Shown one piece after another: positions 1 through 64,000 of a DNA stretch of 64,000 bases. The stretch is from Promethearchaeia archaeon (GTDB lineage Archaea; Asgardarchaeota; Lokiarchaeia; Sigyniarchaeales; SOKP01): contig JAWOCD010000075.1 in the NCBI GenBank assembly GCA_046483985.1, forward strand, positions 45,429 to 109,428, written 5' to 3'. Both the position numbers and the translations under genes were made by a program. The notes below the pieces were generated by a model. That model saw only the letters and a list, made by a program, of their open reading frames with translations, ran no database searches and had not been told where the DNA came from. The stretch's first letter is position 1. Every line of letters begins with the position of its first letter.

Positions 1-22
1 AAAGCTGCAAACCCTCCCTTTT

Positions 23-2050
23 ATGGATGAAAGATTAGATATTGAAGAGAGAGTAAACGATTTTTTAGAGAGGCTAACATTGGAAGAGAAAATATCATTA
101 CTCTCTGGAAAATGGATTTTTTTTTCCGATAGAATTAAAAGGCTCCGTATGCCTTATTTTAAAACAACTGATGGTCCACACGGCGTTGGAAGCGGTGTCT
201 TCTACCTAAAAAAAATGACGTATTTCCCCGTTGCAATCTGCCGAGCTGCTACTTGGAATCCGGATCTCTCCCAACAATTCGGGGTGGCATTAGCACAAGA
301 GACTCGGGCTACTGGAAGACATCTAATATTAGCTCCCGGTATTAATATCATTCGAACCCCGCTTTGTGGTCGGAATTTTGAATATCAGACGGAGGATCCT
401 TTTTTAAATAAAAAGTTAGCGGTTGAGGTGGTTAAAGGCATTCAAAGTCAAAAGATCGGCGCTTGTGTAAAACATTTTGCAGCAAATAACCAAGAATACA
501 AGCGATTTGAAATAAGTTGCGAAGTAAGTGAACGGGCACTAGAAGAGATTTATTTCCCCGCTTTCGAAGCCACCGTACGAGAGGTCGATGTGTGGTCCTT
601 TATGGCATGTTATAACCGATTAAATGGGACTTTTGGATGCGAACATGTTGAACTTTTAAGGGAGAAATTGATGAAGCAATGGGGATTTAGCGGATTTGTT
701 GTGTCTGATTGGTTTGCTACACGGGATACTAACACTGTTGAATGTTTAAAAGCTGGACTTAGTTTAGAAATGCCAAAAGCAATCTGCTACAAGGAAAAAA
801 AGGTGAAGAATGCCCTATCAGAAGGTAAGGTTTCGGAGGATACATTTGAAGATAATTTGCGGAGACTCCTTAGAGTGATGTTCCGTGTGGGATTATTTGA
901 CAGTCCATCCTCTGTTCCCGAAGGAAGTCGCAATACTGAAGAGCACCAAAAAGTTGCACGAAAGATCGCAGAAGAAGGGATAATTCTATTAAAGAACCAG
1001 GACGACCTTCTTCCTTTGGATATTAATGCTGTGAATTTAATTGCCATTTTGGGTCCTAATGCGGATAAGAAAATGGCATTTGGGGGAGGAAGTTCTATGG
1101 TCAGAGCAAAATATGAAGTGACCCCGGAAGAAGGACTTAAGAGTAAGTGCGAAGGAATGGTAAATACTACTACAAAAGTGAATGATGTCGATGCTGCGAT
1201 CATTTTTGCTGGCCTAAATCATAAAAAACATAATGATCGGGAAAATAAGGATAGACTTAGATTAGACCTTCCAAAAGAGCAAGTAAAGCTCATCAAAAGA
1301 ACAGTTAAGAAAGTTCCGAAAACTATTGTGGTGCTCATTAATGGAGGTCCCATCTCTATGGACGATTGGCTTGCCGATGTGCCCGCAGTTATCGAAGCAT
1401 GGTATGCTGGGATGGAAGCAGGAAATGTGATTGCAGATGTGATCTTTGGAGATGTAAATCCTTCTGGTAAATTATCGGTAACTTTTCCGAAAAAATTGGC
1501 TGACAGTCCGGCCCACATTCATCCTTGGACTTATCCTGGTATAAGGAATGTGTACCAGAACGGAGATATTGACCTAGAAGCAGATGATTTCCGAGTATAT
1601 TATAATGAGGGTATATTTGTTGGGTATCGTTATTTTGATACTTTCAATGTGGAGCCGATTTTCCCTTTTGGGTATGGTCTTTCTTATACTACCTTTAACT
1701 TCTCTAATCTTTCCCTAAATAAAGAAAAACTGATGGAAGGAGAGGACTTTAATGTGAAAATAGAATTAGAAAATACGGGAAAACGAACAGGTGCTGAAGT
1801 TGTCCAAGTTTATATAAAAGATAAAGAATCCAGCGTAAAGCGCCCTGAAAAAGAATTATGTGGATTCAAAAAAGTCTTTCTTACACCGGGAGAGAAACAA
1901 TCTGTGGAGATTTCTATCGATTCTGAAGCATTAGCATTTTATGATGAGGGGGAACATCAATGGAAAGTAGAAAAAGGGAAATTTCTTATTTTAGTGGGAA
2001 ATTCCTCCCGACATATTAAATTATCACAAGAACTCGAATATATTGGATAA
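23..2050 (+). CDS. GH3 beta-glucosidase (BglX-like, Fn3-like C-terminus)
   Basis: GH3 motifs TDGPHG, RNFEY, KHFAAN, VSDWF (nucleophile Asp), AWYAG, YNEGIFVGYRYFD, FPFGYGLSYT. Confidence 0.95.
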   Translation: MDERLDIEERVNDFLERLTLEEKISLLSGKWIFFSDRIKRLRMPYFKTTDGPHGVGSGVFYLKKMTYFPVAICRAATWNPDLSQQFGVALAQETRATGRHLILAPGINIIRTPLCGRNFEYQTEDPFLNKKLAVEVVKGIQSQKIGACVKHFAANNQEYKRFEISCEVSERALEEIYFPAFEATVREVDVWSFMACYNRLNGTFGCEHVELLREKLMKQWGFSGFVVSDWFATRDTNTVECLKAGLSLEMPKAICYKEKKVKNALSEGKVSEDTFEDNLRRLLRVMFRVGLFDSPSSVPEGSRNTEEHQKVARKIAEEGIILLKNQDDLLPLDINAVNLIAILGPNADKKMAFGGGSSMVRAKYEVTPEEGLKSKCEGMVNTTTKVNDVDAAIIFAGLNHKKHNDRENKDRLRLDLPKEQVKLIKRTVKKVPKTIVVLINGGPISMDDWLADVPAVIEAWYAGMEAGNVIADVIFGDVNPSGKLSVTFPKKLADSPAHIHPWTYPGIRNVYQNGDIDLEADDFRVYYNEGIFVGYRYFDTFNVEPIFPFGYGLSYTTFNFSNLSLNKEKLMEGEDFNVKIELENTGKRTGAEVVQVYIKDKESSVKRPEKELCGFKKVFLTPGEKQSVEISIDSEALAFYDEGEHQWKVEKGKFLILVGNSSRHIKLSQELEYIG

Positions 2051-2517
2051 AAAATATCATTTTTTTAACTTTTCTTTCTTCTTTGACTAAGTGTTATATT
2101 TTTTGTAAGGAGATAAAAATAAAATCACCTCTTTTCCTTCGTTCTCTAAAAAGGTAAACACGGCTATTTGCACCATTTTTATAACAAGAAGTTTAAGGAA
2201 CTCTCTGAATCTGGGAATAATCTCCTTAAGAAGGAGATTCTACTGGGTCAGTTGGAGACACAATTTTCGGGCGAAGATCGAATGGTTTTAAGAAGAAGTT
2301 AGAGTTTGATCATACAAAAAATATAACAATAGTCTCTTCTTTATTGAGATTTGGAAAACCCCTGATAAACATAATAGAATATATTTTTCTTCTTAAGATT
2401 CTAATATAATGGGGATTTCTCGCCTATATTCGTAAAATTTTTATGATTTCCTATATTTTGATATATACTAAAGTATATTTTATATTCATGGAAAACACAT
2501 TAAAGTGAAAATTTCAA

Positions 2518-4797
2518 ATGGTTAAGGTAAAAAATCCACAAGAAATCGCCGAAATGGTTACTGCTGGGTCATATAAGAAAAAACGTCTGTTTTCGATCGT
2601 TGCGCATATTGATTGCTGAATGAATGTCTCATTTAGCCAATAACATGGCAAAACGACGGCAACGGACTATTTAATGCGAAGAGCAGGGCTTATGCGTCCC
2701 GAAGATGCGGGAGAGCTCCAAATGACAGACTCAGATGAAGAAGAACAAGCAAGAGGGATTACGATCTTTACTTCCGTGGTGTTACTTGCGTTTAATGATC
2801 CACGGGAAGAAGAAGGGGTAGAACCTTATATTTTCCAAATAAACGATACACCGGGTCACATCTCATTTACTGGGGAAGTTTCCAGAGCACTTAGAAGCAG
2901 TGATGGAGCGTTGATCTTAGTTGACGCTCTTGAAGGAGTGATGACCCAAACAGAGACGAATATTAATCTTGCTGTTGGAGAGGAATTATGTAAACCTGTT
3001 TTATTTATTAATAAAGTTGATAGGTTAATCTCTGAAATCAAACTTTCACCTCAAGAAACATATGATAAAATTGATGAAATAACAAAACAAGTTAATGAAT
3101 TGATTAGAAAAGTCAGACCTGAATGGTCAGATTGGGGAGTCGAATTTGCAGAAAATTCCGTTGCCATCGGTTCTGCAAAAGATGGATGGGGCTTCACTTA
3201 TGAAATCCTAAAAGAGAACGATTATACACCTGTGAAAGTTTTTGAAAAATATGAGGAAGGAGATATCCAATGGTTAAGAGAAAATCTCCCGTTGGATGAA
3301 CCGATGTTGAGAATGGTAGTTGATCATTTACCAGATCCAGTTACAGCCTCGAAATACAGGATACCTGAAATTTGGCAAGGGGATTTAGATTCTGAACTAG
3401 GGCAAGCATTACAGAAAAGTGATCCAAACGGGCCATTATATGGGATTATTTCCAAAATTTTCTTAGATCCTGCACAAAATTACCGAGCAACCTTAATAGG
3501 AAGGATATTTTCGGGTACAATGGACGAATCGGACACTTTATATCTGCTGAACAGTCGAAAGAAAAGTAGAATAAAACGGTTAGGCGTAATGGAAATAACA
3601 GATATTTTAAATATCAAAGAAATACCAGCAGGGAATATTTTTGCAATGTATGGTCCGATGTGTCCATCCGGGGAAACTTTTGTGGATAACGTTGGGCTTG
3701 CTAAGGACAAAGATAATATTGATGAGATTCCTTCCTTTGAAAATATTAATTATGCGTGCAAAGCAGTAGTTTCTCGAAGCATTAAACCCAAAAATCCGCA
3801 TGATATCGCAAAGTTAGGACAAGTGGTAAAGAAATGGTTAATGGCGGATCCAACCGCAGAGTTTACGATGGACAAGGATTCTAAGGAGTTTATCCTTTCT
3901 GGAATTGATCCTCTGCAGATTGATATCCTTACCAAACGAATTAACAACCAAGTGGAGATCAATATCGGAGAGCCTATTATTGTATACAGAGAACGAATTA
4001 CAAACAAAAGTGCCACGTTTCATACTAAATCTTCAAACGGTCATAACAGAATTCAACTGTATATTGAACCCTTAGATGAAAAGACTCTTGACCTTCTGGA
4101 GTCGGGAAAAATTACCGACTTAATGAACGAAGATGAAAGAGCCGAATTATTGAGAGACGTTGGATGGGACAAAAAAGAAGCAAAGAGAGTGGTAGATGTC
4201 TACAAGGGTAATCTCTTAGTAAACGCCACGAAGGGGTTACAAAGATTTGACCGAGTGAAAAGCTACTTATCTGGCGCTTTCCGTGATTGGTGTGAAAATT
4301 GTATTTTAGCGAAAGAACCTGCTTTAGGACTGCGTTTAGTATTTACGGATTTAACCATTCACGAGGACCCGGCACACACCGGGTATAATCAAATAGCAAG
4401 CATGAGTTATGCTGCTTTTTCCCTTGCAATGATGGATGCAGATCCACATCTTTATGAACCTATCCAGAAAATTGATATTAAAACTCCCTCTGGCACAGAT
4501 CCTGGTGTATTAGCCGTCATAAATAAGCATCGTGGAAGAGTTAATAATGTTGTACCCGATGGAGAATATGTCCGAATCAGCGGACAATTACCCGCCTCGG
4601 AAACCGTTGGTATTGCCGATGAAATTCGAGGATCTACTCAAGGACGTGCCTTTTTTGGATATGAATTTCTCGGATTTGAACGCGTTCCAGCCTCAATAGA
4701 GCCAGACTTGATCCTAGAAATTCGCAAGCGAAAAGGTCTTAAAGTCGAGCTTCCTGATGTTTCCTCATGGCACCGATTTCTCTATAGAAAAACATAA
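2518..4797 (+). CDS. fusA: Translation elongation factor 2 family protein (aEF-2 or paralog), split gene: exon1 2518-2613, exon2 2644-4797, 749 aa after removing the insert
   Basis: ATG at 2518 is in frame with the 2674 ORF; joined exons give G1 AHIDHGKTT; RGITI, DTPGH, NKVDR, YRE, NGHNRI, HEDPAHTG and TQGRA motifs follow. Confidence 0.93.
2614..2643 (+). other. 30-nt bulge-helix-bulge (archaeal tRNA-type) intron candidate in the EF-2 mRNA
   Basis: Insert TGCTGAATGAATGTCTCATTTAGCCAATAA has in-frame TGA and TAA; 4-bp helix ATTG(2608-11)/CAAT(2638-41), 3-nt bulges ATT(2612-14) and AAC(2642-44), 9-bp inner stem; cuts after the 2nd bulge nt restore GAT|CAT (D|H). Confidence 0.88.
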
Positions 4798-4904
4798 ACA
4801 ATTTTTATTAACTTCTTTTTCAGAAATTGTTTGTAAAATTTTTCGTTTATTTTTTTCTTTTTGTTTATTATCCATATTTTGCCTACTAAAGAAAAAGAGT
4901 AACA

Positions 4905-5615
4905 TCACAACCCTAAGACTTGTTTTAATTCCCTTGTATTCTTCAAAACTAAATCTGGATTATATTCTCTTATTTTTTCTTCAGAAGCTAATCCTGAGCT
5001 CATACATATAATTTTAACATCAGCAGATTTCCCGGCTTGAATATCTGTAACCATATCGCCAATAAAAATTGCTTTAGAAGGGACAATTTCCCATTTTTTG
5101 AGGATTAGCTGAATTCCCTCGGGACTTGGTTTAACCTCACTTACTTCATTAAAACCGATAATTAAGTTAAAATATTTTTTTAAATCATATTTTTCAAGAA
5201 CTTCTTCTGCATGGGTATTTTTGTTATTCGTTAAAACAGCCAACCTTATCCCATCATCAGCTAATGATGAAATAATATTATCAATCTCTGGATATAACGT
5301 GGCATCTTCTTTATATTCATTGAATTGGTTAAATAAATAAATCCCAACGCGCAATTTTTTGAAATAACTTAACCCTTCTAAGAATTCTACTTTTAATAGA
5401 TCATAGGATTTGAGAATTATCTTAGGGACGGGATAATGTTGTAATTCTTCGATTAAATGAGCCACTTCTTGAAGCACATCTTCAATATCCACATCAATCT
5501 GATACTTTTCTACGGTATCCTCAACAGCTTGTTGAATTGCATTAGTAATATTAAATATTACTCCATCCAAATCAAAAATAATTCCCGAGTAATTAGTAAG
5601 TTCTAGTTTATCCAT
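4905..5615 (-). CDS. HAD-superfamily hydrolase (phosphoglycolate phosphatase-like)
   Basis: IFDLDG motif I, LTN, KPSPEG, IGDMVTDIQAG. Confidence 0.9.
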   Translation of the reverse strand: MDKLELTNYSGIIFDLDGVIFNITNAIQQAVEDTVEKYQIDVDIEDVLQEVAHLIEELQHYPVPKIILKSYDLLKVEFLEGLSYFKKLRVGIYLFNQFNEYKEDATLYPEIDNIISSLADDGIRLAVLTNNKNTHAEEVLEKYDLKKYFNLIIGFNEVSEVKPSPEGIQLILKKWEIVPSKAIFIGDMVTDIQAGKSADVKIICMSSGLASEEKIREYNPDLVLKNTRELKQVLGL

Positions 5616-5738
5616 ATAAAATCATCTAATAAAAATATAAAATTTCAAATTAATTTTATGATAAATATAAAATATAAAGCAAAAATAGGAAACTAATAAC
5701 AAAATTAATTAATTTGTAACGTCTTCAAAGTGATAGGA

Positions 5739-6611
5739 ATGTCTGAAAAGAAAAAACAAAAGAATATAGAAGAGGCGGAGAATACAGATGATACAGAATT
5801 TGATGATTATCAGAATTATATTAGTGAAATGGAGGAATTGGGTTCAGATTTTTCTGATCTTGATGATTTAGATCTTGAAGAAATAGAAGAGATGAGAGAA
5901 GCGGTTGAAAAAGTTCAAGATGGAGAAATCCCAGATCAACCCAAAGTGAAAAGGGCAGCAGATCCAGAGGTAAATAGTCTTATAGGGGATAAGGATCATT
6001 TATTTGAGGATTTCTCTGATTTAGAAGCAATCGATTTCGACGAACTAAGAGAGATGAAGGAAGCTATTGAAGTGGTAAAAGAGAAAGATACGGAACAAGT
6101 CTCAAAAGATTCCCAAGGATCTGAGCCTGCTTCAGAAAGCATTTCCGAGGAACTCGAAAAACGCATAGAAGAGGAGTTGGATAATAAGAAAGAGGAAAAA
6201 GAAGAGGAGGTCATGACCCCAGAGAACTTTCTTGAGTATCTCAAGAAAAAAAGAGATAAAATCTGGTATCATGCTCTTTATTTCTTGGCTTTTGAGGTAA
6301 ATGACCATACCGCCTCAAAAGAATTATTATATAAGACACTGAAAGAAGATACCAGTAAAAGTGCAATTGATACTATTCCCAAGCATCAATTTTTCTTCGG
6401 ATTGGGCTATATTCTTCGACTTACCTTAAATAAGAAAAAAATTATCCGATATCAGTCTGGAAGTAAGTTTAAAATTAATATTAATATTGAAACTATCCAA
6501 GATATATTAAAACAAGCAGGAGAACCAATTAATCGTCGTCCAAAGATTCCCGAGGATAAAAAGAAGGAAATGTTTAAGGATTTTTTAAAGGATGATTTTT
6601 CAGACATTTAA
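5739..6611 (+). CDS. Hypothetical protein, acidic N-terminal repeats plus folded C-terminal domain
   Basis: Long ORF; ATG at 5739 (GTG 5730 alternative); two DFSDL..D..E..EM.EA.E.V repeats. Confidence 0.75.
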   Translation: MSEKKKQKNIEEAENTDDTEFDDYQNYISEMEELGSDFSDLDDLDLEEIEEMREAVEKVQDGEIPDQPKVKRAADPEVNSLIGDKDHLFEDFSDLEAIDFDELREMKEAIEVVKEKDTEQVSKDSQGSEPASESISEELEKRIEEELDNKKEEKEEEVMTPENFLEYLKKKRDKIWYHALYFLAFEVNDHTASKELLYKTLKEDTSKSAIDTIPKHQFFFGLGYILRLTLNKKKIIRYQSGSKFKININIETIQDILKQAGEPINRRPKIPEDKKKEMFKDFLKDDFSDI

Positions 6612-6635
6612 TAGATCATAATTCACTGCACATAT

Positions 6636-7271
6636 TTGGTTCTTATGGATGACGAGAAATATTTACTTATTATCGGCAACTCAAATGTAGGAAAATCCTC
6701 AATCACAAGGCTTTTACTCCCCCATCCTAAGCGATTTAAAGGAAAAACAGGAAAAAGTCCTGGCAGCACTTTGCAGATAAAACCCATTTTTCAGCATGGC
6801 ATGTCATATAAAATTGTTGATCTGCCGGGATTTGGATATATGCGTCATTCAAGCAAGAGGAGAGAAGATCATCTTAAGAAGCAGATTGTGGTCCATATTG
6901 AAAAAAAACATCATCGCTATTTTTTTGCCCTTGTGGTGATCAATATTCTGCGTATCGAAGATGAATTGGAAAAATACCATTATCTAAATCAAAAAACAAT
7001 TCCTTTATCGTTTGAATTAATTAACTTTTTGCGCGAGTTTCAAATTCCCTTACTGGTCATAATGAATAAAATAGATAAACTTAATAATTTCCATGTGAGA
7101 CGGAGAATTCGCCTTTTTGTGAATACAGCCACCCAATATGGTTTAAATCTCCTTCATCTAGATGAATATCGTCACGAAGACGAAATAATTCCATATCTAG
7201 AATTCTCTGCCCTCAATAAAACGAATTTGGGAAAACTTAAGAAAGAACTCCACTATCGATTAACCCATTGA
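6636..7271 (+). CDS. engB: EngB/YihA-family GTP-binding protein
   Basis: GNSNVGKSS, PGST, DLPGFGY, NKID, SAL motifs; start could be ATG 6645. Confidence 0.85.
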   Translation: MVLMDDEKYLLIIGNSNVGKSSITRLLLPHPKRFKGKTGKSPGSTLQIKPIFQHGMSYKIVDLPGFGYMRHSSKRREDHLKKQIVVHIEKKHHRYFFALVVINILRIEDELEKYHYLNQKTIPLSFELINFLREFQIPLLVIMNKIDKLNNFHVRRRIRLFVNTATQYGLNLLHLDEYRHEDEIIPYLEFSALNKTNLGKLKKELHYRLTH

Positions 7272-7425
7272 TTTAGAATTAATGCATTAATTGATAAAAT
7301 CATCTTTTTTCTTCGGAGAACACTAAGATAATAAAAAAGTTTTATATATATTCCCTCTTTTAAAAATTAGTAAGGTTCCTTTTGTATAAAAATAATAGAA
7401 TAACCTTAGAGGAAGAAAAGGATAC

Positions 7426-8667
7426 GTGACTAAGTATATTATCTTAATTTGTGACGGTGGGGCAGATTGGCCCATTGAAGAATTGGGAAATAAAACTATT
7501 TTTGAAGCCGCAAAGTTACCACATTTGGATTGGATTGCCACACACGGAAAAATGGGGATGTTAAAGACGATCCCGGAAGGAATGGCCCCGGGGAGTGAAT
7601 GTGCAAACATGACAATCATGGGATATCGCCCAGAAAAGGATTTAACGGGGCGAGGGCCACTTGAAGCGTTAAGTGCTAAAGTACCATTAAACGATACCGA
7701 TTTAGCTTTTCGGTGTAATTTTATTACCATAAAAAAAGGGATAATTGCTGATTATTCTTCTGGCCATATTAGTTCAGAAGAGTCAAAACCCATAATCGCT
7801 TCACTCCAATCAAAATTACATGATGAAGGGGTAGATTTTTTTCATGGTGTTCAATATAGACATATCTTGCGACTGGACGGGGAAAGATTTTCTGCCAATA
7901 TGGAACTGACCCCTCCTCACGATCAGTTAGGAGAACCGTATAGACAATTCTTGCCCCGCCCCCTAGATCCAGATAATGGAAAAGCAGTGAAAACGGCGGC
8001 TTATCTTCGAAAACTTATAGAAAAAAGCCATGCTATCCTTGTAGATCATGAAATCAACAAAAAAAGACAAGCGGAAAATAAAGAAATGGCAACCCATATT
8101 TGGCCATGGAGCGGGGGAAAAAAACCCACCATTGAACCATTTGAACAAAAATTTGGGCTGAAAGGATCAGTAATTTCTGCAGTAGACTTAATTTTTGGCT
8201 TAGGTATTGCCGCTGGAATGGATCCAATTCATGTGAAAGGTGCAACAGGATTGCCAAATACTAATTATTCGGGGAAGGTTTCTGCGGCGCTCAATGAATT
8301 AAGACAGAAAGATTTGGTCTACTTACATATAGAAGCCACCGATGAAATGGGTCATACTGGTATTCCACAAAAGAAGATAGCAGCGATTAAAGCCTTTGAT
8401 CAATATATCGTTAAACCATTTATAGATGCTGAAGAAGAATTTAATAACCAGCTGGTTATTGCCGTGTTACCCGACCATCCGACCCCGTGCAAAATTAGAA
8501 CCCACTCACGGGAACCCGTTCCCTTTGCAATCTATAATCCGGAAGATAACTCTAAAAACTTAAAACAACGTAACTATACAGAAGAAGCTGGAAAAAAAGG
8601 GGAATATGGACTTATTCCTGATGGAGAACTGTTTATGCGGCTATTTTTAGGAAAAGAGGAAAAATAG
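7426..8667 (+). CDS. apgM: Cofactor-independent phosphoglycerate mutase (archaeal type)
   Basis: DGGAD, PGS, GRGPLEA, DEMGH, DHPTP, HSREPVP motifs. Confidence 0.92.
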   Translation: MTKYIILICDGGADWPIEELGNKTIFEAAKLPHLDWIATHGKMGMLKTIPEGMAPGSECANMTIMGYRPEKDLTGRGPLEALSAKVPLNDTDLAFRCNFITIKKGIIADYSSGHISSEESKPIIASLQSKLHDEGVDFFHGVQYRHILRLDGERFSANMELTPPHDQLGEPYRQFLPRPLDPDNGKAVKTAAYLRKLIEKSHAILVDHEINKKRQAENKEMATHIWPWSGGKKPTIEPFEQKFGLKGSVISAVDLIFGLGIAAGMDPIHVKGATGLPNTNYSGKVSAALNELRQKDLVYLHIEATDEMGHTGIPQKKIAAIKAFDQYIVKPFIDAEEEFNNQLVIAVLPDHPTPCKIRTHSREPVPFAIYNPEDNSKNLKQRNYTEEAGKKGEYGLIPDGELFMRLFLGKEEK

Positions 8668-8677
8668 ACAAAAAAGG

Positions 8678-9967
8678 TTAGATTTCTGTGATTGTAGGAT
8701 CCTTCTGTTTATCCCAATTAACCGCAAAAAGAAAGTCTCTACTTACTTCATTTTCATAAATTAAGGGAAAATTACTGACTTCTTCTACTTTTTTGGCGTA
8801 ATTTTTCAGATCATCGTAATCAGGAAAATAATAACTCGCCGGCTTTCCGGATTTTAATCTCTTATTAATACGTAGGGCTTTTGCTTGGAGCGTAAACCCT
8901 TTTATTTCAAGGAAATTGGGATTTGCTTTTTTGATTATTTTAACATATTCTTCAATATTTTTTTCTTTTATATTAAGATTTTTTACTGCTGTTAGCCTGA
9001 TCAATGTTCGACAGGGGAGTGTTTCGACTAAGTCCATTGTTTTCATAATTTTATTCCATCCCTCTTTTATCTTTGGACGGCACACTTTTTTATATTGTTT
9101 TTCATTGGATGCTGGCAGTGATATGTATAATTGAGATGGATAACTCTCCATTTGTTCGATTTTTTCCGGAAGAGTTCCATTAGTAACTATAAATGTTGTC
9201 ATATCTCTATTTCTGAACTCCTTAACCAAGCTGGAAATATGGGGATACAAATAAGGCTCCCCATCCAAGGAAATCGCTGCATGGTTTGGTCTCATTGCCT
9301 CTGAATGTATTTCCATTATCTCATCGGGGCTTGTTAACTCTCTGTTCATTAACAATTCTATTTCATGTCTATCATCAATACTGTCCACAATATCTTCATC
9401 TAAAACATAATACTCATAATTCTTATCAACTGGTTTAATAAATCTCTGGTTTTTGAGAAGATTAAGAGCTCTATTTATTTTAGTTTTGCTTGTATGTATA
9501 TACTTCGATAATGAATCTATATTTTGTTTGCTTTTATTAATTATCATATAATGAATTATATCTATCATGATTTCATAATTATCAAGAAATCTTTTCAAGG
9601 GTAAATGGTTTTGGATTAAATTTTTTTGATGCCTTATCATTTCTTTTACGAGGTACTTTGGATCATCTGGTTCCACGGAGAATTCATTGCCTATAGTTTT
9701 ATTCTCAACATCCCTCCAACAAAAGACACACTGATGGTTGCAAAACGCAAGGCTGGGTGTATTTTGTAAGCATCGATGGCTTTCTACCCCGAATACTCCT
9801 TTATAACAATTACGGTTGTCTCTTCCGGTTAATAATTTTTGTTCAAGCCAATGACATGGCTTTATTGCGGAATGGTGTTCTTTTCCGACTATTCGATAAT
9901 TTGACTTTGTATAATCTTTAATGAACTCATTCGTAATTTTATGATTCTTGATATATTTTCTATTCAT
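8678..9967 (-). CDS. taw1: 4-demethylwyosine synthase (radical SAM Tyw1/Taw1) with internal insertion
   Basis: HSAIKPCHW, CYK, SHRCLQ, CNHQCVFCWR (Cx3Cx2C), AISLDGEP, TNGTLP, LYISL. Confidence 0.92.
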   Translation of the reverse strand: MNRKYIKNHKITNEFIKDYTKSNYRIVGKEHHSAIKPCHWLEQKLLTGRDNRNCYKGVFGVESHRCLQNTPSLAFCNHQCVFCWRDVENKTIGNEFSVEPDDPKYLVKEMIRHQKNLIQNHLPLKRFLDNYEIMIDIIHYMIINKSKQNIDSLSKYIHTSKTKINRALNLLKNQRFIKPVDKNYEYYVLDEDIVDSIDDRHEIELLMNRELTSPDEIMEIHSEAMRPNHAAISLDGEPYLYPHISSLVKEFRNRDMTTFIVTNGTLPEKIEQMESYPSQLYISLPASNEKQYKKVCRPKIKEGWNKIMKTMDLVETLPCRTLIRLTAVKNLNIKEKNIEEYVKIIKKANPNFLEIKGFTLQAKALRINKRLKSGKPASYYFPDYDDLKNYAKKVEEVSNFPLIYENEVSRDFLFAVNWDKQKDPTITEI

Positions 9968-10187
9968 GGAAAAGCCCGCCAGATTGATAACAATTCATAT
10001 CTCCAAATAGTCTTTATAATATAATGAATTTTGTCTTTATACATTAAATTTGTTCTTAAAAATTATAAGTTCGGACGTTCCTTAAAAGCAAACTTATAAA
10101 TTATAACATTATATCTCTAAAATATCAAGAAGATCAGAGTTTGAAAAATTAATTTAAACTTCATAAATTATCTTCTTATGATTACAA

Positions 10188-11042
10188 ATGTTTGATAAAT
10201 TAAAAGCGGGCTTACTAAATGTAGGCATGAAATTCATTTCTGTCGATGAAAAGATTGTTCGAATGTTCTTTGAAACGAAACCATCCAGATTTAAAAAAAT
10301 CGTTATAATGCCAGCAGTAAAATTTGTGATGAAGAAATTAATTGATGAGCTTGATTCTAAACGAAAACATGGAAGAGTCTTTAATGGGGTTCTCAACAAT
10401 ACACATGTTAGTATTGTCAGATCTCTGGTCGGAGCTCCTAATGCCGCTATTGCGATAGAATGTTTGAAAAGATGTAATGTAGATACCATCATCCGTATTG
10501 ATTTTTGTGGAGGGCTTGATAAGATCAATATTGGGGATATATTAATTCCAGAGAGAGCATATTGTGGGGATGGGACTTCACCCAATTATCTCATGAAGTA
10601 TCCAACCATACGTCATCAATTAAATTGGACTGAAAATCCCTTCTACGAGGGAGATACGTCTAGACTAATAAGTGAGAGAACGTATCAAGTACTTCCGAAT
10701 AAAAAGTTAATGAAACTATTTTTGACCCAATTTAGCCAATTAAAAAAAGTGAATTTATGGAGCACCGATGCTCTTTTTTGCGAAACTAATGAGTTCATTA
10801 ACACGATAAAAAAACTTAATATTAATGCAGTGGATATGGAAACTTCCATCCTTTATTTACTGGGAAAAATCTACAATATTAAAACAGTTTCTGTTCTATC
10901 TGTCTCCGACCTTCCCGGTCATGAAAAATATGATTTCTTGAAACAAAATAATATGCATCCGGATATGGAAAGGGGAATTAAAAATGCGATCAAGCTGCTA
11001 ATTAAATTATTACCTAAGATCAGTAGGATTTCACGGGCTTAA
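10188..11042 (+). CDS. Purine/uridine nucleoside phosphorylase family protein
   Basis: GAPNAAIAIE, IRIDFCGG, DGTS, STDALF, AVDMET, VSD. Confidence 0.85.
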   Translation: MFDKLKAGLLNVGMKFISVDEKIVRMFFETKPSRFKKIVIMPAVKFVMKKLIDELDSKRKHGRVFNGVLNNTHVSIVRSLVGAPNAAIAIECLKRCNVDTIIRIDFCGGLDKINIGDILIPERAYCGDGTSPNYLMKYPTIRHQLNWTENPFYEGDTSRLISERTYQVLPNKKLMKLFLTQFSQLKKVNLWSTDALFCETNEFINTIKKLNINAVDMETSILYLLGKIYNIKTVSVLSVSDLPGHEKYDFLKQNNMHPDMERGIKNAIKLLIKLLPKISRISRA

Positions 11043-11061
11043 AATTAAATTAGAACCCCTA

Positions 11062-12018
11062 CTATAATCCCATTAAGAAGTTCGAGAAGTCGGGCTCTTG
11101 GAAAATTTCATTATAGGTCTTAAGCAATTCCAGATTAACGAGATAAATCTTATTGTTGGATTCATTTTCTGCTGATTTTATCAGATCCAACTTTTTTAAT
11201 TTTTTTATATGATATTGCACAGTTCCAGGATATACATCGAGATTCTTCGCAATTGTAGAGATTGCAGTTGTTTCATCCTTGATAAATGATTTAATTATTT
11301 TATAATTCATCTCATCCAAGAAGATCGCTTTAAATTCATCCATTTCCTCTGGAACATCCGCGAGAAAGTAATGCAGTTTACGTCCGATCTTTTTTGACCG
11401 GATTAATTCAAACCTCTCCAAGGTCATAATATGTTTTAAAAAAGGGGTCCGGGTAATATCTAATTCTTTTTCAATCTTTTCATCACGTGCATGAATTCCT
11501 GGATGTTTTTTAATAAAATCAAGAATTTCAGATAACTTTTCATTATTTAATATTTCTAATTTCGTCCTTCTCTCATTACTCACTATATAATTCTTCTCTT
11601 CTAAATCTCTGATTGTTAAAAATATCTTCCGTTTACTATATCCCTTATTATATGCGAGTTTCCCTATGCTTTTGGCATATAACTTCTCAATAATGGGGAA
11701 GTGCTGTAATTCTGCCGCAGAATTTAGATCAAGATCAAAACTGGAATCATAACGATTTAATTTTAAAATATCTTCTGCAATATCTAATATTTCTTTTTCA
11801 ATTTCAGTTAAGTTTCCTTTAATTCGTTCTGCATCAATTGCTGATGGTTCTTCTTCACTCGCTTTATAAATATCTTCTTCTCCGACTTCGACAGATTTTT
11901 CGATCGCTTCAGACCCTAAAGGTTCAAGGTCACTTTTTCTAAACTGACTTTCATTCAGAGGCTCTTTTTCCTTTTTTTCTTCCGATTCTTCGGATGGCTT
12001 TTCTTTCTCAAGCGACAT
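11062..12018 (-). CDS. Multi winged-helix transcriptional regulator (ArsR/MarR-like)
   Basis: IKKHPGIH...HIMTLERFELIRS and IAKNLDVYPGTVQYHIKKLKKLDLI wHTH motifs. Confidence 0.8.
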   Translation of the reverse strand: MSLEKEKPSEESEEKKEKEPLNESQFRKSDLEPLGSEAIEKSVEVGEEDIYKASEEEPSAIDAERIKGNLTEIEKEILDIAEDILKLNRYDSSFDLDLNSAAELQHFPIIEKLYAKSIGKLAYNKGYSKRKIFLTIRDLEEKNYIVSNERRTKLEILNNEKLSEILDFIKKHPGIHARDEKIEKELDITRTPFLKHIMTLERFELIRSKKIGRKLHYFLADVPEEMDEFKAIFLDEMNYKIIKSFIKDETTAISTIAKNLDVYPGTVQYHIKKLKKLDLIKSAENESNNKIYLVNLELLKTYNEIFQEPDFSNFLMGL

Positions 12019-12048
12019 AAATAAATCTCTCCTGATTTTGGCACTTAT

Positions 12049-13590
12049 TTAAATAGCATGTTTTTCCAGAAATTGAACGTATTCTATTTGCTCTTCTGGA
12101 TTCATCGTTTTTAGTTTATTCACAATTTTTTGGTAATGCTTCTCTTTGAGATTAGGAAGGTTTCTAATTTTCATTACCAATTTCTCCGGAATATCTTCTT
12201 TATACAAGTTAACTATTTCTTTCATATATCTTACTTGCTTTTCTTTAGAAAGGAAAGCAAGCTCTTTGAGAAGATCCCTTTTTTCCTCTCTGGGAATATC
12301 TAATTCATAGATTTGCTCTCTAATATCCCTTGATAAAATTGTAAAGATTTTTGAAAAGTATTTTTTGACTACCTTTTTATCTTCTTTATCTTTTACGGGT
12401 AAAAGCGAGTCATGCAGTCTTAATTCTAGTTCCTTTTCTTTTTCTTTTCTTGCTTTTTTAAGATCCTTCTCTTCTGATTTCAATTCAGAAACTCGCCTTT
12501 GGACCTTGGCACTCTGAATTTTTTTCTTCCGATCTTTATATATTTTTTTCTCTCTCTTATTTTCTTTTCTTTGACCTGGAGTTGGCTTTTGTTTTTTTTG
12601 CTTTCCTTTTTTCTTTTTCTCTCCTTTTTGTACCCTATTCAAATAACTTTGTGATGGTTCTCCGAAGATTAGGAAAAAGATGAGAATTGACTTTAACATT
12701 ATGAATATCCCAGCTGCAAAGAATAAAACGCCCAATATTCCTATAATGAGAAGACCGATTGAATCAAATATATCATAATTCCATTTTTCCTTTAATTCCT
12801 TTCTATAATAAATATAATCTATTGTTAAAGCAACTGATGATAGCGCTAAGAATGTAATCAACGGGGCGAGAGGAAAATCCAGTGCTAATCCGGAAAAAAG
12901 AGCAGAAAATCTTAACAGAATTATAATTACTCCCCCCATAGCAGAAAAGTTATTAAAAGAATCTTTCATATATAATCCGAAGTCAAATAGTTTCCTTTGT
13001 GGGTCCTCTGGATAAAACAACGCATAGAGAAAGACAAATATTCCTTTTATTAAAATTAAAGATCCGCTCCCAAGGATTATTGACCCCAAAATCCCCCAAC
13101 AAAAAGCGTCAAGGACGACTTTTTCGAAGTTATTTGCTTTTATCTGCGGGGAAATATACTTTATATCATAAAGGGAGATTAATATTCCGCTCGTACCCAA
13201 AAAAATTCTTTCAGGGAGGGTTGAGATCCATAAATTAAACTCTATGATATCTGTTATTCCGATTAGGATTAAAATAGAAACTATGAATAAGGGAAAGAAC
13301 GAGATTTTATTTAATATCTGAATTAACTTAATAAAGCCCTTTTTTTGATCCTCTGATAAGGGTTTAATCTCTCTTTCATGTTGATACTTCGGTTGTTTTT
13401 CTTCTTCCTTCTTGTTAAAATTCCTCTCTTTCAGTTTTATTCCTTCCAGCTCGAACGGCGTGCCACATTTTTCGCAATATACTTGAACCTTCTTTTCCAA
13501 CAATTCAGATAACTCGGTGGAAAGGATATGCCCACATTCCTTACAAACGTATTTTTTTTTAGAGTTTCGTTTTTTCGACAACTTGCTCAC
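12049..13590 (-). CDS. Zinc-ribbon-containing multi-pass membrane protein
   Basis: N-terminal CKECG and CEKCG, several hydrophobic helices, basic linker, helical C-terminal domain. Confidence 0.75.
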   Translation of the reverse strand: MSKLSKKRNSKKKYVCKECGHILSTELSELLEKKVQVYCEKCGTPFELEGIKLKERNFNKKEEEKQPKYQHEREIKPLSEDQKKGFIKLIQILNKISFFPLFIVSILILIGITDIIEFNLWISTLPERIFLGTSGILISLYDIKYISPQIKANNFEKVVLDAFCWGILGSIILGSGSLILIKGIFVFLYALFYPEDPQRKLFDFGLYMKDSFNNFSAMGGVIIILLRFSALFSGLALDFPLAPLITFLALSSVALTIDYIYYRKELKEKWNYDIFDSIGLLIIGILGVLFFAAGIFIMLKSILIFFLIFGEPSQSYLNRVQKGEKKKKGKQKKQKPTPGQRKENKREKKIYKDRKKKIQSAKVQRRVSELKSEEKDLKKARKEKEKELELRLHDSLLPVKDKEDKKVVKKYFSKIFTILSRDIREQIYELDIPREEKRDLLKELAFLSKEKQVRYMKEIVNLYKEDIPEKLVMKIRNLPNLKEKHYQKIVNKLKTMNPEEQIEYVQFLEKHAI

Positions 13591-13756
13591 TTCCTTTCCT
13601 ACTAATAAGATTATTTTCGCTTTTTATTTTTTTTCTTATGAACTTTATATCGCTAAATAGATGGTTTTCTAACGAATATTGTTTTCTTATCTTAATAACC
13701 TCTTTCTTATAAGGAACATATAATTTTTTAATTATAAAATAAACGGAGACCAATCT

Positions 13757-14899
13757 TTAAGATTCATCATTTATCTTTTCTTGAGTATTTACTCCTTCTG
13801 ACAGATTCCTCTGCTCATGGTAATCAGATTTTTCCATCTGTTCTTCGAATTTTTTCATCTCTCTCCGATAACCCCAGAACATTAATAATCCAAATACAGA
13901 GAAATAAAAGATTACCACTCCCAACATAAAGAGATAGTATTTTTCGGTGTAAGAAAGCATATAAAGGGCGATCCCGATAATAAATCCCGTGAACAACCGT
14001 GATCTTGTATTTGCTTTTCGGATTAAGAGTCTCTGTAGTCCCCAATCCACTAATCCTGGAATAGGTAGAATTATACAAATCAAGAGAGCAATTTCCGCCG
14101 TAATTTCTATACCCAATGTCGAATTGAGGAGATCTGAAAAAAAAGTGGTAAATATAGCACCTAAGATAAAACCAGAACAACGTGTACATAAATATATATA
14201 GGTTCTACCGAACTTCAAGTAAAAGGTATGGTCAGATTGAGAGGGAGGATGATGTGTGAGCAATATAGTATATATGTGTCTTTCTTTATTTGCTAATATT
14301 TTGTCATATAATACTAACAAAAAAGGGACAATAAAAATAACGGAGAGTAAGGACTGTAATAAGAAATTAAATCCTACTTCGATGATAACATTATTGATAT
14401 GAGTTTGAGATGTGGTTGATAGATTACCACTAATTATTAATACTCCTATGGTAATAAACGATGAAATTAACAAGGTTAGAAAACTGTAATACACTTTTTT
14501 TCCTTCATGAAATCTTAAAGGTTTGTACCTATAGATGGCGCAAGTTAACCCAAAAATAGGTATTGCCAAGAGCCATTCTATATAAAGAATATCGTAAAAG
14601 GCTAATTGGTATAATAATTCACCAAGAAGCCCCCCAAAAAATGCATGAACTGGCCCCGCCAAAACAGCAAGAAATACAAATATTAAAAGGGTAAAATTAA
14701 ATGAAGGTGAGATTGATTCGCTATCGATAAAGCAAGTTGATACTGATCCAAATAAAGATGAGGTATAATAATAAACCAACACAATGAAACTCGCAATTAA
14801 GATATTGAGGAATATCCTTCGAACTAATGATTGACTCCTATTTCCATTATCATGATCCGAAATTTCTTTTTCTTTTTGAGTTTGGTCCATAAAATACAC
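13757..14899 (-). CDS. ECF S-component-like domain fused to DUF2085-like membrane domain
   Basis: LAGPVHAFFGGLLGELL S-component-like segment; HH...TF...LCTRCSG and DWGLQ...SRLFTG DUF2085-like motifs. Confidence 0.7.
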   Translation of the reverse strand: MYFMDQTQKEKEISDHDNGNRSQSLVRRIFLNILIASFIVLVYYYTSSLFGSVSTCFIDSESISPSFNFTLLIFVFLAVLAGPVHAFFGGLLGELLYQLAFYDILYIEWLLAIPIFGLTCAIYRYKPLRFHEGKKVYYSFLTLLISSFITIGVLIISGNLSTTSQTHINNVIIEVGFNFLLQSLLSVIFIVPFLLVLYDKILANKERHIYTILLTHHPPSQSDHTFYLKFGRTYIYLCTRCSGFILGAIFTTFFSDLLNSTLGIEITAEIALLICIILPIPGLVDWGLQRLLIRKANTRSRLFTGFIIGIALYMLSYTEKYYLFMLGVVIFYFSVFGLLMFWGYRREMKKFEEQMEKSDYHEQRNLSEGVNTQEKINDES

Positions 14900-14996
14900 T
14901 AATATTATATTAAAAAAGTTAAATAAAATAGAAGTTGAAAAATTTTAAATGTTTTTTTAAATGAAATCATTTAAGAATAAATTAAAATAAAGAAAA

Positions 14997-15662
14997 TTAA
15001 TTATATATCCTTTCTAGATTACCCAATAGTTCTTTTTTCGATTCTATAAAGCCCTTGCGCAAAACCTTTATAATTATGTTTTTTCCAGTTGGAACTTTTA
15101 AAATAGAGGGATCTTCTTCTACTATTTTTATTCCTGCATCATTATAGCGCAATTGAGTGTTTAAAGCGTCGAGAGCTTCTTGTTTTGATTGATATACTGA
15201 CTTTGTTAGGTCATCATAATCATCAACTTCGCTTTTTACCTTTAAAAACTTTACGACTTCCTCAACTTGAGTAATAAAGCAATCTTTTGTGATCCTTTTT
15301 AATTCATTAAAATCTTTATGGTTTTTTTTGCATTGCCGATAAGTTTGATCTCCTTTTAGATATTTGGGAAAATACTCTTCTATTACCTTTTCCTTTTCAT
15401 CCTCACTGATGCCGTTTTTCACGATTTTTCTTCCGCAATCTAAAGTAGCTTCAATTTGTTGCAATGTTCCTTCCTTAGCATCATTCTTACTCCAATAATC
15501 ATAAAAAGATTTGACCACTGGTTTCACGAGGAAATTAAATAATCCTGCATCCAATTCCGCATCAATTAAAGATTTACCGAACTTTAAGGAATGTTCCATC
15601 TGTTCAATCATTTTTTCTTGAATGATCTCATAATTTCTTTCTATATGACTCATCTTCATCAC
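14997..15662 (-). CDS. Hypothetical alpha-helical protein
   Basis: 221-aa ORF with normal composition; no recognised motif. Confidence 0.75.
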   Translation of the reverse strand: MMKMSHIERNYEIIQEKMIEQMEHSLKFGKSLIDAELDAGLFNFLVKPVVKSFYDYWSKNDAKEGTLQQIEATLDCGRKIVKNGISEDEKEKVIEEYFPKYLKGDQTYRQCKKNHKDFNELKRITKDCFITQVEEVVKFLKVKSEVDDYDDLTKSVYQSKQEALDALNTQLRYNDAGIKIVEEDPSILKVPTGKNIIIKVLRKGFIESKKELLGNLERIYN

Positions 15663-15817
15663 TCTTCAAAAAGCTATAATTTCTCATTTTAAAAAAATAT
15701 AAAAATTCTATTATCCAATTAATTATAGTGAGAAAATATGAAATTTAAATTCATCCATAAAAGTAATATGTTTATTTTTATTACTTTGAGGTAGGATATA
15801 AAACAAGGGGCTATTTC

Positions 15818-18800
15818 ATGAGATTCATGTTTAAAATATTGGTGTTGGGGGAGTCAGATCTCACTTTTCCCTATATAGTGAATGCACTGGGAGGAAAAGG
15901 AGAAGATATGGGGACATATTATGAATGGTTTAAAGAATTCAAAGTCTTTGACAATGTTTGCGATCTTGAGATAGATGTAATTACTGACATTATCTCTACT
16001 AATTTTGATGAGATAATCCCAATGGTTGACGGAATAGTGTATATTCTAAATCCAATGAAAAAGGAAGAATTTGAATTCTTTGAAATGTTGGTGGATATTA
16101 TCGAATCTGTCAAGCGAGATATCCCAATGATTATTTTATTTTATGATAGAAATGGTATCCTCCCAATTTCTACTAATAAATTATTGGAAACCGTATGGCA
16201 AGTATATTCCGACTATGAAGCTTTTGTTAATTTATTTCCCGATGAATTTCACCAAATAATTCAATGCTTATCCCTTTCAATGATTAGTGGTGACCCTCCT
16301 TTGAATGTAGAAACTGCTTGGTTAAGGCTACCAATAATTATTCGGATGGCTAATTTTTATTATGAACAAGGTAATAATGTCAAGGCAGCCCATGCACTTA
16401 AAAAGGTTGCAACTATTGCCGATATATATAATAAAAATGAATACTATGTGTACTGTGAACAAACTGCATATCTATTCTCAAGGGCAAATCTTTATTTAGA
16501 GGCCTCAGAAATAATAAAAGATGTTAGCCAAGTGAAAGCAAATAATTTCAAACGATTATATGTAGAAAATCTCATTAGGGAAGGGAATAAACTATTTAAT
16601 AAAAAATCCTTTGAAATGGCCGCTAGACAGTACGAAACCGCAGGACAATGGACTTCCATTGAGCTTAAAGATAAGATGCTTATCCAAGAATCCTTTCGAT
16701 TAGCAATAAATTCTTGGATTTCTGCATGCAAAAATCAGGAGGCCTTTCGAGTCCTTGAGCGGTTAGATCATGAAGAAACTATCTCTGTTTTAACTGATAT
16801 TTCAGATAAAATTATCGATGCAGCAGATTTTTTGATTTCAGCAAATCAACTGGAAAAAGCAAAGGAAGAACTTTATCTGGCAATCAATACTTATCAAAAA
16901 GAGGATTTATTTGATCAAACTGAGAAATTTACTGCAAAATTAGCTCAAGTTTTAATAAAAATATTAGAAGAGCAAACAAAAGCTAAACAGATCTATGAAG
17001 CAAAGCAAACCTTTGATGAGCTTGAAAATATATGGCAGTCTTATGATGTAAATAAAACAAATCTTGACCATATTTTAGAACCATTGATTAGAGAGTTTAT
17101 TGAGCGATTAAATTTCAGTATGACATCAATTCTGATTAATAAGCTGGATTCCCTAGAATTAAAGAAGGAATTGACGGAATATAGTTCGGAGATTGAAGAA
17201 AGAAATAAAGAAAAGCAAAAATTAGAAAAAGAGGAGAATCTACAAAGAGGTATCGAAATAATAAAAGAGTTTTTAACTGCAGAGTATGAAGTTATCCGGA
17301 AGTTAAATACTGGAGTGTTGGAAAAAGCAAAAAATAAAGCTGAATTGGAGGATTTTTTGGATGCAGCAGAACTGATTAAGGCTCAAGTGAACTACTTAGT
17401 TGATATTGGAATGAAAGAAGTCGCAGATCAAATGCTTACTAATTCCTTAGATTATTTAGTAAAAGGCAAACATTTTGAGAAGTTTTTTGAATTTTATTCT
17501 GAACTCCAAAAATCTATGAAGAAGATATATCTAAAGAGGATTTTCCCTCTGTTAAAAGAAAAATTGGAAGAGCTAGCAAATTTTGAAGAGTTAAAGAAAT
17601 CAAAAGATTTTAAAGAAAAGTCCAGAATTTTTAAAACAATAAATCAGAGATATCGGAATGTAATGCTTTATGAGAAATCGAGGGAAATAAGTTATTTATT
17701 TATTGAATTAATTAAGAATCAAGCTTTATTGATTGTCCAGAATAATGAAACAAAACCCGCTATTAATACTTCTCTGAAACTGATTAAGAAAGTCAAAAAT
17801 ATTTCAAACGCTTACCTCAATAATGAAAAAATTACTTTTGATAGGATTTATAAGAAAATTGCAGAAATTTATATCTCTCTTGATGATCTTTCCTCTGCAC
17901 ATGTTTATAATGATAAAATAGAGAATAAGGAATATAAATCGGAGATTCATAAAAAGATAGCGAAAATGGAAGCCAGTCGGAGCGCTATTAAATCCAAAAA
18001 AGCTGAAGAATCATTGAGAGGAGAAATATTAAAGGAACAAATCTCTCTCATCAAGAAAAAAGCTAGAGATGCACGAGCAGATAAAAAGAACGATTTAAAG
18101 CAGCGAGGGGGGTTAAAAAGAGCTTTTTTTAAAGACCCCTTAGAACTCCTTAAGAAGCAAAACTATCAAGAGGCATATAAAGCATATAAAAGAGCCGCAC
18201 TCCGCTTAAATCGGATTAAAAAATACAACCTTGCTGGCACCTCCTTTATGGTCGCCTCTTTGATATTAATGAAACAACGAAAATTTGATAAGTTAATAAA
18301 ATCCTTTAAATCTTTAGAGGATGAAATCTCTGAATCCTCTAAAATCTTTTTTGAAACCTTCCCTATGGTTCTTATTGACTATATCATTTCCTTAAAAAAA
18401 ATCGGTGATGAGGCCAAATTAAATGCTGCTTTATCCTATATCGAATATCTTCCTCTATTTGAGGAAGAGCTTGGGCTTTTATATGACATTTTGGGAAAGG
18501 AACGGAGAACGGAGTTAAAAGCTGGAGACGATTCCACTGAGGTAGCAGATGCTCAAAAATTAAAAGCAAAGATTAAAATTATCAGTAAAAAAATAGAAAA
18601 TACTAAACAAGACGAATCTAAAAGGAAACTTATGAAAAGTAAATACTGGATTAAACCTTTGGACTCCTTAGAGAATGAAGAATATCTCAATGCTTCGATG
18701 AACTATCTGGATGTCGTACCTCCCTTGATGAAAAAAGACTTTCAAAAACATGCTGCTATAGCAATTATTTTAGGCTCTTTTACGTTATTAAAGGCAAAAA

Positions 18801-19561
18801 ATATACACTTTGCATATTCAACTTTTCAAGAACAACGGGAACAATTTGATAAGGAATTGAAAAATTTACCTGAAATTTCCCTGGCGGGATATATTTTTAA
18901 TGCATTTGAGCATAATATGGACCAAATTATCTCTTTTGGGATGGGAAAGTTAACAGAGGAATTGATTCTTTTCAACCCTGAAATTGATTTTTTAAGAAAG
19001 ATTGCTGATATCGATATTCAAAAGGCAAGTGAAGAGGATTCTTCTAAAAAACTTTCTCGAAAAGAAAGAGCTGATTTGAAAAAGTTGAGGGTAGAATTAG
19101 ACCAAACTTATGGGCTCCTCAAGCAAAGAAAACGAGACGTTAAAACCGAATTTACCCAATTTTTTAGGAAACGAAAAGCGATGCGGCGTCGGTTTTATGA
19201 TGATATCTTATCTTCACTTAAGCAAGAAGATTATACCGAGGCTGCAGCTCAGTACAGTGAATTAGCACACCGATTTGCAAAGAGAAAAGATACTCTCTTA
19301 GTTTCCATTTCAATTATGCTTTATGCATTTTGTCTCTTACAAACCGATTTTAACTATGAAGAAATTGGTCAAAAGGTTGATAGTTATATAAAGACATTGG
19401 ACATTAGAGAAGGTTTGATAAACGATACTTTCGTTATTAAATTACTAACCTTCATTCTAAATTTAAGAGCATATGGGATCACGGATTATAACTCTAGGAT
19501 TAGGACGATGTTGGAAGATTTACCCCTCTTTGAAGAGGAAAAACATCTTCTTAAAATATAG
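15818..19561 (+). CDS. Large protein: degenerate small-GTPase-like N-domain plus TPR/SNAP-like helical repeats
   Basis: FKILVLG...DGIVYILN...IPMIILF GTPase-like strand pattern without GKT; AA..Y..AG repeats; three C-terminal repeats. Confidence 0.7.
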   Translation: MRFMFKILVLGESDLTFPYIVNALGGKGEDMGTYYEWFKEFKVFDNVCDLEIDVITDIISTNFDEIIPMVDGIVYILNPMKKEEFEFFEMLVDIIESVKRDIPMIILFYDRNGILPISTNKLLETVWQVYSDYEAFVNLFPDEFHQIIQCLSLSMISGDPPLNVETAWLRLPIIIRMANFYYEQGNNVKAAHALKKVATIADIYNKNEYYVYCEQTAYLFSRANLYLEASEIIKDVSQVKANNFKRLYVENLIREGNKLFNKKSFEMAARQYETAGQWTSIELKDKMLIQESFRLAINSWISACKNQEAFRVLERLDHEETISVLTDISDKIIDAADFLISANQLEKAKEELYLAINTYQKEDLFDQTEKFTAKLAQVLIKILEEQTKAKQIYEAKQTFDELENIWQSYDVNKTNLDHILEPLIREFIERLNFSMTSILINKLDSLELKKELTEYSSEIEERNKEKQKLEKEENLQRGIEIIKEFLTAEYEVIRKLNTGVLEKAKNKAELEDFLDAAELIKAQVNYLVDIGMKEVADQMLTNSLDYLVKGKHFEKFFEFYSELQKSMKKIYLKRIFPLLKEKLEELANFEELKKSKDFKEKSRIFKTINQRYRNVMLYEKSREISYLFIELIKNQALLIVQNNETKPAINTSLKLIKKVKNISNAYLNNEKITFDRIYKKIAEIYISLDDLSSAHVYNDKIENKEYKSEIHKKIAKMEASRSAIKSKKAEESLRGEILKEQISLIKKKARDARADKKNDLKQRGGLKRAFFKDPLELLKKQNYQEAYKAYKRAALRLNRIKKYNLAGTSFMVASLILMKQRKFDKLIKSFKSLEDEISESSKIFFETFPMVLIDYIISLKKIGDEAKLNAALSYIEYLPLFEEELGLLYDILGKERRTELKAGDDSTEVADAQKLKAKIKIISKKIENTKQDESKRKLMKSKYWIKPLDSLENEEYLNASMNYLDVVPPLMKKDFQKHAAIAIILGSFTLLKAKNIHFAYSTFQEQREQFDKELKNLPEISLAGYIFNAFEHNMDQIISFGMGKLTEELILFNPEIDFLRKIADIDIQKASEEDSSKKLSRKERADLKKLRVELDQTYGLLKQRKRDVKTEFTQFFRKRKAMRRRFYDDILSSLKQEDYTEAAAQYSELAHRFAKRKDTLLVSISIMLYAFCLLQTDFNYEEIGQKVDSYIKTLDIREGLINDTFVIKLLTFILNLRAYGITDYNSRIRTMLEDLPLFEEEKHLLKI

Positions 19562-19583
19562 TCATCTCTTATTAATGATCTCT

Positions 19584-20504
19584 TTATTGTGCAGGTATTT
19601 TTGCATATTTTTTTAAATCTTTTGCCCTTTGTCGAAGGGTCACCTCAGTTACTTTAGCTAATTTGGCGATCTCCTTTTGAGTGCGAGACTCATTACATAT
19701 TTTTGCCCCCATATAAATTGCAGCAGCAGCAATCCCTTTTGGATCCTTTCCGCCAGTGTTGAATCCGTTTGCTTTCGCATTTTTAATAAGTTTTACTGCA
19801 ATATTTCTGCATTTCATAGATAAGCCAAGCTCACTGTTAAACTTATCTACATACCTGTCTGCGGAAAAATGTTGTACTTTAAGATTTAAATGCGGCAGAA
19901 CCTTGATTAGAATGAGCCTATAATTTTTAATTACTTTTTTTTTTGGCAGTTGAGCTGCTTTTGTAATCTCTTCGATAGTGCGGGGAATACCATGGACTCG
20001 TAAAGAACAAAAGATTGAAGCAGTCAAGAGAGTGTCAATACTTCGTCCCATTGTTAGTTTTTTTTTTACAGTTTGGGTATAAATCCTTAAGGCATCCTCT
20101 GCAACTTGATCTGGAATTCTTAACTTTTTCTGTAATCTCTGGAGGTTTGGGAGCGCAATCCAGAGGTTTCGTTCATAGCTCGTTGTTAAAGATCGATGGA
20201 TCTTTGCTAATCGATTAAACTTGGATTTATATTTTGGGCTTAATGAGCCGCCCCGTGCATCTCTGTTCCCCCGGATTACTGTTCTTGGCCCAATAGGGCT
20301 GTACACTCTTTCATTTCTCTTTCTTTTTTTGATCTCCTCGTAGGTAAAGGCCCGTCGGGGTCTGTCATCTAATACTTGGCTATATACAAAACCACAATTA
20401 AGACAAACAAAAAAACCATCTTCTTGGGATACTTTTGGTGAATCGCAACAAGGTTCCTCTTCAAATTCCTCAAAAAAATCCCGCTCCTTGAAGTCAAACG
20501 ACAT
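19584..20504 (-). CDS. tfb: Transcription initiation factor IIB
   Basis: Zn ribbon CC...CLNCG, ERNL, GRS, GKDPKGIAAAAIY, TQKEIA...VTEVTLR. Confidence 0.95.
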   Translation of the reverse strand: MSFDFKERDFFEEFEEEPCCDSPKVSQEDGFFVCLNCGFVYSQVLDDRPRRAFTYEEIKKRKRNERVYSPIGPRTVIRGNRDARGGSLSPKYKSKFNRLAKIHRSLTTSYERNLWIALPNLQRLQKKLRIPDQVAEDALRIYTQTVKKKLTMGRSIDTLLTASIFCSLRVHGIPRTIEEITKAAQLPKKKVIKNYRLILIKVLPHLNLKVQHFSADRYVDKFNSELGLSMKCRNIAVKLIKNAKANGFNTGGKDPKGIAAAAIYMGAKICNESRTQKEIAKLAKVTEVTLRQRAKDLKKYAKIPAQ

Positions 20505-20714
20505 AATTTGCCCTTCTTTTTTATGAAATTATTATTAATTGGAATTTATTGTATTATATAATGTTCTAAATATTTAAATATGATTTTTTCTTAATGACCT
20601 TTTTCCTCATTAGATCAAGTTTTTATTGGAAATTGAAATTATAATAATAAATAACAAATTCTTTTGAGAAATAACACAGGTCTCTTAAAACTTGTTAATA
20701 TAAAATATAAACGT

Positions 20715-20731
20715 AAAAAAAAAAAAAAAAA
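20715..20731. repeat. Poly-A17 homopolymer in divergent tfb/GTPase intergenic region
   Basis: 17 consecutive A. Confidence 0.9.
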
Positions 20732-20783
20732 TAAGCATAGAAATAAAATTACTAGTAGAATGCAATAAAAATGGAATAGAAAG

Positions 20784-22055
20784 ATGAAAAATACAGAAGA
20801 ATCAAATGTGATCTCAAGATTCTCCAAATTTTTAGATGAGAAATTCATTGGTAAGAAAAAAATAGAGACAATCGAGGATTTATTGGAATTACCAATTTAT
20901 TCCTATAGATTTCTCTCTAAAAAAGAAGCTAAGATATTGGAAGATGTGTTAGATATATATGATATCGGAGCAGCCTCAACACTTGAAAAAGACGATCCTT
21001 TTAAAAATCTAATAGAATTGGAGTCAACAACCGACCCGATTAAAGCAACAGAAATGAGAGAAAAGCTAAAAAAGCAAATTACCGTACTTAAAAAAAAATT
21101 CCCCGATTTAGAAGCCCATTTTAAAAAAGCTATAATGATCAGTTCTTTAATTCAAGATATTAAAGATGAGAGATTAGAAATAGACAAAAAGCAACAGAAA
21201 ATAGTTGTTGCTGGGTTAGACAATGCGGGTAAAACCGCAATTTTATCGAAACTGGGAGGTAAACTAGGAATAAACAATTTAGCAAGTCTTAAACCAACTA
21301 AGGGGGTCGATCGGAAGCAAATAAAGGAAAAAGACTTAAATTTGTTTATCTTAGATATGGGAGGTCAATCAGAATATAGAAAACGATATATGAATAAACC
21401 CGAGAATTATTTTATTGCAACGGATTTGTTACTCTATGTTGTAGATGTTCAAGATCCTGATAAATTTGATGAGAGTTTTGAATATTTCCAAAAAATAATT
21501 GACACTTTACTGATTTTAGAGGAATGTCCCTATTTTCTTATCTTTATTCATAAATACGATCCAGATCTTAGGAACGACCCAGAAATCCAGTTGAATGTTG
21601 AGTTATTAAAAGATACTATTAAAGATCTATTTGAGAAGCAAGATCAGGAGTTTGAATATGAAATATACACCACCTCGATATATTCTTTAATCACGAATGA
21701 GCCAAAATTTTCCAGATATATTAAGGAAGTAATGAAAGCCGATTATGCCCTAACCGATCCCACGGTAAAAAAAATTGAGGGATTGGGAAAGATATTAGAG
21801 CAGACGCTAAATGCAGTTATTAAGTTATCAGAATCACTTTCCGTTCAGTTAAATAACATGGATTCTCGACTCGGAACACTTGAAGATCGAGTATATCAAA
21901 TAACTCAAGGAGAATACGGTGTCGAAGAAGTGGAAGAAAATAAAGAAGAGGAAAAAAAGAAAGCCCCTCCAGAAAGAGGTCCCCCCGCCAGTGTACGTCA
22001 ACAAGTATTAAGTGAATTAAAAAATCTGTTTGATAAGAAAAAGAGTTTAATGTGA
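20784..22055 (+). CDS. Arf/Rag-like small GTPase with N-terminal extension and C-terminal coiled coil
   Basis: GLDNAGKT, PTKG, DMGGQ, HKYD, TSI motifs. Confidence 0.88.
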   Translation: MKNTEESNVISRFSKFLDEKFIGKKKIETIEDLLELPIYSYRFLSKKEAKILEDVLDIYDIGAASTLEKDDPFKNLIELESTTDPIKATEMREKLKKQITVLKKKFPDLEAHFKKAIMISSLIQDIKDERLEIDKKQQKIVVAGLDNAGKTAILSKLGGKLGINNLASLKPTKGVDRKQIKEKDLNLFILDMGGQSEYRKRYMNKPENYFIATDLLLYVVDVQDPDKFDESFEYFQKIIDTLLILEECPYFLIFIHKYDPDLRNDPEIQLNVELLKDTIKDLFEKQDQEFEYEIYTTSIYSLITNEPKFSRYIKEVMKADYALTDPTVKKIEGLGKILEQTLNAVIKLSESLSVQLNNMDSRLGTLEDRVYQITQGEYGVEEVEENKEEEKKKAPPERGPPASVRQQVLSELKNLFDKKKSLM

Positions 22056-22057
22056 AT

Positions 22058-22765
22058 TCACTCCATAATATATTCTCTTATCATTTTTGCTGTGGCACTT
22101 AGAAATAAGCACGCAAAGATCACAATACATAAAGAAAGATACCAAATTTCTTCAAAGAGCATACTATTTATCTGCTGGTAATTTATATTTAGGATTGTAT
22201 ATTTTTCCAGAGATAAAACTATATTATACATAAAAGGACCGAAGATATATTGAACAAATAAGAATCCTATAACTGCTAATAAGAATCCTGATACACTATC
22301 GCTGAGATAGTGGACTCCGAGTTGAACCCGTGAGAAAGCAACCAATACCATTATAACTGCAAGAATTATTAATAACATGAGAGAATCCACTAAGGTTCCG
22401 ATTAATAATCCATGAATTACGATATTATATACATGCCAAGATGGAAAGCTTTTTGAAGTAGGTTCTCGTTCATAGATTGGTATATTTAACTCCTTAAAAG
22501 GCCTCTTTCTGTCCGTAATCTCTTTTATGGGAGCAACAATTAATACTCCGCTGAAGAATGAGGCAAAAAAATAGGAAAACAGGAAAGGATCATACCATAT
22601 GAATAAAAAGAAGAGGATAAGAAAAATCCAAAGGGTTTCTCTTCCCAAAAAGGTTACAGCTTTTAGAAAATATGTAAACCTCTTTCCGCCGATCCCATTG
22701 CATTTCTTCATTACATTTTTATCAATTTGTTTTATATTGCTAATAAGTTCTTGAATTGGGGACAT
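22058..22765 (-). CDS. PAP2-family membrane phosphatase
   Basis: K...RKRP, SFPSWH, SRVQLGVHYLSD. Confidence 0.9.
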   Translation of the reverse strand: MSPIQELISNIKQIDKNVMKKCNGIGGKRFTYFLKAVTFLGRETLWIFLILFFLFIWYDPFLFSYFFASFFSGVLIVAPIKEITDRKRPFKELNIPIYEREPTSKSFPSWHVYNIVIHGLLIGTLVDSLMLLIILAVIMVLVAFSRVQLGVHYLSDSVSGFLLAVIGFLFVQYIFGPFMYNIVLSLEKYTILNINYQQINSMLFEEIWYLSLCIVIFACLFLSATAKMIREYIME

Positions 22766-22778
22766 ATTTTTTATAACT

Positions 22779-23573
22779 CTATTTTAACGAATTGAGAAAT
22801 TTATAAGCGTTTTTTACATTCTGGACATTTTGTTTAAAATATTCTAAGCTATGAGAATCCGATCCCACATATACTGGAGCTCCCTTGAGGGTTAATTCTT
22901 TAATCACATATTTTGACGGAAATGGTCGACCAATAGAATATTTATAGCCCGAAAGATTATATTCAATCCTTATTCCATTTTCAATACATAATTGTCCTAA
23001 CTTTAAAACTCTCTCTTCAGAGATGTTACAATCTTTTGGTGGCAGAATATCATCCTCATTTATATATCGAAAGATCGTATCTAAGTGGCATACGTTTTCA
23101 AATATCTGAGATTTAATTAGTTGCTCCATGATGGAAAAATAATCATCGACCACTTTTCCTATACTGAACTTTTTTAATAATTCCATTAATTTGGCTCTTG
23201 TTGTCACGGGAAATCCCATTTTGGTTTCGTGTAAGGTTCCAGCAATGAAGTCAAACTCTTTTCCGAAATCGTCCATAAATGTTCTGAGTTCATTTTCCTT
23301 TTGCGGATAATATTCTACCTCCAAACCATTCTGAATAAACTCATAATTTTCTTTTAATTTATCCATAATTTCTAAATAGTCTACAATTTTATTATCATAG
23401 AATGGATATGTGGAGTCTGTTTCAAGATAATAGAGTTCATAGTGATCTAAGAAGCAGATATTAATCCTATGTCTTTCTGCCTCTTCTATATATTCTTTAA
23501 ATGTAGGCCCGGTATTAACAATATCATGACTCCAGTTTGTATGCACGTGATAATCTGTAAATTTAAACTGCAT
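22779..23573 (-). CDS. PHP-family phosphatase (histidinol-phosphatase HisJ-like)
   Basis: DYHVHT, DH, GLEV, HLD, GSDSH. Confidence 0.88.
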   Translation of the reverse strand: MQFKFTDYHVHTNWSHDIVNTGPTFKEYIEEAERHRINICFLDHYELYYLETDSTYPFYDNKIVDYLEIMDKLKENYEFIQNGLEVEYYPQKENELRTFMDDFGKEFDFIAGTLHETKMGFPVTTRAKLMELLKKFSIGKVVDDYFSIMEQLIKSQIFENVCHLDTIFRYINEDDILPPKDCNISEERVLKLGQLCIENGIRIEYNLSGYKYSIGRPFPSKYVIKELTLKGAPVYVGSDSHSLEYFKQNVQNVKNAYKFLNSLK

Positions 23574-23680
23574 TTTGATATTAAAAAAATAATTTGCTCT
23601 AAATTGTACTTATACTAGTAAAAAAAGGCAATAAAACTTTATTTTAAAATTAACATCTAAGTTTTTCCTAGTTAATTAAA

Positions 23681-25570
23681 TTAAAAATGTACCTCATAAA
23701 AGAGTTCATTTTGTCCTTGTTCCGGTTCAATTTTGACCTTTCCCCCTTTCTTAATAATATGGATGGTTTTCTTGTTTTGAATGTGGATATTCCCATAAAA
23801 TCCTTTTATCCCATGTTCTTTTGCGATAATTATCATATGATGATATAAAAAAGATCCAATCCCTTTTCCTCTCCATTCCTCCTTAACCAAAAAATCAAAT
23901 TCCGCCATATTTGAATTTGGATTTAAATGATATGATGCCTGTCCCACCATGGTTTGTTCTGAGATATCCTCCCCCACAAATGCTCCAATAGAGAAGACAT
24001 TATAATAATCAATATTTACTTCGCATTGAGTCTTTGAATGACTGAACTCTTTTCTTAATTCGAAGAATCGCAAATATCTATCTCGCTCATTTAAACTATA
24101 ATATAAGTCCTTTAATAAATTCTCATCAGTTGGTTTTATAGGTCGGACATAAATTCTTTTCCCTGTATCTGCTTCAAAATAGGTTTCATATTCCTTTGGA
24201 TATACGCAAATATTTCCTTCTTCATCTTTGGGTAAGATTTGGTCTGAATACACATAATTCCGTTTTTTTGCTTCTTCTAATAATCTATCTCTGAATTTAG
24301 GATGCGCGATGCTTATTAACTCTAATACCCGTTCTCTAATGGTTTTTCCATGAAGATAGGCGATTCCATACTCTGTGACTACATAATGAATGTCTGCTCT
24401 CGATAAAAGCACTCCAGCTCCCTCTTCCAAGTGTGAAACAATTTTAGATTCAGTCCCATCCAAATTTGTAGAAGGTAGTACAATTATGGGTTTTCCCCCT
24501 TTAGAGAATGCGGCGCCCTTCATAAAATCGGCAATTTCTCCCACTCCGGTGTGAAAATTATATCCCTTTGAAGAAGCGTTTACTTGTCCCGTCAAGTCGA
24601 TTTCTAAGGCTTGATTTATGGATACCATGTTTTTATTCATGCCAATGTATTTCGGATTACATACATAGTCAGAGGGATAAAATTCAATATAAGGATTATT
24701 ATCCAAAAAATTATAGAGTTTTTGGGTCCCGAGCGCATAACTGGTAATGATTTTCTCGGGATGAAAATTCTTTTTTCGACACGTTAATACAGAATTTTCA
24801 ATTAACGGAATTATGTTATCAGTAATAAAATGGCTGTGCATTCCGAGATCTTTTTTATCCATTAAATATTTTAGGCATGCGTTAGGTAAGTATCCATAGC
24901 CTATATGGATAGTTGCATTATCTTGGACAAGTTTGGCCACGTGTTTACCGATCTGCTCAGCAACGTCTCTTTCTTTAAAATGGTATTCCAATAATGGTGT
25001 ATCATTCACTACAAAAGAATCAATCTCTTTCATATGGATAAAACTATTGCCTAAAGTTCTCGGCATTTGAGGGTTTATCTCCACAATAGTGAGATAAGCC
25101 GATTGGGCGATTGGTTTTGTAATATCAACATTGATCCCACATGAGCAATATCCATACTGGTCTGGCGGTGAAACTTGAATAAATGCAACATCTATATATT
25201 TCCGTCCCGTACGGTAGAGATCAGGGATTTCACTTGCGTAAATTGGAGTGTAATCCGCTTGCCCTTTATTAACCTCCTCTCTCAGAGTCCGTCCAATAAA
25301 AAGCGCATTATGCCTAAAGAGATCTTCCGTTTTATCATCAAAGTACTTTTCAGGGAATATCGTTAAGAAGTGAACAATTTCAGTATCGATAAGTCTTTCT
25401 GAATGTTTTATCAATTGCTCAGTTAACGCTTGAGGCTCAGAGCAACCTGTTCCAACAAAGACCCGATTTCCGGGAATAACCTTCTCAATTGCTTCTTCAG
25501 GAGTAATTTCCTTTTTTTTCCACCTTTTTCTCCAATTTTTATCCAAATAATTATTTATTCGTTCCATCAT
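23681..25570 (-). CDS. Acetyl-CoA hydrolase/CoA-transferase-like domain fused to GNAT acetyltransferase
   Basis: VSPPD.YG, EIDLTGQV, SKGGK, VVTEYGIAYL, IAHPKFR; C-terminal RPIKPTD...WRGKGIGS. Confidence 0.9.
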   Translation of the reverse strand: MMERINNYLDKNWRKRWKKKEITPEEAIEKVIPGNRVFVGTGCSEPQALTEQLIKHSERLIDTEIVHFLTIFPEKYFDDKTEDLFRHNALFIGRTLREEVNKGQADYTPIYASEIPDLYRTGRKYIDVAFIQVSPPDQYGYCSCGINVDITKPIAQSAYLTIVEINPQMPRTLGNSFIHMKEIDSFVVNDTPLLEYHFKERDVAEQIGKHVAKLVQDNATIHIGYGYLPNACLKYLMDKKDLGMHSHFITDNIIPLIENSVLTCRKKNFHPEKIITSYALGTQKLYNFLDNNPYIEFYPSDYVCNPKYIGMNKNMVSINQALEIDLTGQVNASSKGYNFHTGVGEIADFMKGAAFSKGGKPIIVLPSTNLDGTESKIVSHLEEGAGVLLSRADIHYVVTEYGIAYLHGKTIRERVLELISIAHPKFRDRLLEEAKKRNYVYSDQILPKDEEGNICVYPKEYETYFEADTGKRIYVRPIKPTDENLLKDLYYSLNERDRYLRFFELRKEFSHSKTQCEVNIDYYNVFSIGAFVGEDISEQTMVGQASYHLNPNSNMAEFDFLVKEEWRGKGIGSFLYHHMIIIAKEHGIKGFYGNIHIQNKKTIHIIKKGGKVKIEPEQGQNELFYEVHF

Positions 25571-25831
25571 TCAACCTAAGGATCATATCTTTTTTTAGCT
25601 TTAAAATTTTGTTGATTACTTTATGAAAGAACGTCTTGAAGTGTAAAATCTTTATGAAAGTAAGAAAATATCCGAAAGGCATTCCAAAAATAATATAAAA
25701 AATCGAAGGCTTTTCTGAATCCTTCTGAATGTAAAAGCTTTTTATTTTTCTCTTATTTTTCCTTATAATATATTACATCGATTTAAAGTCGAGATTAAAT
25801 CTAAGAAAATTTTTCGAAAATGTGAGAAATT

Positions 25832-27805
25832 ATGTCTGAAAATGAAGAAAAGATGGAAAGTATTCTTTCTGAGGAAAGAAAATTTTTTCCTAAAGAGTTG
25901 AATCCTGAATTCGCAAAATCTGGGATGTCTTATGAAGAATATGAGGAACTATATGAACAAAGTATTGAAGATATGGAAGAATTCTGGGGGGAACGAGCAA
26001 AATCACTTGATTGGTTCGAGGAATATGATGAGGTTTGGGAAGAAACAGACTTATTTCCTGGAAAATGGTTTGTAGGCGGTAAATTAAATGTGTGTTACAA
26101 TTGTATTGACCGACATGTGGAAGCTGGCAAAGGAGACGAAGTCGCCCTTATCTGGGAAGCAGATGAGCCGGGTAATGTGAAGAAGTACACCTTTAATGAA
26201 CTTTTAAAAGAGGTAAGTAAATGTGCAAATGGAATGAAAGAGCTAGGTATAAAAAAGGGAGATAGAGTCACTATTTGGCTTCCTATGATTCCTGAGTTAG
26301 CCATTATCATGCTAGCGTGTGCTCGTCTAGGTGTTATCCATTCTATTGTATTTGGAGGCTTTTCAAAAGAAGCTGTGAAGGATAGAGTGGAAGACTCGAA
26401 TTCCAGACTCCTATTTACATGTGACCAAACTCTTCGAGCTGGAAAAACCTATCCAAAAATGGATGACGTGGCTAAAATTGTCGATGATATTCCCATGATC
26501 GAACATGTAATAAAAGTGAAGCATACTGGAAATGAAGTTGCAAGCACAGAAAAAGATATCTGGTACGAGGATTTTATTGAAGGAGTCGATGATGAATGTG
26601 AATGTGAAGAAATGGATTCAGAGGATACCTTATTTATCCTCTATACAAGTGGAACCACGGGAAAACCGAAAGGAGTAAAACATACCACTGCTGGTTACCT
26701 CTTATATACTTCCTATACTCACAAATATGTCTTTAATTATCAAGAAGGGGATGTATGGTATTGTACAGCGGATATTGGTTGGATTACGGGTCACAGTTAT
26801 ATTATTTATGGACCGCTGGCTAATGGAGCCACAACCTTAATGTTTGAAAGTGTACCAACTTACCCCGATGTGGACAGATTTTGGCAAATTTGTGAAGACC
26901 ATGAGGTGACTCATTTTTACACTGCGCCGACCGCGATTCGTGCATTAATGCGACATGGAGAAGAGCCCGTTGAGAAACACGATCTCAGTTCTCTGAAAGT
27001 TCTCGGAACAGTGGGAGAACCCATTAATCCTGAAGCATGGTTATGGTACCATAGAGTGATTGGAAAGGAGAGATGTCCTATTGTTGACACATATTGGCAA
27101 ACTGAAACGGGAGGTTTTATTGTAACCCCTATTGCAACCGCCACTCCAACTAAGCCAGGTTCTTGCTGTAAACCCGCATTAGGTATTGACCCAAAAATTT
27201 TCGATGTATCTGGAAATGAGATTACTGAACCGAATGAAGGGGGGTATTTCTGTATGGCTCAACCATGGCCTGGGATGCTCCGTGATGTATGGGGTAATAC
27301 TGAACGATTTAAATCTACATATTTAGAAAGATATCCGGGTAATTATTATACGGGTGACGGTGCCAGAATAGACGAAGAAGGTTACTATTGGATCCTTGGA
27401 CGCCTTGATGACGTTATTAAAGTTTCTGGTCACAGAATTGGAACTATGGAAGTTGAATCTGCTTTAGTGAGTCATCCAAAGGTTGCAGAAGCTGCTGTTG
27501 CACCATTTCCTCATAAGATAAAGGGAAATGCTATTTGGGCTTATGTAACTCTGATGGAGGGAGTAGAAAAAACGGAAGATCTCAGAAAAGAAATTTCCCA
27601 ACATGTTAGAACCGAAATCGGTCCTGTCTTTCAACCTGATGTTGTGCAATTTGCAGACGCGTTACCAAAAACCCGAAGCGGAAAAATTATGAGAAGAATT
27701 CTGAAGGCTATTGCTTCTGGTGAAGATGTTGGAAATACGACTACTTTGGCTGACCCGAGCGTTGTTGACGATCTCTTAGAAGCACGCAAAGAAATGGATT
27801 TATAA
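25832..27805 (+). CDS. acs: AMP-forming acetyl-CoA synthetase
   Basis: YTSGTTGKPKG, ADIGWITGHSY, DTYWQTETG, GRLDDV, LPKTRSGKIMRR. Confidence 0.96.
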   Translation: MSENEEKMESILSEERKFFPKELNPEFAKSGMSYEEYEELYEQSIEDMEEFWGERAKSLDWFEEYDEVWEETDLFPGKWFVGGKLNVCYNCIDRHVEAGKGDEVALIWEADEPGNVKKYTFNELLKEVSKCANGMKELGIKKGDRVTIWLPMIPELAIIMLACARLGVIHSIVFGGFSKEAVKDRVEDSNSRLLFTCDQTLRAGKTYPKMDDVAKIVDDIPMIEHVIKVKHTGNEVASTEKDIWYEDFIEGVDDECECEEMDSEDTLFILYTSGTTGKPKGVKHTTAGYLLYTSYTHKYVFNYQEGDVWYCTADIGWITGHSYIIYGPLANGATTLMFESVPTYPDVDRFWQICEDHEVTHFYTAPTAIRALMRHGEEPVEKHDLSSLKVLGTVGEPINPEAWLWYHRVIGKERCPIVDTYWQTETGGFIVTPIATATPTKPGSCCKPALGIDPKIFDVSGNEITEPNEGGYFCMAQPWPGMLRDVWGNTERFKSTYLERYPGNYYTGDGARIDEEGYYWILGRLDDVIKVSGHRIGTMEVESALVSHPKVAEAAVAPFPHKIKGNAIWAYVTLMEGVEKTEDLRKEISQHVRTEIGPVFQPDVVQFADALPKTRSGKIMRRILKAIASGEDVGNTTTLADPSVVDDLLEARKEMDL

Positions 27806-27992
27806 ATTATCTCCTATCTTGTAAATTATTACTTTTCAAATCTCTTTTTATTTTTTTCTACCCTTTTTTAGAGTATAGAATAAGTTTTCTCTGATTGCAG
27901 ATTAAAGTATTTTGTTGGACGGCGAATCGATATTTTTTAATTCTATAGCAAGCCAGATCACAAGAATAATTGTTTAATGGACCCGTAGTTAT

Positions 27993-28021
27993 CCCCTTCC
28001 TTTAGGGAGGCGAGGTTTCAA
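27993..28021 (+). mobile_element. IS200/IS605-type right-end remnant
   Basis: Hairpin CCTTCC-TTTA-GGGAGG followed by ...TTCAA; resembles the other copies in the window. Confidence 0.55.
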
Positions 28022-28401
28022 TTTTCTAGAGACTCATTAATCTTCTTCACGAGATTATTAAAGTCAGCCATTAGATTACTGACGTTCATGGATTTGATCA
28101 AAACCATTATAAGAATCATTTCTTCATTACATTCTTTAATGACGAGATTATGGTCAGCCAGTTCAGCAAAAATCTGTGTGATTCCTTTCTTATTAGAATT
28201 ATACGCGATTCCCATCCCACCTTCAAAGGCTGTCGCGCACATAGCCGAAAAATTTTCTAAATCGGTCATAACCTTCTTAAAATCCTGACTCAAGGTTTTC
28301 GTAATAGGTTCTCCATTTTTTCTGGCAAGTATTATCCCACATATATTTCCCATAGATCTTATCTGCTCTAATTTCCGTAATAATTCAGAATCTTCTCGCA
28401 C
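28018..28401 (-). CDS. Roadblock/LC7 domain protein
   Basis: GIILARKNG, FSAMCAT, helix-strand pattern; GGAGTGA SD before GTG. Confidence 0.8.
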   Translation of the reverse strand: MREDSELLRKLEQIRSMGNICGIILARKNGEPITKTLSQDFKKVMTDLENFSAMCATAFEGGMGIAYNSNKKGITQIFAELADHNLVIKECNEEMILIMVLIKSMNVSNLMADFNNLVKKINESLEN

Positions 28402-28519
28402 GAACTATTTCATCACTCCTATGAATTGTTTCCTATGGGTGGTAATTTATGAAGGTATATAAATCATCTTGTCATATTTGAAGATAAACAGAAAAACTTT
28501 TTTAGTATGTGCTTAGAAT

Positions 28520-29890
28520 ATGTCCGAAAGACTGACAACAATTATTGAAAAAACAAATGATGAGTTTATTAAAAATGATCTCCGTCCGTTTTTACAGATT
28601 CCCAGTAATACCCTAAATACTAAGGGTATTCAAAAAGCCAAGCAATTCATACTCGACTATATACGAGAGATCTGTGACGAAGTAACGGAACTGGAGGGTA
28701 AAATAAGTCCACTCTTTTTAGGAAAGATATCTGGGAAAAGTGAAAAAACTCTACTCATTTATATGATGTATGATACGCAACCGGTTTATAAAACCGACAA
28801 ATGGATTTGTGAACCTTTTTCTGGAGATATTACTCAACTGCCTGCCCCATTAGATTCACTCGGAGATTGTATAATTGCAAGAGGCGCATATAACTCAAAG
28901 AGCCCTTTATTGTGTTTTTTAAATACTATAAAACTGCTAAAAAAAGAGAAAGCGTTACCGATTTCCTTGCTTCTCTTATTTGATGGGGAAGAGGAAAAAG
29001 GATCTCCTACGCTTTTGCAAACTTTGGAAACCAAACAAGAATTATTCAAAGGATGTATGGGTGCCTATTATCCTGCTGCAAAGCAAGATCTTAATGGAAA
29101 TGCAGTACTCAAATTGGGCTATAAAGGGATCCTTTCCCTCACTCTTCACATCACAACACCGAATAAAGAACCGCATTCGGCCTTCAGTGGTATGATTCCT
29201 AACCCTGCATCCGAGTTAGTCAATTTATTAACTAAGATCTACTCCAATTCTCAATTTCAAATTGACTCGCTTAAGCAAAGTTATGAACTTTCCAAGGAAG
29301 ATCAAAAAATTCTAGACCAACTTTATGCTATATTAGATCTGGAGAAAATTAAAAAGAAAGCGGGAATTCGAGTGACTCGGTTTAAAGACCTTGAGAAAGA
29401 TTTTGAGCATTATTTGTTCTCTCCCACATTCAATATTTCTACCTTAAGATCGGGGTTTTTAGGTGAGGGAATCAAAAACTTTACCCCCAATGAAGCTTTT
29501 TGTAATATTGACATTCGATTTGCTCATAATATTAAGGCACAACAAATTTTCAAGGAGATTAAAGAGATTGTGTCCCATTATTCAAATGAATCATCAGCGA
29601 ATATCAAATTAATCAAACACATAGGGTATAAAAGTTCACGAGTTCAAAGAAATTCATTGTTAGTGAAGAATCTAATCCACGGTCTTGAAAACTTCGATAT
29701 TGATATTGAAATCTGGCCTATAAGTGCAGCAGCAGCCCCATTAAGTAAAATTCAAAATATTTTAGGGTTTGATTTTATAGTTGGCGGAATGGGCATTGGA
29801 GGATATGCACATCAAATGAATGAATTCATACAATTAAAATCCATCATTAAAATGAGACTATTATATTACTATTTCCTTAACAATTTCTGA
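28520..29890 (+). CDS. M20-family peptidase/deacylase
   Basis: YDTQP, ARGA, DGEEEKGS, GYKG, HS, DIRF, AH..NE. Confidence 0.88.
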   Translation: MSERLTTIIEKTNDEFIKNDLRPFLQIPSNTLNTKGIQKAKQFILDYIREICDEVTELEGKISPLFLGKISGKSEKTLLIYMMYDTQPVYKTDKWICEPFSGDITQLPAPLDSLGDCIIARGAYNSKSPLLCFLNTIKLLKKEKALPISLLLLFDGEEEKGSPTLLQTLETKQELFKGCMGAYYPAAKQDLNGNAVLKLGYKGILSLTLHITTPNKEPHSAFSGMIPNPASELVNLLTKIYSNSQFQIDSLKQSYELSKEDQKILDQLYAILDLEKIKKKAGIRVTRFKDLEKDFEHYLFSPTFNISTLRSGFLGEGIKNFTPNEAFCNIDIRFAHNIKAQQIFKEIKEIVSHYSNESSANIKLIKHIGYKSSRVQRNSLLVKNLIHGLENFDIDIEIWPISAAAAPLSKIQNILGFDFIVGGMGIGGYAHQMNEFIQLKSIIKMRLLYYYFLNNF

Positions 29891-30045
29891 ACATTCATAG
29901 ATTTCATGTGAGTAGGAGGAACTTTCTATTCTTGCTATTAAATTTAAAAATAATGAAACCATAAATATTATATAAATAAAAATTCACATTTTTTAGAAAT
30001 TTTATAATTTGAAAGATGAGAAAAATTGGAGGGCGAAATTAAGAA

Positions 30046-30591
30046 ATGGCAGATGCCCTATATAAGTTAGTGGTTTTCGGAGATGGGGGTGTGGGAAAAA
30101 CCAGTTTAGTGACCCGATATTTGCAAGGAGTTTTTACAGGAAATACAACAATGACTATCGGTGTAGATTTTCATACTAAAACGCTCAATATTAATGGAAC
30201 AGAAGTATCTTTACAAATATGGGATTTTGCAGGAGAGGACAGATTCAGATTTCTCTTGCCCAGTTATTTAAGGGGTGCTAATGGAGGAATATTCATGTAT
30301 GATATCACCCGCTATTCTAGTATTAAAAATTTTGATGCATGGCTTAATGTCTTAAGAACAGAAGCCGAAGAAGAGGTTAAAAATATGCCGATATTACTGG
30401 TTGGGGGAAAGTCAGATCTTGAACAAAGTCGGTCAATTAGCAAAAAAGAGGGCCGAAGATTAATGGAAAGTAAAGGACTGTATAATTTTATAGAATGCTC
30501 GGCAAAAACGGGTGAAAATGTTGAAGAAGTATTCTATACTATCACAAAACGGATGCTTGAAAGATCGGATATTTTACAAGTTGAACCTTAA
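30046..30591 (+). CDS. Rab-like small GTPase
   Basis: GDGGVGKTS, TIGVDF, WDFAGEDRF, GKSDL, CSAKTG; no C-terminal Cys. Confidence 0.93.
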   Translation: MADALYKLVVFGDGGVGKTSLVTRYLQGVFTGNTTMTIGVDFHTKTLNINGTEVSLQIWDFAGEDRFRFLLPSYLRGANGGIFMYDITRYSSIKNFDAWLNVLRTEAEEEVKNMPILLVGGKSDLEQSRSISKKEGRRLMESKGLYNFIECSAKTGENVEEVFYTITKRMLERSDILQVEP

Positions 30592-30746
30592 TATCTTTGG
30601 GACTAAAGGACAATACAGGGATGCAAGATAAGATTAAAACACAACTTAAGTTCTTGCAGTAATCTAAAAAAAACCTGACCTCTTAAAAGATTTCAATATT
30701 GGGAATTTAGAGAATTATATATGGAGAACCTGACCAAAAAATATTC

Positions 30747-31580
30747 TCAATTTAAAAAAATGGCTTCCATTTTTTCTATCGTCAGATCTGGAAGAAGATC
30801 TTTATCCATGTTCTTGGTTTTTCGTAATTCTTCAATTTTTGCAGAATCAACAACTCCCGTTAAGACCGCAACTGTCGTGATGCCAGCTCTATTTCCGGCC
30901 AAAATGTCAGTGTCTAATCTATCTCCAAAGATACAAGCCTCCTCAGGATTGATATTATAATTCTTAAGAATTAATTGAATGCCATCGGGTTGCGGTTTCC
31001 CGAAAATCTTTATGGGTTTTTTCCCCGTACATGTTTCTATTGCATTAACCATTACTCCTGCTCCCGGTAAAAGACGACCCGGTGCGGGGAGAGTGGTATC
31101 GGGATTTGTTGCATAAAATTGTGCGTTTCCATCCAAAATACAACGCTGTGCTTTGGCTAAATTATCATAATTAAAATTCCTATCAAGTCCAGCGATGACA
31201 AAATCAACTTCGTTATAGCGTGTTTCGTCTGTAATGATTTTATGACCCAAAGCTTTAAGTTCTTCTCGGAGTCCTATTTCTCCGATTACAAAGATATTTG
31301 CCTCTTTCTTAATATTCGTAATCTCTGCAGAGGTAATAGACGCTGATGTATAGAAATCTGAAAATTCACATTTAATATTCATTTTCTTGAGCTTTTTTAC
31401 GTACATCTGCCGGGTAATGGTCGAATTATTGGAATTATAGATAACATGAACCCCCGTTTCCTTTAATTCTCCTATTACCTTATCCACGCCCTTTATGATC
31501 TCTAATCCCCGATATACCACTCCGTCTAAATCAAAAATGGCCACTTTTATGTTCCTTAACTCCTCAATTAATTGCGTCAT
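30747..31580 (-). CDS. HAD-IIA hydrolase (NagD-like)
   Basis: FDLDGVVY, SNN, TNPD, GKP, GDRLDTDILAG, VLTGV. Confidence 0.92.
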   Translation of the reverse strand: MTQLIEELRNIKVAIFDLDGVVYRGLEIIKGVDKVIGELKETGVHVIYNSNNSTITRQMYVKKLKKMNIKCEFSDFYTSASITSAEITNIKKEANIFVIGEIGLREELKALGHKIITDETRYNEVDFVIAGLDRNFNYDNLAKAQRCILDGNAQFYATNPDTTLPAPGRLLPGAGVMVNAIETCTGKKPIKIFGKPQPDGIQLILKNYNINPEEACIFGDRLDTDILAGNRAGITTVAVLTGVVDSAKIEELRKTKNMDKDLLPDLTIEKMEAIFLN

Positions 31581-31728
31581 TTTACCTAATAAGGATAATA
31601 GAAAATTATTTTTATTATTTTAGATATTAGGATTCTGGGGAGAATTTATCTATTTCTTCCATTATTATCCATAAATTTGAGAGATTTTTTCTACAAGTTA
31701 CATTAGCGTTAAAGAAAAAAGTAAAAAA

Positions 31729-32925
31729 TTAAAGAAATCCCACGGGAAATCCAAACAGCGATGTAAAGAACGCAAGACCAATTGTGATCAAAATGGGATT
31801 GAGAATATTATCTGCAATTACAAATGGGAAATAATCTAAGATAAAAAAGATGAGCGCTGCAAAAAGTCCATAGAATGGACCGACCGTAAATAATCCAATT
31901 AAATAAGCACTACCTACCCCGGCAAGAAACCCCTCAACGGATTTAATCTCTCCTCCATTACATTTAATCTTATGGTCTCCATATTGACGTCCGATGAGGG
32001 CAGCAAGAGCATCAGAAAAACACGCCACCAATATACTGCATACGACAATCCAAATTTCAACAAATCCTGATACATAGAAGAGAAAAGATACTATTGCCCC
32101 CGTAATTAAATAAATCTGTGGTCCAGCAGCATTATATTCCTTTTTTCTTAAGACATTTTTAGTAAGGAAATTGAAGATAGAATATTCAGCGCCCCATAAT
32201 ACTCTGATAAGATCCGAGATAATAGTTAACACTAACACAGCAATTAAGGCAAACATGGTGAGGTCAATGACTGCTTGGAAATCATTTTTGATATAAGGAT
32301 AGTGGAGATTAATATCTCCCCAGAGCAAATTATAGGACCATTCTTGTTGGCTTATGAAATCTATCACCGAATTATTCACCAATGTTGTTACAGGCGGAAT
32401 AAAGAAAAATCCAAAAAAGGATAACAAAAATAGAAGACCTGCTAAGTGGAAGGACTTTCGTACACCCTCCATCTTAATGGAGATCTTCTTTTGATAAGTT
32501 TCATTATTGCGTATATATCGAACAAATCTCCGGAGGGCAGTATCTTTTGGATCCTCTTCAAGATGGGTTTTTTTTTCCATATCTTCAATAATCTTTCTAA
32601 TTATTAACGCGAACCCAATAAATATTCCTAAAATTATCCCAATCCACCAGATCATAAAACCATTATACGGATATGGAAGAAATCCGTAAATCGAATTATA
32701 GTATCCGAAGAAAATAAAGAGAATCCCCAAAAGAGTGGTAGAACTCCCTCCATAGTTATTCTCTGCTTTATAACCTCTATATGCAATGAAGAACATTAGA
32801 AATGCGAGGAAAAAGAAAAATCCAGTAAAAGTGGTATTGTAGATTCCTTCAACTATTGTCCAGTTGTGCATCATCCTTTTCATAGAAAAAATTAGATGTT
32901 TAAAAAATATTTTCAGATTTCTCAC
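31729..32925 (-). CDS. CTP-dependent polyprenol/diacylglycerol kinase family membrane protein
   Basis: RKSFH, SDALAALIG..YG, KSVEGFLAG, DNI; start uncertain (ATG near 32883 or 32871 possible). Confidence 0.8.
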   Translation of the reverse strand: MRNLKIFFKHLIFSMKRMMHNWTIVEGIYNTTFTGFFFFLAFLMFFIAYRGYKAENNYGGSSTTLLGILFIFFGYYNSIYGFLPYPYNGFMIWWIGIILGIFIGFALIIRKIIEDMEKKTHLEEDPKDTALRRFVRYIRNNETYQKKISIKMEGVRKSFHLAGLLFLLSFFGFFFIPPVTTLVNNSVIDFISQQEWSYNLLWGDINLHYPYIKNDFQAVIDLTMFALIAVLVLTIISDLIRVLWGAEYSIFNFLTKNVLRKKEYNAAGPQIYLITGAIVSFLFYVSGFVEIWIVVCSILVACFSDALAALIGRQYGDHKIKCNGGEIKSVEGFLAGVGSAYLIGLFTVGPFYGLFAALIFFILDYFPFVIADNILNPILITIGLAFFTSLFGFPVGFL

Positions 32926-32947
32926 TTTCGTAAAATAGGGTTTTTAT

Positions 32948-33007
32948 CAAAAAAGCAAAAGAAAATTCCATTCTTTAGGATGGAGCCTTTAGGTGTGAGT
33001 AATTCAA
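32948..33007 (+). mobile_element. 60-bp non-autonomous IS200/IS605-type mini element (left end fused to right end)
   Basis: 5' part matches 45760-45797, 3' part matches 60222-60249 and 61219-61250; preceded by TTTAT, ends TTCAA. Confidence 0.65.
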
Positions 33008-33053
33008 AATATTAAAGATAAAACATTATCACCCTTATTACAGAAAAATAATA

Positions 33054-33137
33054 ATCAAGTATGGGTCAAGGCGGTGATTTGACTCTATCCTTTCAAGCAC
33101 GCCAGAAACCTGGCTTTTTCAATTGAGAGGATTTGAT
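33054..33137 (+). ncRNA. Candidate structured RNA (multi-stem), unknown class
   Basis: Stems GGGTCAA/TTGACTC, ATCCTTTCAA/TTGAGAGGAT and GCCAG/CTGGC, with G-U pairs favouring the + strand. Confidence 0.35.
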
Positions 33138-33210
33138 AATTTGGTATTGGCCCTATTTTCCATAAATTTTTTTAAAATCAAATTAACTCACTTTTCGCTC
33201 TCAAAAGAAT

Positions 33211-34278
33211 GTGAAGGAAAAAGGTATGAGAAAAATTAACTTTCATAAGGCCCTTAATCATGAATTACCGGAAGAGACACCCTTATACTGTACTGGATAT
33301 CCGGAAAAAGAGTTCTTAGCCAATTATGTGCGTCAATATAAGTTGCAAATGAATCCCCGCTCTGATATTATATTAAATAATAAAAATTTTTCTCTTATTG
33401 CACGAATGGGATTTGATGCAATTTCGCTCTGGGATTATCGAAGAGGAAAGGGAGGTTATGAATTGGATAACGGTTTACGTGTTGATGGATGGGGAAGGGT
33501 CTATAAGGGAAAATGGTATCAAAATGACGGGGTATTTAAGCAAAAAGCTGCCCTTGATACCTGGGATGAGTTACATTTACCCAAAGAAAAGAAATTCGAA
33601 GAATTAAAAGAGTTCCTCCCCCAAATTCGAGAAATGTTGGTTCCTATTTTGTCTCTCCCCGGACTCTTTGAAAAGACTTGGCAATCGATGGGTTTATTCC
33701 ATTTTTCCAAGTACCTTCATAATGATATTAATTATGTCCATCAAGTAATCGCTTTTTATGCCAACTATATTAAAGATCTTTTGGATAAGCTTTTTGCTGC
33801 TGGGGCTCGATCCTTTTTAATTGCCGATGACTGTGGATATAAGCAAAGGACCTTTTTATCTAAAGAACGTTATGAAAAATTATTTGCAAAACCCTATAAG
33901 ACGATCATAAAAATTATTAAAGACCATAACGGTAAGGTAATCTTACACGCTGATGGCAATATTTCTGATTTTGTGGATTTATTTATAGAATGGGGATTTG
34001 ATGCCCTTCAAAGTTTAGAACCTAATGCTGGAGTCGATATTTTTTCTTTATTCGAACAATATACAAACAAAATTTGTTTTATCGGCAATCTCGACGTCTC
34101 AACTCTCCTTTCCTATGGTAAACCCCAGCAAGTAAAAGAATATGTAAAAAAGGTGATATATACCTCAAGAATATATCAATCTCCGCTCATCGTTTCACCT
34201 ACTCAGCAGATCCATACTCAAATTGACCCGGAAAATATTAAATCTATGATTGAAACCACTAAAAAAAGCAAAGATTAA
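33211..34278 (+). CDS. Uroporphyrinogen decarboxylase/MtaA-family protein
   Basis: DGWG, IADDCG, ILHADGN, FIGNLD, PENI motifs; start may be ATG 33226. Confidence 0.85.
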   Translation: MKEKGMRKINFHKALNHELPEETPLYCTGYPEKEFLANYVRQYKLQMNPRSDIILNNKNFSLIARMGFDAISLWDYRRGKGGYELDNGLRVDGWGRVYKGKWYQNDGVFKQKAALDTWDELHLPKEKKFEELKEFLPQIREMLVPILSLPGLFEKTWQSMGLFHFSKYLHNDINYVHQVIAFYANYIKDLLDKLFAAGARSFLIADDCGYKQRTFLSKERYEKLFAKPYKTIIKIIKDHNGKVILHADGNISDFVDLFIEWGFDALQSLEPNAGVDIFSLFEQYTNKICFIGNLDVSTLLSYGKPQQVKEYVKKVIYTSRIYQSPLIVSPTQQIHTQIDPENIKSMIETTKKSKD

Positions 34279-34353
34279 AAATTTTATTTAATTTCTTTAT
34301 TGAAAGTAATCTTATGTATCACTTTAGAAATTTGAATAATAGTACACAAATAT

Positions 34354-35955
34354 GTGCTGTATGCACCCATGAAAACATCTGATTTGAAGCGATTTTTAAA
34401 ACGAGTTTTTCTCCGAGATTTAAATATTTCTAAGAAGGGTTTTTTGTATTTTCTCTCTGGTTTTTTATTTTTATTTATTGCACTTGATTATATTTTAATG
34501 ACCCGTTTGTTCAATTCGACGATTGACTTTTTGGCCATCAACGGAATCTTTATGCTTGTGATGATTTTTATCACTATTGTGGCCTCGGGGTTTATTGTTG
34601 ATAGATATAAAAATCGAATGCAATTACTGGTTCTTACTTCTATAGGTGTTGTTGGGGCCTTTCTCATCTTTCATTTTCTCCCATTTGAGATTTCATTTTT
34701 AGCTGTTGGGCTTATCATTTTTTTTGGAGGAATTTTTCTCATAGATTTGCTTACTATTATTACCCACGAAACAACTATCTTGAATCGGGGGCGAATATAT
34801 GCATACCTTTTCTTTATTTCCTATATAGTAAGTCGGGTCATAGTTGTAATTAGCTTAATGCTCGATAATATTATGGTAATTATAGGAATCGAGGCATTTC
34901 TCAGTATTTTTATATTTTTTGTATCTACACAATATAGCTATATTGAAACGGAAAAACGACTCACTTCTGATCTTTCATTTGGGGAGATCATAATTGAACG
35001 GGAAGAACTGCCCATCCTCGGATATTTATTGGCATATATGGGACTTGGATTCATCATAGGAAACGCTTTTCAGTTTAATATAAAATTTGAATTAGATCCT
35101 TTAAGTTTTTTGATTATTGCATTATTTTTTTTCCTTATTGCTGGCGTGTTACTGGACAATCAAGGGAGAAAGTGGACTTTTACGGCAGGTATTCTGATTA
35201 TTTCATCCTTGGTTATATTTTCTGGAGTATTTGCAGAGTTGTATAATTCTATTTTCTTTGGCGTAACTATTTCAATTGTACTTATTATGCTTTTCGTTTT
35301 CACGAGTGATTTTGCAACCGAGCGAGATACCCTAAAATACCGTGGAAGAATCCCGTGCCTATTTTTATTTTTTCTATTTGGCGGATTTTTTATTGGTGTC
35401 TTAGTTAAGTTTATTTTAAACGAGGTTTATTTAATGAATCCAACCTTATTATCATGGTTTCCTGCGCTAATTAATGGGATTAATTCTTTTCTGCTCGTTT
35501 TGCTCCTGGTCTGGATTATGCCCCTCCCCGAGATTCTTTCAGCTAAAGAATCTGATTGGGCTCAATCCTTACGAAATTTATATGTCTTTAATAAAAATTC
35601 AATCTGTCTCTATACTAAAAACTTCCTCTCTAATGATTACGATTTGGAATTGCCAAGTGAAGACCTTGTAACTGGGGGATTAACTGGCATACTTGCATTA
35701 ATCTCGGAAATTACTAATGAAAAGAAGAATCTAAGGATAATTGATAAAGATAAGGTAAAGATTTATTTTGCATATGGAGAAAATGTGATAGTTTCATTAA
35801 TTTCTACAAAATACTTACCAATATTATTTAAAAAATTGGAAATCTTTACTAAAGCATTTGAAGATAAATTTGAGGAGGAGCTGCTTAACTTCACAGGGAA
35901 AATCAACGTATTTAAGGATGAAACAGATTCTCTTGTTTCGAAATATTTTAAGTGA
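34354..35955 (+). CDS. MFS-like 12-TM membrane protein with C-terminal longin-like domain
   Basis: GFIVDRY and LLDNQGRK MFS loop motifs, twice RGR; C-terminal LYVF...CLY...DLVTGGLTGI...EIT...FE.KF domain. Confidence 0.75.
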   Translation: MLYAPMKTSDLKRFLKRVFLRDLNISKKGFLYFLSGFLFLFIALDYILMTRLFNSTIDFLAINGIFMLVMIFITIVASGFIVDRYKNRMQLLVLTSIGVVGAFLIFHFLPFEISFLAVGLIIFFGGIFLIDLLTIITHETTILNRGRIYAYLFFISYIVSRVIVVISLMLDNIMVIIGIEAFLSIFIFFVSTQYSYIETEKRLTSDLSFGEIIIEREELPILGYLLAYMGLGFIIGNAFQFNIKFELDPLSFLIIALFFFLIAGVLLDNQGRKWTFTAGILIISSLVIFSGVFAELYNSIFFGVTISIVLIMLFVFTSDFATERDTLKYRGRIPCLFLFFLFGGFFIGVLVKFILNEVYLMNPTLLSWFPALINGINSFLLVLLLVWIMPLPEILSAKESDWAQSLRNLYVFNKNSICLYTKNFLSNDYDLELPSEDLVTGGLTGILALISEITNEKKNLRIIDKDKVKIYFAYGENVIVSLISTKYLPILFKKLEIFTKAFEDKFEEELLNFTGKINVFKDETDSLVSKYFK

Positions 35956-36135
35956 GTTTCAAATAGATCTTTATTTTTTGTCCGAAAAAAACAAGTGGTA
36001 GGTGGGATCCTATTCTCTCATTTTATTAGGCAAAAATATATTTAAATTTAAAAACTATAAATTCTATATAATTTTTATAACAACGTTAATTATAATATTT
36101 AAAAAAAATAAAAGATCTGGAGAAAAGCACGTTCT

Positions 36136-36507
36136 ATGGAAGCATCTACACCAGAAACTCTCGATGATATATTGAAGAAGCTATTAGCGAGTATACCAGA
36201 GGTTAAATCAGCTGCCGTTGTAAGTGTCGAAGGACTTCCGATTGCCTCCGTGTTACCGCAAGGAGTTGATGAGACGCGTATAGCAGCGATGACAGCAGCA
36301 ATTCTCTCCTTGGGAGAACGAGCCGCTATGGAGATGAATAAGGGAGACCTTCAGCAGATCTACGTAAAGGGAAGTAACGGATATTTACTGGTCTTAGAGG
36401 CTGGAAAGAATGCCGTACTCACTGTTTCTACAACAAGCGATGTGCGTTTAGGATTAATCTTTCTGGATTGCAAACGGACATGTCAAAAAATTGAGAAACT
36501 TATCTAA
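36136..36507 (+). CDS. Roadblock/LC7 (MglB-like) protein
   Basis: VSVEGLPIAS, RIAAMTAAILSLGER, G.NGY, LGLIFLD. Confidence 0.93.
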   Translation: MEASTPETLDDILKKLLASIPEVKSAAVVSVEGLPIASVLPQGVDETRIAAMTAAILSLGERAAMEMNKGDLQQIYVKGSNGYLLVLEAGKNAVLTVSTTSDVRLGLIFLDCKRTCQKIEKLI

Positions 36508-36669
36508 TTTTAGTTGTTTTTTTTCTGATGCAATGAAATCCTATTTAGAAGGATGAAAACCGTAAACTATTAATTTTAAGATTCATTATGTCTCTTATCT
36601 TAATTTATTAAATAAACAAATACTTGGAAAACTCGAAGGATATTATCTATATCAAGGAATTGGGTAATT

Positions 36670-37260
36670 ATGTTTAAACTTTATACCATTCAAGCCAAGA
36701 TTGAAATCCCGCCTTTTTTATTTTCTCAGCCGAAGCGGGTATCAGCGAGGATTATACTCAGTGAGGATTATGAGGGTATAATCACGAGGAATTACGGTTT
36801 TATCATTTCTATTGTCGATGTATTGGAAGTAGGGGAAGGGGTCATTATTCCGGGAAATGCAAGCACTTTCCATGAAGTGGAATTTACCATTCTTGCCTTT
36901 AAACCGTCCATTTCTGAAGTTGTCGAAGGAATCATCGTGGAAATCGTAGATTTTGGGGCATTTCTCAGATTAGGACCATTAGATGGGCTTATCCATGTGT
37001 CTCAAATCTGTGATGATTATATTACATATGAACAACCAGCGAATCGATTTATGGGAAAAGAAACAGGAAAAATTCTCGAAGTAAATGATACCGTTCGCGC
37101 ACGTATAATAGCGGTGTCTTTAGGAACTGGCAGGAGCGGAAAATTAGGTTTGACAATGCGTCAGAAGTTTTTGGGAAAAGATGCTTGGATTGAGGAGGAT
37201 ATCGAACAAGTGTACGAAGATAAAAAAGAATCCCCTGAAGGGGGAGAGAAAAAAGATTAA
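36670..37260 (+). CDS. rpoE1: DNA-directed RNA polymerase subunit Rpo7 (E')
   Basis: IPP, FGAFLRLGPLDGLIHVSQ, LGLTMRQ. Confidence 0.96.
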   Translation: MFKLYTIQAKIEIPPFLFSQPKRVSARIILSEDYEGIITRNYGFIISIVDVLEVGEGVIIPGNASTFHEVEFTILAFKPSISEVVEGIIVEIVDFGAFLRLGPLDGLIHVSQICDDYITYEQPANRFMGKETGKILEVNDTVRARIIAVSLGTGRSGKLGLTMRQKFLGKDAWIEEDIEQVYEDKKESPEGGEKKD

Positions 37261-37353
37261 TCAAATTTTTAATTAAGTGTGCCAATTTCCTAAAAAATAA
37301 AAGCCTCAGCACGATTATATACATAAGTAAATCTTAAGGAGTGAATAAATAAT

Positions 37354-37542
37354 ATGACAGAAAAAGCATGTAAGCAGTGTCATTTGATTACAAAAAATGA
37401 AACTCTGTGCCCTAAGTGCAAAACGCATACACTTAGTGAGGATTTTAATGGAGAGGTTATCATTCTGAAACCTGAAGAGTCCAAAATTGCAGAATATTTA
37501 AAGATTTTGGTTCCTGGAAAATATGCTCTGAGAGTACGATAG
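37354..37542 (+). CDS. spt4: Transcription elongation factor Spt4 (RpoE'')
   Basis: ACKQC...CPKC, S.IA, PGKYALRVR; follows rpoE1. Confidence 0.95.
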   Translation: MTEKACKQCHLITKNETLCPKCKTHTLSEDFNGEVIILKPEESKIAEYLKILVPGKYALRVR

Positions 37543-37662
37543 ATCTTTTTATTGTGAAAATCAGAAAGCAAGCTGCTCAGTAATTTGTCTCTATTTTTAT
37601 ATTATCATCTATTTCATAGGTCAGAATAAAGCTTTTTTAACCATACTAATTTTAATTAATTC

Positions 37663-38271
37663 ATGGATATTGAGATAGATCATGATTTAAAGTTACCCCT
37701 GGATAAACGCCATGTGTTCGCAAAGCCATTGGATATGCTCATTGCTGGAAATCGAGAAGAAACCATCTTGCAAGTGGAAAACCTCTTGAAAGATTACTTG
37801 AACAAGAAGGAAGAACAAGAAGAGGTCAACTATTATCTTGTTGGGGATATTGTAGCGGAGGACTTCTTATCTTCCCCCTCTTTGGCAGAACACGTAAATC
37901 TGTGTATAATCGATGAGAAAACCCAAAGAAAAAAGATTAAAATGGAATCAAAAACCAAGTTTGAACAGATTATTGAATTTGAAAACCCAGCAGGCCTTAT
38001 TGTACAGAAAAGTTGGGCTATCATCAAAAACGCGCTGGACACACACAAAAAAACGTTAATTAAAATCACAGAAGGAGAAGAGGATCTTCTTCTTATTCCG
38101 CTGGTACTTCTTCTCCCTTTGGGGCAGGAAAGAACCCATTTTGTATTTTACGGCCAACCGCCTATAACAGATGCCAATCTCACCATTCCCCAAGGCATTG
38201 TCGTGGTAAAGGTGGATGAAAAGATCCAACAGGAAGTTAAAAATATGCTCTCTTATTTGAAAATCGTCTAA
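37663..38271 (+). CDS. GTP-dependent dephospho-CoA kinase (DUF359)
   Basis: VGDIV, D.KTQR, NPAG, GEEDL, YGQP; conserved position after spt4. Confidence 0.88.
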   Translation: MDIEIDHDLKLPLDKRHVFAKPLDMLIAGNREETILQVENLLKDYLNKKEEQEEVNYYLVGDIVAEDFLSSPSLAEHVNLCIIDEKTQRKKIKMESKTKFEQIIEFENPAGLIVQKSWAIIKNALDTHKKTLIKITEGEEDLLLIPLVLLLPLGQERTHFVFYGQPPITDANLTIPQGIVVVKVDEKIQQEVKNMLSYLKIV

Positions 38272-38288
38272 ATCTCTCTTTTATTTGT

Positions 38289-38483
38289 TCATCTGGTTGT
38301 TTTTTTCCGCAAGATAAAACAAATTATGAATACCCCAACATTTATGATGATAGTGACTACATAGATAACTAAAAGGATGCCGGTCAGGATATTTTCCAGC
38401 CAAAAATAGAGGAAAGTGAGAACACATAGAGATATCAGATTGAGAATCAAAAAAGCAGTTCCACGAGATTGTTTAATATTCAT
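38289..38483 (-). CDS. Small two-helix membrane protein
   Basis: 64-aa ORF with two hydrophobic helices and a basic tail, filling an intergenic gap. Confidence 0.55.
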   Translation of the reverse strand: MNIKQSRGTAFLILNLISLCVLTFLYFWLENILTGILLVIYVVTIIINVGVFIICFILRKKTTR

Positions 38484-38588
38484 TAAAATAGATTAAAAAA
38501 GCAAAATTTTAATTTTTATCTATTATTTTATAAATTCAATACATAGAAATTAGATAATAATTTATAATTTGAGAAAGGAAGATTTACG

Positions 38589-38951
38589 TTGCCATTTGAA
38601 TTAGAAGTTTTAGAAGAGAAAGAAAATCCTCTTATTGACAGGACGGAATTTAAAGTAAAGGTGGATCATTTTGGGGAAGGAACTCCAAACCGTTTGGATG
38701 TACGGAAAAAGTTTGCCGCTACTCAAAACGCGAAGGAAAAATTAACTATTATTAAAAAGATCAAAAATTATTATGGAGTAGCTCATGCCATAGCAAGAAT
38801 TTATATTTATGAAAAAGCAGAAGATTTAAAATATTTTGAACCATTTCATATTCAAGTCCGAAACCTCCCCATTGAAAAAAGAGAGGAAATTTATAAACTG
38901 AAACGTAAAAATGAGCCTTATCAACATTTATTAAAAATTGAAAATGATTAG
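38589..38951 (+). CDS. rps24e: 30S ribosomal protein S24e
   Basis: NPLIDRTE, TPNR, YG...ARIY; TTG start after AGGA. Confidence 0.93.
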   Translation: MPFELEVLEEKENPLIDRTEFKVKVDHFGEGTPNRLDVRKKFAATQNAKEKLTIIKKIKNYYGVAHAIARIYIYEKAEDLKYFEPFHIQVRNLPIEKREEIYKLKRKNEPYQHLLKIEND

Positions 38952-38966
38952 GAGAGGTAAGCATAT

Positions 38967-39209
38967 ATGACAAAAACTTCAAAATATTTCAAAGTGGAAG
39001 AAAATAAGCTTATTCGGACCCACAGAACATGTCCAAAATGTGGAGAAGGATACTATTTGGCAGATCATTATGATCGGCAATCTTGCGGTAAATGCGGTTA
39101 TACCATTTTTAAACGAAGCTCAAAGAAAGGAAAACGGATTAAACGCCGTACATCTTCTCGCAGGTCACGTTCCCGAAGAAAATCTCGAACAAGAGAAAAA
39201 AATAAGTAA
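38967..39209 (+). CDS. rps27ae: 30S ribosomal protein S27ae with basic C-terminal extension
   Basis: CPKCG.G..LADH.DR.SCGKCGYT; GAGGT SD. Confidence 0.95.
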   Translation: MTKTSKYFKVEENKLIRTHRTCPKCGEGYYLADHYDRQSCGKCGYTIFKRSSKKGKRIKRRTSSRRSRSRRKSRTREKNK

Positions 39210-39283
39210 TTTTTTAGCTTTTATTCTATTTCTCTATTTGTATCCTTTTTTAAGCTAATTTAACGAGTATTTTTAAGGATTTT

Positions 39284-40312
39284 ATGACGCAAAATAACCA
39301 AAAAAAATGCCTTGGAATCGAATCCACTGCACATACTTTTGGTGTCGGAATCGTTGATTTTTCCGGAATCGTGTTAAGTCGCATAAATGAGGTATTTGTT
39401 CCCGAAGAAGGAGGGCTCCATCCCGTCCTGGTCAGGGAACATCATTTAAATAAATTCGATAAAGTAATTAAAAAAGCTTTAGATGAGGCTGGCATTTCGA
39501 TAAAAGAGATTGATCTTATTGCGTTTAGCCAAAGCCCTGGCTTAGGTCCCGTACTTAAGGTTGGAGCTTTAGTGGCGAGAATGCTCAGTGAATTTCTTGA
39601 TATTCCTCTTGTGGGTGTAAACCATTGTGTAGCCCACATAGAAATAGGAAGATTAAAATGCAATATTGAGGATCCGCTGACTTTGTATGTGAGTGGAGGA
39701 AATACAATTATAAGCGCTTTTGAGGCAAAACATTATCAGATTTTTGGTGAAACCTTAGATTTGGCAATTGGGAATATGATTGATTCGTTTGCACGAGAAG
39801 TGGGAATTTCCCATCCTGGCGGCCCAAAAATAGAAAAGTTGGCGAAAGATAACGAATCTGAGCGAAAATATATGCAATTGCCGTATGTTGTCAAGGGAAT
39901 GGATCTCTCCTTCTCGGGGCTTTTTACAGCAGCCCGAAGATTAATAGAATCACCTGATTATAATAAAAAATATAATCTAAATGATGTGGCCTTTTCCATT
40001 CAAGAAACTGCCTTTGCAATGTTAACTGAAGTGACGGAACGTGCCTTAGCACACACCGGTAAAAAGGAGGTTTTATTAACGGGCGGTGTCGCCGCCAATA
40101 GACGCCTTCAAAACATGATTAAGTATATCGCCGAAGAGCACGATACCCAGTTTGAAGTAGTTCCATTAAATTTAGCAGGTGACAATGGCGCAATGATTGC
40201 ATGGACAGGTATTTTGCGCTATAAAGGTGAAGGACCCCATAAAATAGAGGACACAATTATTAAAGCAAAGGAACGGATGGATAATATCGCTATTCCATGG
40301 AGGGATGGATGA
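39284..40312 (+). CDS. kae1: KEOPS tRNA t6A threonylcarbamoyltransferase Kae1
   Basis: GIESTAHT, HCVAHIE, VSGGNT, GGVAAN, DNGAMIA. Confidence 0.96.
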   Translation: MTQNNQKKCLGIESTAHTFGVGIVDFSGIVLSRINEVFVPEEGGLHPVLVREHHLNKFDKVIKKALDEAGISIKEIDLIAFSQSPGLGPVLKVGALVARMLSEFLDIPLVGVNHCVAHIEIGRLKCNIEDPLTLYVSGGNTIISAFEAKHYQIFGETLDLAIGNMIDSFAREVGISHPGGPKIEKLAKDNESERKYMQLPYVVKGMDLSFSGLFTAARRLIESPDYNKKYNLNDVAFSIQETAFAMLTEVTERALAHTGKKEVLLTGGVAANRRLQNMIKYIAEEHDTQFEVVPLNLAGDNGAMIAWTGILRYKGEGPHKIEDTIIKAKERMDNIAIPWRDG

Positions 40313-41013
40313 CTATGAAACCGATAAATGATGCTGAGATGAATAGCAGTATCAGAAGAATGGATTTAATTAGTATGGGGGCAGAAGCCTATTTGTATGA
40401 AGGCTCTTGGTTTGAACGGCATGTAATTTTTAAACATCGCATTTCGAAACAATACAGGTTAAAGGAACTCGATGATAAAATAAGAATTAAACGAACCTTG
40501 AATGAAGCCAGAGCTTTGATTAAGATAAAAAAGTATGGAGTAAACGTTCCGCAAGTTTTCGAAATCGATACGGTCAATATGACCATTGTAATGCAATTTA
40601 TCGAAGGAGAAAAACTGAGATCGGTCTTAGATACATTGTCACGCGAACAAAAGGACACTTATTTCAAAAAGCTCGGCAATTTTATTGCAATATTACATCA
40701 AAACGGCCATATCCACGGTGATATCACCACTAGTAATGTAATTATCACCCCACAAGAGGAGATCTTCTTGGTGGATTTCGGATTACATGAATATTCTGAT
40801 TCTATTGAAGATAAAAGCGTTGATTTACATCTTTTGAAACGAGTGCTGTTAAGTTCCCATGCAACACATTTTAAACAGTGTTTTCCACCATTTCTTAACG
40901 GTTATCGTGAAATGTATAAAAATTTTGATGAAAGGAAAGCAGAACATATTATTCGTAATATTTCTGCCATAGAATCTCGCGGAAGATATGTTAAAAAAGA
41001 AGAACGCCTCTAA
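40309..41013 (+). CDS. bud32: KEOPS kinase/ATPase Bud32
   Basis: GAEA, HGDITTSN, VDFGL, EDKSVDL, RGRY; ATGA overlap with kae1 stop (exact start uncertain). Confidence 0.93.
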   Translation: MTMKPINDAEMNSSIRRMDLISMGAEAYLYEGSWFERHVIFKHRISKQYRLKELDDKIRIKRTLNEARALIKIKKYGVNVPQVFEIDTVNMTIVMQFIEGEKLRSVLDTLSREQKDTYFKKLGNFIAILHQNGHIHGDITTSNVIITPQEEIFLVDFGLHEYSDSIEDKSVDLHLLKRVLLSSHATHFKQCFPPFLNGYREMYKNFDERKAEHIIRNISAIESRGRYVKKEERL

Positions 41014-41302
41014 ATTCTCTGTTTCCGCTTTAAATTCAATCTTTTCATATCCCATTCTTGTATAAAAATTTTTAAAAATCTTTTTATACGCAATAAAATA
41101 ATGTTCATTTGTTTATATAATGCATCAAAATAGGATTCAGCCTAATTAATTTAAGAAACAACTTTTATATATTAAATTATCTTAATATAATTAACGAGAA
41201 AAGTAAGTTTCGCTTCAAAAGGGCTTTTACGCTTTTATCATATTTAAGCATTTGTAAATATAATTAAATTTGTTTGGAATAACTCCAGTAGGTACCCTCA
41301 TT

Positions 41303-41494
41303 ATGGCTAAAAAGAAAAAAAAATCACCCATGCAAAACATCTCGATAAATCTTCCTGAAATTTATTTAAAGAATATTCAAAAACTAATTGATTTAGATTT
41401 GATACCCAACCGTTCTGAGGCTGTACGTACGGCTATCAGAGAATTCTTACACGAAGAGTATAAAAATCTGAACCTACTGGGTTTTTTTGATTAA
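41303..41494 (+). CDS. Ribbon-helix-helix (CopG-like) regulator
   Basis: ISINLP...NRSEAVRTAIREFL; ATG 41303. Confidence 0.88.
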   Translation: MAKKKKKSPMQNISINLPEIYLKNIQKLIDLDLIPNRSEAVRTAIREFLHEEYKNLNLLGFFD

Positions 41495-41568
41495 TGATTA
41501 ATAGAATTAGTTTAAAAAGAATAATAGAATTTTTTTCTAAAGAATACTTAAAAAAAGATTAATTGCTT

Positions 41569-41793
41569 TTATCTTATTTTCCGTGCTTCCCTTTCCACTT
41601 CGCGGAGTATGACCATATCATCAACTCGAACAGGCCCTTTTACATTTCGGGTTAATATCCTATTTTTATCCCTGCCTTCGAGGATTCTGACTTTCACTTG
41701 GGTTAGTTCTCCCGTGAGTCCTGTTCTTCCAATAATCTGAATAACTTGGGCGGGAACAGAATTATCATCGTAAAGGGATTTCTTTTTACTCAC
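41569..41793 (-). CDS. rps28e: 30S ribosomal protein S28e
   Basis: [15 protein letters not shown]...RNVKGPVR. Confidence 0.97.
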
Positions 41794-41806
41794 CTTGAGT
41801 CACCTT

Positions 41807-42175
41807 CTATTTTAATTCTTCCGTTCTTTGAATAATTTCCTCTAAAATACCTTTATTTCCTTTCCCCACATTTTCTACCGCGACACTTGACGAAGACACA
41901 TTTATTCCGATTGCTTTTCCCAAATCTTTTTGTTTTGAGATATAGGCGTAAGGAATTTTTTTCTCTTCACAGAGTAATGGGATATGATATAAAATTTCTG
42001 GAGGGGTAACGTCCTCAGCCATGACCACCAATTGGGCATTCTTCCGCTCAATTGATTTTGTGACTTCATTTAAACCAGCGCGGATTTTTCCCCCATCCGA
42101 TTCTGCAATAATGCTTAGAGTATTCTTAATTTGCTCCTTTAATTTTTCGGGGAGTTCAACTTTTATATAGCTCAT
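41807..42175 (-). CDS. rpl7ae: 50S ribosomal protein L7Ae
   Basis: G.NEVTKSIER, AEDV.PPEI..HIP.LCEEK. Confidence 0.97.
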   Translation of the reverse strand: MSYIKVELPEKLKEQIKNTLSIIAESDGGKIRAGLNEVTKSIERKNAQLVVMAEDVTPPEILYHIPLLCEEKKIPYAYISKQKDLGKAIGINVSSSSVAVENVGKGNKGILEEIIQRTEELK

Positions 42176-42365
42176 TTTATTTTAACTCGTGTTTTCTCAT
42201 TCAAATATATTGTTTAGAATATATTATCATAAATCATCGATTTTAATGATAAAAGAATTAATTTAAGATATTAAATAAAATTTGTGGTTATTAGAGAAAA
42301 AAGCGGAATATATAGTTGTAACTGATAAAGAGATTTGTTTAATATCCGAGATTTTAAGAGATTTT

Positions 42366-42566
42366 TTATTGCAGTCGAGGAAACTCTAAAAGTTCATCGA
42401 TTAAATCCACATGGGATACGATCATCCGTCTGCAGCAAAAGCGCTCAAGCCCTAACTCTTCAAATGCTTCATCTGAACTGATTCCCTTTTTTTTGTATTC
42501 TAAATAGGGTTTATAGAGGCTTGCGATTTCCTTTCCACAGCTGAAACATCTTATAGGCACAATCAT
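42366..42566 (-). CDS. rpoN: DNA-directed RNA polymerase subunit Rpo10 (N)
   Basis: PIRCFSCG, RFCCRRM. Confidence 0.97.
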   Translation of the reverse strand: MIVPIRCFSCGKEIASLYKPYLEYKKKGISSDEAFEELGLERFCCRRMIVSHVDLIDELLEFPRLQ

Positions 42567-42694
42567 TGATTTTTTTATCTCTAAACAATATTTATTTATA
42601 GTATTAATTTAAAATTTACAATGTACTGTCAATTAATAAGGCAACATAAGATTAAAATTTTATGGTATGATTTTAATTGGAAGAGAAAAATAAA

Positions 42695-42877
42695 TTATTC
42701 TTTCCCGTAATGCTTGGTCCATCTGGTCTTACGGGGGTTTTTCTTGTACACTAATTGAGCTTTACGGCATTTATTGGAGCAAAAATTGAAGATTGAACCA
42801 TTATTTTTCACATACATAACTCCTCTACCAATAGGTATATCCTTTCCGCAAAAGGAACATTTCTTGACCTTAGCCAA
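42695..42877 (-). CDS. rpl24e: 50S ribosomal protein L24e
   Basis: CSFCG..I..G.G.MYV...FCS.KC...PRK..WT; TTG start. Confidence 0.96.
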   Translation of the reverse strand: MAKVKKCSFCGKDIPIGRGVMYVKNNGSIFNFCSNKCRKAQLVYKKNPRKTRWTKHYGKE

Positions 42878-42888
42878 CTTAACTCAAC

Positions 42889-43290
42889 TCACTCCGATTC
42901 CTCTTCTTGGTCTATATTGAATAATTCTGTCTTACCGAACTCTTCAACGACTACATTAATTAATGTCATATCTGCGGTTATTTCATTTCCACGCAGTGTT
43001 TTTCTCCGTTTTGCACCTTCCCGTTTTGGTTTATAACCTACACCTTTCTTAGAAACTAAGACCTTCTTCTTTACAGGTCCGTGTATATCCTTTCTCATAG
43101 GAAATCCGCTTGAATCCGAACCACCGGTTATTTTAAATTCATATCCTGGAAATCCAATTAAATCTCCCTTGATAGTGTCTCCGATTTTCATGCCTTCAAA
43201 ACGGAACTTGCTTTCATCAAGTTCTATTTTACGGGATAATCCTTTTGCATCTCCAGAGTTGGCGGAAATGTTGAGTCTATAGACTGAAAT
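42889..43290 (-). CDS. rps6e: 30S ribosomal protein S6e (133 aa, ATT start inferred)
   Basis: KITGGSD.SGFPMR, RGN; frame is open 33 codons upstream of ATG 43191 to ATT 43290, with GGTGA SD and an in-frame TGA three codons upstream. Confidence 0.9.
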   Translation of the reverse strand: MSVYRLNISANSGDAKGLSRKIELDESKFRFEGMKIGDTIKGDLIGFPGYEFKITGGSDSSGFPMRKDIHGPVKKKVLVSKKGVGYKPKREGAKRRKTLRGNEITADMTLINVVVEEFGKTELFNIDQEEESE

Positions 43291-43459
43291 CTTTCTTCAC
43301 CAAATTAATTTTAAAATATTGTTTAACACTATAAATATTTAAAATAATAAATATTTTTTGCTTTCTATAAGTCTAAGTCTTAAAGAACAAAGATAATAAT
43401 ATTATATAATCATAAATCATAATTAAATATAGAGAGAGCATTGCAATAAGAGGTTTCAA

Positions 43460-44302
43460 ATGCAAATATTTAAAACGATCATCTTAAAAAAATACCCTTA
43501 TATGAAAACAGAGGAAGTAACAGAGGGAGAAACCGTAAAAGAAATATTAAAAGCCCCCGACCATCAAGACCATGTATATTTATTAGTTGACCATGATAAA
43601 AAGCGAATTTTGACCTATAATGGTCCCAAAAGCAGCCTTAAGTTACAAATTTATGGAGGAATCCTTGCTCATAAATTACGGATCCAACTCCGGGGATTTT
43701 ATCGCATATTTCTGCTCAATCGCCATTTAATGGACTCTGACTTCTTTACAGAAGCCTTGAAAAGCCCCTTGGGCGGTGGAAGAGCCGAAGAAATTACCGA
43801 ATCTGATTTTACCGAGCAACACGAATTAGAACAAAAAAGAAAAACTCTCTCAGTTCACCAAGACTTGCAGGTAAATGAAGCCCTAAATTATATTAAGGAA
43901 CTTCCAAAACCAGAAGGTCTTAGACGAGAGTGTATTCTAATAGGAAATAATATATTTGTCGACGAGAAAAAAACAAAGGCGCTTATCACTGATAAGAAAG
44001 AAGAGAAAACCATAAAAAAGATGGGAAAACTCAATACTGGCTTTACTTTTTTCGGGGACAGAAAATATTCTACTCGCCTAATTATAAGGAACAAAAAAGT
44101 GCAAGGAATTGAACTTTTTGTTCCCAAAGACAATAAATCCGAAAAAATTCTCAGCCTCAAAGTCCCCGTTATATATGACGAAAAAGTTTCACAGTCTCGA
44201 GATATCAATCAACTCGTGAAGGCCTTTAATATCCCGGAAGAATACCCGGGAGATGACCAAGATACTCACGGAGAGCCTCACGCCACGTCTTCTCCTTCTT
44301 AA
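43460..44302 (+). CDS. Hypothetical protein with gelsolin-like N-terminal domain
   Basis: DHVYLLVD...ILTYNGPKSS...A..LR resembles the gelsolin repeat D.FILD....I..W.G..S pattern. Confidence 0.55.
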   Translation: MQIFKTIILKKYPYMKTEEVTEGETVKEILKAPDHQDHVYLLVDHDKKRILTYNGPKSSLKLQIYGGILAHKLRIQLRGFYRIFLLNRHLMDSDFFTEALKSPLGGGRAEEITESDFTEQHELEQKRKTLSVHQDLQVNEALNYIKELPKPEGLRRECILIGNNIFVDEKKTKALITDKKEEKTIKKMGKLNTGFTFFGDRKYSTRLIIRNKKVQGIELFVPKDNKSEKILSLKVPVIYDEKVSQSRDINQLVKAFNIPEEYPGDDQDTHGEPHATSSPS

Positions 44303-44408
44303 ACTCTAAATCAATTGAATAATCTCAAGATTAATATTCTAATAATATCTCATTATAAATATAAGCATTAGAAATATTATTTAAAAAAAATTTATGTGAT
44401 GAAACTTT

Positions 44409-45716
44409 ATGTCAGAATTTTATGTAGGCGAGGCCTTGATTGGAGAAGAGCCCAATATGGCTCATATTGATTTGATGATCGGTTCAAAGGATAGCCCTGT
44501 TGCTACAGCGTTTGCAAATAGCATAAGTAACCCTTCTGAAGGTCATGGTGGGCTGCTAGCTTGTATCAGACCAAACTTGTTGCCGAAACCATACACATTA
44601 ATTATTCCTAAGGTGACGGTTTCAAAGTTGCAGGAAGCGAACAAGATATTTGGCCCAGCGCAAGCTGCTGTTGCCAAAGGAGTAGCTGACGCCGTGGAAG
44701 AGGGAATTATTCCGAAGAAAAAAATTAACGATTGGATGATTGTTGCTAGCGTATTTATCCACCCCGAAGCGACCGATTTTAGAAAAATCTATCAATTTAA
44801 TTACGGAGCCACAAAATTAGCAATCAAGAGAGCCTTAGATAATTATCCACCATTGGAGAAAATATTCTATGATAAAGATAGAGCAAAGCATCCGGTAGCT
44901 GGTATGCGAGTCCCCAGATTATGGCGACCACCTTACATTCAGGTTGCTTTAGATCATCCTTCTATTTCGCATCATTCAAAAGTGGTTCCGGAATTACCAG
45001 AAAGTGATCGATTGATTTTAGAAATAGGAACCCCCTTCCTAAAAAAATACGGGATGGAAGCAATTCAAAAAATTAGAGAATTAGCACCCGACAAGTTTAT
45101 CGTGGCAGATTTAAAAACCCTTGATGTGGGTAAATTAGAAGTAGATTTTGCCTTTGATGCAACGGCAGATGCAGTGGTAGCATCTGGACTGGCCTCAGCT
45201 GCTTCAATCGATAAATTCATCTTAGAAGCTCATAGATTAGGTATATATGCGTTTTTAGACACAATGGAATTAGAAGATCCTCTTGCAAAGTTAAAGAAAT
45301 TAGATGAGATTCCCGATGTGGTCATTCTTCATAGAGCAATTGATGTAGAATTAGCAGACAAAGACTCAGATGAATTACAGCGCGAAAAATGGAAATTTGT
45401 CCCAAAGATTAAGGAATTCTATGCAAAAGATAAGTTAGTGTCTGGAAGAGACCGCGTATTAGTCGGAGTTGCTGGGGGAATTGAACCGCAATCGGCGCAA
45501 TATGCAATAGAGATGGGAGCAGACATTTTAATAGTAGGGAGATTCATAACTTCAAGCAAGGATGTGAAAAATTCAGTGCGACGCTTACTCAATATCTTAC
45601 CTGGATACTCTGATATTGATTTGAAACGTATTCATAGTGATGATGACGATACAAACAAAATAAAACAAAATAAAACAAAAAAAACAAAAACAAACAACGA
45701 AGAAAGAATAATGTGA
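44409..45716 (+). CDS. fae-hps: Bifunctional formaldehyde-activating enzyme / 3-hexulose-6-phosphate synthase
   Basis: GEALIG...AHIDL, FGPAQAAVAK, NYGATKLAI (Fae); QVALD, EIGTP, DLKTLD, HRAID, AGGI, VGR (Hps). Confidence 0.95.
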   Translation: MSEFYVGEALIGEEPNMAHIDLMIGSKDSPVATAFANSISNPSEGHGGLLACIRPNLLPKPYTLIIPKVTVSKLQEANKIFGPAQAAVAKGVADAVEEGIIPKKKINDWMIVASVFIHPEATDFRKIYQFNYGATKLAIKRALDNYPPLEKIFYDKDRAKHPVAGMRVPRLWRPPYIQVALDHPSISHHSKVVPELPESDRLILEIGTPFLKKYGMEAIQKIRELAPDKFIVADLKTLDVGKLEVDFAFDATADAVVASGLASAASIDKFILEAHRLGIYAFLDTMELEDPLAKLKKLDEIPDVVILHRAIDVELADKDSDELQREKWKFVPKIKEFYAKDKLVSGRDRVLVGVAGGIEPQSAQYAIEMGADILIVGRFITSSKDVKNSVRRLLNILPGYSDIDLKRIHSDDDDTNKIKQNKTKKTKTNNEERIM

Positions 45717-45759
45717 TTAATACCTTATCCTTTCTTTTTATCCTTCTTCTTTTATTTAT

Positions 45760-45812
45760 TAAAAAAGCAAAAGAAAACTCCCTCCTTTAGGATGGAGATG
45801 AATTTTGCGTTT
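45760..45812 (+). mobile_element. IS200/IS605-type left-end remnant
   Basis: GCAAAA-GAAAACTCCCTCC-TTTA-GGATGGAG-ATGAATTTTGC hairpin preceded by TTTAT; near-identical to 32948-32985. Confidence 0.6.
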
Positions 45813-45913
45813 AAATCACTAATTAATTAAAATTTGCATTTGTTTGTTCTTTAATCTTTAAACAAAAAAAAATAATAAATAAGAAAGTAAATAAATTTTA
45901 AACTTTAAACTGA

Positions 45914-48670
45914 TTATTTTATTGGACGACTGTTTGACAAGAACATAGGACCTATTACCGAAGAATATAGCTTCGCATAACCTTGTTGGGTGGAATGAAT
46001 GCTTATAAGCTCCGATTCTTTATCTGTTGCAGGTGCAATAATGATTTCTTCTGCATCTCGTGTGCATGCGTAATATTCACCTTTAGATGTAAGATTTCTA
46101 AATTGAATATTCCCCAATTCCTTCATCTTCTGAATAATTGTACCGTATTGGTTCATATCCCAATGACTGGTGAGAAGAAATCTTACAGCTTTCTTCTTAA
46201 ATGCAAATTGAGAAATAAGCTTTAATACTTCTGGAATAACTTGGGGCATAACTACAATTACCGAAGACTTTACCCGATAAATTGCATCTTTAATGGCTGA
46301 AATTAGTGCGTTTCGACCAACAGTATGCCAAGTATTAACTTTTGAAGTTTCCTCAATCTTTTTAGAAGCTTGATGAATATCGGAAAGTTTCTCCTCATTT
46401 TTCTCTGCTAATTCGGTGGCATCGTCAATAGAAGTCATAAATTCTAAGGTGAAATTGGCCACTGCATCTTTTGTATCTTTAGTAGTTTCTTGTGTCGTGG
46501 TTGAAAGACTGTTTTGAAGGGTTTTTGCATTCTCTTCATACTTTGCTTTATGATCGGCCAACATATCTTTAAGTTCTTTATTCATTCTGGTAGATTCATC
46601 TTTCCAGAGTTTAATCTCAGCATCAATTTTATCGGAGATATTATTTTTCGAGTTATCGAAATCTCCTCTCACCTTTTTCAAGAGCTTGTCATAAATTTCT
46701 CGCTGTTTTGACTTAACTTCTTCAACGTCATTTTCAAATTGTTGAGAATGTTCATCATTCTTGTTGATTGCCTTTTGAAGATGTTCATTGAGAGTTCTGA
46801 TTTGGTTATCTTTGTACTCATTCAGATTTTGGGTTTGATCATTTTTATAATCTGTGGTATCCCGAATTTGATCTTCGATTTCAGTGGAAATTTCTCTTTT
46901 TGCCCCTGTAAATTTGGTCTCAACATCCTTAACCCAAGTTTCATTATTTCTCTTAATGTCCTTATCAAAATTTGTGTAGTGATGTAAAGTACCTTCTTTA
47001 TGTCTGTTAATTGCCTCATCATAGCTTTTATGATGCTGATTCAGTGATCTTTCTAAGGAATCTTTCAGTTTGAGGGTAGTTTCTGAACAATCTTTAATAC
47101 CTCCTTGTAAGGTATTGTCAATCTCTGAGGCCATATCTGTTGCGAGAGTTTCTAACTCTGCGTTGATAGTATCTTGTGCCTTTTTATCTAAATCATCAGA
47201 CTCCCCGGATAAGGTTTGATTTTCTCGCTTCATAATCTGGTCAATTTCCGATTTTAATTGGTTCGTGGTTTCTTGAGTTTTGTTAATGTATTGATCACTT
47301 TCCTCAATAAAATCTCCTTTCATCGGTTCCGTGTAGGTTAATACATCTTCGATAACTTTTTCATGCTTTGCTCTATATTTCTTTTTCTTTCCAATCCAAA
47401 AGAAACCCTTGTCTGCCATATCTTCCGAGAAATCCGTGAAGTCATTCGCACGAGCTAATAAATTATCAATAAGTTGAAGGGTTTTTTCTTTGAAGTTATT
47501 TGTTTGTTGCTCCAATTCCGAGTGTCGTTCTTCAACGCGTTCTTTTAGTTCTTCTTGAAGAGATTGGCTGGTTCTTTTCACATGAGATACATGCTCATCG
47601 AGTATCTTTGAAATCTTATTTTTCAAATCGGTGATGACCTTATTCATTCTTTCCAGGTACTTTTCCAGAATTTGTTCCATTTTTGGCTTGAGTTCATTTG
47701 ACACATTTTTATGTCTTTCTACATGGTCATCAAGCGATTTCTTTAATTCCTTTTCTAAATTTTCAACTCGTTCAGAAAAATCCGTCAATAAATCTGCAAT
47801 TATTTTATTAACATCCTCTGTTGCAGAATTAATTTTGCTCTCATTATCATTTACCAGAGTCTTAGAAATACTCTTTAAATTAGAATTGAGTGTATCCATG
47901 ATGGAATGAATGTTATTCTCTTCATTTTTTAAACTCTCATTGTGCTTATCGGTAAGTCTTTCTAGCTCAGAATTCTCACTTTGAGTAAGCTCCTCTAAAG
48001 TGTTGTTTTTTGTTTCGGTTAAATTCGTAAGCTCATTATTTAAAGAAGTATTATCACTGGTGAATTTTTGGGAATTATTATCCCATACTTGACTTGTATC
48101 TTCATCCAATTTATCTACATCGTTAGTTAACCGAGAATAATCCTCTTCTAGGGTATTATGTAAATCAGATTCTAATTTTTTGTTGGTTTTTGTAAATCTT
48201 TTCGTTGCTTTATCGATGACTTCCTTCTTATTACTATCTTTGGAATCAGAATCTTTAAAAAAGGCTTGAAGTTGCTTATCAACCGCATTCTCTACCTTTT
48301 CAATACTACCATTTTGGATAGATTCAAGCTTTTCAAATCGCTCATTCTGGTCTGTTAGCAATTTATCTTTTGTGCTTGCGATTTCTTCTCGGAATCTCTC
48401 TGATTGGTTTGTGAAGAGGCTAAAATAGGGCTCAAGGGGTATATATCGATCAACAATTCCCTCAATTTTTTTAAGAAACCCTTTCTCTATTAATTTTTCT
48501 GTGATCTCTTTTACTTGCTCAAGTTTTTCTTCATATTCCTCACCGAGCGAAAGCCATACTTGCGAAACTGTAGCCCGTGGAATTCTTAAGTACCGTAGAT
48601 ATACGTTTATATCGTCTTCCGTCAGTCCTTCTTTTGTAAAGATTTCCTTTGTAAATTCTTTTAATGACAT
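45914..48670 (-). CDS. TrmB-like HTH + about 680-aa coiled coil + C-terminal TrmB/PLD-fold domain
   Basis: GLTEDDINVY...KLIEKGFL...Y.PLEP N-domain; charged heptad/hendecad region; G...I...I...KSSVIVVMP...RDAEEIIIAP C-domain. Confidence 0.8.
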   Translation of the reverse strand: MSLKEFTKEIFTKEGLTEDDINVYLRYLRIPRATVSQVWLSLGEEYEEKLEQVKEITEKLIEKGFLKKIEGIVDRYIPLEPYFSLFTNQSERFREEIASTKDKLLTDQNERFEKLESIQNGSIEKVENAVDKQLQAFFKDSDSKDSNKKEVIDKATKRFTKTNKKLESDLHNTLEEDYSRLTNDVDKLDEDTSQVWDNNSQKFTSDNTSLNNELTNLTETKNNTLEELTQSENSELERLTDKHNESLKNEENNIHSIMDTLNSNLKSISKTLVNDNESKINSATEDVNKIIADLLTDFSERVENLEKELKKSLDDHVERHKNVSNELKPKMEQILEKYLERMNKVITDLKNKISKILDEHVSHVKRTSQSLQEELKERVEERHSELEQQTNNFKEKTLQLIDNLLARANDFTDFSEDMADKGFFWIGKKKKYRAKHEKVIEDVLTYTEPMKGDFIEESDQYINKTQETTNQLKSEIDQIMKRENQTLSGESDDLDKKAQDTINAELETLATDMASEIDNTLQGGIKDCSETTLKLKDSLERSLNQHHKSYDEAINRHKEGTLHHYTNFDKDIKRNNETWVKDVETKFTGAKREISTEIEDQIRDTTDYKNDQTQNLNEYKDNQIRTLNEHLQKAINKNDEHSQQFENDVEEVKSKQREIYDKLLKKVRGDFDNSKNNISDKIDAEIKLWKDESTRMNKELKDMLADHKAKYEENAKTLQNSLSTTTQETTKDTKDAVANFTLEFMTSIDDATELAEKNEEKLSDIHQASKKIEETSKVNTWHTVGRNALISAIKDAIYRVKSSVIVVMPQVIPEVLKLISQFAFKKKAVRFLLTSHWDMNQYGTIIQKMKELGNIQFRNLTSKGEYYACTRDAEEIIIAPATDKESELISIHSTQQGYAKLYSSVIGPMFLSNSRPIK

Positions 48671-48676
48671 AAGTAA

Positions 48677-48777
48677 TTCTCCATATGTGTTATAGGTTCG
48701 AAATTTTAAATTTCTTTTTAGATAAAATTATGTTAATATTAATTTAAATTTCATAACTATTTAATTTTTTAAGGTTT
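48677..48777. repeat. 101-bp direct repeat copy 1 (promoter/5'UTR of the 918-aa gene)
   Basis: 99/101 identical to 50461-50561. Confidence 0.95.
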
Positions 48778-48816
48778 ATAATAAAATATTAACAATACTT
48801 AAATTTTATAATTTTC

Positions 48817-50460
48817 TTAATTTTCGTGATTTTTCTTTAGGATTTTTCCATTTAAAAGTCCAAGGTGTTCCCCCTTATGCGCCGTGGTCTCTCCATTTAC
48901 AATCACACATTCAATTCCTTTTGGATATTGGCGTCCATTGGCATATGTTGAAGTTGCTTCAATAGTGGCGGGATCAAAGATTACGAGATCGGCTTTATAT
49001 CCTTCTTTCACCAATCCCCGATTTTCTAATCCCAATATATTCGCTGGTAGCCCCGTCATCTTGCGAACACCCTCTTCAAGAGGAAACAGTTTTTTCTCTC
49101 GCACATATTCGCCTAAAATCTTCGGGAAGCATCCATATCCTCTGGGGTGAGTATTACTCTCCAAGACTAAAAAGCCATCTGATCCGATACACACGAAATC
49201 TTGCTTAATTAATTCTAATAAGCTCTTCTCTTCGCTCATCTGTTTGAAGGAAATCATAACAGCGCCCTCCTCATCTCGAATAAAGTCTAATATGGCATCT
49301 TTAAATCCTTCATCTGGATATAACATATCCAATGCTTCTCCGAGGAATTTTCCCTCCACCTCATGGTGATGAATGACGGAAATCACACGTGCATTCTTTT
49401 TCGCAAACCAAAAAACAAGCCGGTTCAAGAGAAATTTGGGGATGATTTTTATATACCATGGTAAATCTGACAGGAAAGTTTCGAAAAACATGTCTAAGGT
49501 TTCTTTAATAATACGTTCACGAGTTTGGGGGTCTGTGAGATTTTTATTGAAATCTTCATAAACCCACGGTCGTAATAAGACCCCCGACAAGCTTGTTGAT
49601 CCTTCTTCATAGGGATACATATCTGCATGGATGTTTAATCCTTCTTCTCTGGCTTTTTTAACAAAATTCACCATGTCTGGTGTTAATTTCCATGCAAAAT
49701 TACTTCCCGCCTTCCAATGGGAGATATGTCCTTGAATGCCTGCAGCTTCCGAAATCTGTTTTAATTCCTTCATGCCAACATCAATAACGCCTGTTCCCTC
49801 ATTTCGTATGTGGGAATCGTATATACCACCATATTTTTTAACAACTCTACATAATTCAATTAGCTCTTCAGTAGGTGTGATTGACCCTGGAGGATAAATA
49901 AGTCCCGTACTCATTCCAAATGCTCCTTCTTCCATCCCTTGTTGGACAATATCTTTCATTTCTTGCAATTCTTCCTCGGTCGGATCTCGATTCTCAGTTC
50001 CTAATACGCATGCGCGTACGTTTCCTTGAGGGATAAAAAAAGCGAGATTACATGACACTCCCATTCCCTCGATTTTCTTAAAATAATCAGAGAGAGAATC
50101 GTAAAGTTCCATTTCTTCTTTTCCAAATAATTTCGTCACAAAATTGGCATAGTATTTCCTTACTTTATCATTTGCGGGAGCTAATCCAATTCCACACATA
50201 CCTACCACTAGCGTGGTCACCCCTTGCATAATTTCCGCCTCTGCTTTATTTACGCTCAGGATAGTCAAATCGCCGTGATGATGCATATCTATAAAGCCTG
50301 GACTCACAATTTTACCCGTTGCGTCGATAATATCTTCCCCATCCGCTTCGAGATTTCTTCCAATCTTTTTTATTTCTCCTTTTTTTATTAGGAGATCGCA
50401 TTTAAATCTCTCAGAACCCGTTCCGTCAATAATTTTCCCGTTCTTAATTATCATTTTCAC
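48817..50460 (-). CDS. N-acyl-D-amino-acid deacylase (amidohydrolase)
   Basis: PGFIDMH.H, GMCG, STGLIYPPG, HIRNE, SHWK, GSDG, HPRGYG, ADLVIFD; start GTG 50460 or ATG 50454. Confidence 0.92.
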   Translation of the reverse strand: MKMIIKNGKIIDGTGSERFKCDLLIKKGEIKKIGRNLEADGEDIIDATGKIVSPGFIDMHHHGDLTILSVNKAEAEIMQGVTTLVVGMCGIGLAPANDKVRKYYANFVTKLFGKEEMELYDSLSDYFKKIEGMGVSCNLAFFIPQGNVRACVLGTENRDPTEEELQEMKDIVQQGMEEGAFGMSTGLIYPPGSITPTEELIELCRVVKKYGGIYDSHIRNEGTGVIDVGMKELKQISEAAGIQGHISHWKAGSNFAWKLTPDMVNFVKKAREEGLNIHADMYPYEEGSTSLSGVLLRPWVYEDFNKNLTDPQTRERIIKETLDMFFETFLSDLPWYIKIIPKFLLNRLVFWFAKKNARVISVIHHHEVEGKFLGEALDMLYPDEGFKDAILDFIRDEEGAVMISFKQMSEEKSLLELIKQDFVCIGSDGFLVLESNTHPRGYGCFPKILGEYVREKKLFPLEEGVRKMTGLPANILGLENRGLVKEGYKADLVIFDPATIEATSTYANGRQYPKGIECVIVNGETTAHKGEHLGLLNGKILKKNHEN

Positions 50461-50561
50461 TTCTCCATATGGGTTATAGGTTCGAAATTTTAAATTTCTT
50501 TTTAGATAAAATTATGTTAATTTTAATTTAAATTTCATAACTATTTAATTTTTTAAGGTTT
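50461..50561. repeat. 101-bp direct repeat copy 2
   Basis: 99/101 identical to 48677-48777. Confidence 0.95.
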
Positions 50562-50695
50562 TCTTTGTGATTTCTTCATTTTAAACTCCTTTGGTGTTCC
50601 TTTTTTGGGCAGTAATCTCCCCATTTACCAAGAACTATTCAATCCCCTTTGGATACTGCCGATCATTCGCATATGTCGAAGTTGCTTCGATGATG
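50562..50695 (-). pseudogene. Degenerate 3' fragment of a third D-aminoacylase copy
   Basis: Minus strand encodes IEATSTYANDRQYPKG...VNGEITAQKxxH with indels, aligning to 48820-48965. Confidence 0.8.
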
Positions 50696-50720
50696 ACATA
50701 AAATTCAAGAAATTAAATAT

Positions 50721-51302
50721 TTATTTGAATAAAAAAATTGAAAAAATAGAGATTAATTTTAAAATTTTGCTTTTCGAATCGTTTTGATCTTCTAGTTTCT
50801 TTAGATTTTGATAAAAGTTCAGGTAAATTTCCCAAAATTCGTCAAGTTTATCTTCACTCACGACAAAATGCCGCAGACCTAACTGGTTATGCAAAGTTAA
50901 ATATTTTTCAAGTTCATCAAAATCCGGTTCGGACTTCTTTAATTCTTCACTGAGATACTCCATAAATGGATTTATAAGACTAATTGCGTGTTTCACTAAT
51001 TTATATATCCCTTTTATTACTTCCAGAGATATTCTGTATTGCCGATGACTCTGTTCTACACTGTTTCTATTTGGAAAGGTGGATCCCTTGGTCAGCCTTA
51101 ATATATCATAGAATTTATCTGAAATCGAATAATAGAGAGGATTAAATTTTCCTTTGGCATTCTTTTCTTCAGATTCTAAAATATGATGTTTTTTCATCTT
51201 TTTCAGGTGACGAACAACCGTAGATTTGTTTCTGTGGAGTAGTTTGCTCACCTCGGTTACATTCAATTTTGGATATAATCGAAGAAGCAAAAAAATCTTC
51301 AT
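50721..51302 (-). CDS. ArsR-like HTH regulator, possibly truncated
   Basis: LNVTEVSKLLHRNKSTVVRHLKKM HTH; low-complexity C-terminus abuts the gene fragment. Confidence 0.75.
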   Translation of the reverse strand: MKIFLLLRLYPKLNVTEVSKLLHRNKSTVVRHLKKMKKHHILESEEKNAKGKFNPLYYSISDKFYDILRLTKGSTFPNRNSVEQSHRQYRISLEVIKGIYKLVKHAISLINPFMEYLSEELKKSEPDFDELEKYLTLHNQLGLRHFVVSEDKLDEFWEIYLNFYQNLKKLEDQNDSKSKILKLISIFSIFLFK

Positions 51303-51382
51303 TCTTAATTTTCTGCCCGATTGTATTATTATTCGGAATCAAAAAGAATATGCAGAAATATATATAAAAAAAAAAAATCTAT

Positions 51383-53029
51383 TTATTTTTGGTGTTTTAA
51401 TACTCGGCCGGTTCTTATCCCAGTGTGTTCCCCGTGCTTGGCGGTTATTGCTCCATTTACAATTACATATTCAATACCATCGGGAAATTGACTACCATTC
51501 TCCAAAGTCCCGTTTTCTCTTATATCTTTAAAATCAAAGACCACTAAATCCGCTTTATTTCCTTCTTTAAGAATCCCTCGATCTTTCAGTCCCAAAATCT
51601 TCGCTGGAAGTGATGTGATTTTTCTAATTGCCTCCTCGAGGGATATATAATCTTTCTCTCTCACCCATCGTTGAATAACTCGGGGAAACGATCCATAGTT
51701 TCTTGGATGTTCATTTTGTTCAGGATTAACGATCAAGATTCCATCTGAACTCGCACATACGTATGGTTGTTTAAACAAGGGAATTATTCCCTTTTCCTCG
51801 TTCTTAGTTTTCAATGTGATAATGATCCCTCCTTCCTCATCCCGAACTAAGTCCAATAACCCTTCTTTTATGCTTTTATTGGGATATAACATTTTAATTG
51901 CTTCATAAAGGGTTTTTCCTTGAATTTCTGTATTGTTTGGACAACTGAGAATGGAAACTTGCTTGCTCAAGATGGGAAATATGATTCTCTTTAGAATAAA
52001 TTTAGGAATTATTCGGATGTACCATGGAGCATCGGATAAAAACATTTCATCCAGCTTTTGGAACATTTCATCTAAGATTCGCTTGCGGGTTTCTGGATTA
52101 GTAAGATTTTCTTCAAAATCGTTAAACACCCACGTATTAAACATAATAAAAGCAATAGGTGTGACTGCATCATCGTAAGTTGTAACGTCTGCTGTTATGT
52201 TTAACCCTTCTTTATGAACCTCTTTTACAGCTTGAATAATTTTAGATGTCATTTCTTCTACGGAACTACTTATGACGCTCCAATGTGAAATATGCCCTCT
52301 ACAATTTGCTTCTCGCGCAATTTGGAATACTTCGTTCATTCCAATATCTAAAACGTGTGCCCCTTCATTTCTCATATGACTCATGTATACTCCGTTATAT
52401 TCTCCAACAATTTTTGCAAGCTCGATTATCTCTTCAGTATCCGTTACTGACCCAGGAGGATAAACCAAGCCTGTACTCATCCCGAAGGCTCCATTTTCCA
52501 TACTTTTTCGCATAACATCCTTCATAAACTCTATTTCCTCTTCAGTGGCATCTCTTTCGCTTGCACCTAATTTTAGCGCACGTACATTCCCTTGCGGTAT
52601 GAGATAGGCCATATTAATAGACGTTCCTTTTTCTTCTAATTTCTTACTAAAACTCTGAAAATCATTACACAATTGTGGTTTAATGGATAAGAGTCTACTT
52701 GCAATATTATAATAATACTTTTTTACTCTTTCATTTGACGGACATATTCCAAATCCACAATGTCCCCCTGTCGTTGTTGTGCATCCTTGTAATATATAAG
52801 CTTCAATTTCTGGAAGATCTAAAATAGATAAATCTGCATGATTATGGATGTCAATAAATCCTGGGCAGACAATTTTATCGGTTGCATCAATAATTTTTGC
52901 TTCCTCGTTTTCGAGATCATTAGCAATTTTCTTTATCTCATCTCCCTCTATTAGAAGGTCAGACTTGAAACCCTTTGAGCCAGAGCCGTCATAGATCAAT
53001 CCGTTTTTAATTAAAATTTTTTCATTCAA
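51383..53029 (-). CDS. N-acyl-D-amino-acid deacylase paralog
   Basis: PGFIDIHNH, GHCG, STGLVYPPG, HMRNE, SSDG, HPRNYG; TTG start with GGTGA SD. Confidence 0.92.
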   Translation of the reverse strand: MNEKILIKNGLIYDGSGSKGFKSDLLIEGDEIKKIANDLENEEAKIIDATDKIVCPGFIDIHNHADLSILDLPEIEAYILQGCTTTTGGHCGFGICPSNERVKKYYYNIASRLLSIKPQLCNDFQSFSKKLEEKGTSINMAYLIPQGNVRALKLGASERDATEEEIEFMKDVMRKSMENGAFGMSTGLVYPPGSVTDTEEIIELAKIVGEYNGVYMSHMRNEGAHVLDIGMNEVFQIAREANCRGHISHWSVISSSVEEMTSKIIQAVKEVHKEGLNITADVTTYDDAVTPIAFIMFNTWVFNDFEENLTNPETRKRILDEMFQKLDEMFLSDAPWYIRIIPKFILKRIIFPILSKQVSILSCPNNTEIQGKTLYEAIKMLYPNKSIKEGLLDLVRDEEGGIIITLKTKNEEKGIIPLFKQPYVCASSDGILIVNPEQNEHPRNYGSFPRVIQRWVREKDYISLEEAIRKITSLPAKILGLKDRGILKEGNKADLVVFDFKDIRENGTLENGSQFPDGIEYVIVNGAITAKHGEHTGIRTGRVLKHQK

Positions 53030-53060
53030 TTTATTTAATTCACCTTTTTAAGTTGGTTAA

Positions 53061-53513
53061 TTATTTTGGTAATAGATCTAGCACTTTTTCGAAAGCTTGA
53101 ATAAATTTGTCATTATCTTCGGTGGTATGTTGTAGGCATGTAAAAGCTCTATTTCCGTATTTACTTATGACTCCTTCAGACAGTAATACCGTTGCGATAT
53201 CATCCACACATTTTTTTCGGTAAACGGCTTTTCGAATATTTTTAATGTCTCTAATATCCATTGCGGCCGGAGAAAAAGTCTCATAATGTACGCACGATTT
53301 TAAGTTATGTGCGAAAAATGGACGTTCGTCCCGTTCGAATAAATCATTTAATCTCTCTACCAAATCATCAGCTGCTTTCTCAATTCCATTAGTTTCCTCC
53401 AATATTTTTATTGTCCAATATGTTGCGGCTATGCTTAATGGATTTGCTCTCATTGTCCCTCCGATAAAAACATGTGACCCTCCCGTTTCTACATCCCCAC
53501 TTACAACATTCAT
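53061..53513 (-). pseudogene. C-terminal fragment of class-III aminotransferase (GSA aminomutase-like)
   Basis: IMNVV...GGT..ANPLS.AA...FTCLQHT.ED; lacks the N-terminal two thirds including the PLP lysine. Confidence 0.75.
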
Positions 53514-53623
53514 TATATCTTTTTAAATCTATAAAAAGGAGATTTATTAATTAATTTTTTTATTTCATCTTATTTTTCAGTAAAATAACAAGAAAAAGGA
53601 AAAAGATAAATCTTAGTTCTTTT

Positions 53624-53800
53624 TTATTCGTCTATTAATGGCGCTTTAAGTTTCTCCTTATTTTCACGTACTTTTTCTAATGTAAGCGAGTACATTTTCC
53701 ACATGGCCAGAAAGGCGATGAAATAAAAAAGCATAGGAATCAAGACCATGTGCATTCTGATCCCAAATTCTGCTAAGACTGTTTGGGAACTCTGTCCAGG
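53624..53800 (-). pseudogene. C-terminal fragment of a GPH/MFS sugar transporter
   Basis: Q...A.FGIRMHMVLIP...WKMY.LT.EKV.ENK last-helix pattern; no upstream coding region. Confidence 0.65.
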
Positions 53801-53951
53801 AGTGGACTTTTTTCGAATATTGTTTTGTTTCTTCTTTAGATTCACTCATTTTTGATGAGTGGATTATTTTATTTATTTTATAAAAAAGAATTATTTAACA
53901 GTTCTTTATAAAAATTATTTTTTTAGTTTAGTGAAATTTATATTCAACGCA

Positions 53952-55706
53952 TTATAAATTTACACTTTTATTAATCTCTTGAAGTTTTTCTTTTTTAATT
54001 TTAATTATTTCACGATCATAGGTCAGAAGTCCATTAATTTCTCCTTCCACATCGGTCAGTTGAGTATAAACACCCGCAGTCAAACCCCTTTGCTTGAAAT
54101 CCTTTAATTTAGTTATTAATTCCGCGTATTTTTGAGTTAGCTCTTCAGAATTGGATAATTTATCATAGACAAATTTTATTCGTTTTTTCCATAGATGATT
54201 GTTTATCTTCAATCCCAGTCCACCAAATTCACCACATACGGGGGCTCTTCCCTTTATTTTATTTGGCATGGCGGGTCCTACATATTCGTGACAGTCGGAT
54301 ATGTCACCGATCTCATGATCAAACCACCCACTTGCATTATTAAGAAGACGTGTGTGGTCTAAATCTCTGGTATAATTCACTACGGATTTGGTCTCAAATT
54401 GACCCCAACCCTCGTTAAAGGGAACCCACATAATAATAGAAGGATGATTAAATAGTGCGTTAATCATTTCTCTTAATTCTTGGTAAAATTGCTTCTTATG
54501 ATATTCTTTTAGATTATGATTGTATTTTTTATTTCGTTTTAAAAACCCCTTTAAGAAGGATAAAGTTCCCAACCCTCCGCCATTCGGCATATCTTGCCAT
54601 ACCAACATGCCTAATTGGTCACAATGATAATACCATCTTGCTGGCTCTACTTTTACATGTTTTCGAATCATATTAAAGCCCAATTCTTTAGCAATTTCTA
54701 TATCATATTTTAAGGCTTCATCCGTTGGAGCTGTATATAACCCATCTGGCCAATATCCTTGGTCTAGTACCCCAAATTGGAAAATATTTTTATTGTTTAA
54801 GGAAATCTGTCGTTTTTCGTCCTTATTCGAACTCAACTGGATTTTTCGCATTCCAAAATAGCTGGAAACTTCATCAATTATTTCTCCAGATCTAATTAGA
54901 TGAATTTTAAGGTCATACAGATGAGGGTGCTGTGGACTCCACAATTTCGGATTTACGATAGAAAACTCATATTTCTCTTTAAGAGCAATAATCTCTTCGA
55001 TAATCTGAGTTTCATCGTCTGAAATAGTTACTCTGCAAGTATCATCTTGCTTGGGATTTTTTACATTTAATTTAAGTTCTATACTTTTTTGATCAATATC
55101 AGGGAATAATTGAATAGATTCAATATGTGTACTAAAAACAGGTTCCAACCAGACTGTTTGCCATATCCCAGATACCGATGTATATTTTATCCCCCAAGGT
55201 CTAAGTGTCTGCTTTCCTCTCACTACTCCGGTTTTATTTGTTGGATCCCAAACGCCAACTACTAATTCGTTTTCTCCGGAGTATGTAATATATTTAGAAA
55301 TGTTGAAGGAGAATGGGGTATACCCCCCTCTATGCCGTCCTACTTGTTTCCCATTCACCCAAGCTGTTGCTTCCCAATCCACTGCGCCAAAATGTAGAAT
55401 AATTTGCTTACTTTTCCAGTCTTTTGGGATTACGAAAGTTCGCTTATACCATAATTTCTTTCGGGGATTTAATTTTTTTGCCACTCCCGACAGAGCAGAT
55501 TCAATAGGAAAAGGAACTAAAATCTCTTTACTAAAATGTTTGGGTCTGGATTTTCCCTTCTTTTTAATTGCATAAGTCCAGGTACCATTCAGATTTTTCC
55601 ATTCATTTCTTTTTAATTGAGGGCGGGGATATTTGGGAAGGCAAGAATCTGGAGAAACTTTATGAGCCCATCGTGTTATTATTTGATCTTCTATAAGGGT
55701 CCCCAT
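53952..55706 (-). CDS. GH2 glycoside hydrolase (beta-galactosidase-like)
   Basis: LNGTW, HFGAVDW, SGIWQTVWLE, GFNMIRKH, WVPFNEGWGQ, GEFGG, TDVEGE. Confidence 0.93.
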   Translation of the reverse strand: MGTLIEDQIITRWAHKVSPDSCLPKYPRPQLKRNEWKNLNGTWTYAIKKKGKSRPKHFSKEILVPFPIESALSGVAKKLNPRKKLWYKRTFVIPKDWKSKQIILHFGAVDWEATAWVNGKQVGRHRGGYTPFSFNISKYITYSGENELVVGVWDPTNKTGVVRGKQTLRPWGIKYTSVSGIWQTVWLEPVFSTHIESIQLFPDIDQKSIELKLNVKNPKQDDTCRVTISDDETQIIEEIIALKEKYEFSIVNPKLWSPQHPHLYDLKIHLIRSGEIIDEVSSYFGMRKIQLSSNKDEKRQISLNNKNIFQFGVLDQGYWPDGLYTAPTDEALKYDIEIAKELGFNMIRKHVKVEPARWYYHCDQLGMLVWQDMPNGGGLGTLSFLKGFLKRNKKYNHNLKEYHKKQFYQELREMINALFNHPSIIMWVPFNEGWGQFETKSVVNYTRDLDHTRLLNNASGWFDHEIGDISDCHEYVGPAMPNKIKGRAPVCGEFGGLGLKINNHLWKKRIKFVYDKLSNSEELTQKYAELITKLKDFKQRGLTAGVYTQLTDVEGEINGLLTYDREIIKIKKEKLQEINKSVNL

Positions 55707-55736
55707 AATTTTTCAAATTTCTCATATTGCTTTGCA

Positions 55737-55770
55737 TAATTATAAGTTAGATATTGACCTATTTAAAAAT
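55737..55770. promoter_or_regulatory. 34-bp repeat copy 1, probable promoter/operator (TATA-like TTTAAATA on minus strand)
   Basis: Identical to 61323-61356. Confidence 0.6.
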
Positions 55771-55820
55771 AAGATAAAAATAATATTTCTTCTAACTAAA
55801 TCTTTATTAAGTGATAAAAA

Positions 55821-56327
55821 ATGGTTGAACCCCAAAAATTATTAAATTTATTAAAAGAAAGGAGAAGTATTCGCAAATTTTCTAACAAAATGATTCCGGA
55901 CGATGAAATTGAGATGATATTGGAAGCGGGTCGATGGGCTCCATCTGCATCGAATCGCCAAGCATGGAAATTCATCGTAATTAAAAAAAAGGACCTCATA
56001 AATAAATTGGCTAAAACGGCCATATACGGAAAATTTGTAAAAGAGGCACCTATTTTGGTCGCTATCGTTGCCCTCGTCCATGAAAATCCTAACTGGTATA
56101 TTCAAGATACTTCATTAGCCTCAATGAATATGATGTTAATGGCGTGGACACTTAATATTGGCACATGTTGGCTTGGAAGTATGGACAGAGAAAAAGCAAA
56201 AGAATTATTGGAAATTAACCCCGAAAATTTTCTTTTGACGATCCTTCCATTTGGATATATCTCAAAGCCGGTTCCAGAACCAACTTATCGTAAGGATCTT
56301 AATGAGATTACTGAGATAATTGAATAG
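55821..56327 (+). CDS. Nitroreductase family protein
   Basis: RRSIRKF, APSASNRQAW, GTCW, GY. Confidence 0.92.
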   Translation: MVEPQKLLNLLKERRSIRKFSNKMIPDDEIEMILEAGRWAPSASNRQAWKFIVIKKKDLINKLAKTAIYGKFVKEAPILVAIVALVHENPNWYIQDTSLASMNMMLMAWTLNIGTCWLGSMDREKAKELLEINPENFLLTILPFGYISKPVPEPTYRKDLNEITEIIE

Positions 56328-56350
56328 ATCATCCTTGTTATTTCTTAAAA

Positions 56351-56878
56351 ATGACTAAAATAACGGTTTTAGGAGATACTCATCTACGTTTGGAGTTTGA
56401 AGATTTACCGGGGGCTATATTAGATGCTATTTATCAAAACGAGTATTTGTTTCATGTAGGCGATTACGTTGTTGTGGATATTATCGACAAATTAATTGAA
56501 CTTAAAGGGGATAAGTTCTATGGGGTTTATGGAAATGCAGATACTCTTAAGATTCGGACGCGTGTGCCTTCACAGAGAATCCTTCAGATAGACGGAAAGA
56601 TAATTGGTTTAACCCATCCTGCCTCCGGCGGAGAGTCCACCTATACGGAAAAAAAGGCCCTAAATTCATTTAATGTCCCTACTCTTGACATTCTTATATA
56701 TGGCCACACTCATTATCCGCTTATTGAACAGAGGGATGATTTTTTGCTTATTAATCCAGGAAAAGGCTATTTAGAAAAGCATTATTACGGTCCCCCTACG
56801 TCTTTTGTTATATTAGACATAAATAAAACGATTAACGCTAAGTTAATTTCTTTATCTTCGAAGAAAGCCGTTGATTAA
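56351..56878 (+). CDS. YfcE/Vps29-like metallophosphoesterase
   Basis: GDTH, HVGD, GNAD, H, GHTH, NPG. Confidence 0.9.
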   Translation: MTKITVLGDTHLRLEFEDLPGAILDAIYQNEYLFHVGDYVVVDIIDKLIELKGDKFYGVYGNADTLKIRTRVPSQRILQIDGKIIGLTHPASGGESTYTEKKALNSFNVPTLDILIYGHTHYPLIEQRDDFLLINPGKGYLEKHYYGPPTSFVILDINKTINAKLISLSSKKAVD

Positions 56879-56930
56879 CTTAATAGAATTGGAATTAAAT
56901 CATATATAAATTAAAATCTTATTATAATAT

Positions 56931-58532
56931 ATGAGTCCGAGTTTAGGATATTTTGGCTTAGTGTTGCACGGTCATATTCCATGGTGTAAACGTTCTGGTA
57001 CTTGGCCAGCCGGAGAGGAATGGCTTTTTGAGGCAATGAATGAAACCTACATTCCAATGTTAAACATATTACGGCAATTAAAAGAGGAAGGAATAAAAAC
57101 TGCCATCACCATTAATATCACGCCAATTCTGGCTGAGCAATTAGCCGATGACTATATGAAACTAAGGTTTGAAGAATATATGAATGATCTAATTGACAGA
57201 GCGGAAGGGGATATCCAAAGGTTTCACAGCCATCCTCAAAAAAAATCTTTGGCTAAATTCTATAAAAAGCGATTTGAGCGTGTATTAGACACATTTTATC
57301 ATAACTACTATCGAGATATTCTTGGAACCTTTAAGTGGTTAGAAGAGGAAGGCATGGTAGAGCTAATTACTTGCGCTGCTACACATGGTCTTCTTCCTTT
57401 GTTCAAATATGATTCAGGTATTTTTTCTCAGATTCAAACTGCGATTGATACCCACAAAAAGCACTTCGGCCGTGAGCCCAGCGGAATCTGGCTGCCTGAA
57501 TGTGCATATCGCCCAAAACAAATTAAAAATGGAGATGTACGAGAAAGTATTGACTATTGGCTGCATAATTCAAGCTTAGATTACTTTTTCGTTGATTCAC
57601 ACGGTATTTTAAATGCAGACATAATCGAGTCAAGAAATGATTTAGATCTTACTACCAATTTTGGTTATCGGTTGGAGTCGAATGTCTGCGTATTCGGAAG
57701 AAATAAGAAATCAAGCAGACAAGTGTGGGATTCCAAGATTGGATATCCGGGCGATCCAAATTATCGTGAATTTCATAAGAAAGATAAAACATCCGGTTTA
57801 CGGTATTGGAAAATTACCGAGAAAAACGTTTCAAAGGAAAATAAAGAGTTATATGATGTTACAGAGGCTCAAAAGGCCCTAAAATCTCATGCCGCACATT
57901 TTATCTCTGTTTTAAAGGAGGAATTATCTGATTTTGCCCACTCGCACAATAAATACGATGGGATTATTGTATCCCCTTATGATTTTGAATTGTATGGACA
58001 TTGGTGGATGGAGGGTATCGATTGGTTAAAACAAGTTTTCCGCTTAATTCATAATTCTAAGGAGTTAAAGATGATCACTTTTTCAGATTTTATTAAAGCC
58101 TATGGTGATAAGTTTTCAATTATTCAAATGCAAGAAAGTAGTTGGGGAAAAGGAGGTCATTTTGAAGTCTGGAAAAATAAAGACCATGAATGGATCTGGT
58201 CCTATATCAATTCTTCTATTAATGATTTGGAGATGATTCTTGCGCGTATTGAAAATCCGAATGAATGGGGAATCCGTGTTTTACAACAAACTGCACGAGA
58301 ACTATTGCTCATGGAAGGAAGTGATTGGCCATTTTTATTATATACAAAACAAGCAAAAGAATATGCAAATAAACGTTTTCACCATCATCACCAACGCTTT
58401 AATAAACTGATCTGGGCAGCAAAAGATCTGAGCGATAAAAATCGATTAAATATCCAAGAATTGAAAGAAATGGAAGAAATCGATAGTTGTTTTCCAAATT
58501 TGAATATTGATTATTTTCGAAAAATTGATTAA
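56931..58532 (+). CDS. GH57 glucan branching enzyme
   Basis: HGHIP, EEWLFEA..ETYIP, GIWLPECAY, YDFELYGHWWMEG, SDWPF. Confidence 0.93.
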   Translation: MSPSLGYFGLVLHGHIPWCKRSGTWPAGEEWLFEAMNETYIPMLNILRQLKEEGIKTAITINITPILAEQLADDYMKLRFEEYMNDLIDRAEGDIQRFHSHPQKKSLAKFYKKRFERVLDTFYHNYYRDILGTFKWLEEEGMVELITCAATHGLLPLFKYDSGIFSQIQTAIDTHKKHFGREPSGIWLPECAYRPKQIKNGDVRESIDYWLHNSSLDYFFVDSHGILNADIIESRNDLDLTTNFGYRLESNVCVFGRNKKSSRQVWDSKIGYPGDPNYREFHKKDKTSGLRYWKITEKNVSKENKELYDVTEAQKALKSHAAHFISVLKEELSDFAHSHNKYDGIIVSPYDFELYGHWWMEGIDWLKQVFRLIHNSKELKMITFSDFIKAYGDKFSIIQMQESSWGKGGHFEVWKNKDHEWIWSYINSSINDLEMILARIENPNEWGIRVLQQTARELLLMEGSDWPFLLYTKQAKEYANKRFHHHHQRFNKLIWAAKDLSDKNRLNIQELKEMEEIDSCFPNLNIDYFRKID

Positions 58533-58605
58533 CTTCTTTTAAATTCTATCCTTAACTATACCATTATATATCATAACTATTCAATACTTCATAAGGAGCG
58601 GACTC

Positions 58606-59328
58606 ATGCAATTAGTTTATCGTCATTTTTCTGACCCTTTCTCTACTCTGGATATATCCCTATGGGTAATAACCATAATCTTATCTCTTGTAATAGCTCT
58701 TTATTCTTTCTATAAAATCCTAACAGAGCCTAAGAAGATTACCAATTTACAAAAATGGAACGTAATCACATGGAGCATTTCATATCTTTTTCTTACTGCT
58801 GCAAATATCCTCAATCTAATTTGGAGATATGTGATCTCTAATCCAGAACTTGCTGAAGGGTTGGATAATATCTCTGTATTCTTTGTAAATTTAGCAATTT
58901 TAATGAAAATCCTTCATACAGAATATTCAATTAATAAATATGAATTTTATAAGGGATATTATTTCTCTATTGCCTTGATCGTCTTAATTCTTTTCACGTT
59001 ATTTGTTACCCCCGAGATGGTTCGGATATTAGGCATATTTCAAATTATTTATATTATTCTCCTGGTTATCGGAATATCCGTCTTTCCAGGAATATTTCTT
59101 TACTTGGCTTTTAAATTAGGAGGTAAAGAACGACGGAGAGCGGGAATGATCTTGATTGCAGCTATTTTCTTTACCGTTGGCTTCCTATTACAACCGCATA
59201 ATTTAATTGATTTTGCCGTCGAACTAGCTAATTTCGCTCTAATCTATAATATCTTTCTTATTCTCTGTCCTATCTTGATTTCGGTCGCACTTTTAATAAT
59301 ATTTAAAAGCTATTATGCGGTTTTATAA
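58606..59328 (+). CDS. About 7-TM membrane protein of unknown function
   Basis: About seven hydrophobic helices; paralog of next gene (TW...LIW, TE..IN...Y.GYYFS, QP). Confidence 0.8.
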   Translation: MQLVYRHFSDPFSTLDISLWVITIILSLVIALYSFYKILTEPKKITNLQKWNVITWSISYLFLTAANILNLIWRYVISNPELAEGLDNISVFFVNLAILMKILHTEYSINKYEFYKGYYFSIALIVLILFTLFVTPEMVRILGIFQIIYIILLVIGISVFPGIFLYLAFKLGGKERRRAGMILIAAIFFTVGFLLQPHNLIDFAVELANFALIYNIFLILCPILISVALLIIFKSYYAVL

Positions 59329-59424
59329 AAAGCCTATCTTGAATTCTTCAAAAGGCTAAAAATCGAATTTAATATGAAGAAAATTTTTAAATAACTAATA
59401 GAGGAATAATCTTTAGGAGAAAAA

Positions 59425-60168
59425 ATGATATTTTGCCCCTATAATGTTTTGAACATTTTTGATCTTATCTATTTAATTAGCTTAGCCATTAGTATTAGTA
59501 TATTGTTTCTAATCGGAACTTATACGATTTATATGATTAAATTTAAGCCGCTCGAAAAAACCTCTCCCCTCCAAGAGTTAAACACTCTTACCTGGGGGAT
59601 TGCATTCGTATTGATTGGGTTTTCTAATATTTTTAATATTTTATGGCAATATGTTGTAGATTCCCCCTTCCAAATTTTAGTTTTTGATCAGTTTGGAGCA
59701 TTTTTTTTTCATATTGCTGTTTTATTAAAGATTTTCAACACCGAACTCATTATTAATAGACATAACTATTTTTATCGTGGATATTATTTTTCTGCTCTCC
59801 TTGTGGGCTTAACAATATTTACATTTATCGTTTCTCCCTCTACAATTCGGGGTAGTCTCCTCTTAAACGTTATTTATTTGACATGGGGGACTCTTGGAGT
59901 TTCAATCTATATGTACACATTTATATTTCTCTATTTAAGGTCAGAAGAATATCGTGATCGAAAGATTGCCCTCAAAATACTCATTTGTCCCGTTTTATTT
60001 GTAGTTGGAATGGTTTTTCAGCCCCAAAATATGATATTGCATATCTCTGCCATCCCTTTATTGAATTTTTTTCTTATTCAGCTGATAATTATCCCGCAAA
60101 CTTTAATCTCCATCGGGATAATTCTAATGTATACCACTTATAATGATAATTTCCAAAAAAGATTATAG
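59425..60168 (+). CDS. About 7-TM membrane protein, tandem paralog
   Basis: Shares motifs with 58606-59328. Confidence 0.8.
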   Translation: MIFCPYNVLNIFDLIYLISLAISISILFLIGTYTIYMIKFKPLEKTSPLQELNTLTWGIAFVLIGFSNIFNILWQYVVDSPFQILVFDQFGAFFFHIAVLLKIFNTELIINRHNYFYRGYYFSALLVGLTIFTFIVSPSTIRGSLLLNVIYLTWGTLGVSIYMYTFIFLYLRSEEYRDRKIALKILICPVLFVVGMVFQPQNMILHISAIPLLNFFLIQLIIIPQTLISIGIILMYTTYNDNFQKRL

Positions 60169-60221
60169 GAAAAATTAAATATAAATAACAATTCCATCTA
60201 TAATGAGATTAATTGTTTGGT

Positions 60222-60249
60222 CTCACTCCTTTAGGCGTGAGTAGATCAA
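60222..60249 (+). mobile_element. IS200/IS605-type right-end remnant
   Basis: CTCACTCC-TTTA-GGCGTGAG-TAGATCAA. Confidence 0.6.
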
Positions 60250-60253
60250 CTCT

Positions 60254-61156
60254 CTATTTCCGGAAAAATTTCCCATTTTCTTTCTTGATTTTGTCTTCGC
60301 TCACTAATTTCTCTAAATGCTGCTGAATCATGACCTTTTCGGCCATTTTTTCATAAATTTCGTATTTAGAATAATGGTGATAAATGATGTTCTTCCCAAT
60401 TAAATCAGCCAAGGAGGTAGGTTTCTTTTCCGGTAGCAACGACAGAATTCTATCTTCTCGTTCGGTTAAAATTTCACGATATCGTTTTAGATCTTCTTGG
60501 ATATTGGACCTGCCAGAAATTATTTCTCTATGTCCTGTTGCTGCAAGGTTGATATCCATTTTTTCTATTTTTTGAATGGATTTTTCAAAATCCCTTAATG
60601 AAGAGTCTCGTGCAGCGTACCAAGGACCAAAATCTGATAAATCTATATCTCCTAAAAATGCAGTTCCTGTACTTAGTTCAAGAAAACAGCAATGTCCAGC
60701 CGAATGTCCTGGAGTATGAATAACCTTAATCTCAAATCCACCTTCTGTCTCCATGGTTTGTTTATTAGAGATTAAATGGTCAACTTCTGTATTTTCTAAA
60801 CGTAATCCCCCTAAAATCATCTCAAATAATTCTTTTTGTTGGGTTTTATCTCCAACATAATAGGAACTATACATTTTGTTAACATCTTCGATTATCGGGA
60901 CATCGTATTCATGCGCGAAAAAGCGAGCTTTTGGAAGTAATCGATTTCCCGAAATATGATCTTCATGCCAATGTGTGAGAAGGACATTTTTTATGGCGTA
61001 TTTTCTTTTCAGTTTTCTAATGTATCTACTTGAAATCCCCGTGTCTATGAGTGATTTCCCAATCAGCAATGAATGAGAGTAAGGATACTTTCCGCTTCTC
61101 TGTCCTTTAATAAAATAGATATTATCCGACAATTCTTTGACAAATTTCAAGCTCAT
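60254..61156 (-). CDS. Metallo-beta-lactamase-fold hydrolase
   Basis: IDTG, THWHEDH, HTPGHSAGH, GD, GH. Confidence 0.92.
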   Translation of the reverse strand: MSLKFVKELSDNIYFIKGQRSGKYPYSHSLLIGKSLIDTGISSRYIRKLKRKYAIKNVLLTHWHEDHISGNRLLPKARFFAHEYDVPIIEDVNKMYSSYYVGDKTQQKELFEMILGGLRLENTEVDHLISNKQTMETEGGFEIKVIHTPGHSAGHCCFLELSTGTAFLGDIDLSDFGPWYAARDSSLRDFEKSIQKIEKMDINLAATGHREIISGRSNIQEDLKRYREILTEREDRILSLLPEKKPTSLADLIGKNIIYHHYSKYEIYEKMAEKVMIQQHLEKLVSEDKIKKENGKFFRK

Positions 61157-61218
61157 ACTTTCACTTCCTATTATTTTTAATTCTTAAATCTAGAATATGC
61201 TAATATGCTATCTAAAGA

Positions 61219-61320
61219 TTGAACTACTCACACCTAAAGGCGTGAAATTCATATTCTCTGATACGTGATTAGTACATTAGACAATATAGGTTAATGCTTA
61301 GGTATTAGTCCGAAGCATTA
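61219..61320 (-). mobile_element. About 100-bp IS200/IS605-derived element (5' hairpin plus right-end hairpin ending TTCAA)
   Basis: Minus strand TAATGCTT...AAGCATTA hairpin, then TTCACGCC-TTTA-GGTGTGAG-TAGTTCAA. Confidence 0.55.
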
Positions 61321-61322
61321 TT

Positions 61323-61356
61323 TAATTATAAGTTAGATATTGACCTATTTAAAAAT
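61323..61356. promoter_or_regulatory. 34-bp repeat copy 2
   Basis: Identical to 55737-55770. Confidence 0.6.
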
Positions 61357-61416
61357 GTGGTCTTACGATTTCAATATTTTTTATAAAATTTAAATATCAT
61401 ATAAAGTTTTAATATC

Positions 61417-61466
61417 AAAAATGGATTTCAATTTTAAAAATGGATTTCAATTTTAAAAATGGATTT
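61417..61466 (+). repeat. 19-bp tandem repeat (AAAAATGGATTTCAATTTT x2.6) spanning the start codon
   Basis: Direct reading. Confidence 0.9.
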
Positions 61467-62757
61467 AATTCTTCTAATCCTAATTGCAATTCTATTCTTT
61501 GTTATCCTTATCAGTTATTCTTTCAAAGATTTAGATTTTGTCGCAATTTCGCTTGCTTGTGCGTTTTTAGCAGCCACCATTACGGGGATAACTAAGGGAT
61601 TAGGATTAGAGATATTTATAGGCTTTATCGAATTTGAAGCGATTATCATCATACTTAGTATGAGTATCATCACAAAAATTGCTCAAGATTCGAATATTCT
61701 TGAATATCTTGCTGTTAAATTGTTTAAGATCTCAAAGGGTAATCAGAGAGTCTTTTTCTACCTAATTTGTTTAATAACCACCTTGTTGGCTGCAATTATT
61801 AACGATGTAGTGGTGGTTCTTATATTAGTTCCCGTTGTAGTGAGGCTCTGTAGATTTCTTAAAGTAAAAGCCGGTACTTATTTATTGGGAATGACAATTT
61901 GTATAAATATAGGTTCTATTATAACTCCTTTTTCAAGCGGGGAGAATATAATCATTTCTACCTATTTTAACTTAGATACCCTTTATTTTGTCCAAAACTT
62001 CTGGATCTTTTCGTTTTTTTTACTATTTGCCACGATATTTCTTCTTGATACTTTTCTCTTAAATAAAGAACCAAAGATTGAGGAAACTCAAAAAAATTTC
62101 GTATTGGATTTAATAGATGCAGATGTCATGATTAAAAATAAAAAGATGTTCTATTTTAATAGCATAGTGATTATTATAACCGTTGCACTATTTGCAATTC
62201 TCCCGAATCTTTATTTAACAGCATCATTTTCGGCGCTTTTTCTTGTCCTTACAAATCGGGGTTATACCAAAAAACCTTTAAGTGAACTATTACGGGATGT
62301 AGAATGGGAGATAGTTTTTTTCTTTATTGCCCTTTATATAGTAATTGGCTGTCTCATCGAGGCAGGTTTTAAAGATTTGTTTGAGAATATCCCGTTTGAA
62401 CAATTTAATCCCTTTTTATTGGGATTTATCTTGTTGATTGGAATAAGTTTAATTTCTGGCCTTGTTGCTAATACCCCCACCGCTCTCGTATTTATACCAA
62501 TTATTGAGCTATTGATTAACCAATATGAGTTCCCTGCCGCCCCCTTACTTTTTGCTTTTCTAATTGGGATAAATATTGGAGGGAATTTAATCCCGCAAGG
62601 AGCAGCGTGTGATATGATGACCCTAAAAATAGCACAAAAAAATAACGTGGAAAATCTAACCTTCAAGCGGTTATTAAAAACGGGAGGAACTTTTGCTACG
62701 ATCCATATCCTATTTTCAATTGGGTACTTGTTTTTATTAACTCTATTCTTTATATAA
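61459..62757 (+). CDS. ArsB/NhaD/SLC13 (ion transporter superfamily) permease
   Basis: NIGSIITP...ENIII, VEW..VFFFIALY, SGLVANTP, NIGGNL.P.GA. Confidence 0.88.
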   Translation: MDLILLILIAILFFVILISYSFKDLDFVAISLACAFLAATITGITKGLGLEIFIGFIEFEAIIIILSMSIITKIAQDSNILEYLAVKLFKISKGNQRVFFYLICLITTLLAAIINDVVVVLILVPVVVRLCRFLKVKAGTYLLGMTICINIGSIITPFSSGENIIISTYFNLDTLYFVQNFWIFSFFLLFATIFLLDTFLLNKEPKIEETQKNFVLDLIDADVMIKNKKMFYFNSIVIIITVALFAILPNLYLTASFSALFLVLTNRGYTKKPLSELLRDVEWEIVFFFIALYIVIGCLIEAGFKDLFENIPFEQFNPFLLGFILLIGISLISGLVANTPTALVFIPIIELLINQYEFPAAPLLFAFLIGINIGGNLIPQGAACDMMTLKIAQKNNVENLTFKRLLKTGGTFATIHILFSIGYLFLLTLFFI

Positions 62758-63003
62758 AAATTAGCTAGCCAGGCGGCAAAAATCCGGAACTTAAGGCATA
62801 CCCAAAACTTCCAAACCCCGATCTTACCTTTGTTCCAAGAGGCATTCTAAACTTCTCTTCAAAATGAGGTCCAATAAAAATTTCCTTGACGTTTTTATAC
62901 TGTTCATTCCTTAGTTTCTCTTAATAATTTGTGAATAATAATACAATATGAGAATTAAAATTAATTTCAATGATTGTTTATCATTTTATAAATAATTCAC
63001 AAA

Positions 63004-63666
63004 TTGGAGAAAGAATTGGGAATGGATCTTGCATTAATCGAATATATTCTCTGGGCTGTCGTATCTGTGGGAATTTTAATTTATTTTGTCTCATTTTTCC
63101 GGCGAGCGTTAAAAAACGAGTTAAAGGACTTCAATTTTGCCGCCTCCTCCATATTTTTAGCATTGTTTTTTGATTCAGTCAAACGTCTAATCTTTCCGGG
63201 GGAAATTTTCATGATCTTTATCAGTAATTTGGCCCTATCTGTTTTTACTCTGCCCTTAGTTTATCATTTAGAAAAAAATGTTATTAGAAAGACGAAACAA
63301 ATAATCTCTATTCTGATAGTGGTTCTCATCGGATTATTTTTAGCGATGACAATAATCTCCTCCTTTGAAAGAGCTACTATGAATTTATTTATCCTTTTTC
63401 CGTTGTTACTTGAAGTTGGATTAATAATTTTTGTCTATATTTATCTAATTCTGAAAGGAGTTGGTGAAATACGCAAAAGTTCCACATTCATCCTTACTGG
63501 TCTATTAATTACCATTTCAATGTGGTTCGTTCATAGCCAAATTGGACGAAGAGGACCTATGGTCATGCCTGGAATAGTCGATATTATCGGAATTCTTGCA
63601 CCGTTATCAATTTTTATAGGATTAACACTCTCTGCTTTTGGCTTCTTTAAAGTTGAGGAGGAATAG
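63004..63666 (+). CDS. About 7-TM membrane protein of unknown function
   Basis: About seven hydrophobic helices; start may be ATG 63022. Confidence 0.75.
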   Translation: MEKELGMDLALIEYILWAVVSVGILIYFVSFFRRALKNELKDFNFAASSIFLALFFDSVKRLIFPGEIFMIFISNLALSVFTLPLVYHLEKNVIRKTKQIISILIVVLIGLFLAMTIISSFERATMNLFILFPLLLEVGLIIFVYIYLILKGVGEIRKSSTFILTGLLITISMWFVHSQIGRRGPMVMPGIVDIIGILAPLSIFIGLTLSAFGFFKVEEE

Positions 63667-64000
63667 AAGAATTAAAATTACTTGTTTTTTTTTATTTTAA
63701 CCTTCTAAGAGTCTTAATTACTCAAAATATTTGAAATTCATAGTGGGACGGGCTTTTATTTCAAAAAATCTATTTTTGTGACAGGGAACTAAACTTTAAA
63801 TCTTAACTCGGTTAATTTTACAAAAGAAGGATCAATTATAAAATAACCGTTTTTGGGATTATCTACACGGAAATTACCCCACTTGCCACATTAGGCACCT
63901 CTATTAATCGCAAATTATTTGTAAGAAACGACCCCCTGATGGTGCGCTCTATTCGGATTTCATCCAATATTTCGGGATTATTTCGGACGATTATCCATAC

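What the first reader, a model, noticed from the sequence alone, without database searches (positions are those of the whole stretch)
2597..2656. Canonical bulge-helix-bulge intron splitting the GTPase P-loop of an EF-2 mRNA
Seen: from ATG 2518 the frame reads MVKVK...SIVAHID, then a 30-nt insert (2614-2643) containing TGA and TAA, then HGKTTATDYL, continuous with the 2674 ORF. The region folds as an outer exon-exon stem (CAT 2605-07/ATG 2645-47, extendable via GC/GC and TCGTT/AACGA), a 3-nt bulge AAC (2642-44), a 4-bp helix ATTG/CAAT, a 3-nt bulge ATT (2612-14) and a 9-bp intron stem GCTGAATGA/TCATTTAGC with loop ATGTC. Established: the archaeal splicing endonuclease EndA cuts after the second nucleotide of each BHB bulge and RtcB ligates. 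Here that removes exactly 2614-2643 and restores AHIDHGKTT. Archaeal BHB introns are typical of tRNA/rRNA; the well-known mRNA case is crenarchaeal cbf5. Inference: this Asgard-type archaeon splices the mRNA of a translation GTPase with its tRNA-splicing machinery. Unspliced RNA would give only a 33-aa peptide, so splicing could act as an expression switch linking elongation-factor supply to EndA/RtcB activity, conceptually like non-spliceosomal HAC1/XBP1 splicing. Gene callers would annotate a truncated EF-2 with no G1 motif and miss it.
Basis: partly seen in the sequence, partly recalled or inferred. Interest (0 to 1): 0.96.

Follow-up and report, generated by a model that had tools for sequence, protein, structure and literature searches.

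The report
tRNA-type mini-intron in Asgard EF-2 gene
The only working elongation factor 2 gene of this Asgard (Loki-type) archaeon is split in its GTP-binding loop by a 30-base intron shaped like those cut from tRNAs, so an essential message very probably needs the tRNA-splicing enzymes, a thing in print for only one archaeal gene.

Summary
Window 2614-2643 is a 30-nt insert with two in-frame stops in an otherwise intact canonical aEF-2 gene (ATG 2518, stop 4797). It is the only deletion that restores AHID|HGKTT, and it is exactly what the bulge-helix-bulge (BHB) cut rule predicts.

Comparison makes the case. In the same gene, about 25 of 146 related Promethearchaeia genomes, plus metagenome contigs, carry inserts. 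Five positions have the same BHB geometry: 4-bp helix, two 3-nt bulges, 9-bp hairpin. A sixth insert lacks it. Nearly all inserts are 30 nt. Removing each BHB insert restores the ortholog sequence. In 22 relatives' introns, 94.8% of helix cells pair and 12 of 14 pairs show compensatory changes.

The genome encodes EndA and two RtcB. At least three other genes in it are split the same way.

The RNA contigs I could lay do not reach the junction, so splicing is inferred, not seen. The proposed "expression switch" has no support: intron presence is patchy among close relatives.

Earlier notes of this scan describe the same class on other Asgard DNA, some citing RNA evidence, which I did not check. 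I found no paper on it; the nearest in print is the crenarchaeal cbf5 intron.

The parts
2518..2613 (+). Exon 1 of aEF-2: 32 codons, MVKVK...SIVAHID, ending with the first half of the G1/P-loop motif
   Evidence: Translation. It is 69-81% identical to the N-termini of uninterrupted orthologs.
2614..2643 (+). 30-nt BHB mini-intron. Layout: 1 bulge nt + 9-nt stem arm + 5-nt loop + 9-nt stem arm + 4-nt H' + 2 bulge nt. It holds in-frame TGA and TAA.
   Evidence: It is the only deletion that restores AHIDHGKTT.
2644..4797 (+). Exon 2 of aEF-2: HGKTT... to the stop, 717 codons. It holds all five EF-2 domains, and the domain IV loop HEDPAHTG keeps the diphthamide-site His.
   Evidence: Assigned as canonical aEF-2 rather than aEF-2p by the criteria of PMC6143161.
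2605..2607 (+). Outer exon-exon helix h, 5' strand (CAT). It pairs with 2645-2647.
   Evidence: present in the MFE fold.
2645..2647 (+). Outer helix h, 3' strand (ATG).
2597..2603 (+). Extension of the outer helix, 5' strand. TCGTT 2597-2601 pairs with AACGA 2652-2656; GC 2602-03 pairs with GC 2648-49; G2604 is bulged.
   Evidence: MFE fold.
2648..2656 (+). Extension of the outer helix, 3' strand.
2608..2611 (+). Central 4-bp helix H, exon strand (ATTG).
   Evidence: The H helix is paired in all 22 relatives' introns (100% of cells) with compensatory changes at all four pairs.
2638..2641 (+). Central helix H', intron strand (CAAT).
2612..2614 (+). 5' bulge ATT. Predicted EndA cut between 2613 and 2614.
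   Evidence: The cut rule (between the 2nd and 3rd bulge residue) is stated in PMC2738675.
2642..2644 (+). 3' bulge AAC. Predicted EndA cut between 2643 and 2644.
2615..2637 (+). Inner hairpin h': 9-bp stem (2615-23 / 2629-37, one G-U) with the 5-nt loop ATGTC (2624-28).
   Evidence: The same 9+5+9 architecture is seen in relatives.

Best explanation
Window 2614-2643 is an archaeal bulge-helix-bulge (BHB) intron inside the coding sequence of the organism's only canonical elongation factor 2 gene.

Proposed mechanism:
1. The pre-mRNA folds so that the last six exon-1 bases and the intron's 3' end form a 4-bp helix flanked by two 3-nt bulges on opposite strands.
2. The splicing endonuclease EndA cuts between the 2nd and 3rd nucleotide of each bulge (2613|2614 and 2643|2644).
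3. RtcB joins the exons, giving ...GCG CAT ATT GAT|CAT GGC AAA..., that is AHID|HGKTT. The 30-nt intron is probably released as a circle.

Without splicing only a 33-residue peptide results, or a protein without a P-loop if translation starts at ATG 2674.

The intron belongs to a stereotyped population of about 30-nt hairpin introns that come and go in protein-coding genes of this Promethearchaeia family.

Shown here: the structure, the exact restoration of the frame, covariation, the presence of the enzyme genes, and selection on both exons. Inferred: the cleavage and ligation themselves, and that splicing is constitutive.
For: 1. Geometry and the unique frame-restoring deletion coincide.
2. 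Orthologs in 146 of 154 genomes of the order are mostly uninterrupted and read AHIDHGKTT straight through. About 25 genomes, all of one family, plus metagenome contigs carry inserts in this gene. BHB-fitting inserts sit at five sites: AH^ID, AHID^HG, HG^K (phase 1), MTD^SD and TDSD^DE. Almost all are 30 nt. Each has an H helix of 3-4 of 4 pairs, 3-nt bulges and a roughly 9-bp hairpin, and removing each restores the ortholog sequence exactly.
3. Length variants of 31, 33 and 43 nt keep the BHB core and change only the interior. This is expected if only the BHB matters.
4. Covariation in 22 relatives' introns: 94.8% of cells paired against 78% in shuffles and 37-48% in slid controls. 12 of 14 pairs have compensatory changes, and 0 of 500 shuffles reach this. 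My own count, which includes this intron, gives 96%.
5. One genome (G063) needs two introns removed to open the frame, and both fit the layout.
6. The genome has EndA (PF02778 + PF01974, 200 aa) and two RtcB genes.
7. The gene is otherwise intact over 749 codons. dN is about 0.16 with dS saturated against the nearest orthologs, for exon 1 as well as exon 2.
8. It is the only copy that keeps the domain IV HxDxxH loop. The other copy (C59) lacks that loop and fits aEF-2p.
9. Three more genes of the same genome are split by 30-31-nt BHB introns, and Pfam domains continue exactly across the exon ends.
Against: - No RNA read or contig across the exon-exon junction, and no circular intron, was seen.
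- The outer helix h is short in most relatives (0-3 bp).
- Some introns at this same site have an A.G mismatch at the outermost H pair. Whether the single EndA detected tolerates these is unknown.
- The BHB register is not the thermodynamic MFE.
- One related 30-nt insert (L109) has no BHB at all, so not every such insert need be spliceable.
- EndA's quaternary type and specificity were not determined.
Confidence: 0.88

Rival explanations
1. The insert is a small palindromic DNA insertion that inactivated the gene. On this view the gene is a young pseudogene, or a truncated P-loop-less product from ATG 2674, and nothing is spliced.
For: - No RNA evidence for the junction.
- Gene callers would find an open frame from 2674.
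- A related contig (L109) has a 30-nt hairpin insert flanked by a 6-nt direct repeat and no BHB, which looks like a plain insertion.
Against: - It is the only canonical aEF-2 in a 97%-complete genome.
- There is no other lesion in 749 codons, and exon 1 is conserved as coding sequence.
- Inserts of the same geometry persist in about 25 species-level genomes with compensatory changes in the helices. That means selection on the RNA fold, which a dead insertion would not have.
- A GTPase without the G1 motif would not be functional.
Confidence: 0.05
2. The ribosome hops over the 30 nt (translational bypassing, as in phage T4 gene 60), using the hairpin and the stop codon just after the take-off site.
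For: The take-off codon is followed within two codons by a stop. A stable hairpin lies in the gap.
Against: - There is no matching landing codon. Take-off would be GAT, but the bases before 2644 are ATAA.
- Relatives have inserts in phase 1 and of 31 nt and 43 nt, which are not multiples of three. They show no take-off/landing pairs.
- What is conserved is the staggered 3-4-3 bulge-helix-bulge with the exon, which bypassing does not need.
Confidence: 0.02
3. The insert is an assembly or sequencing artefact of this MAG.
For: The source is a metagenome-assembled genome. Contigs of two relatives (G023, G079) end exactly at the P-loop.
Against: - A Logan contig of a DNA run covers 2517-2912 with the insert, one mismatch and no gap. 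It may come from the source sample, so it is not independent.
- Equivalent inserts occur in dozens of independent assemblies from different studies.
Confidence: 0.01
4. The intron is spliced as proposed, but splicing is regulated and serves as an on/off switch that couples EF-2 supply to EndA/RtcB activity.
For: - Unspliced mRNA cannot give an active factor.
- All inserts inspected carry an in-frame stop or shift the frame.
Against: - Most orthologs lack any intron.
- Sister genomes 2-3% apart in protein sequence differ in presence or absence.
- Positions differ between lineages. The same kind of intron sits in unrelated metabolic genes.
- Nothing points to a conserved regulatory role. The stops may simply reflect shared descent and AT-rich sequence.
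Confidence: 0.1

Closest known systems
BHB intron in the cbf5 pre-mRNA of Crenarchaeota (Aeropyrum, Sulfolobales, Desulfurococcales; Watanabe 2002; Yokobori 2009, PMC2738675)
   Same: - A short intron inside an archaeal protein-coding sequence.
- Recognised through a BHB fold and cut between the 2nd and 3rd bulge residues by EndA.
- Sits in a catalytic-site codon of an essential RNA/translation-related protein.
- Gained and lost among relatives.
   Different: - Different gene (aEF-2) and phylum (Asgard/Promethearchaeota).
- The cbf5 introns have relaxed BHB motifs and need the heteromeric EndA. Here the motif is strictly canonical 3-4-3, and only one EndA gene was detected.
- cbf5 has one position. 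This gene has five BHB positions across relatives. The same genome has at least three further split genes.
- cbf5 splicing was shown by cDNA. This one is inferred.
[quoted passage not shown]
   Same: - Same hBHBh' geometry and the same presumed enzymes.
- Repeated, apparently independent gains in Asgard lineages, with the route of arrival unknown.
   Different: - The host here is an mRNA, so splicing must be exact to the nucleotide to keep the frame.
- The papers read here treat tRNA introns only and describe none in protein genes.
- The intron-rich classes they name are Jordiarchaeia and Atabeyarchaeia, not this family.
Unconventional HAC1/XBP1 mRNA splicing (IRE1 plus tRNA ligase/RtcB)
   Same: Non-spliceosomal removal of a short intron from an mRNA by a protein endonuclease that cuts in stem-loops. 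In metazoa the exons are joined by RtcB. Removal changes what is translated.
   Different: - The endonuclease is IRE1, not EndA, and its recognition motif differs.
- That system is a proven stress-regulated switch. No regulation is shown here, and the distribution argues against one.
Inteins and homing-endonuclease introns in P-loops and other conserved motifs
   Same: Selfish-looking insertions sit exactly in the most conserved nucleotide-binding or active-site motifs of essential genes. They must be removed precisely for function.
   Different: - Removal here is at the RNA level by host enzymes.
- A 30-nt element encodes nothing, so any mobility must rely on host functions or recombination. 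Mobility is not shown.

Membership tests
Archaeal BHB (EndA/RtcB-spliced) intron | Two 3-nt bulges on opposite strands separated by a 4-bp helix | tested here: met
   Bulges 2612-14 and 2642-44; helix 2608-11 / 2638-41, all Watson-Crick. The H helix is 100% paired in 22 relatives' introns.
Archaeal BHB (EndA/RtcB-spliced) intron | Flanking helices h (exon-exon) and h' (intron) that make the canonical hBHBh' form | tested here: met
   h' is 9 bp. h is 3 bp plus a 7-bp interrupted extension in this gene. In relatives h is only 0-3 bp, so many of them are closer to the relaxed HBh' form.
Archaeal BHB (EndA/RtcB-spliced) intron | Cuts between the 2nd and 3rd bulge nucleotides give a functional mature RNA | tested here: met
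   The predicted cuts remove 2614-2643, the only deletion that restores AHIDHGKTT. The same holds at all other BHB sites. The rule is stated in PMC2738675.
Archaeal BHB (EndA/RtcB-spliced) intron | Helices maintained by compensatory change in homologs | tested here: met
   12 of 14 pairs show changes on both sides, 94.8% of cells are paired and 0 of 500 shuffles are as high. My own count of 23 distinct sequences gives 96%.
Archaeal BHB (EndA/RtcB-spliced) intron | Host encodes the splicing endonuclease and the 3'-P RNA ligase | tested here: met
   EndA at C32:38299-38793. Two RtcB genes.
Archaeal BHB (EndA/RtcB-spliced) intron | Spliced RNA, excised or circular intron, or in-vitro cleavage observed | tested here: inconclusive
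   The metatranscriptome contigs laid on the gene cover only 2676-2935 and 2742-2892. Nothing bridges the junction. Further run searches were capped.
cbf5 pre-mRNA intron lineage of Crenarchaeota | Located in the catalytic Asp codon of cbf5 in Desulfurococcales/Sulfolobales | tested here: not met
   The host gene is aEF-2 of a Promethearchaeia archaeon. It works like the cbf5 intron but is not a member of that lineage.
Canonical archaeal EF-2 (aEF-2) as opposed to the paralog aEF-2p | Domain IV loop HxDxxH(R)G with the diphthamide-site His kept; five EF-2 domains; G motifs | tested here: met
   - HEDPAHTG is present in exon 2.
- The Pfam domains GTP_EFTU, D2, EFG_III, EFG_IV and EFG_C are found.
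- The C59 copy has no such loop.
- The criteria come from PMC6143161.
- The TIGR00490 score of 584-588 bits is below the 738 cut-off. That paper describes accelerated evolution in these lineages.

The most novel reading that the evidence does not exclude
The roughly 30-nt BHB hairpins are an actively spreading intron population in protein-coding genes of Promethearchaeia, the archaeal lineage nearest to eukaryotes.

- They insert again and again at conserved nucleotide-binding or active-site motifs. The very phosphodiester between the Asp and His codons of the EF-2 P-loop is occupied in three separate clades by introns of unrelated sequence.
- They move by small steps: sites D and E are 6 nt apart, and their intron sequences are clearly homologous.

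This would imply a site-directed gain mechanism that uses host enzymes, such as reverse splicing by EndA/RtcB followed by reverse transcription, or gene conversion across conserved flanks. It would be a living model of intron gain in coding genes before the spliceosome.
Probability: 0.35. Interest if true: 0.92.

Novelty: new variant of a known kind. Interest (0 to 1): 0.82.

Why it matters
In print, splicing of an archaeal coding sequence by the tRNA endonuclease rests essentially on one gene, cbf5, in Crenarchaeota.

Here the same chemistry is predicted for the essential translocase of an Asgard archaeon, in the middle of its GTP-binding loop. It appears as part of a dynamic population of mini-introns:
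- five BHB sites in this one gene across relatives;
- several other genes split in the same genome;
- presence or absence differing between near-identical species.

Practical consequences:
- Gene callers will report truncated or "pseudo" versions of essential genes in these MAGs. That distorts completeness estimates, metabolic reconstructions and marker-gene phylogenies; EF-2 is a standard marker.
- It gives a concrete, testable system for how introns enter and leave protein-coding genes in the closest prokaryotic relatives of eukaryotes.

Tried and rejected
- **RNA evidence.** One run search and one read-laying were allowed. Two salt-lake metatranscriptome runs hold contigs 100% identical to exon 2 (2676-2935 and 2742-2892). 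None reaches 2613/2644, so nothing can be said about splicing. A DNA-run contig (2517-2912) holds the insert but may come from the source sample.
- **Covariance model.** Model R1, built from 22 relatives' introns, found nothing significant in the own genome, not even this intron (best E = 0.64). Introns at different sites share structure but not sequence, so a CM census fails.
- **Permissive BHB + ORF-joining scans.**
  - One search gave about 1000 hits.
  - One search gave 642 hits against 419 for random positions.
  - Only strict filters isolated real cases, so I give no genome-wide count.
- **First-reader candidates in HDAC and dnaG.** My quick test did not reproduce either with a 4/4 H helix. 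They are left unverified.
- **tRNA introns.** ARAGORN found only 22 tRNAs, 7 with introns. That is too few to ask whether tRNA introns of this genome resemble the mRNA ones.
- **MFE folding.** It does not return the BHB register. Thermodynamics alone neither proves nor disproves the motif.
- **Other mechanisms considered and rejected:**
  - translational bypassing: no landing codon; phase-1, 31-nt and 43-nt variants exist;
  - intein: the insert holds stop codons;
  - group I/II intron: 30 nt is far too small;
  - programmed DNA excision: no repeats or recombinase;
  - alternative genetic code: TGA and TAA both occur in the insert, and the frame is otherwise standard.
- **Literature.** Seven full-text searches found no report of BHB introns in Asgard protein-coding genes. 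The library does not hold most subscription journals.
Full report
**1. The observation**

The sequence is as described. From ATG 2518 the frame reads 32 codons ending ...SIVAHID, then TGC TGA. From 2644 the same frame, shifted by 30 nt, reads HGKTTATDYL... and stays open for 717 codons to the stop at 4795-4797.

The 30 nt between them (2614-2643) lie in a textbook hBHBh' motif:
- outer helix CAT/ATG (2605-07 / 2645-47), extended by GC/GC and TCGTT/AACGA;
- central helix ATTG/CAAT (2608-11 / 2638-41);
- 3-nt bulges ATT (2612-14) and AAC (2642-44) on opposite strands;
- a 9-bp inner stem with a 5-nt loop (2615-2637).

The strand arrangement matches pre-tRNA: on each strand the bulge follows the central helix in the 5'-to-3' direction. 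The cut rule, between the second and third bulge residue, is stated for archaeal pre-mRNA in PMC2738675. It removes exactly 2614-2643.

I enumerated all deletions of 1-119 nt in this region. This is the only one that gives a full-length frame with AHIDHGKTT. A permissive search for the same 30-nt layout hits about 6e-5 of genome positions, so the coincidence is not chance.

Thermodynamic folding alone is unimpressive: z = -2.17, and the BHB register scores -16.6 against an MFE of -20.3 kcal/mol. This is usual for staggered bulges.

**2. What the gene is**

Exon 2 matches aEF-2 over its whole length: TIGR00490 at 584 bits, profile positions 30-720, with all EF-2 domains. The nearest solved structures are archaeal EF-2.

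The genome (G000: 4.06 Mb, 97% complete) has two EF-2 family genes.
- The uninterrupted one on C59 has no HxDxxHRG loop in domain IV.
- The interrupted one keeps HEDPAHTG, with the target His.

By the criteria of Narrowe et al. 2018 (PMC6143161) the interrupted gene is therefore the canonical translocase and the C59 copy is the paralog aEF-2p. So the essential copy carries the intron.

Relatives are deposited as Promethearchaeota or Promethearchaeia MAGs, that is, Loki-type Asgard archaea.

**3. Comparative test**

An uninterrupted ortholog (P0003) finds the gene in 146 of 154 genomes of the order. Most read AHIDHGKTT straight through. About 25 genomes, all of the window's own family, have stops inside a match that is about 30 nt (once about 60 nt) too long. 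I fetched them and added metagenome contigs.

All but one of the inserts resolve to the same architecture: 1 + 9 + 5 + 9 + 4 + 2 = 30 nt. In each, the exon supplies the 5' strand of the 4-bp helix and the first two bulge nucleotides. They fall at five sites:

| Site | Position | Carriers |
|---|---|---|
| A | AH^IDHGK | four genomes and six metagenome contigs |
| B | AHID^HGK | this genome; G146 (31 nt); three metagenome contigs |
| C | HG^K, phase 1 | 30, 33 and 43 nt versions |
| D | MTD^SD | two genomes |
| E | TDSD^DE | about 17 genomes |

In every case the BHB cuts restore the ortholog sequence exactly. G063 needs two introns removed. The length variants change only the interior hairpin.

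**4. Covariation**

On 22 relatives' introns, 94.8% of cells pair. Shuffles give 78%, with 0 of 500 as high. Slid partners give 37-48%. Twelve of 14 pairs show compensatory changes, and the central helix is 100% paired with changes on both sides at all four positions. My own count, which includes this intron, gives 96%.

Together with section 3, this amounts to selection on the RNA fold and on exact excision. A dead insertion would have neither.

**5. Machinery and selection**

- The genome has one EndA gene: 200 aa, N-terminal plus catalytic domain, with the Tyr/His/Lys-bearing segments visible.
- It has two RtcB genes.
- A single 200-aa subunit suggests the homotetrameric, strict-BHB type, which would fit the strictly canonical 3-4-3 geometry. 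A divergent second subunit cannot be excluded.
- Against the nearest orthologs dN is about 0.16 and dS is saturated, for exon 1 as well as exon 2. There is no other lesion in 749 codons.

**6. Dynamics**

On a quick ML tree of the EF-2 proteins the intron states are patchy.
- Site E needs at least 9 changes.
- Sister sequences 2-3% apart differ in presence or absence.
- Site B occurs in three separate clades, with introns that share no recognisable sequence.
- Within sites A and E the introns are clearly homologous.
- Sites D and E, 6 nt apart on the repeat ACAGAT/TCAGAT, carry homologous introns whose H' strand has changed to match (CTGT against CTGA).
- The closest relative found, 86% identical over the first 94 residues, has no intron at site B.

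The sampling is biased towards intron carriers, and the tree is a quick one. I read this only as frequent gain and/or loss. Direction and mechanism stay open.

**7. The same thing elsewhere in this genome**

My strict scan found a second 30-nt intron of identical layout that splits DKHS|TGG of a thymidine/AMP phosphorylase-family gene. Following first-reader notes of this scan, I also confirmed two more:
- a 30-nt intron splitting the GxGxxG loop of a UDP-glucose/GDP-mannose dehydrogenase-family gene;
- a 31-nt intron in an iorB/POR-family gene.

In all three, Pfam domains stop at the end of exon 1 and resume at the matching profile position in exon 2.

Earlier notes of this scan report the same class in other Asgard genomes, some citing RNA reads across the junction. 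I did not test those and do not count them as support.

**8. RNA**

Splicing therefore remains an inference, though a strong one.

**9. Rivals**

- Pseudogene or plain insertion: contradicted by selection on the fold and the exons, and by this being the only canonical aEF-2.
- Ribosomal bypassing: no landing codon, and phase-1, 31-nt and 43-nt variants exist.
- Artefact: excluded by dozens of independent assemblies.
- Regulated switch: untested, and disfavoured by the patchy distribution.

**10. Comparison with what is known, and novelty**

It works like the crenarchaeal cbf5 pre-mRNA intron and like tRNA introns. It is not a member of the cbf5 lineage: the gene and the phylum differ, the BHB is canonical rather than relaxed, and there are many sites.

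Papers on Asgard introns that I could read treat tRNA genes only. Seven full-text searches found nothing on Asgard coding-sequence BHB introns.

I rate it a new variant of a known kind. My confidence that it is an EndA/RtcB-spliced intron is 0.88.

Noticed in passing
L144:1129-1158 (- strand; G000:C32:149428-149457): A second 30-nt BHB intron of the same 1+9+5+9+4+2 layout splits the DKHS|TGGVPG phosphate-binding motif of a thymidine/AMP phosphorylase-family gene. Exon 1 carries Glycos_trans_3N. Exon 2 starts at position 11 of Glycos_transf_3.
   Followed up: yes
L145:167-196 (+; G000:C45:48366-48395): A 30-nt BHB intron (H helix GGCT/GGCT with two G-U pairs, 10-bp hairpin) splits the Rossmann loop VIGMGY|VGIPMA of a UDP-glucose/GDP-mannose dehydrogenase-family gene. 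Exon 2 starts at profile position 11 of UDPG_MGDP_dh_N.
   Followed up: yes
L146:621-651 (- strand; G000:C4:28720-28750): A 31-nt BHB intron (H helix AGCG/CGCT), which shifts the frame, splits ...ILGSE|MHGLAQREG of an iorB/POR-family gene. Exon 2 starts at position 29 of the POR profile.
   Followed up: yes
L109: about 713-742 (metagenome contig Ga0114925_10000099): A 30-nt insert with two stops lies after codon 136 of an EF-2 ortholog (MTQTE^TNIR). It has a 9-bp hairpin and is flanked by the 6-nt direct repeat ACGGAA, but I could not find any canonical BHB register. It may be a fresh insertion, a relaxed motif, or a clue to how these elements arrive.
   Followed up: partly
L055:2150-2408 (- strand; G146): One genome carries two introns in EF-2. 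One is a 31-nt intron at exactly this window's site (AHID^HGK), with an A.G mismatch in the outermost H pair and an interrupted stem. The other is a canonical 30-nt site-E intron. Three metagenome contigs (L108, L134, L135) also have site-B introns with the same A.G mismatch.
   Followed up: partly
L001:1495-3729 (- strand; G000:C59): This is the second EF-2 family gene of the genome (744 aa, uninterrupted). It has intact G motifs but no HxDxxHRG loop in domain IV, so it fits the aEF-2p paralog of Narrowe et al. 2018.
   Followed up: partly
L016 (G023:C283 end) and G079:C62 start: Contigs of two relatives end exactly at the P-loop codons of EF-2 (matches start at residue 35/36). This may be an assembly break at a polymorphic intron site.
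   Followed up: no
whole genome G000: ARAGORN finds only 22 tRNA genes (7 with introns) in a 97%-complete genome. This suggests many tRNA genes are hidden by non-canonical introns, as reported for other Asgard lineages.
   Followed up: no
all BHB sites (own genome and relatives): The first nucleotide of the 5' bulge is A at all eight sites examined (AT, AA or AC before the cut). The first nucleotide of the 3' bulge is A at seven of the eight. This may be an EndA preference or an insertion-site preference.
   Followed up: no
window 2-2050, 4905-5615, 6636-7271, 7426-8667, 8678-9967: The neighbours of EF-2 are ordinary and not translation genes: a GH3 glycosidase, a HAD hydrolase, a small MMR_HSR1 GTPase, a cofactor-independent phosphoglycerate mutase and a radical SAM protein. 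EF-2 is not in a str-type operon here.
   Followed up: partly
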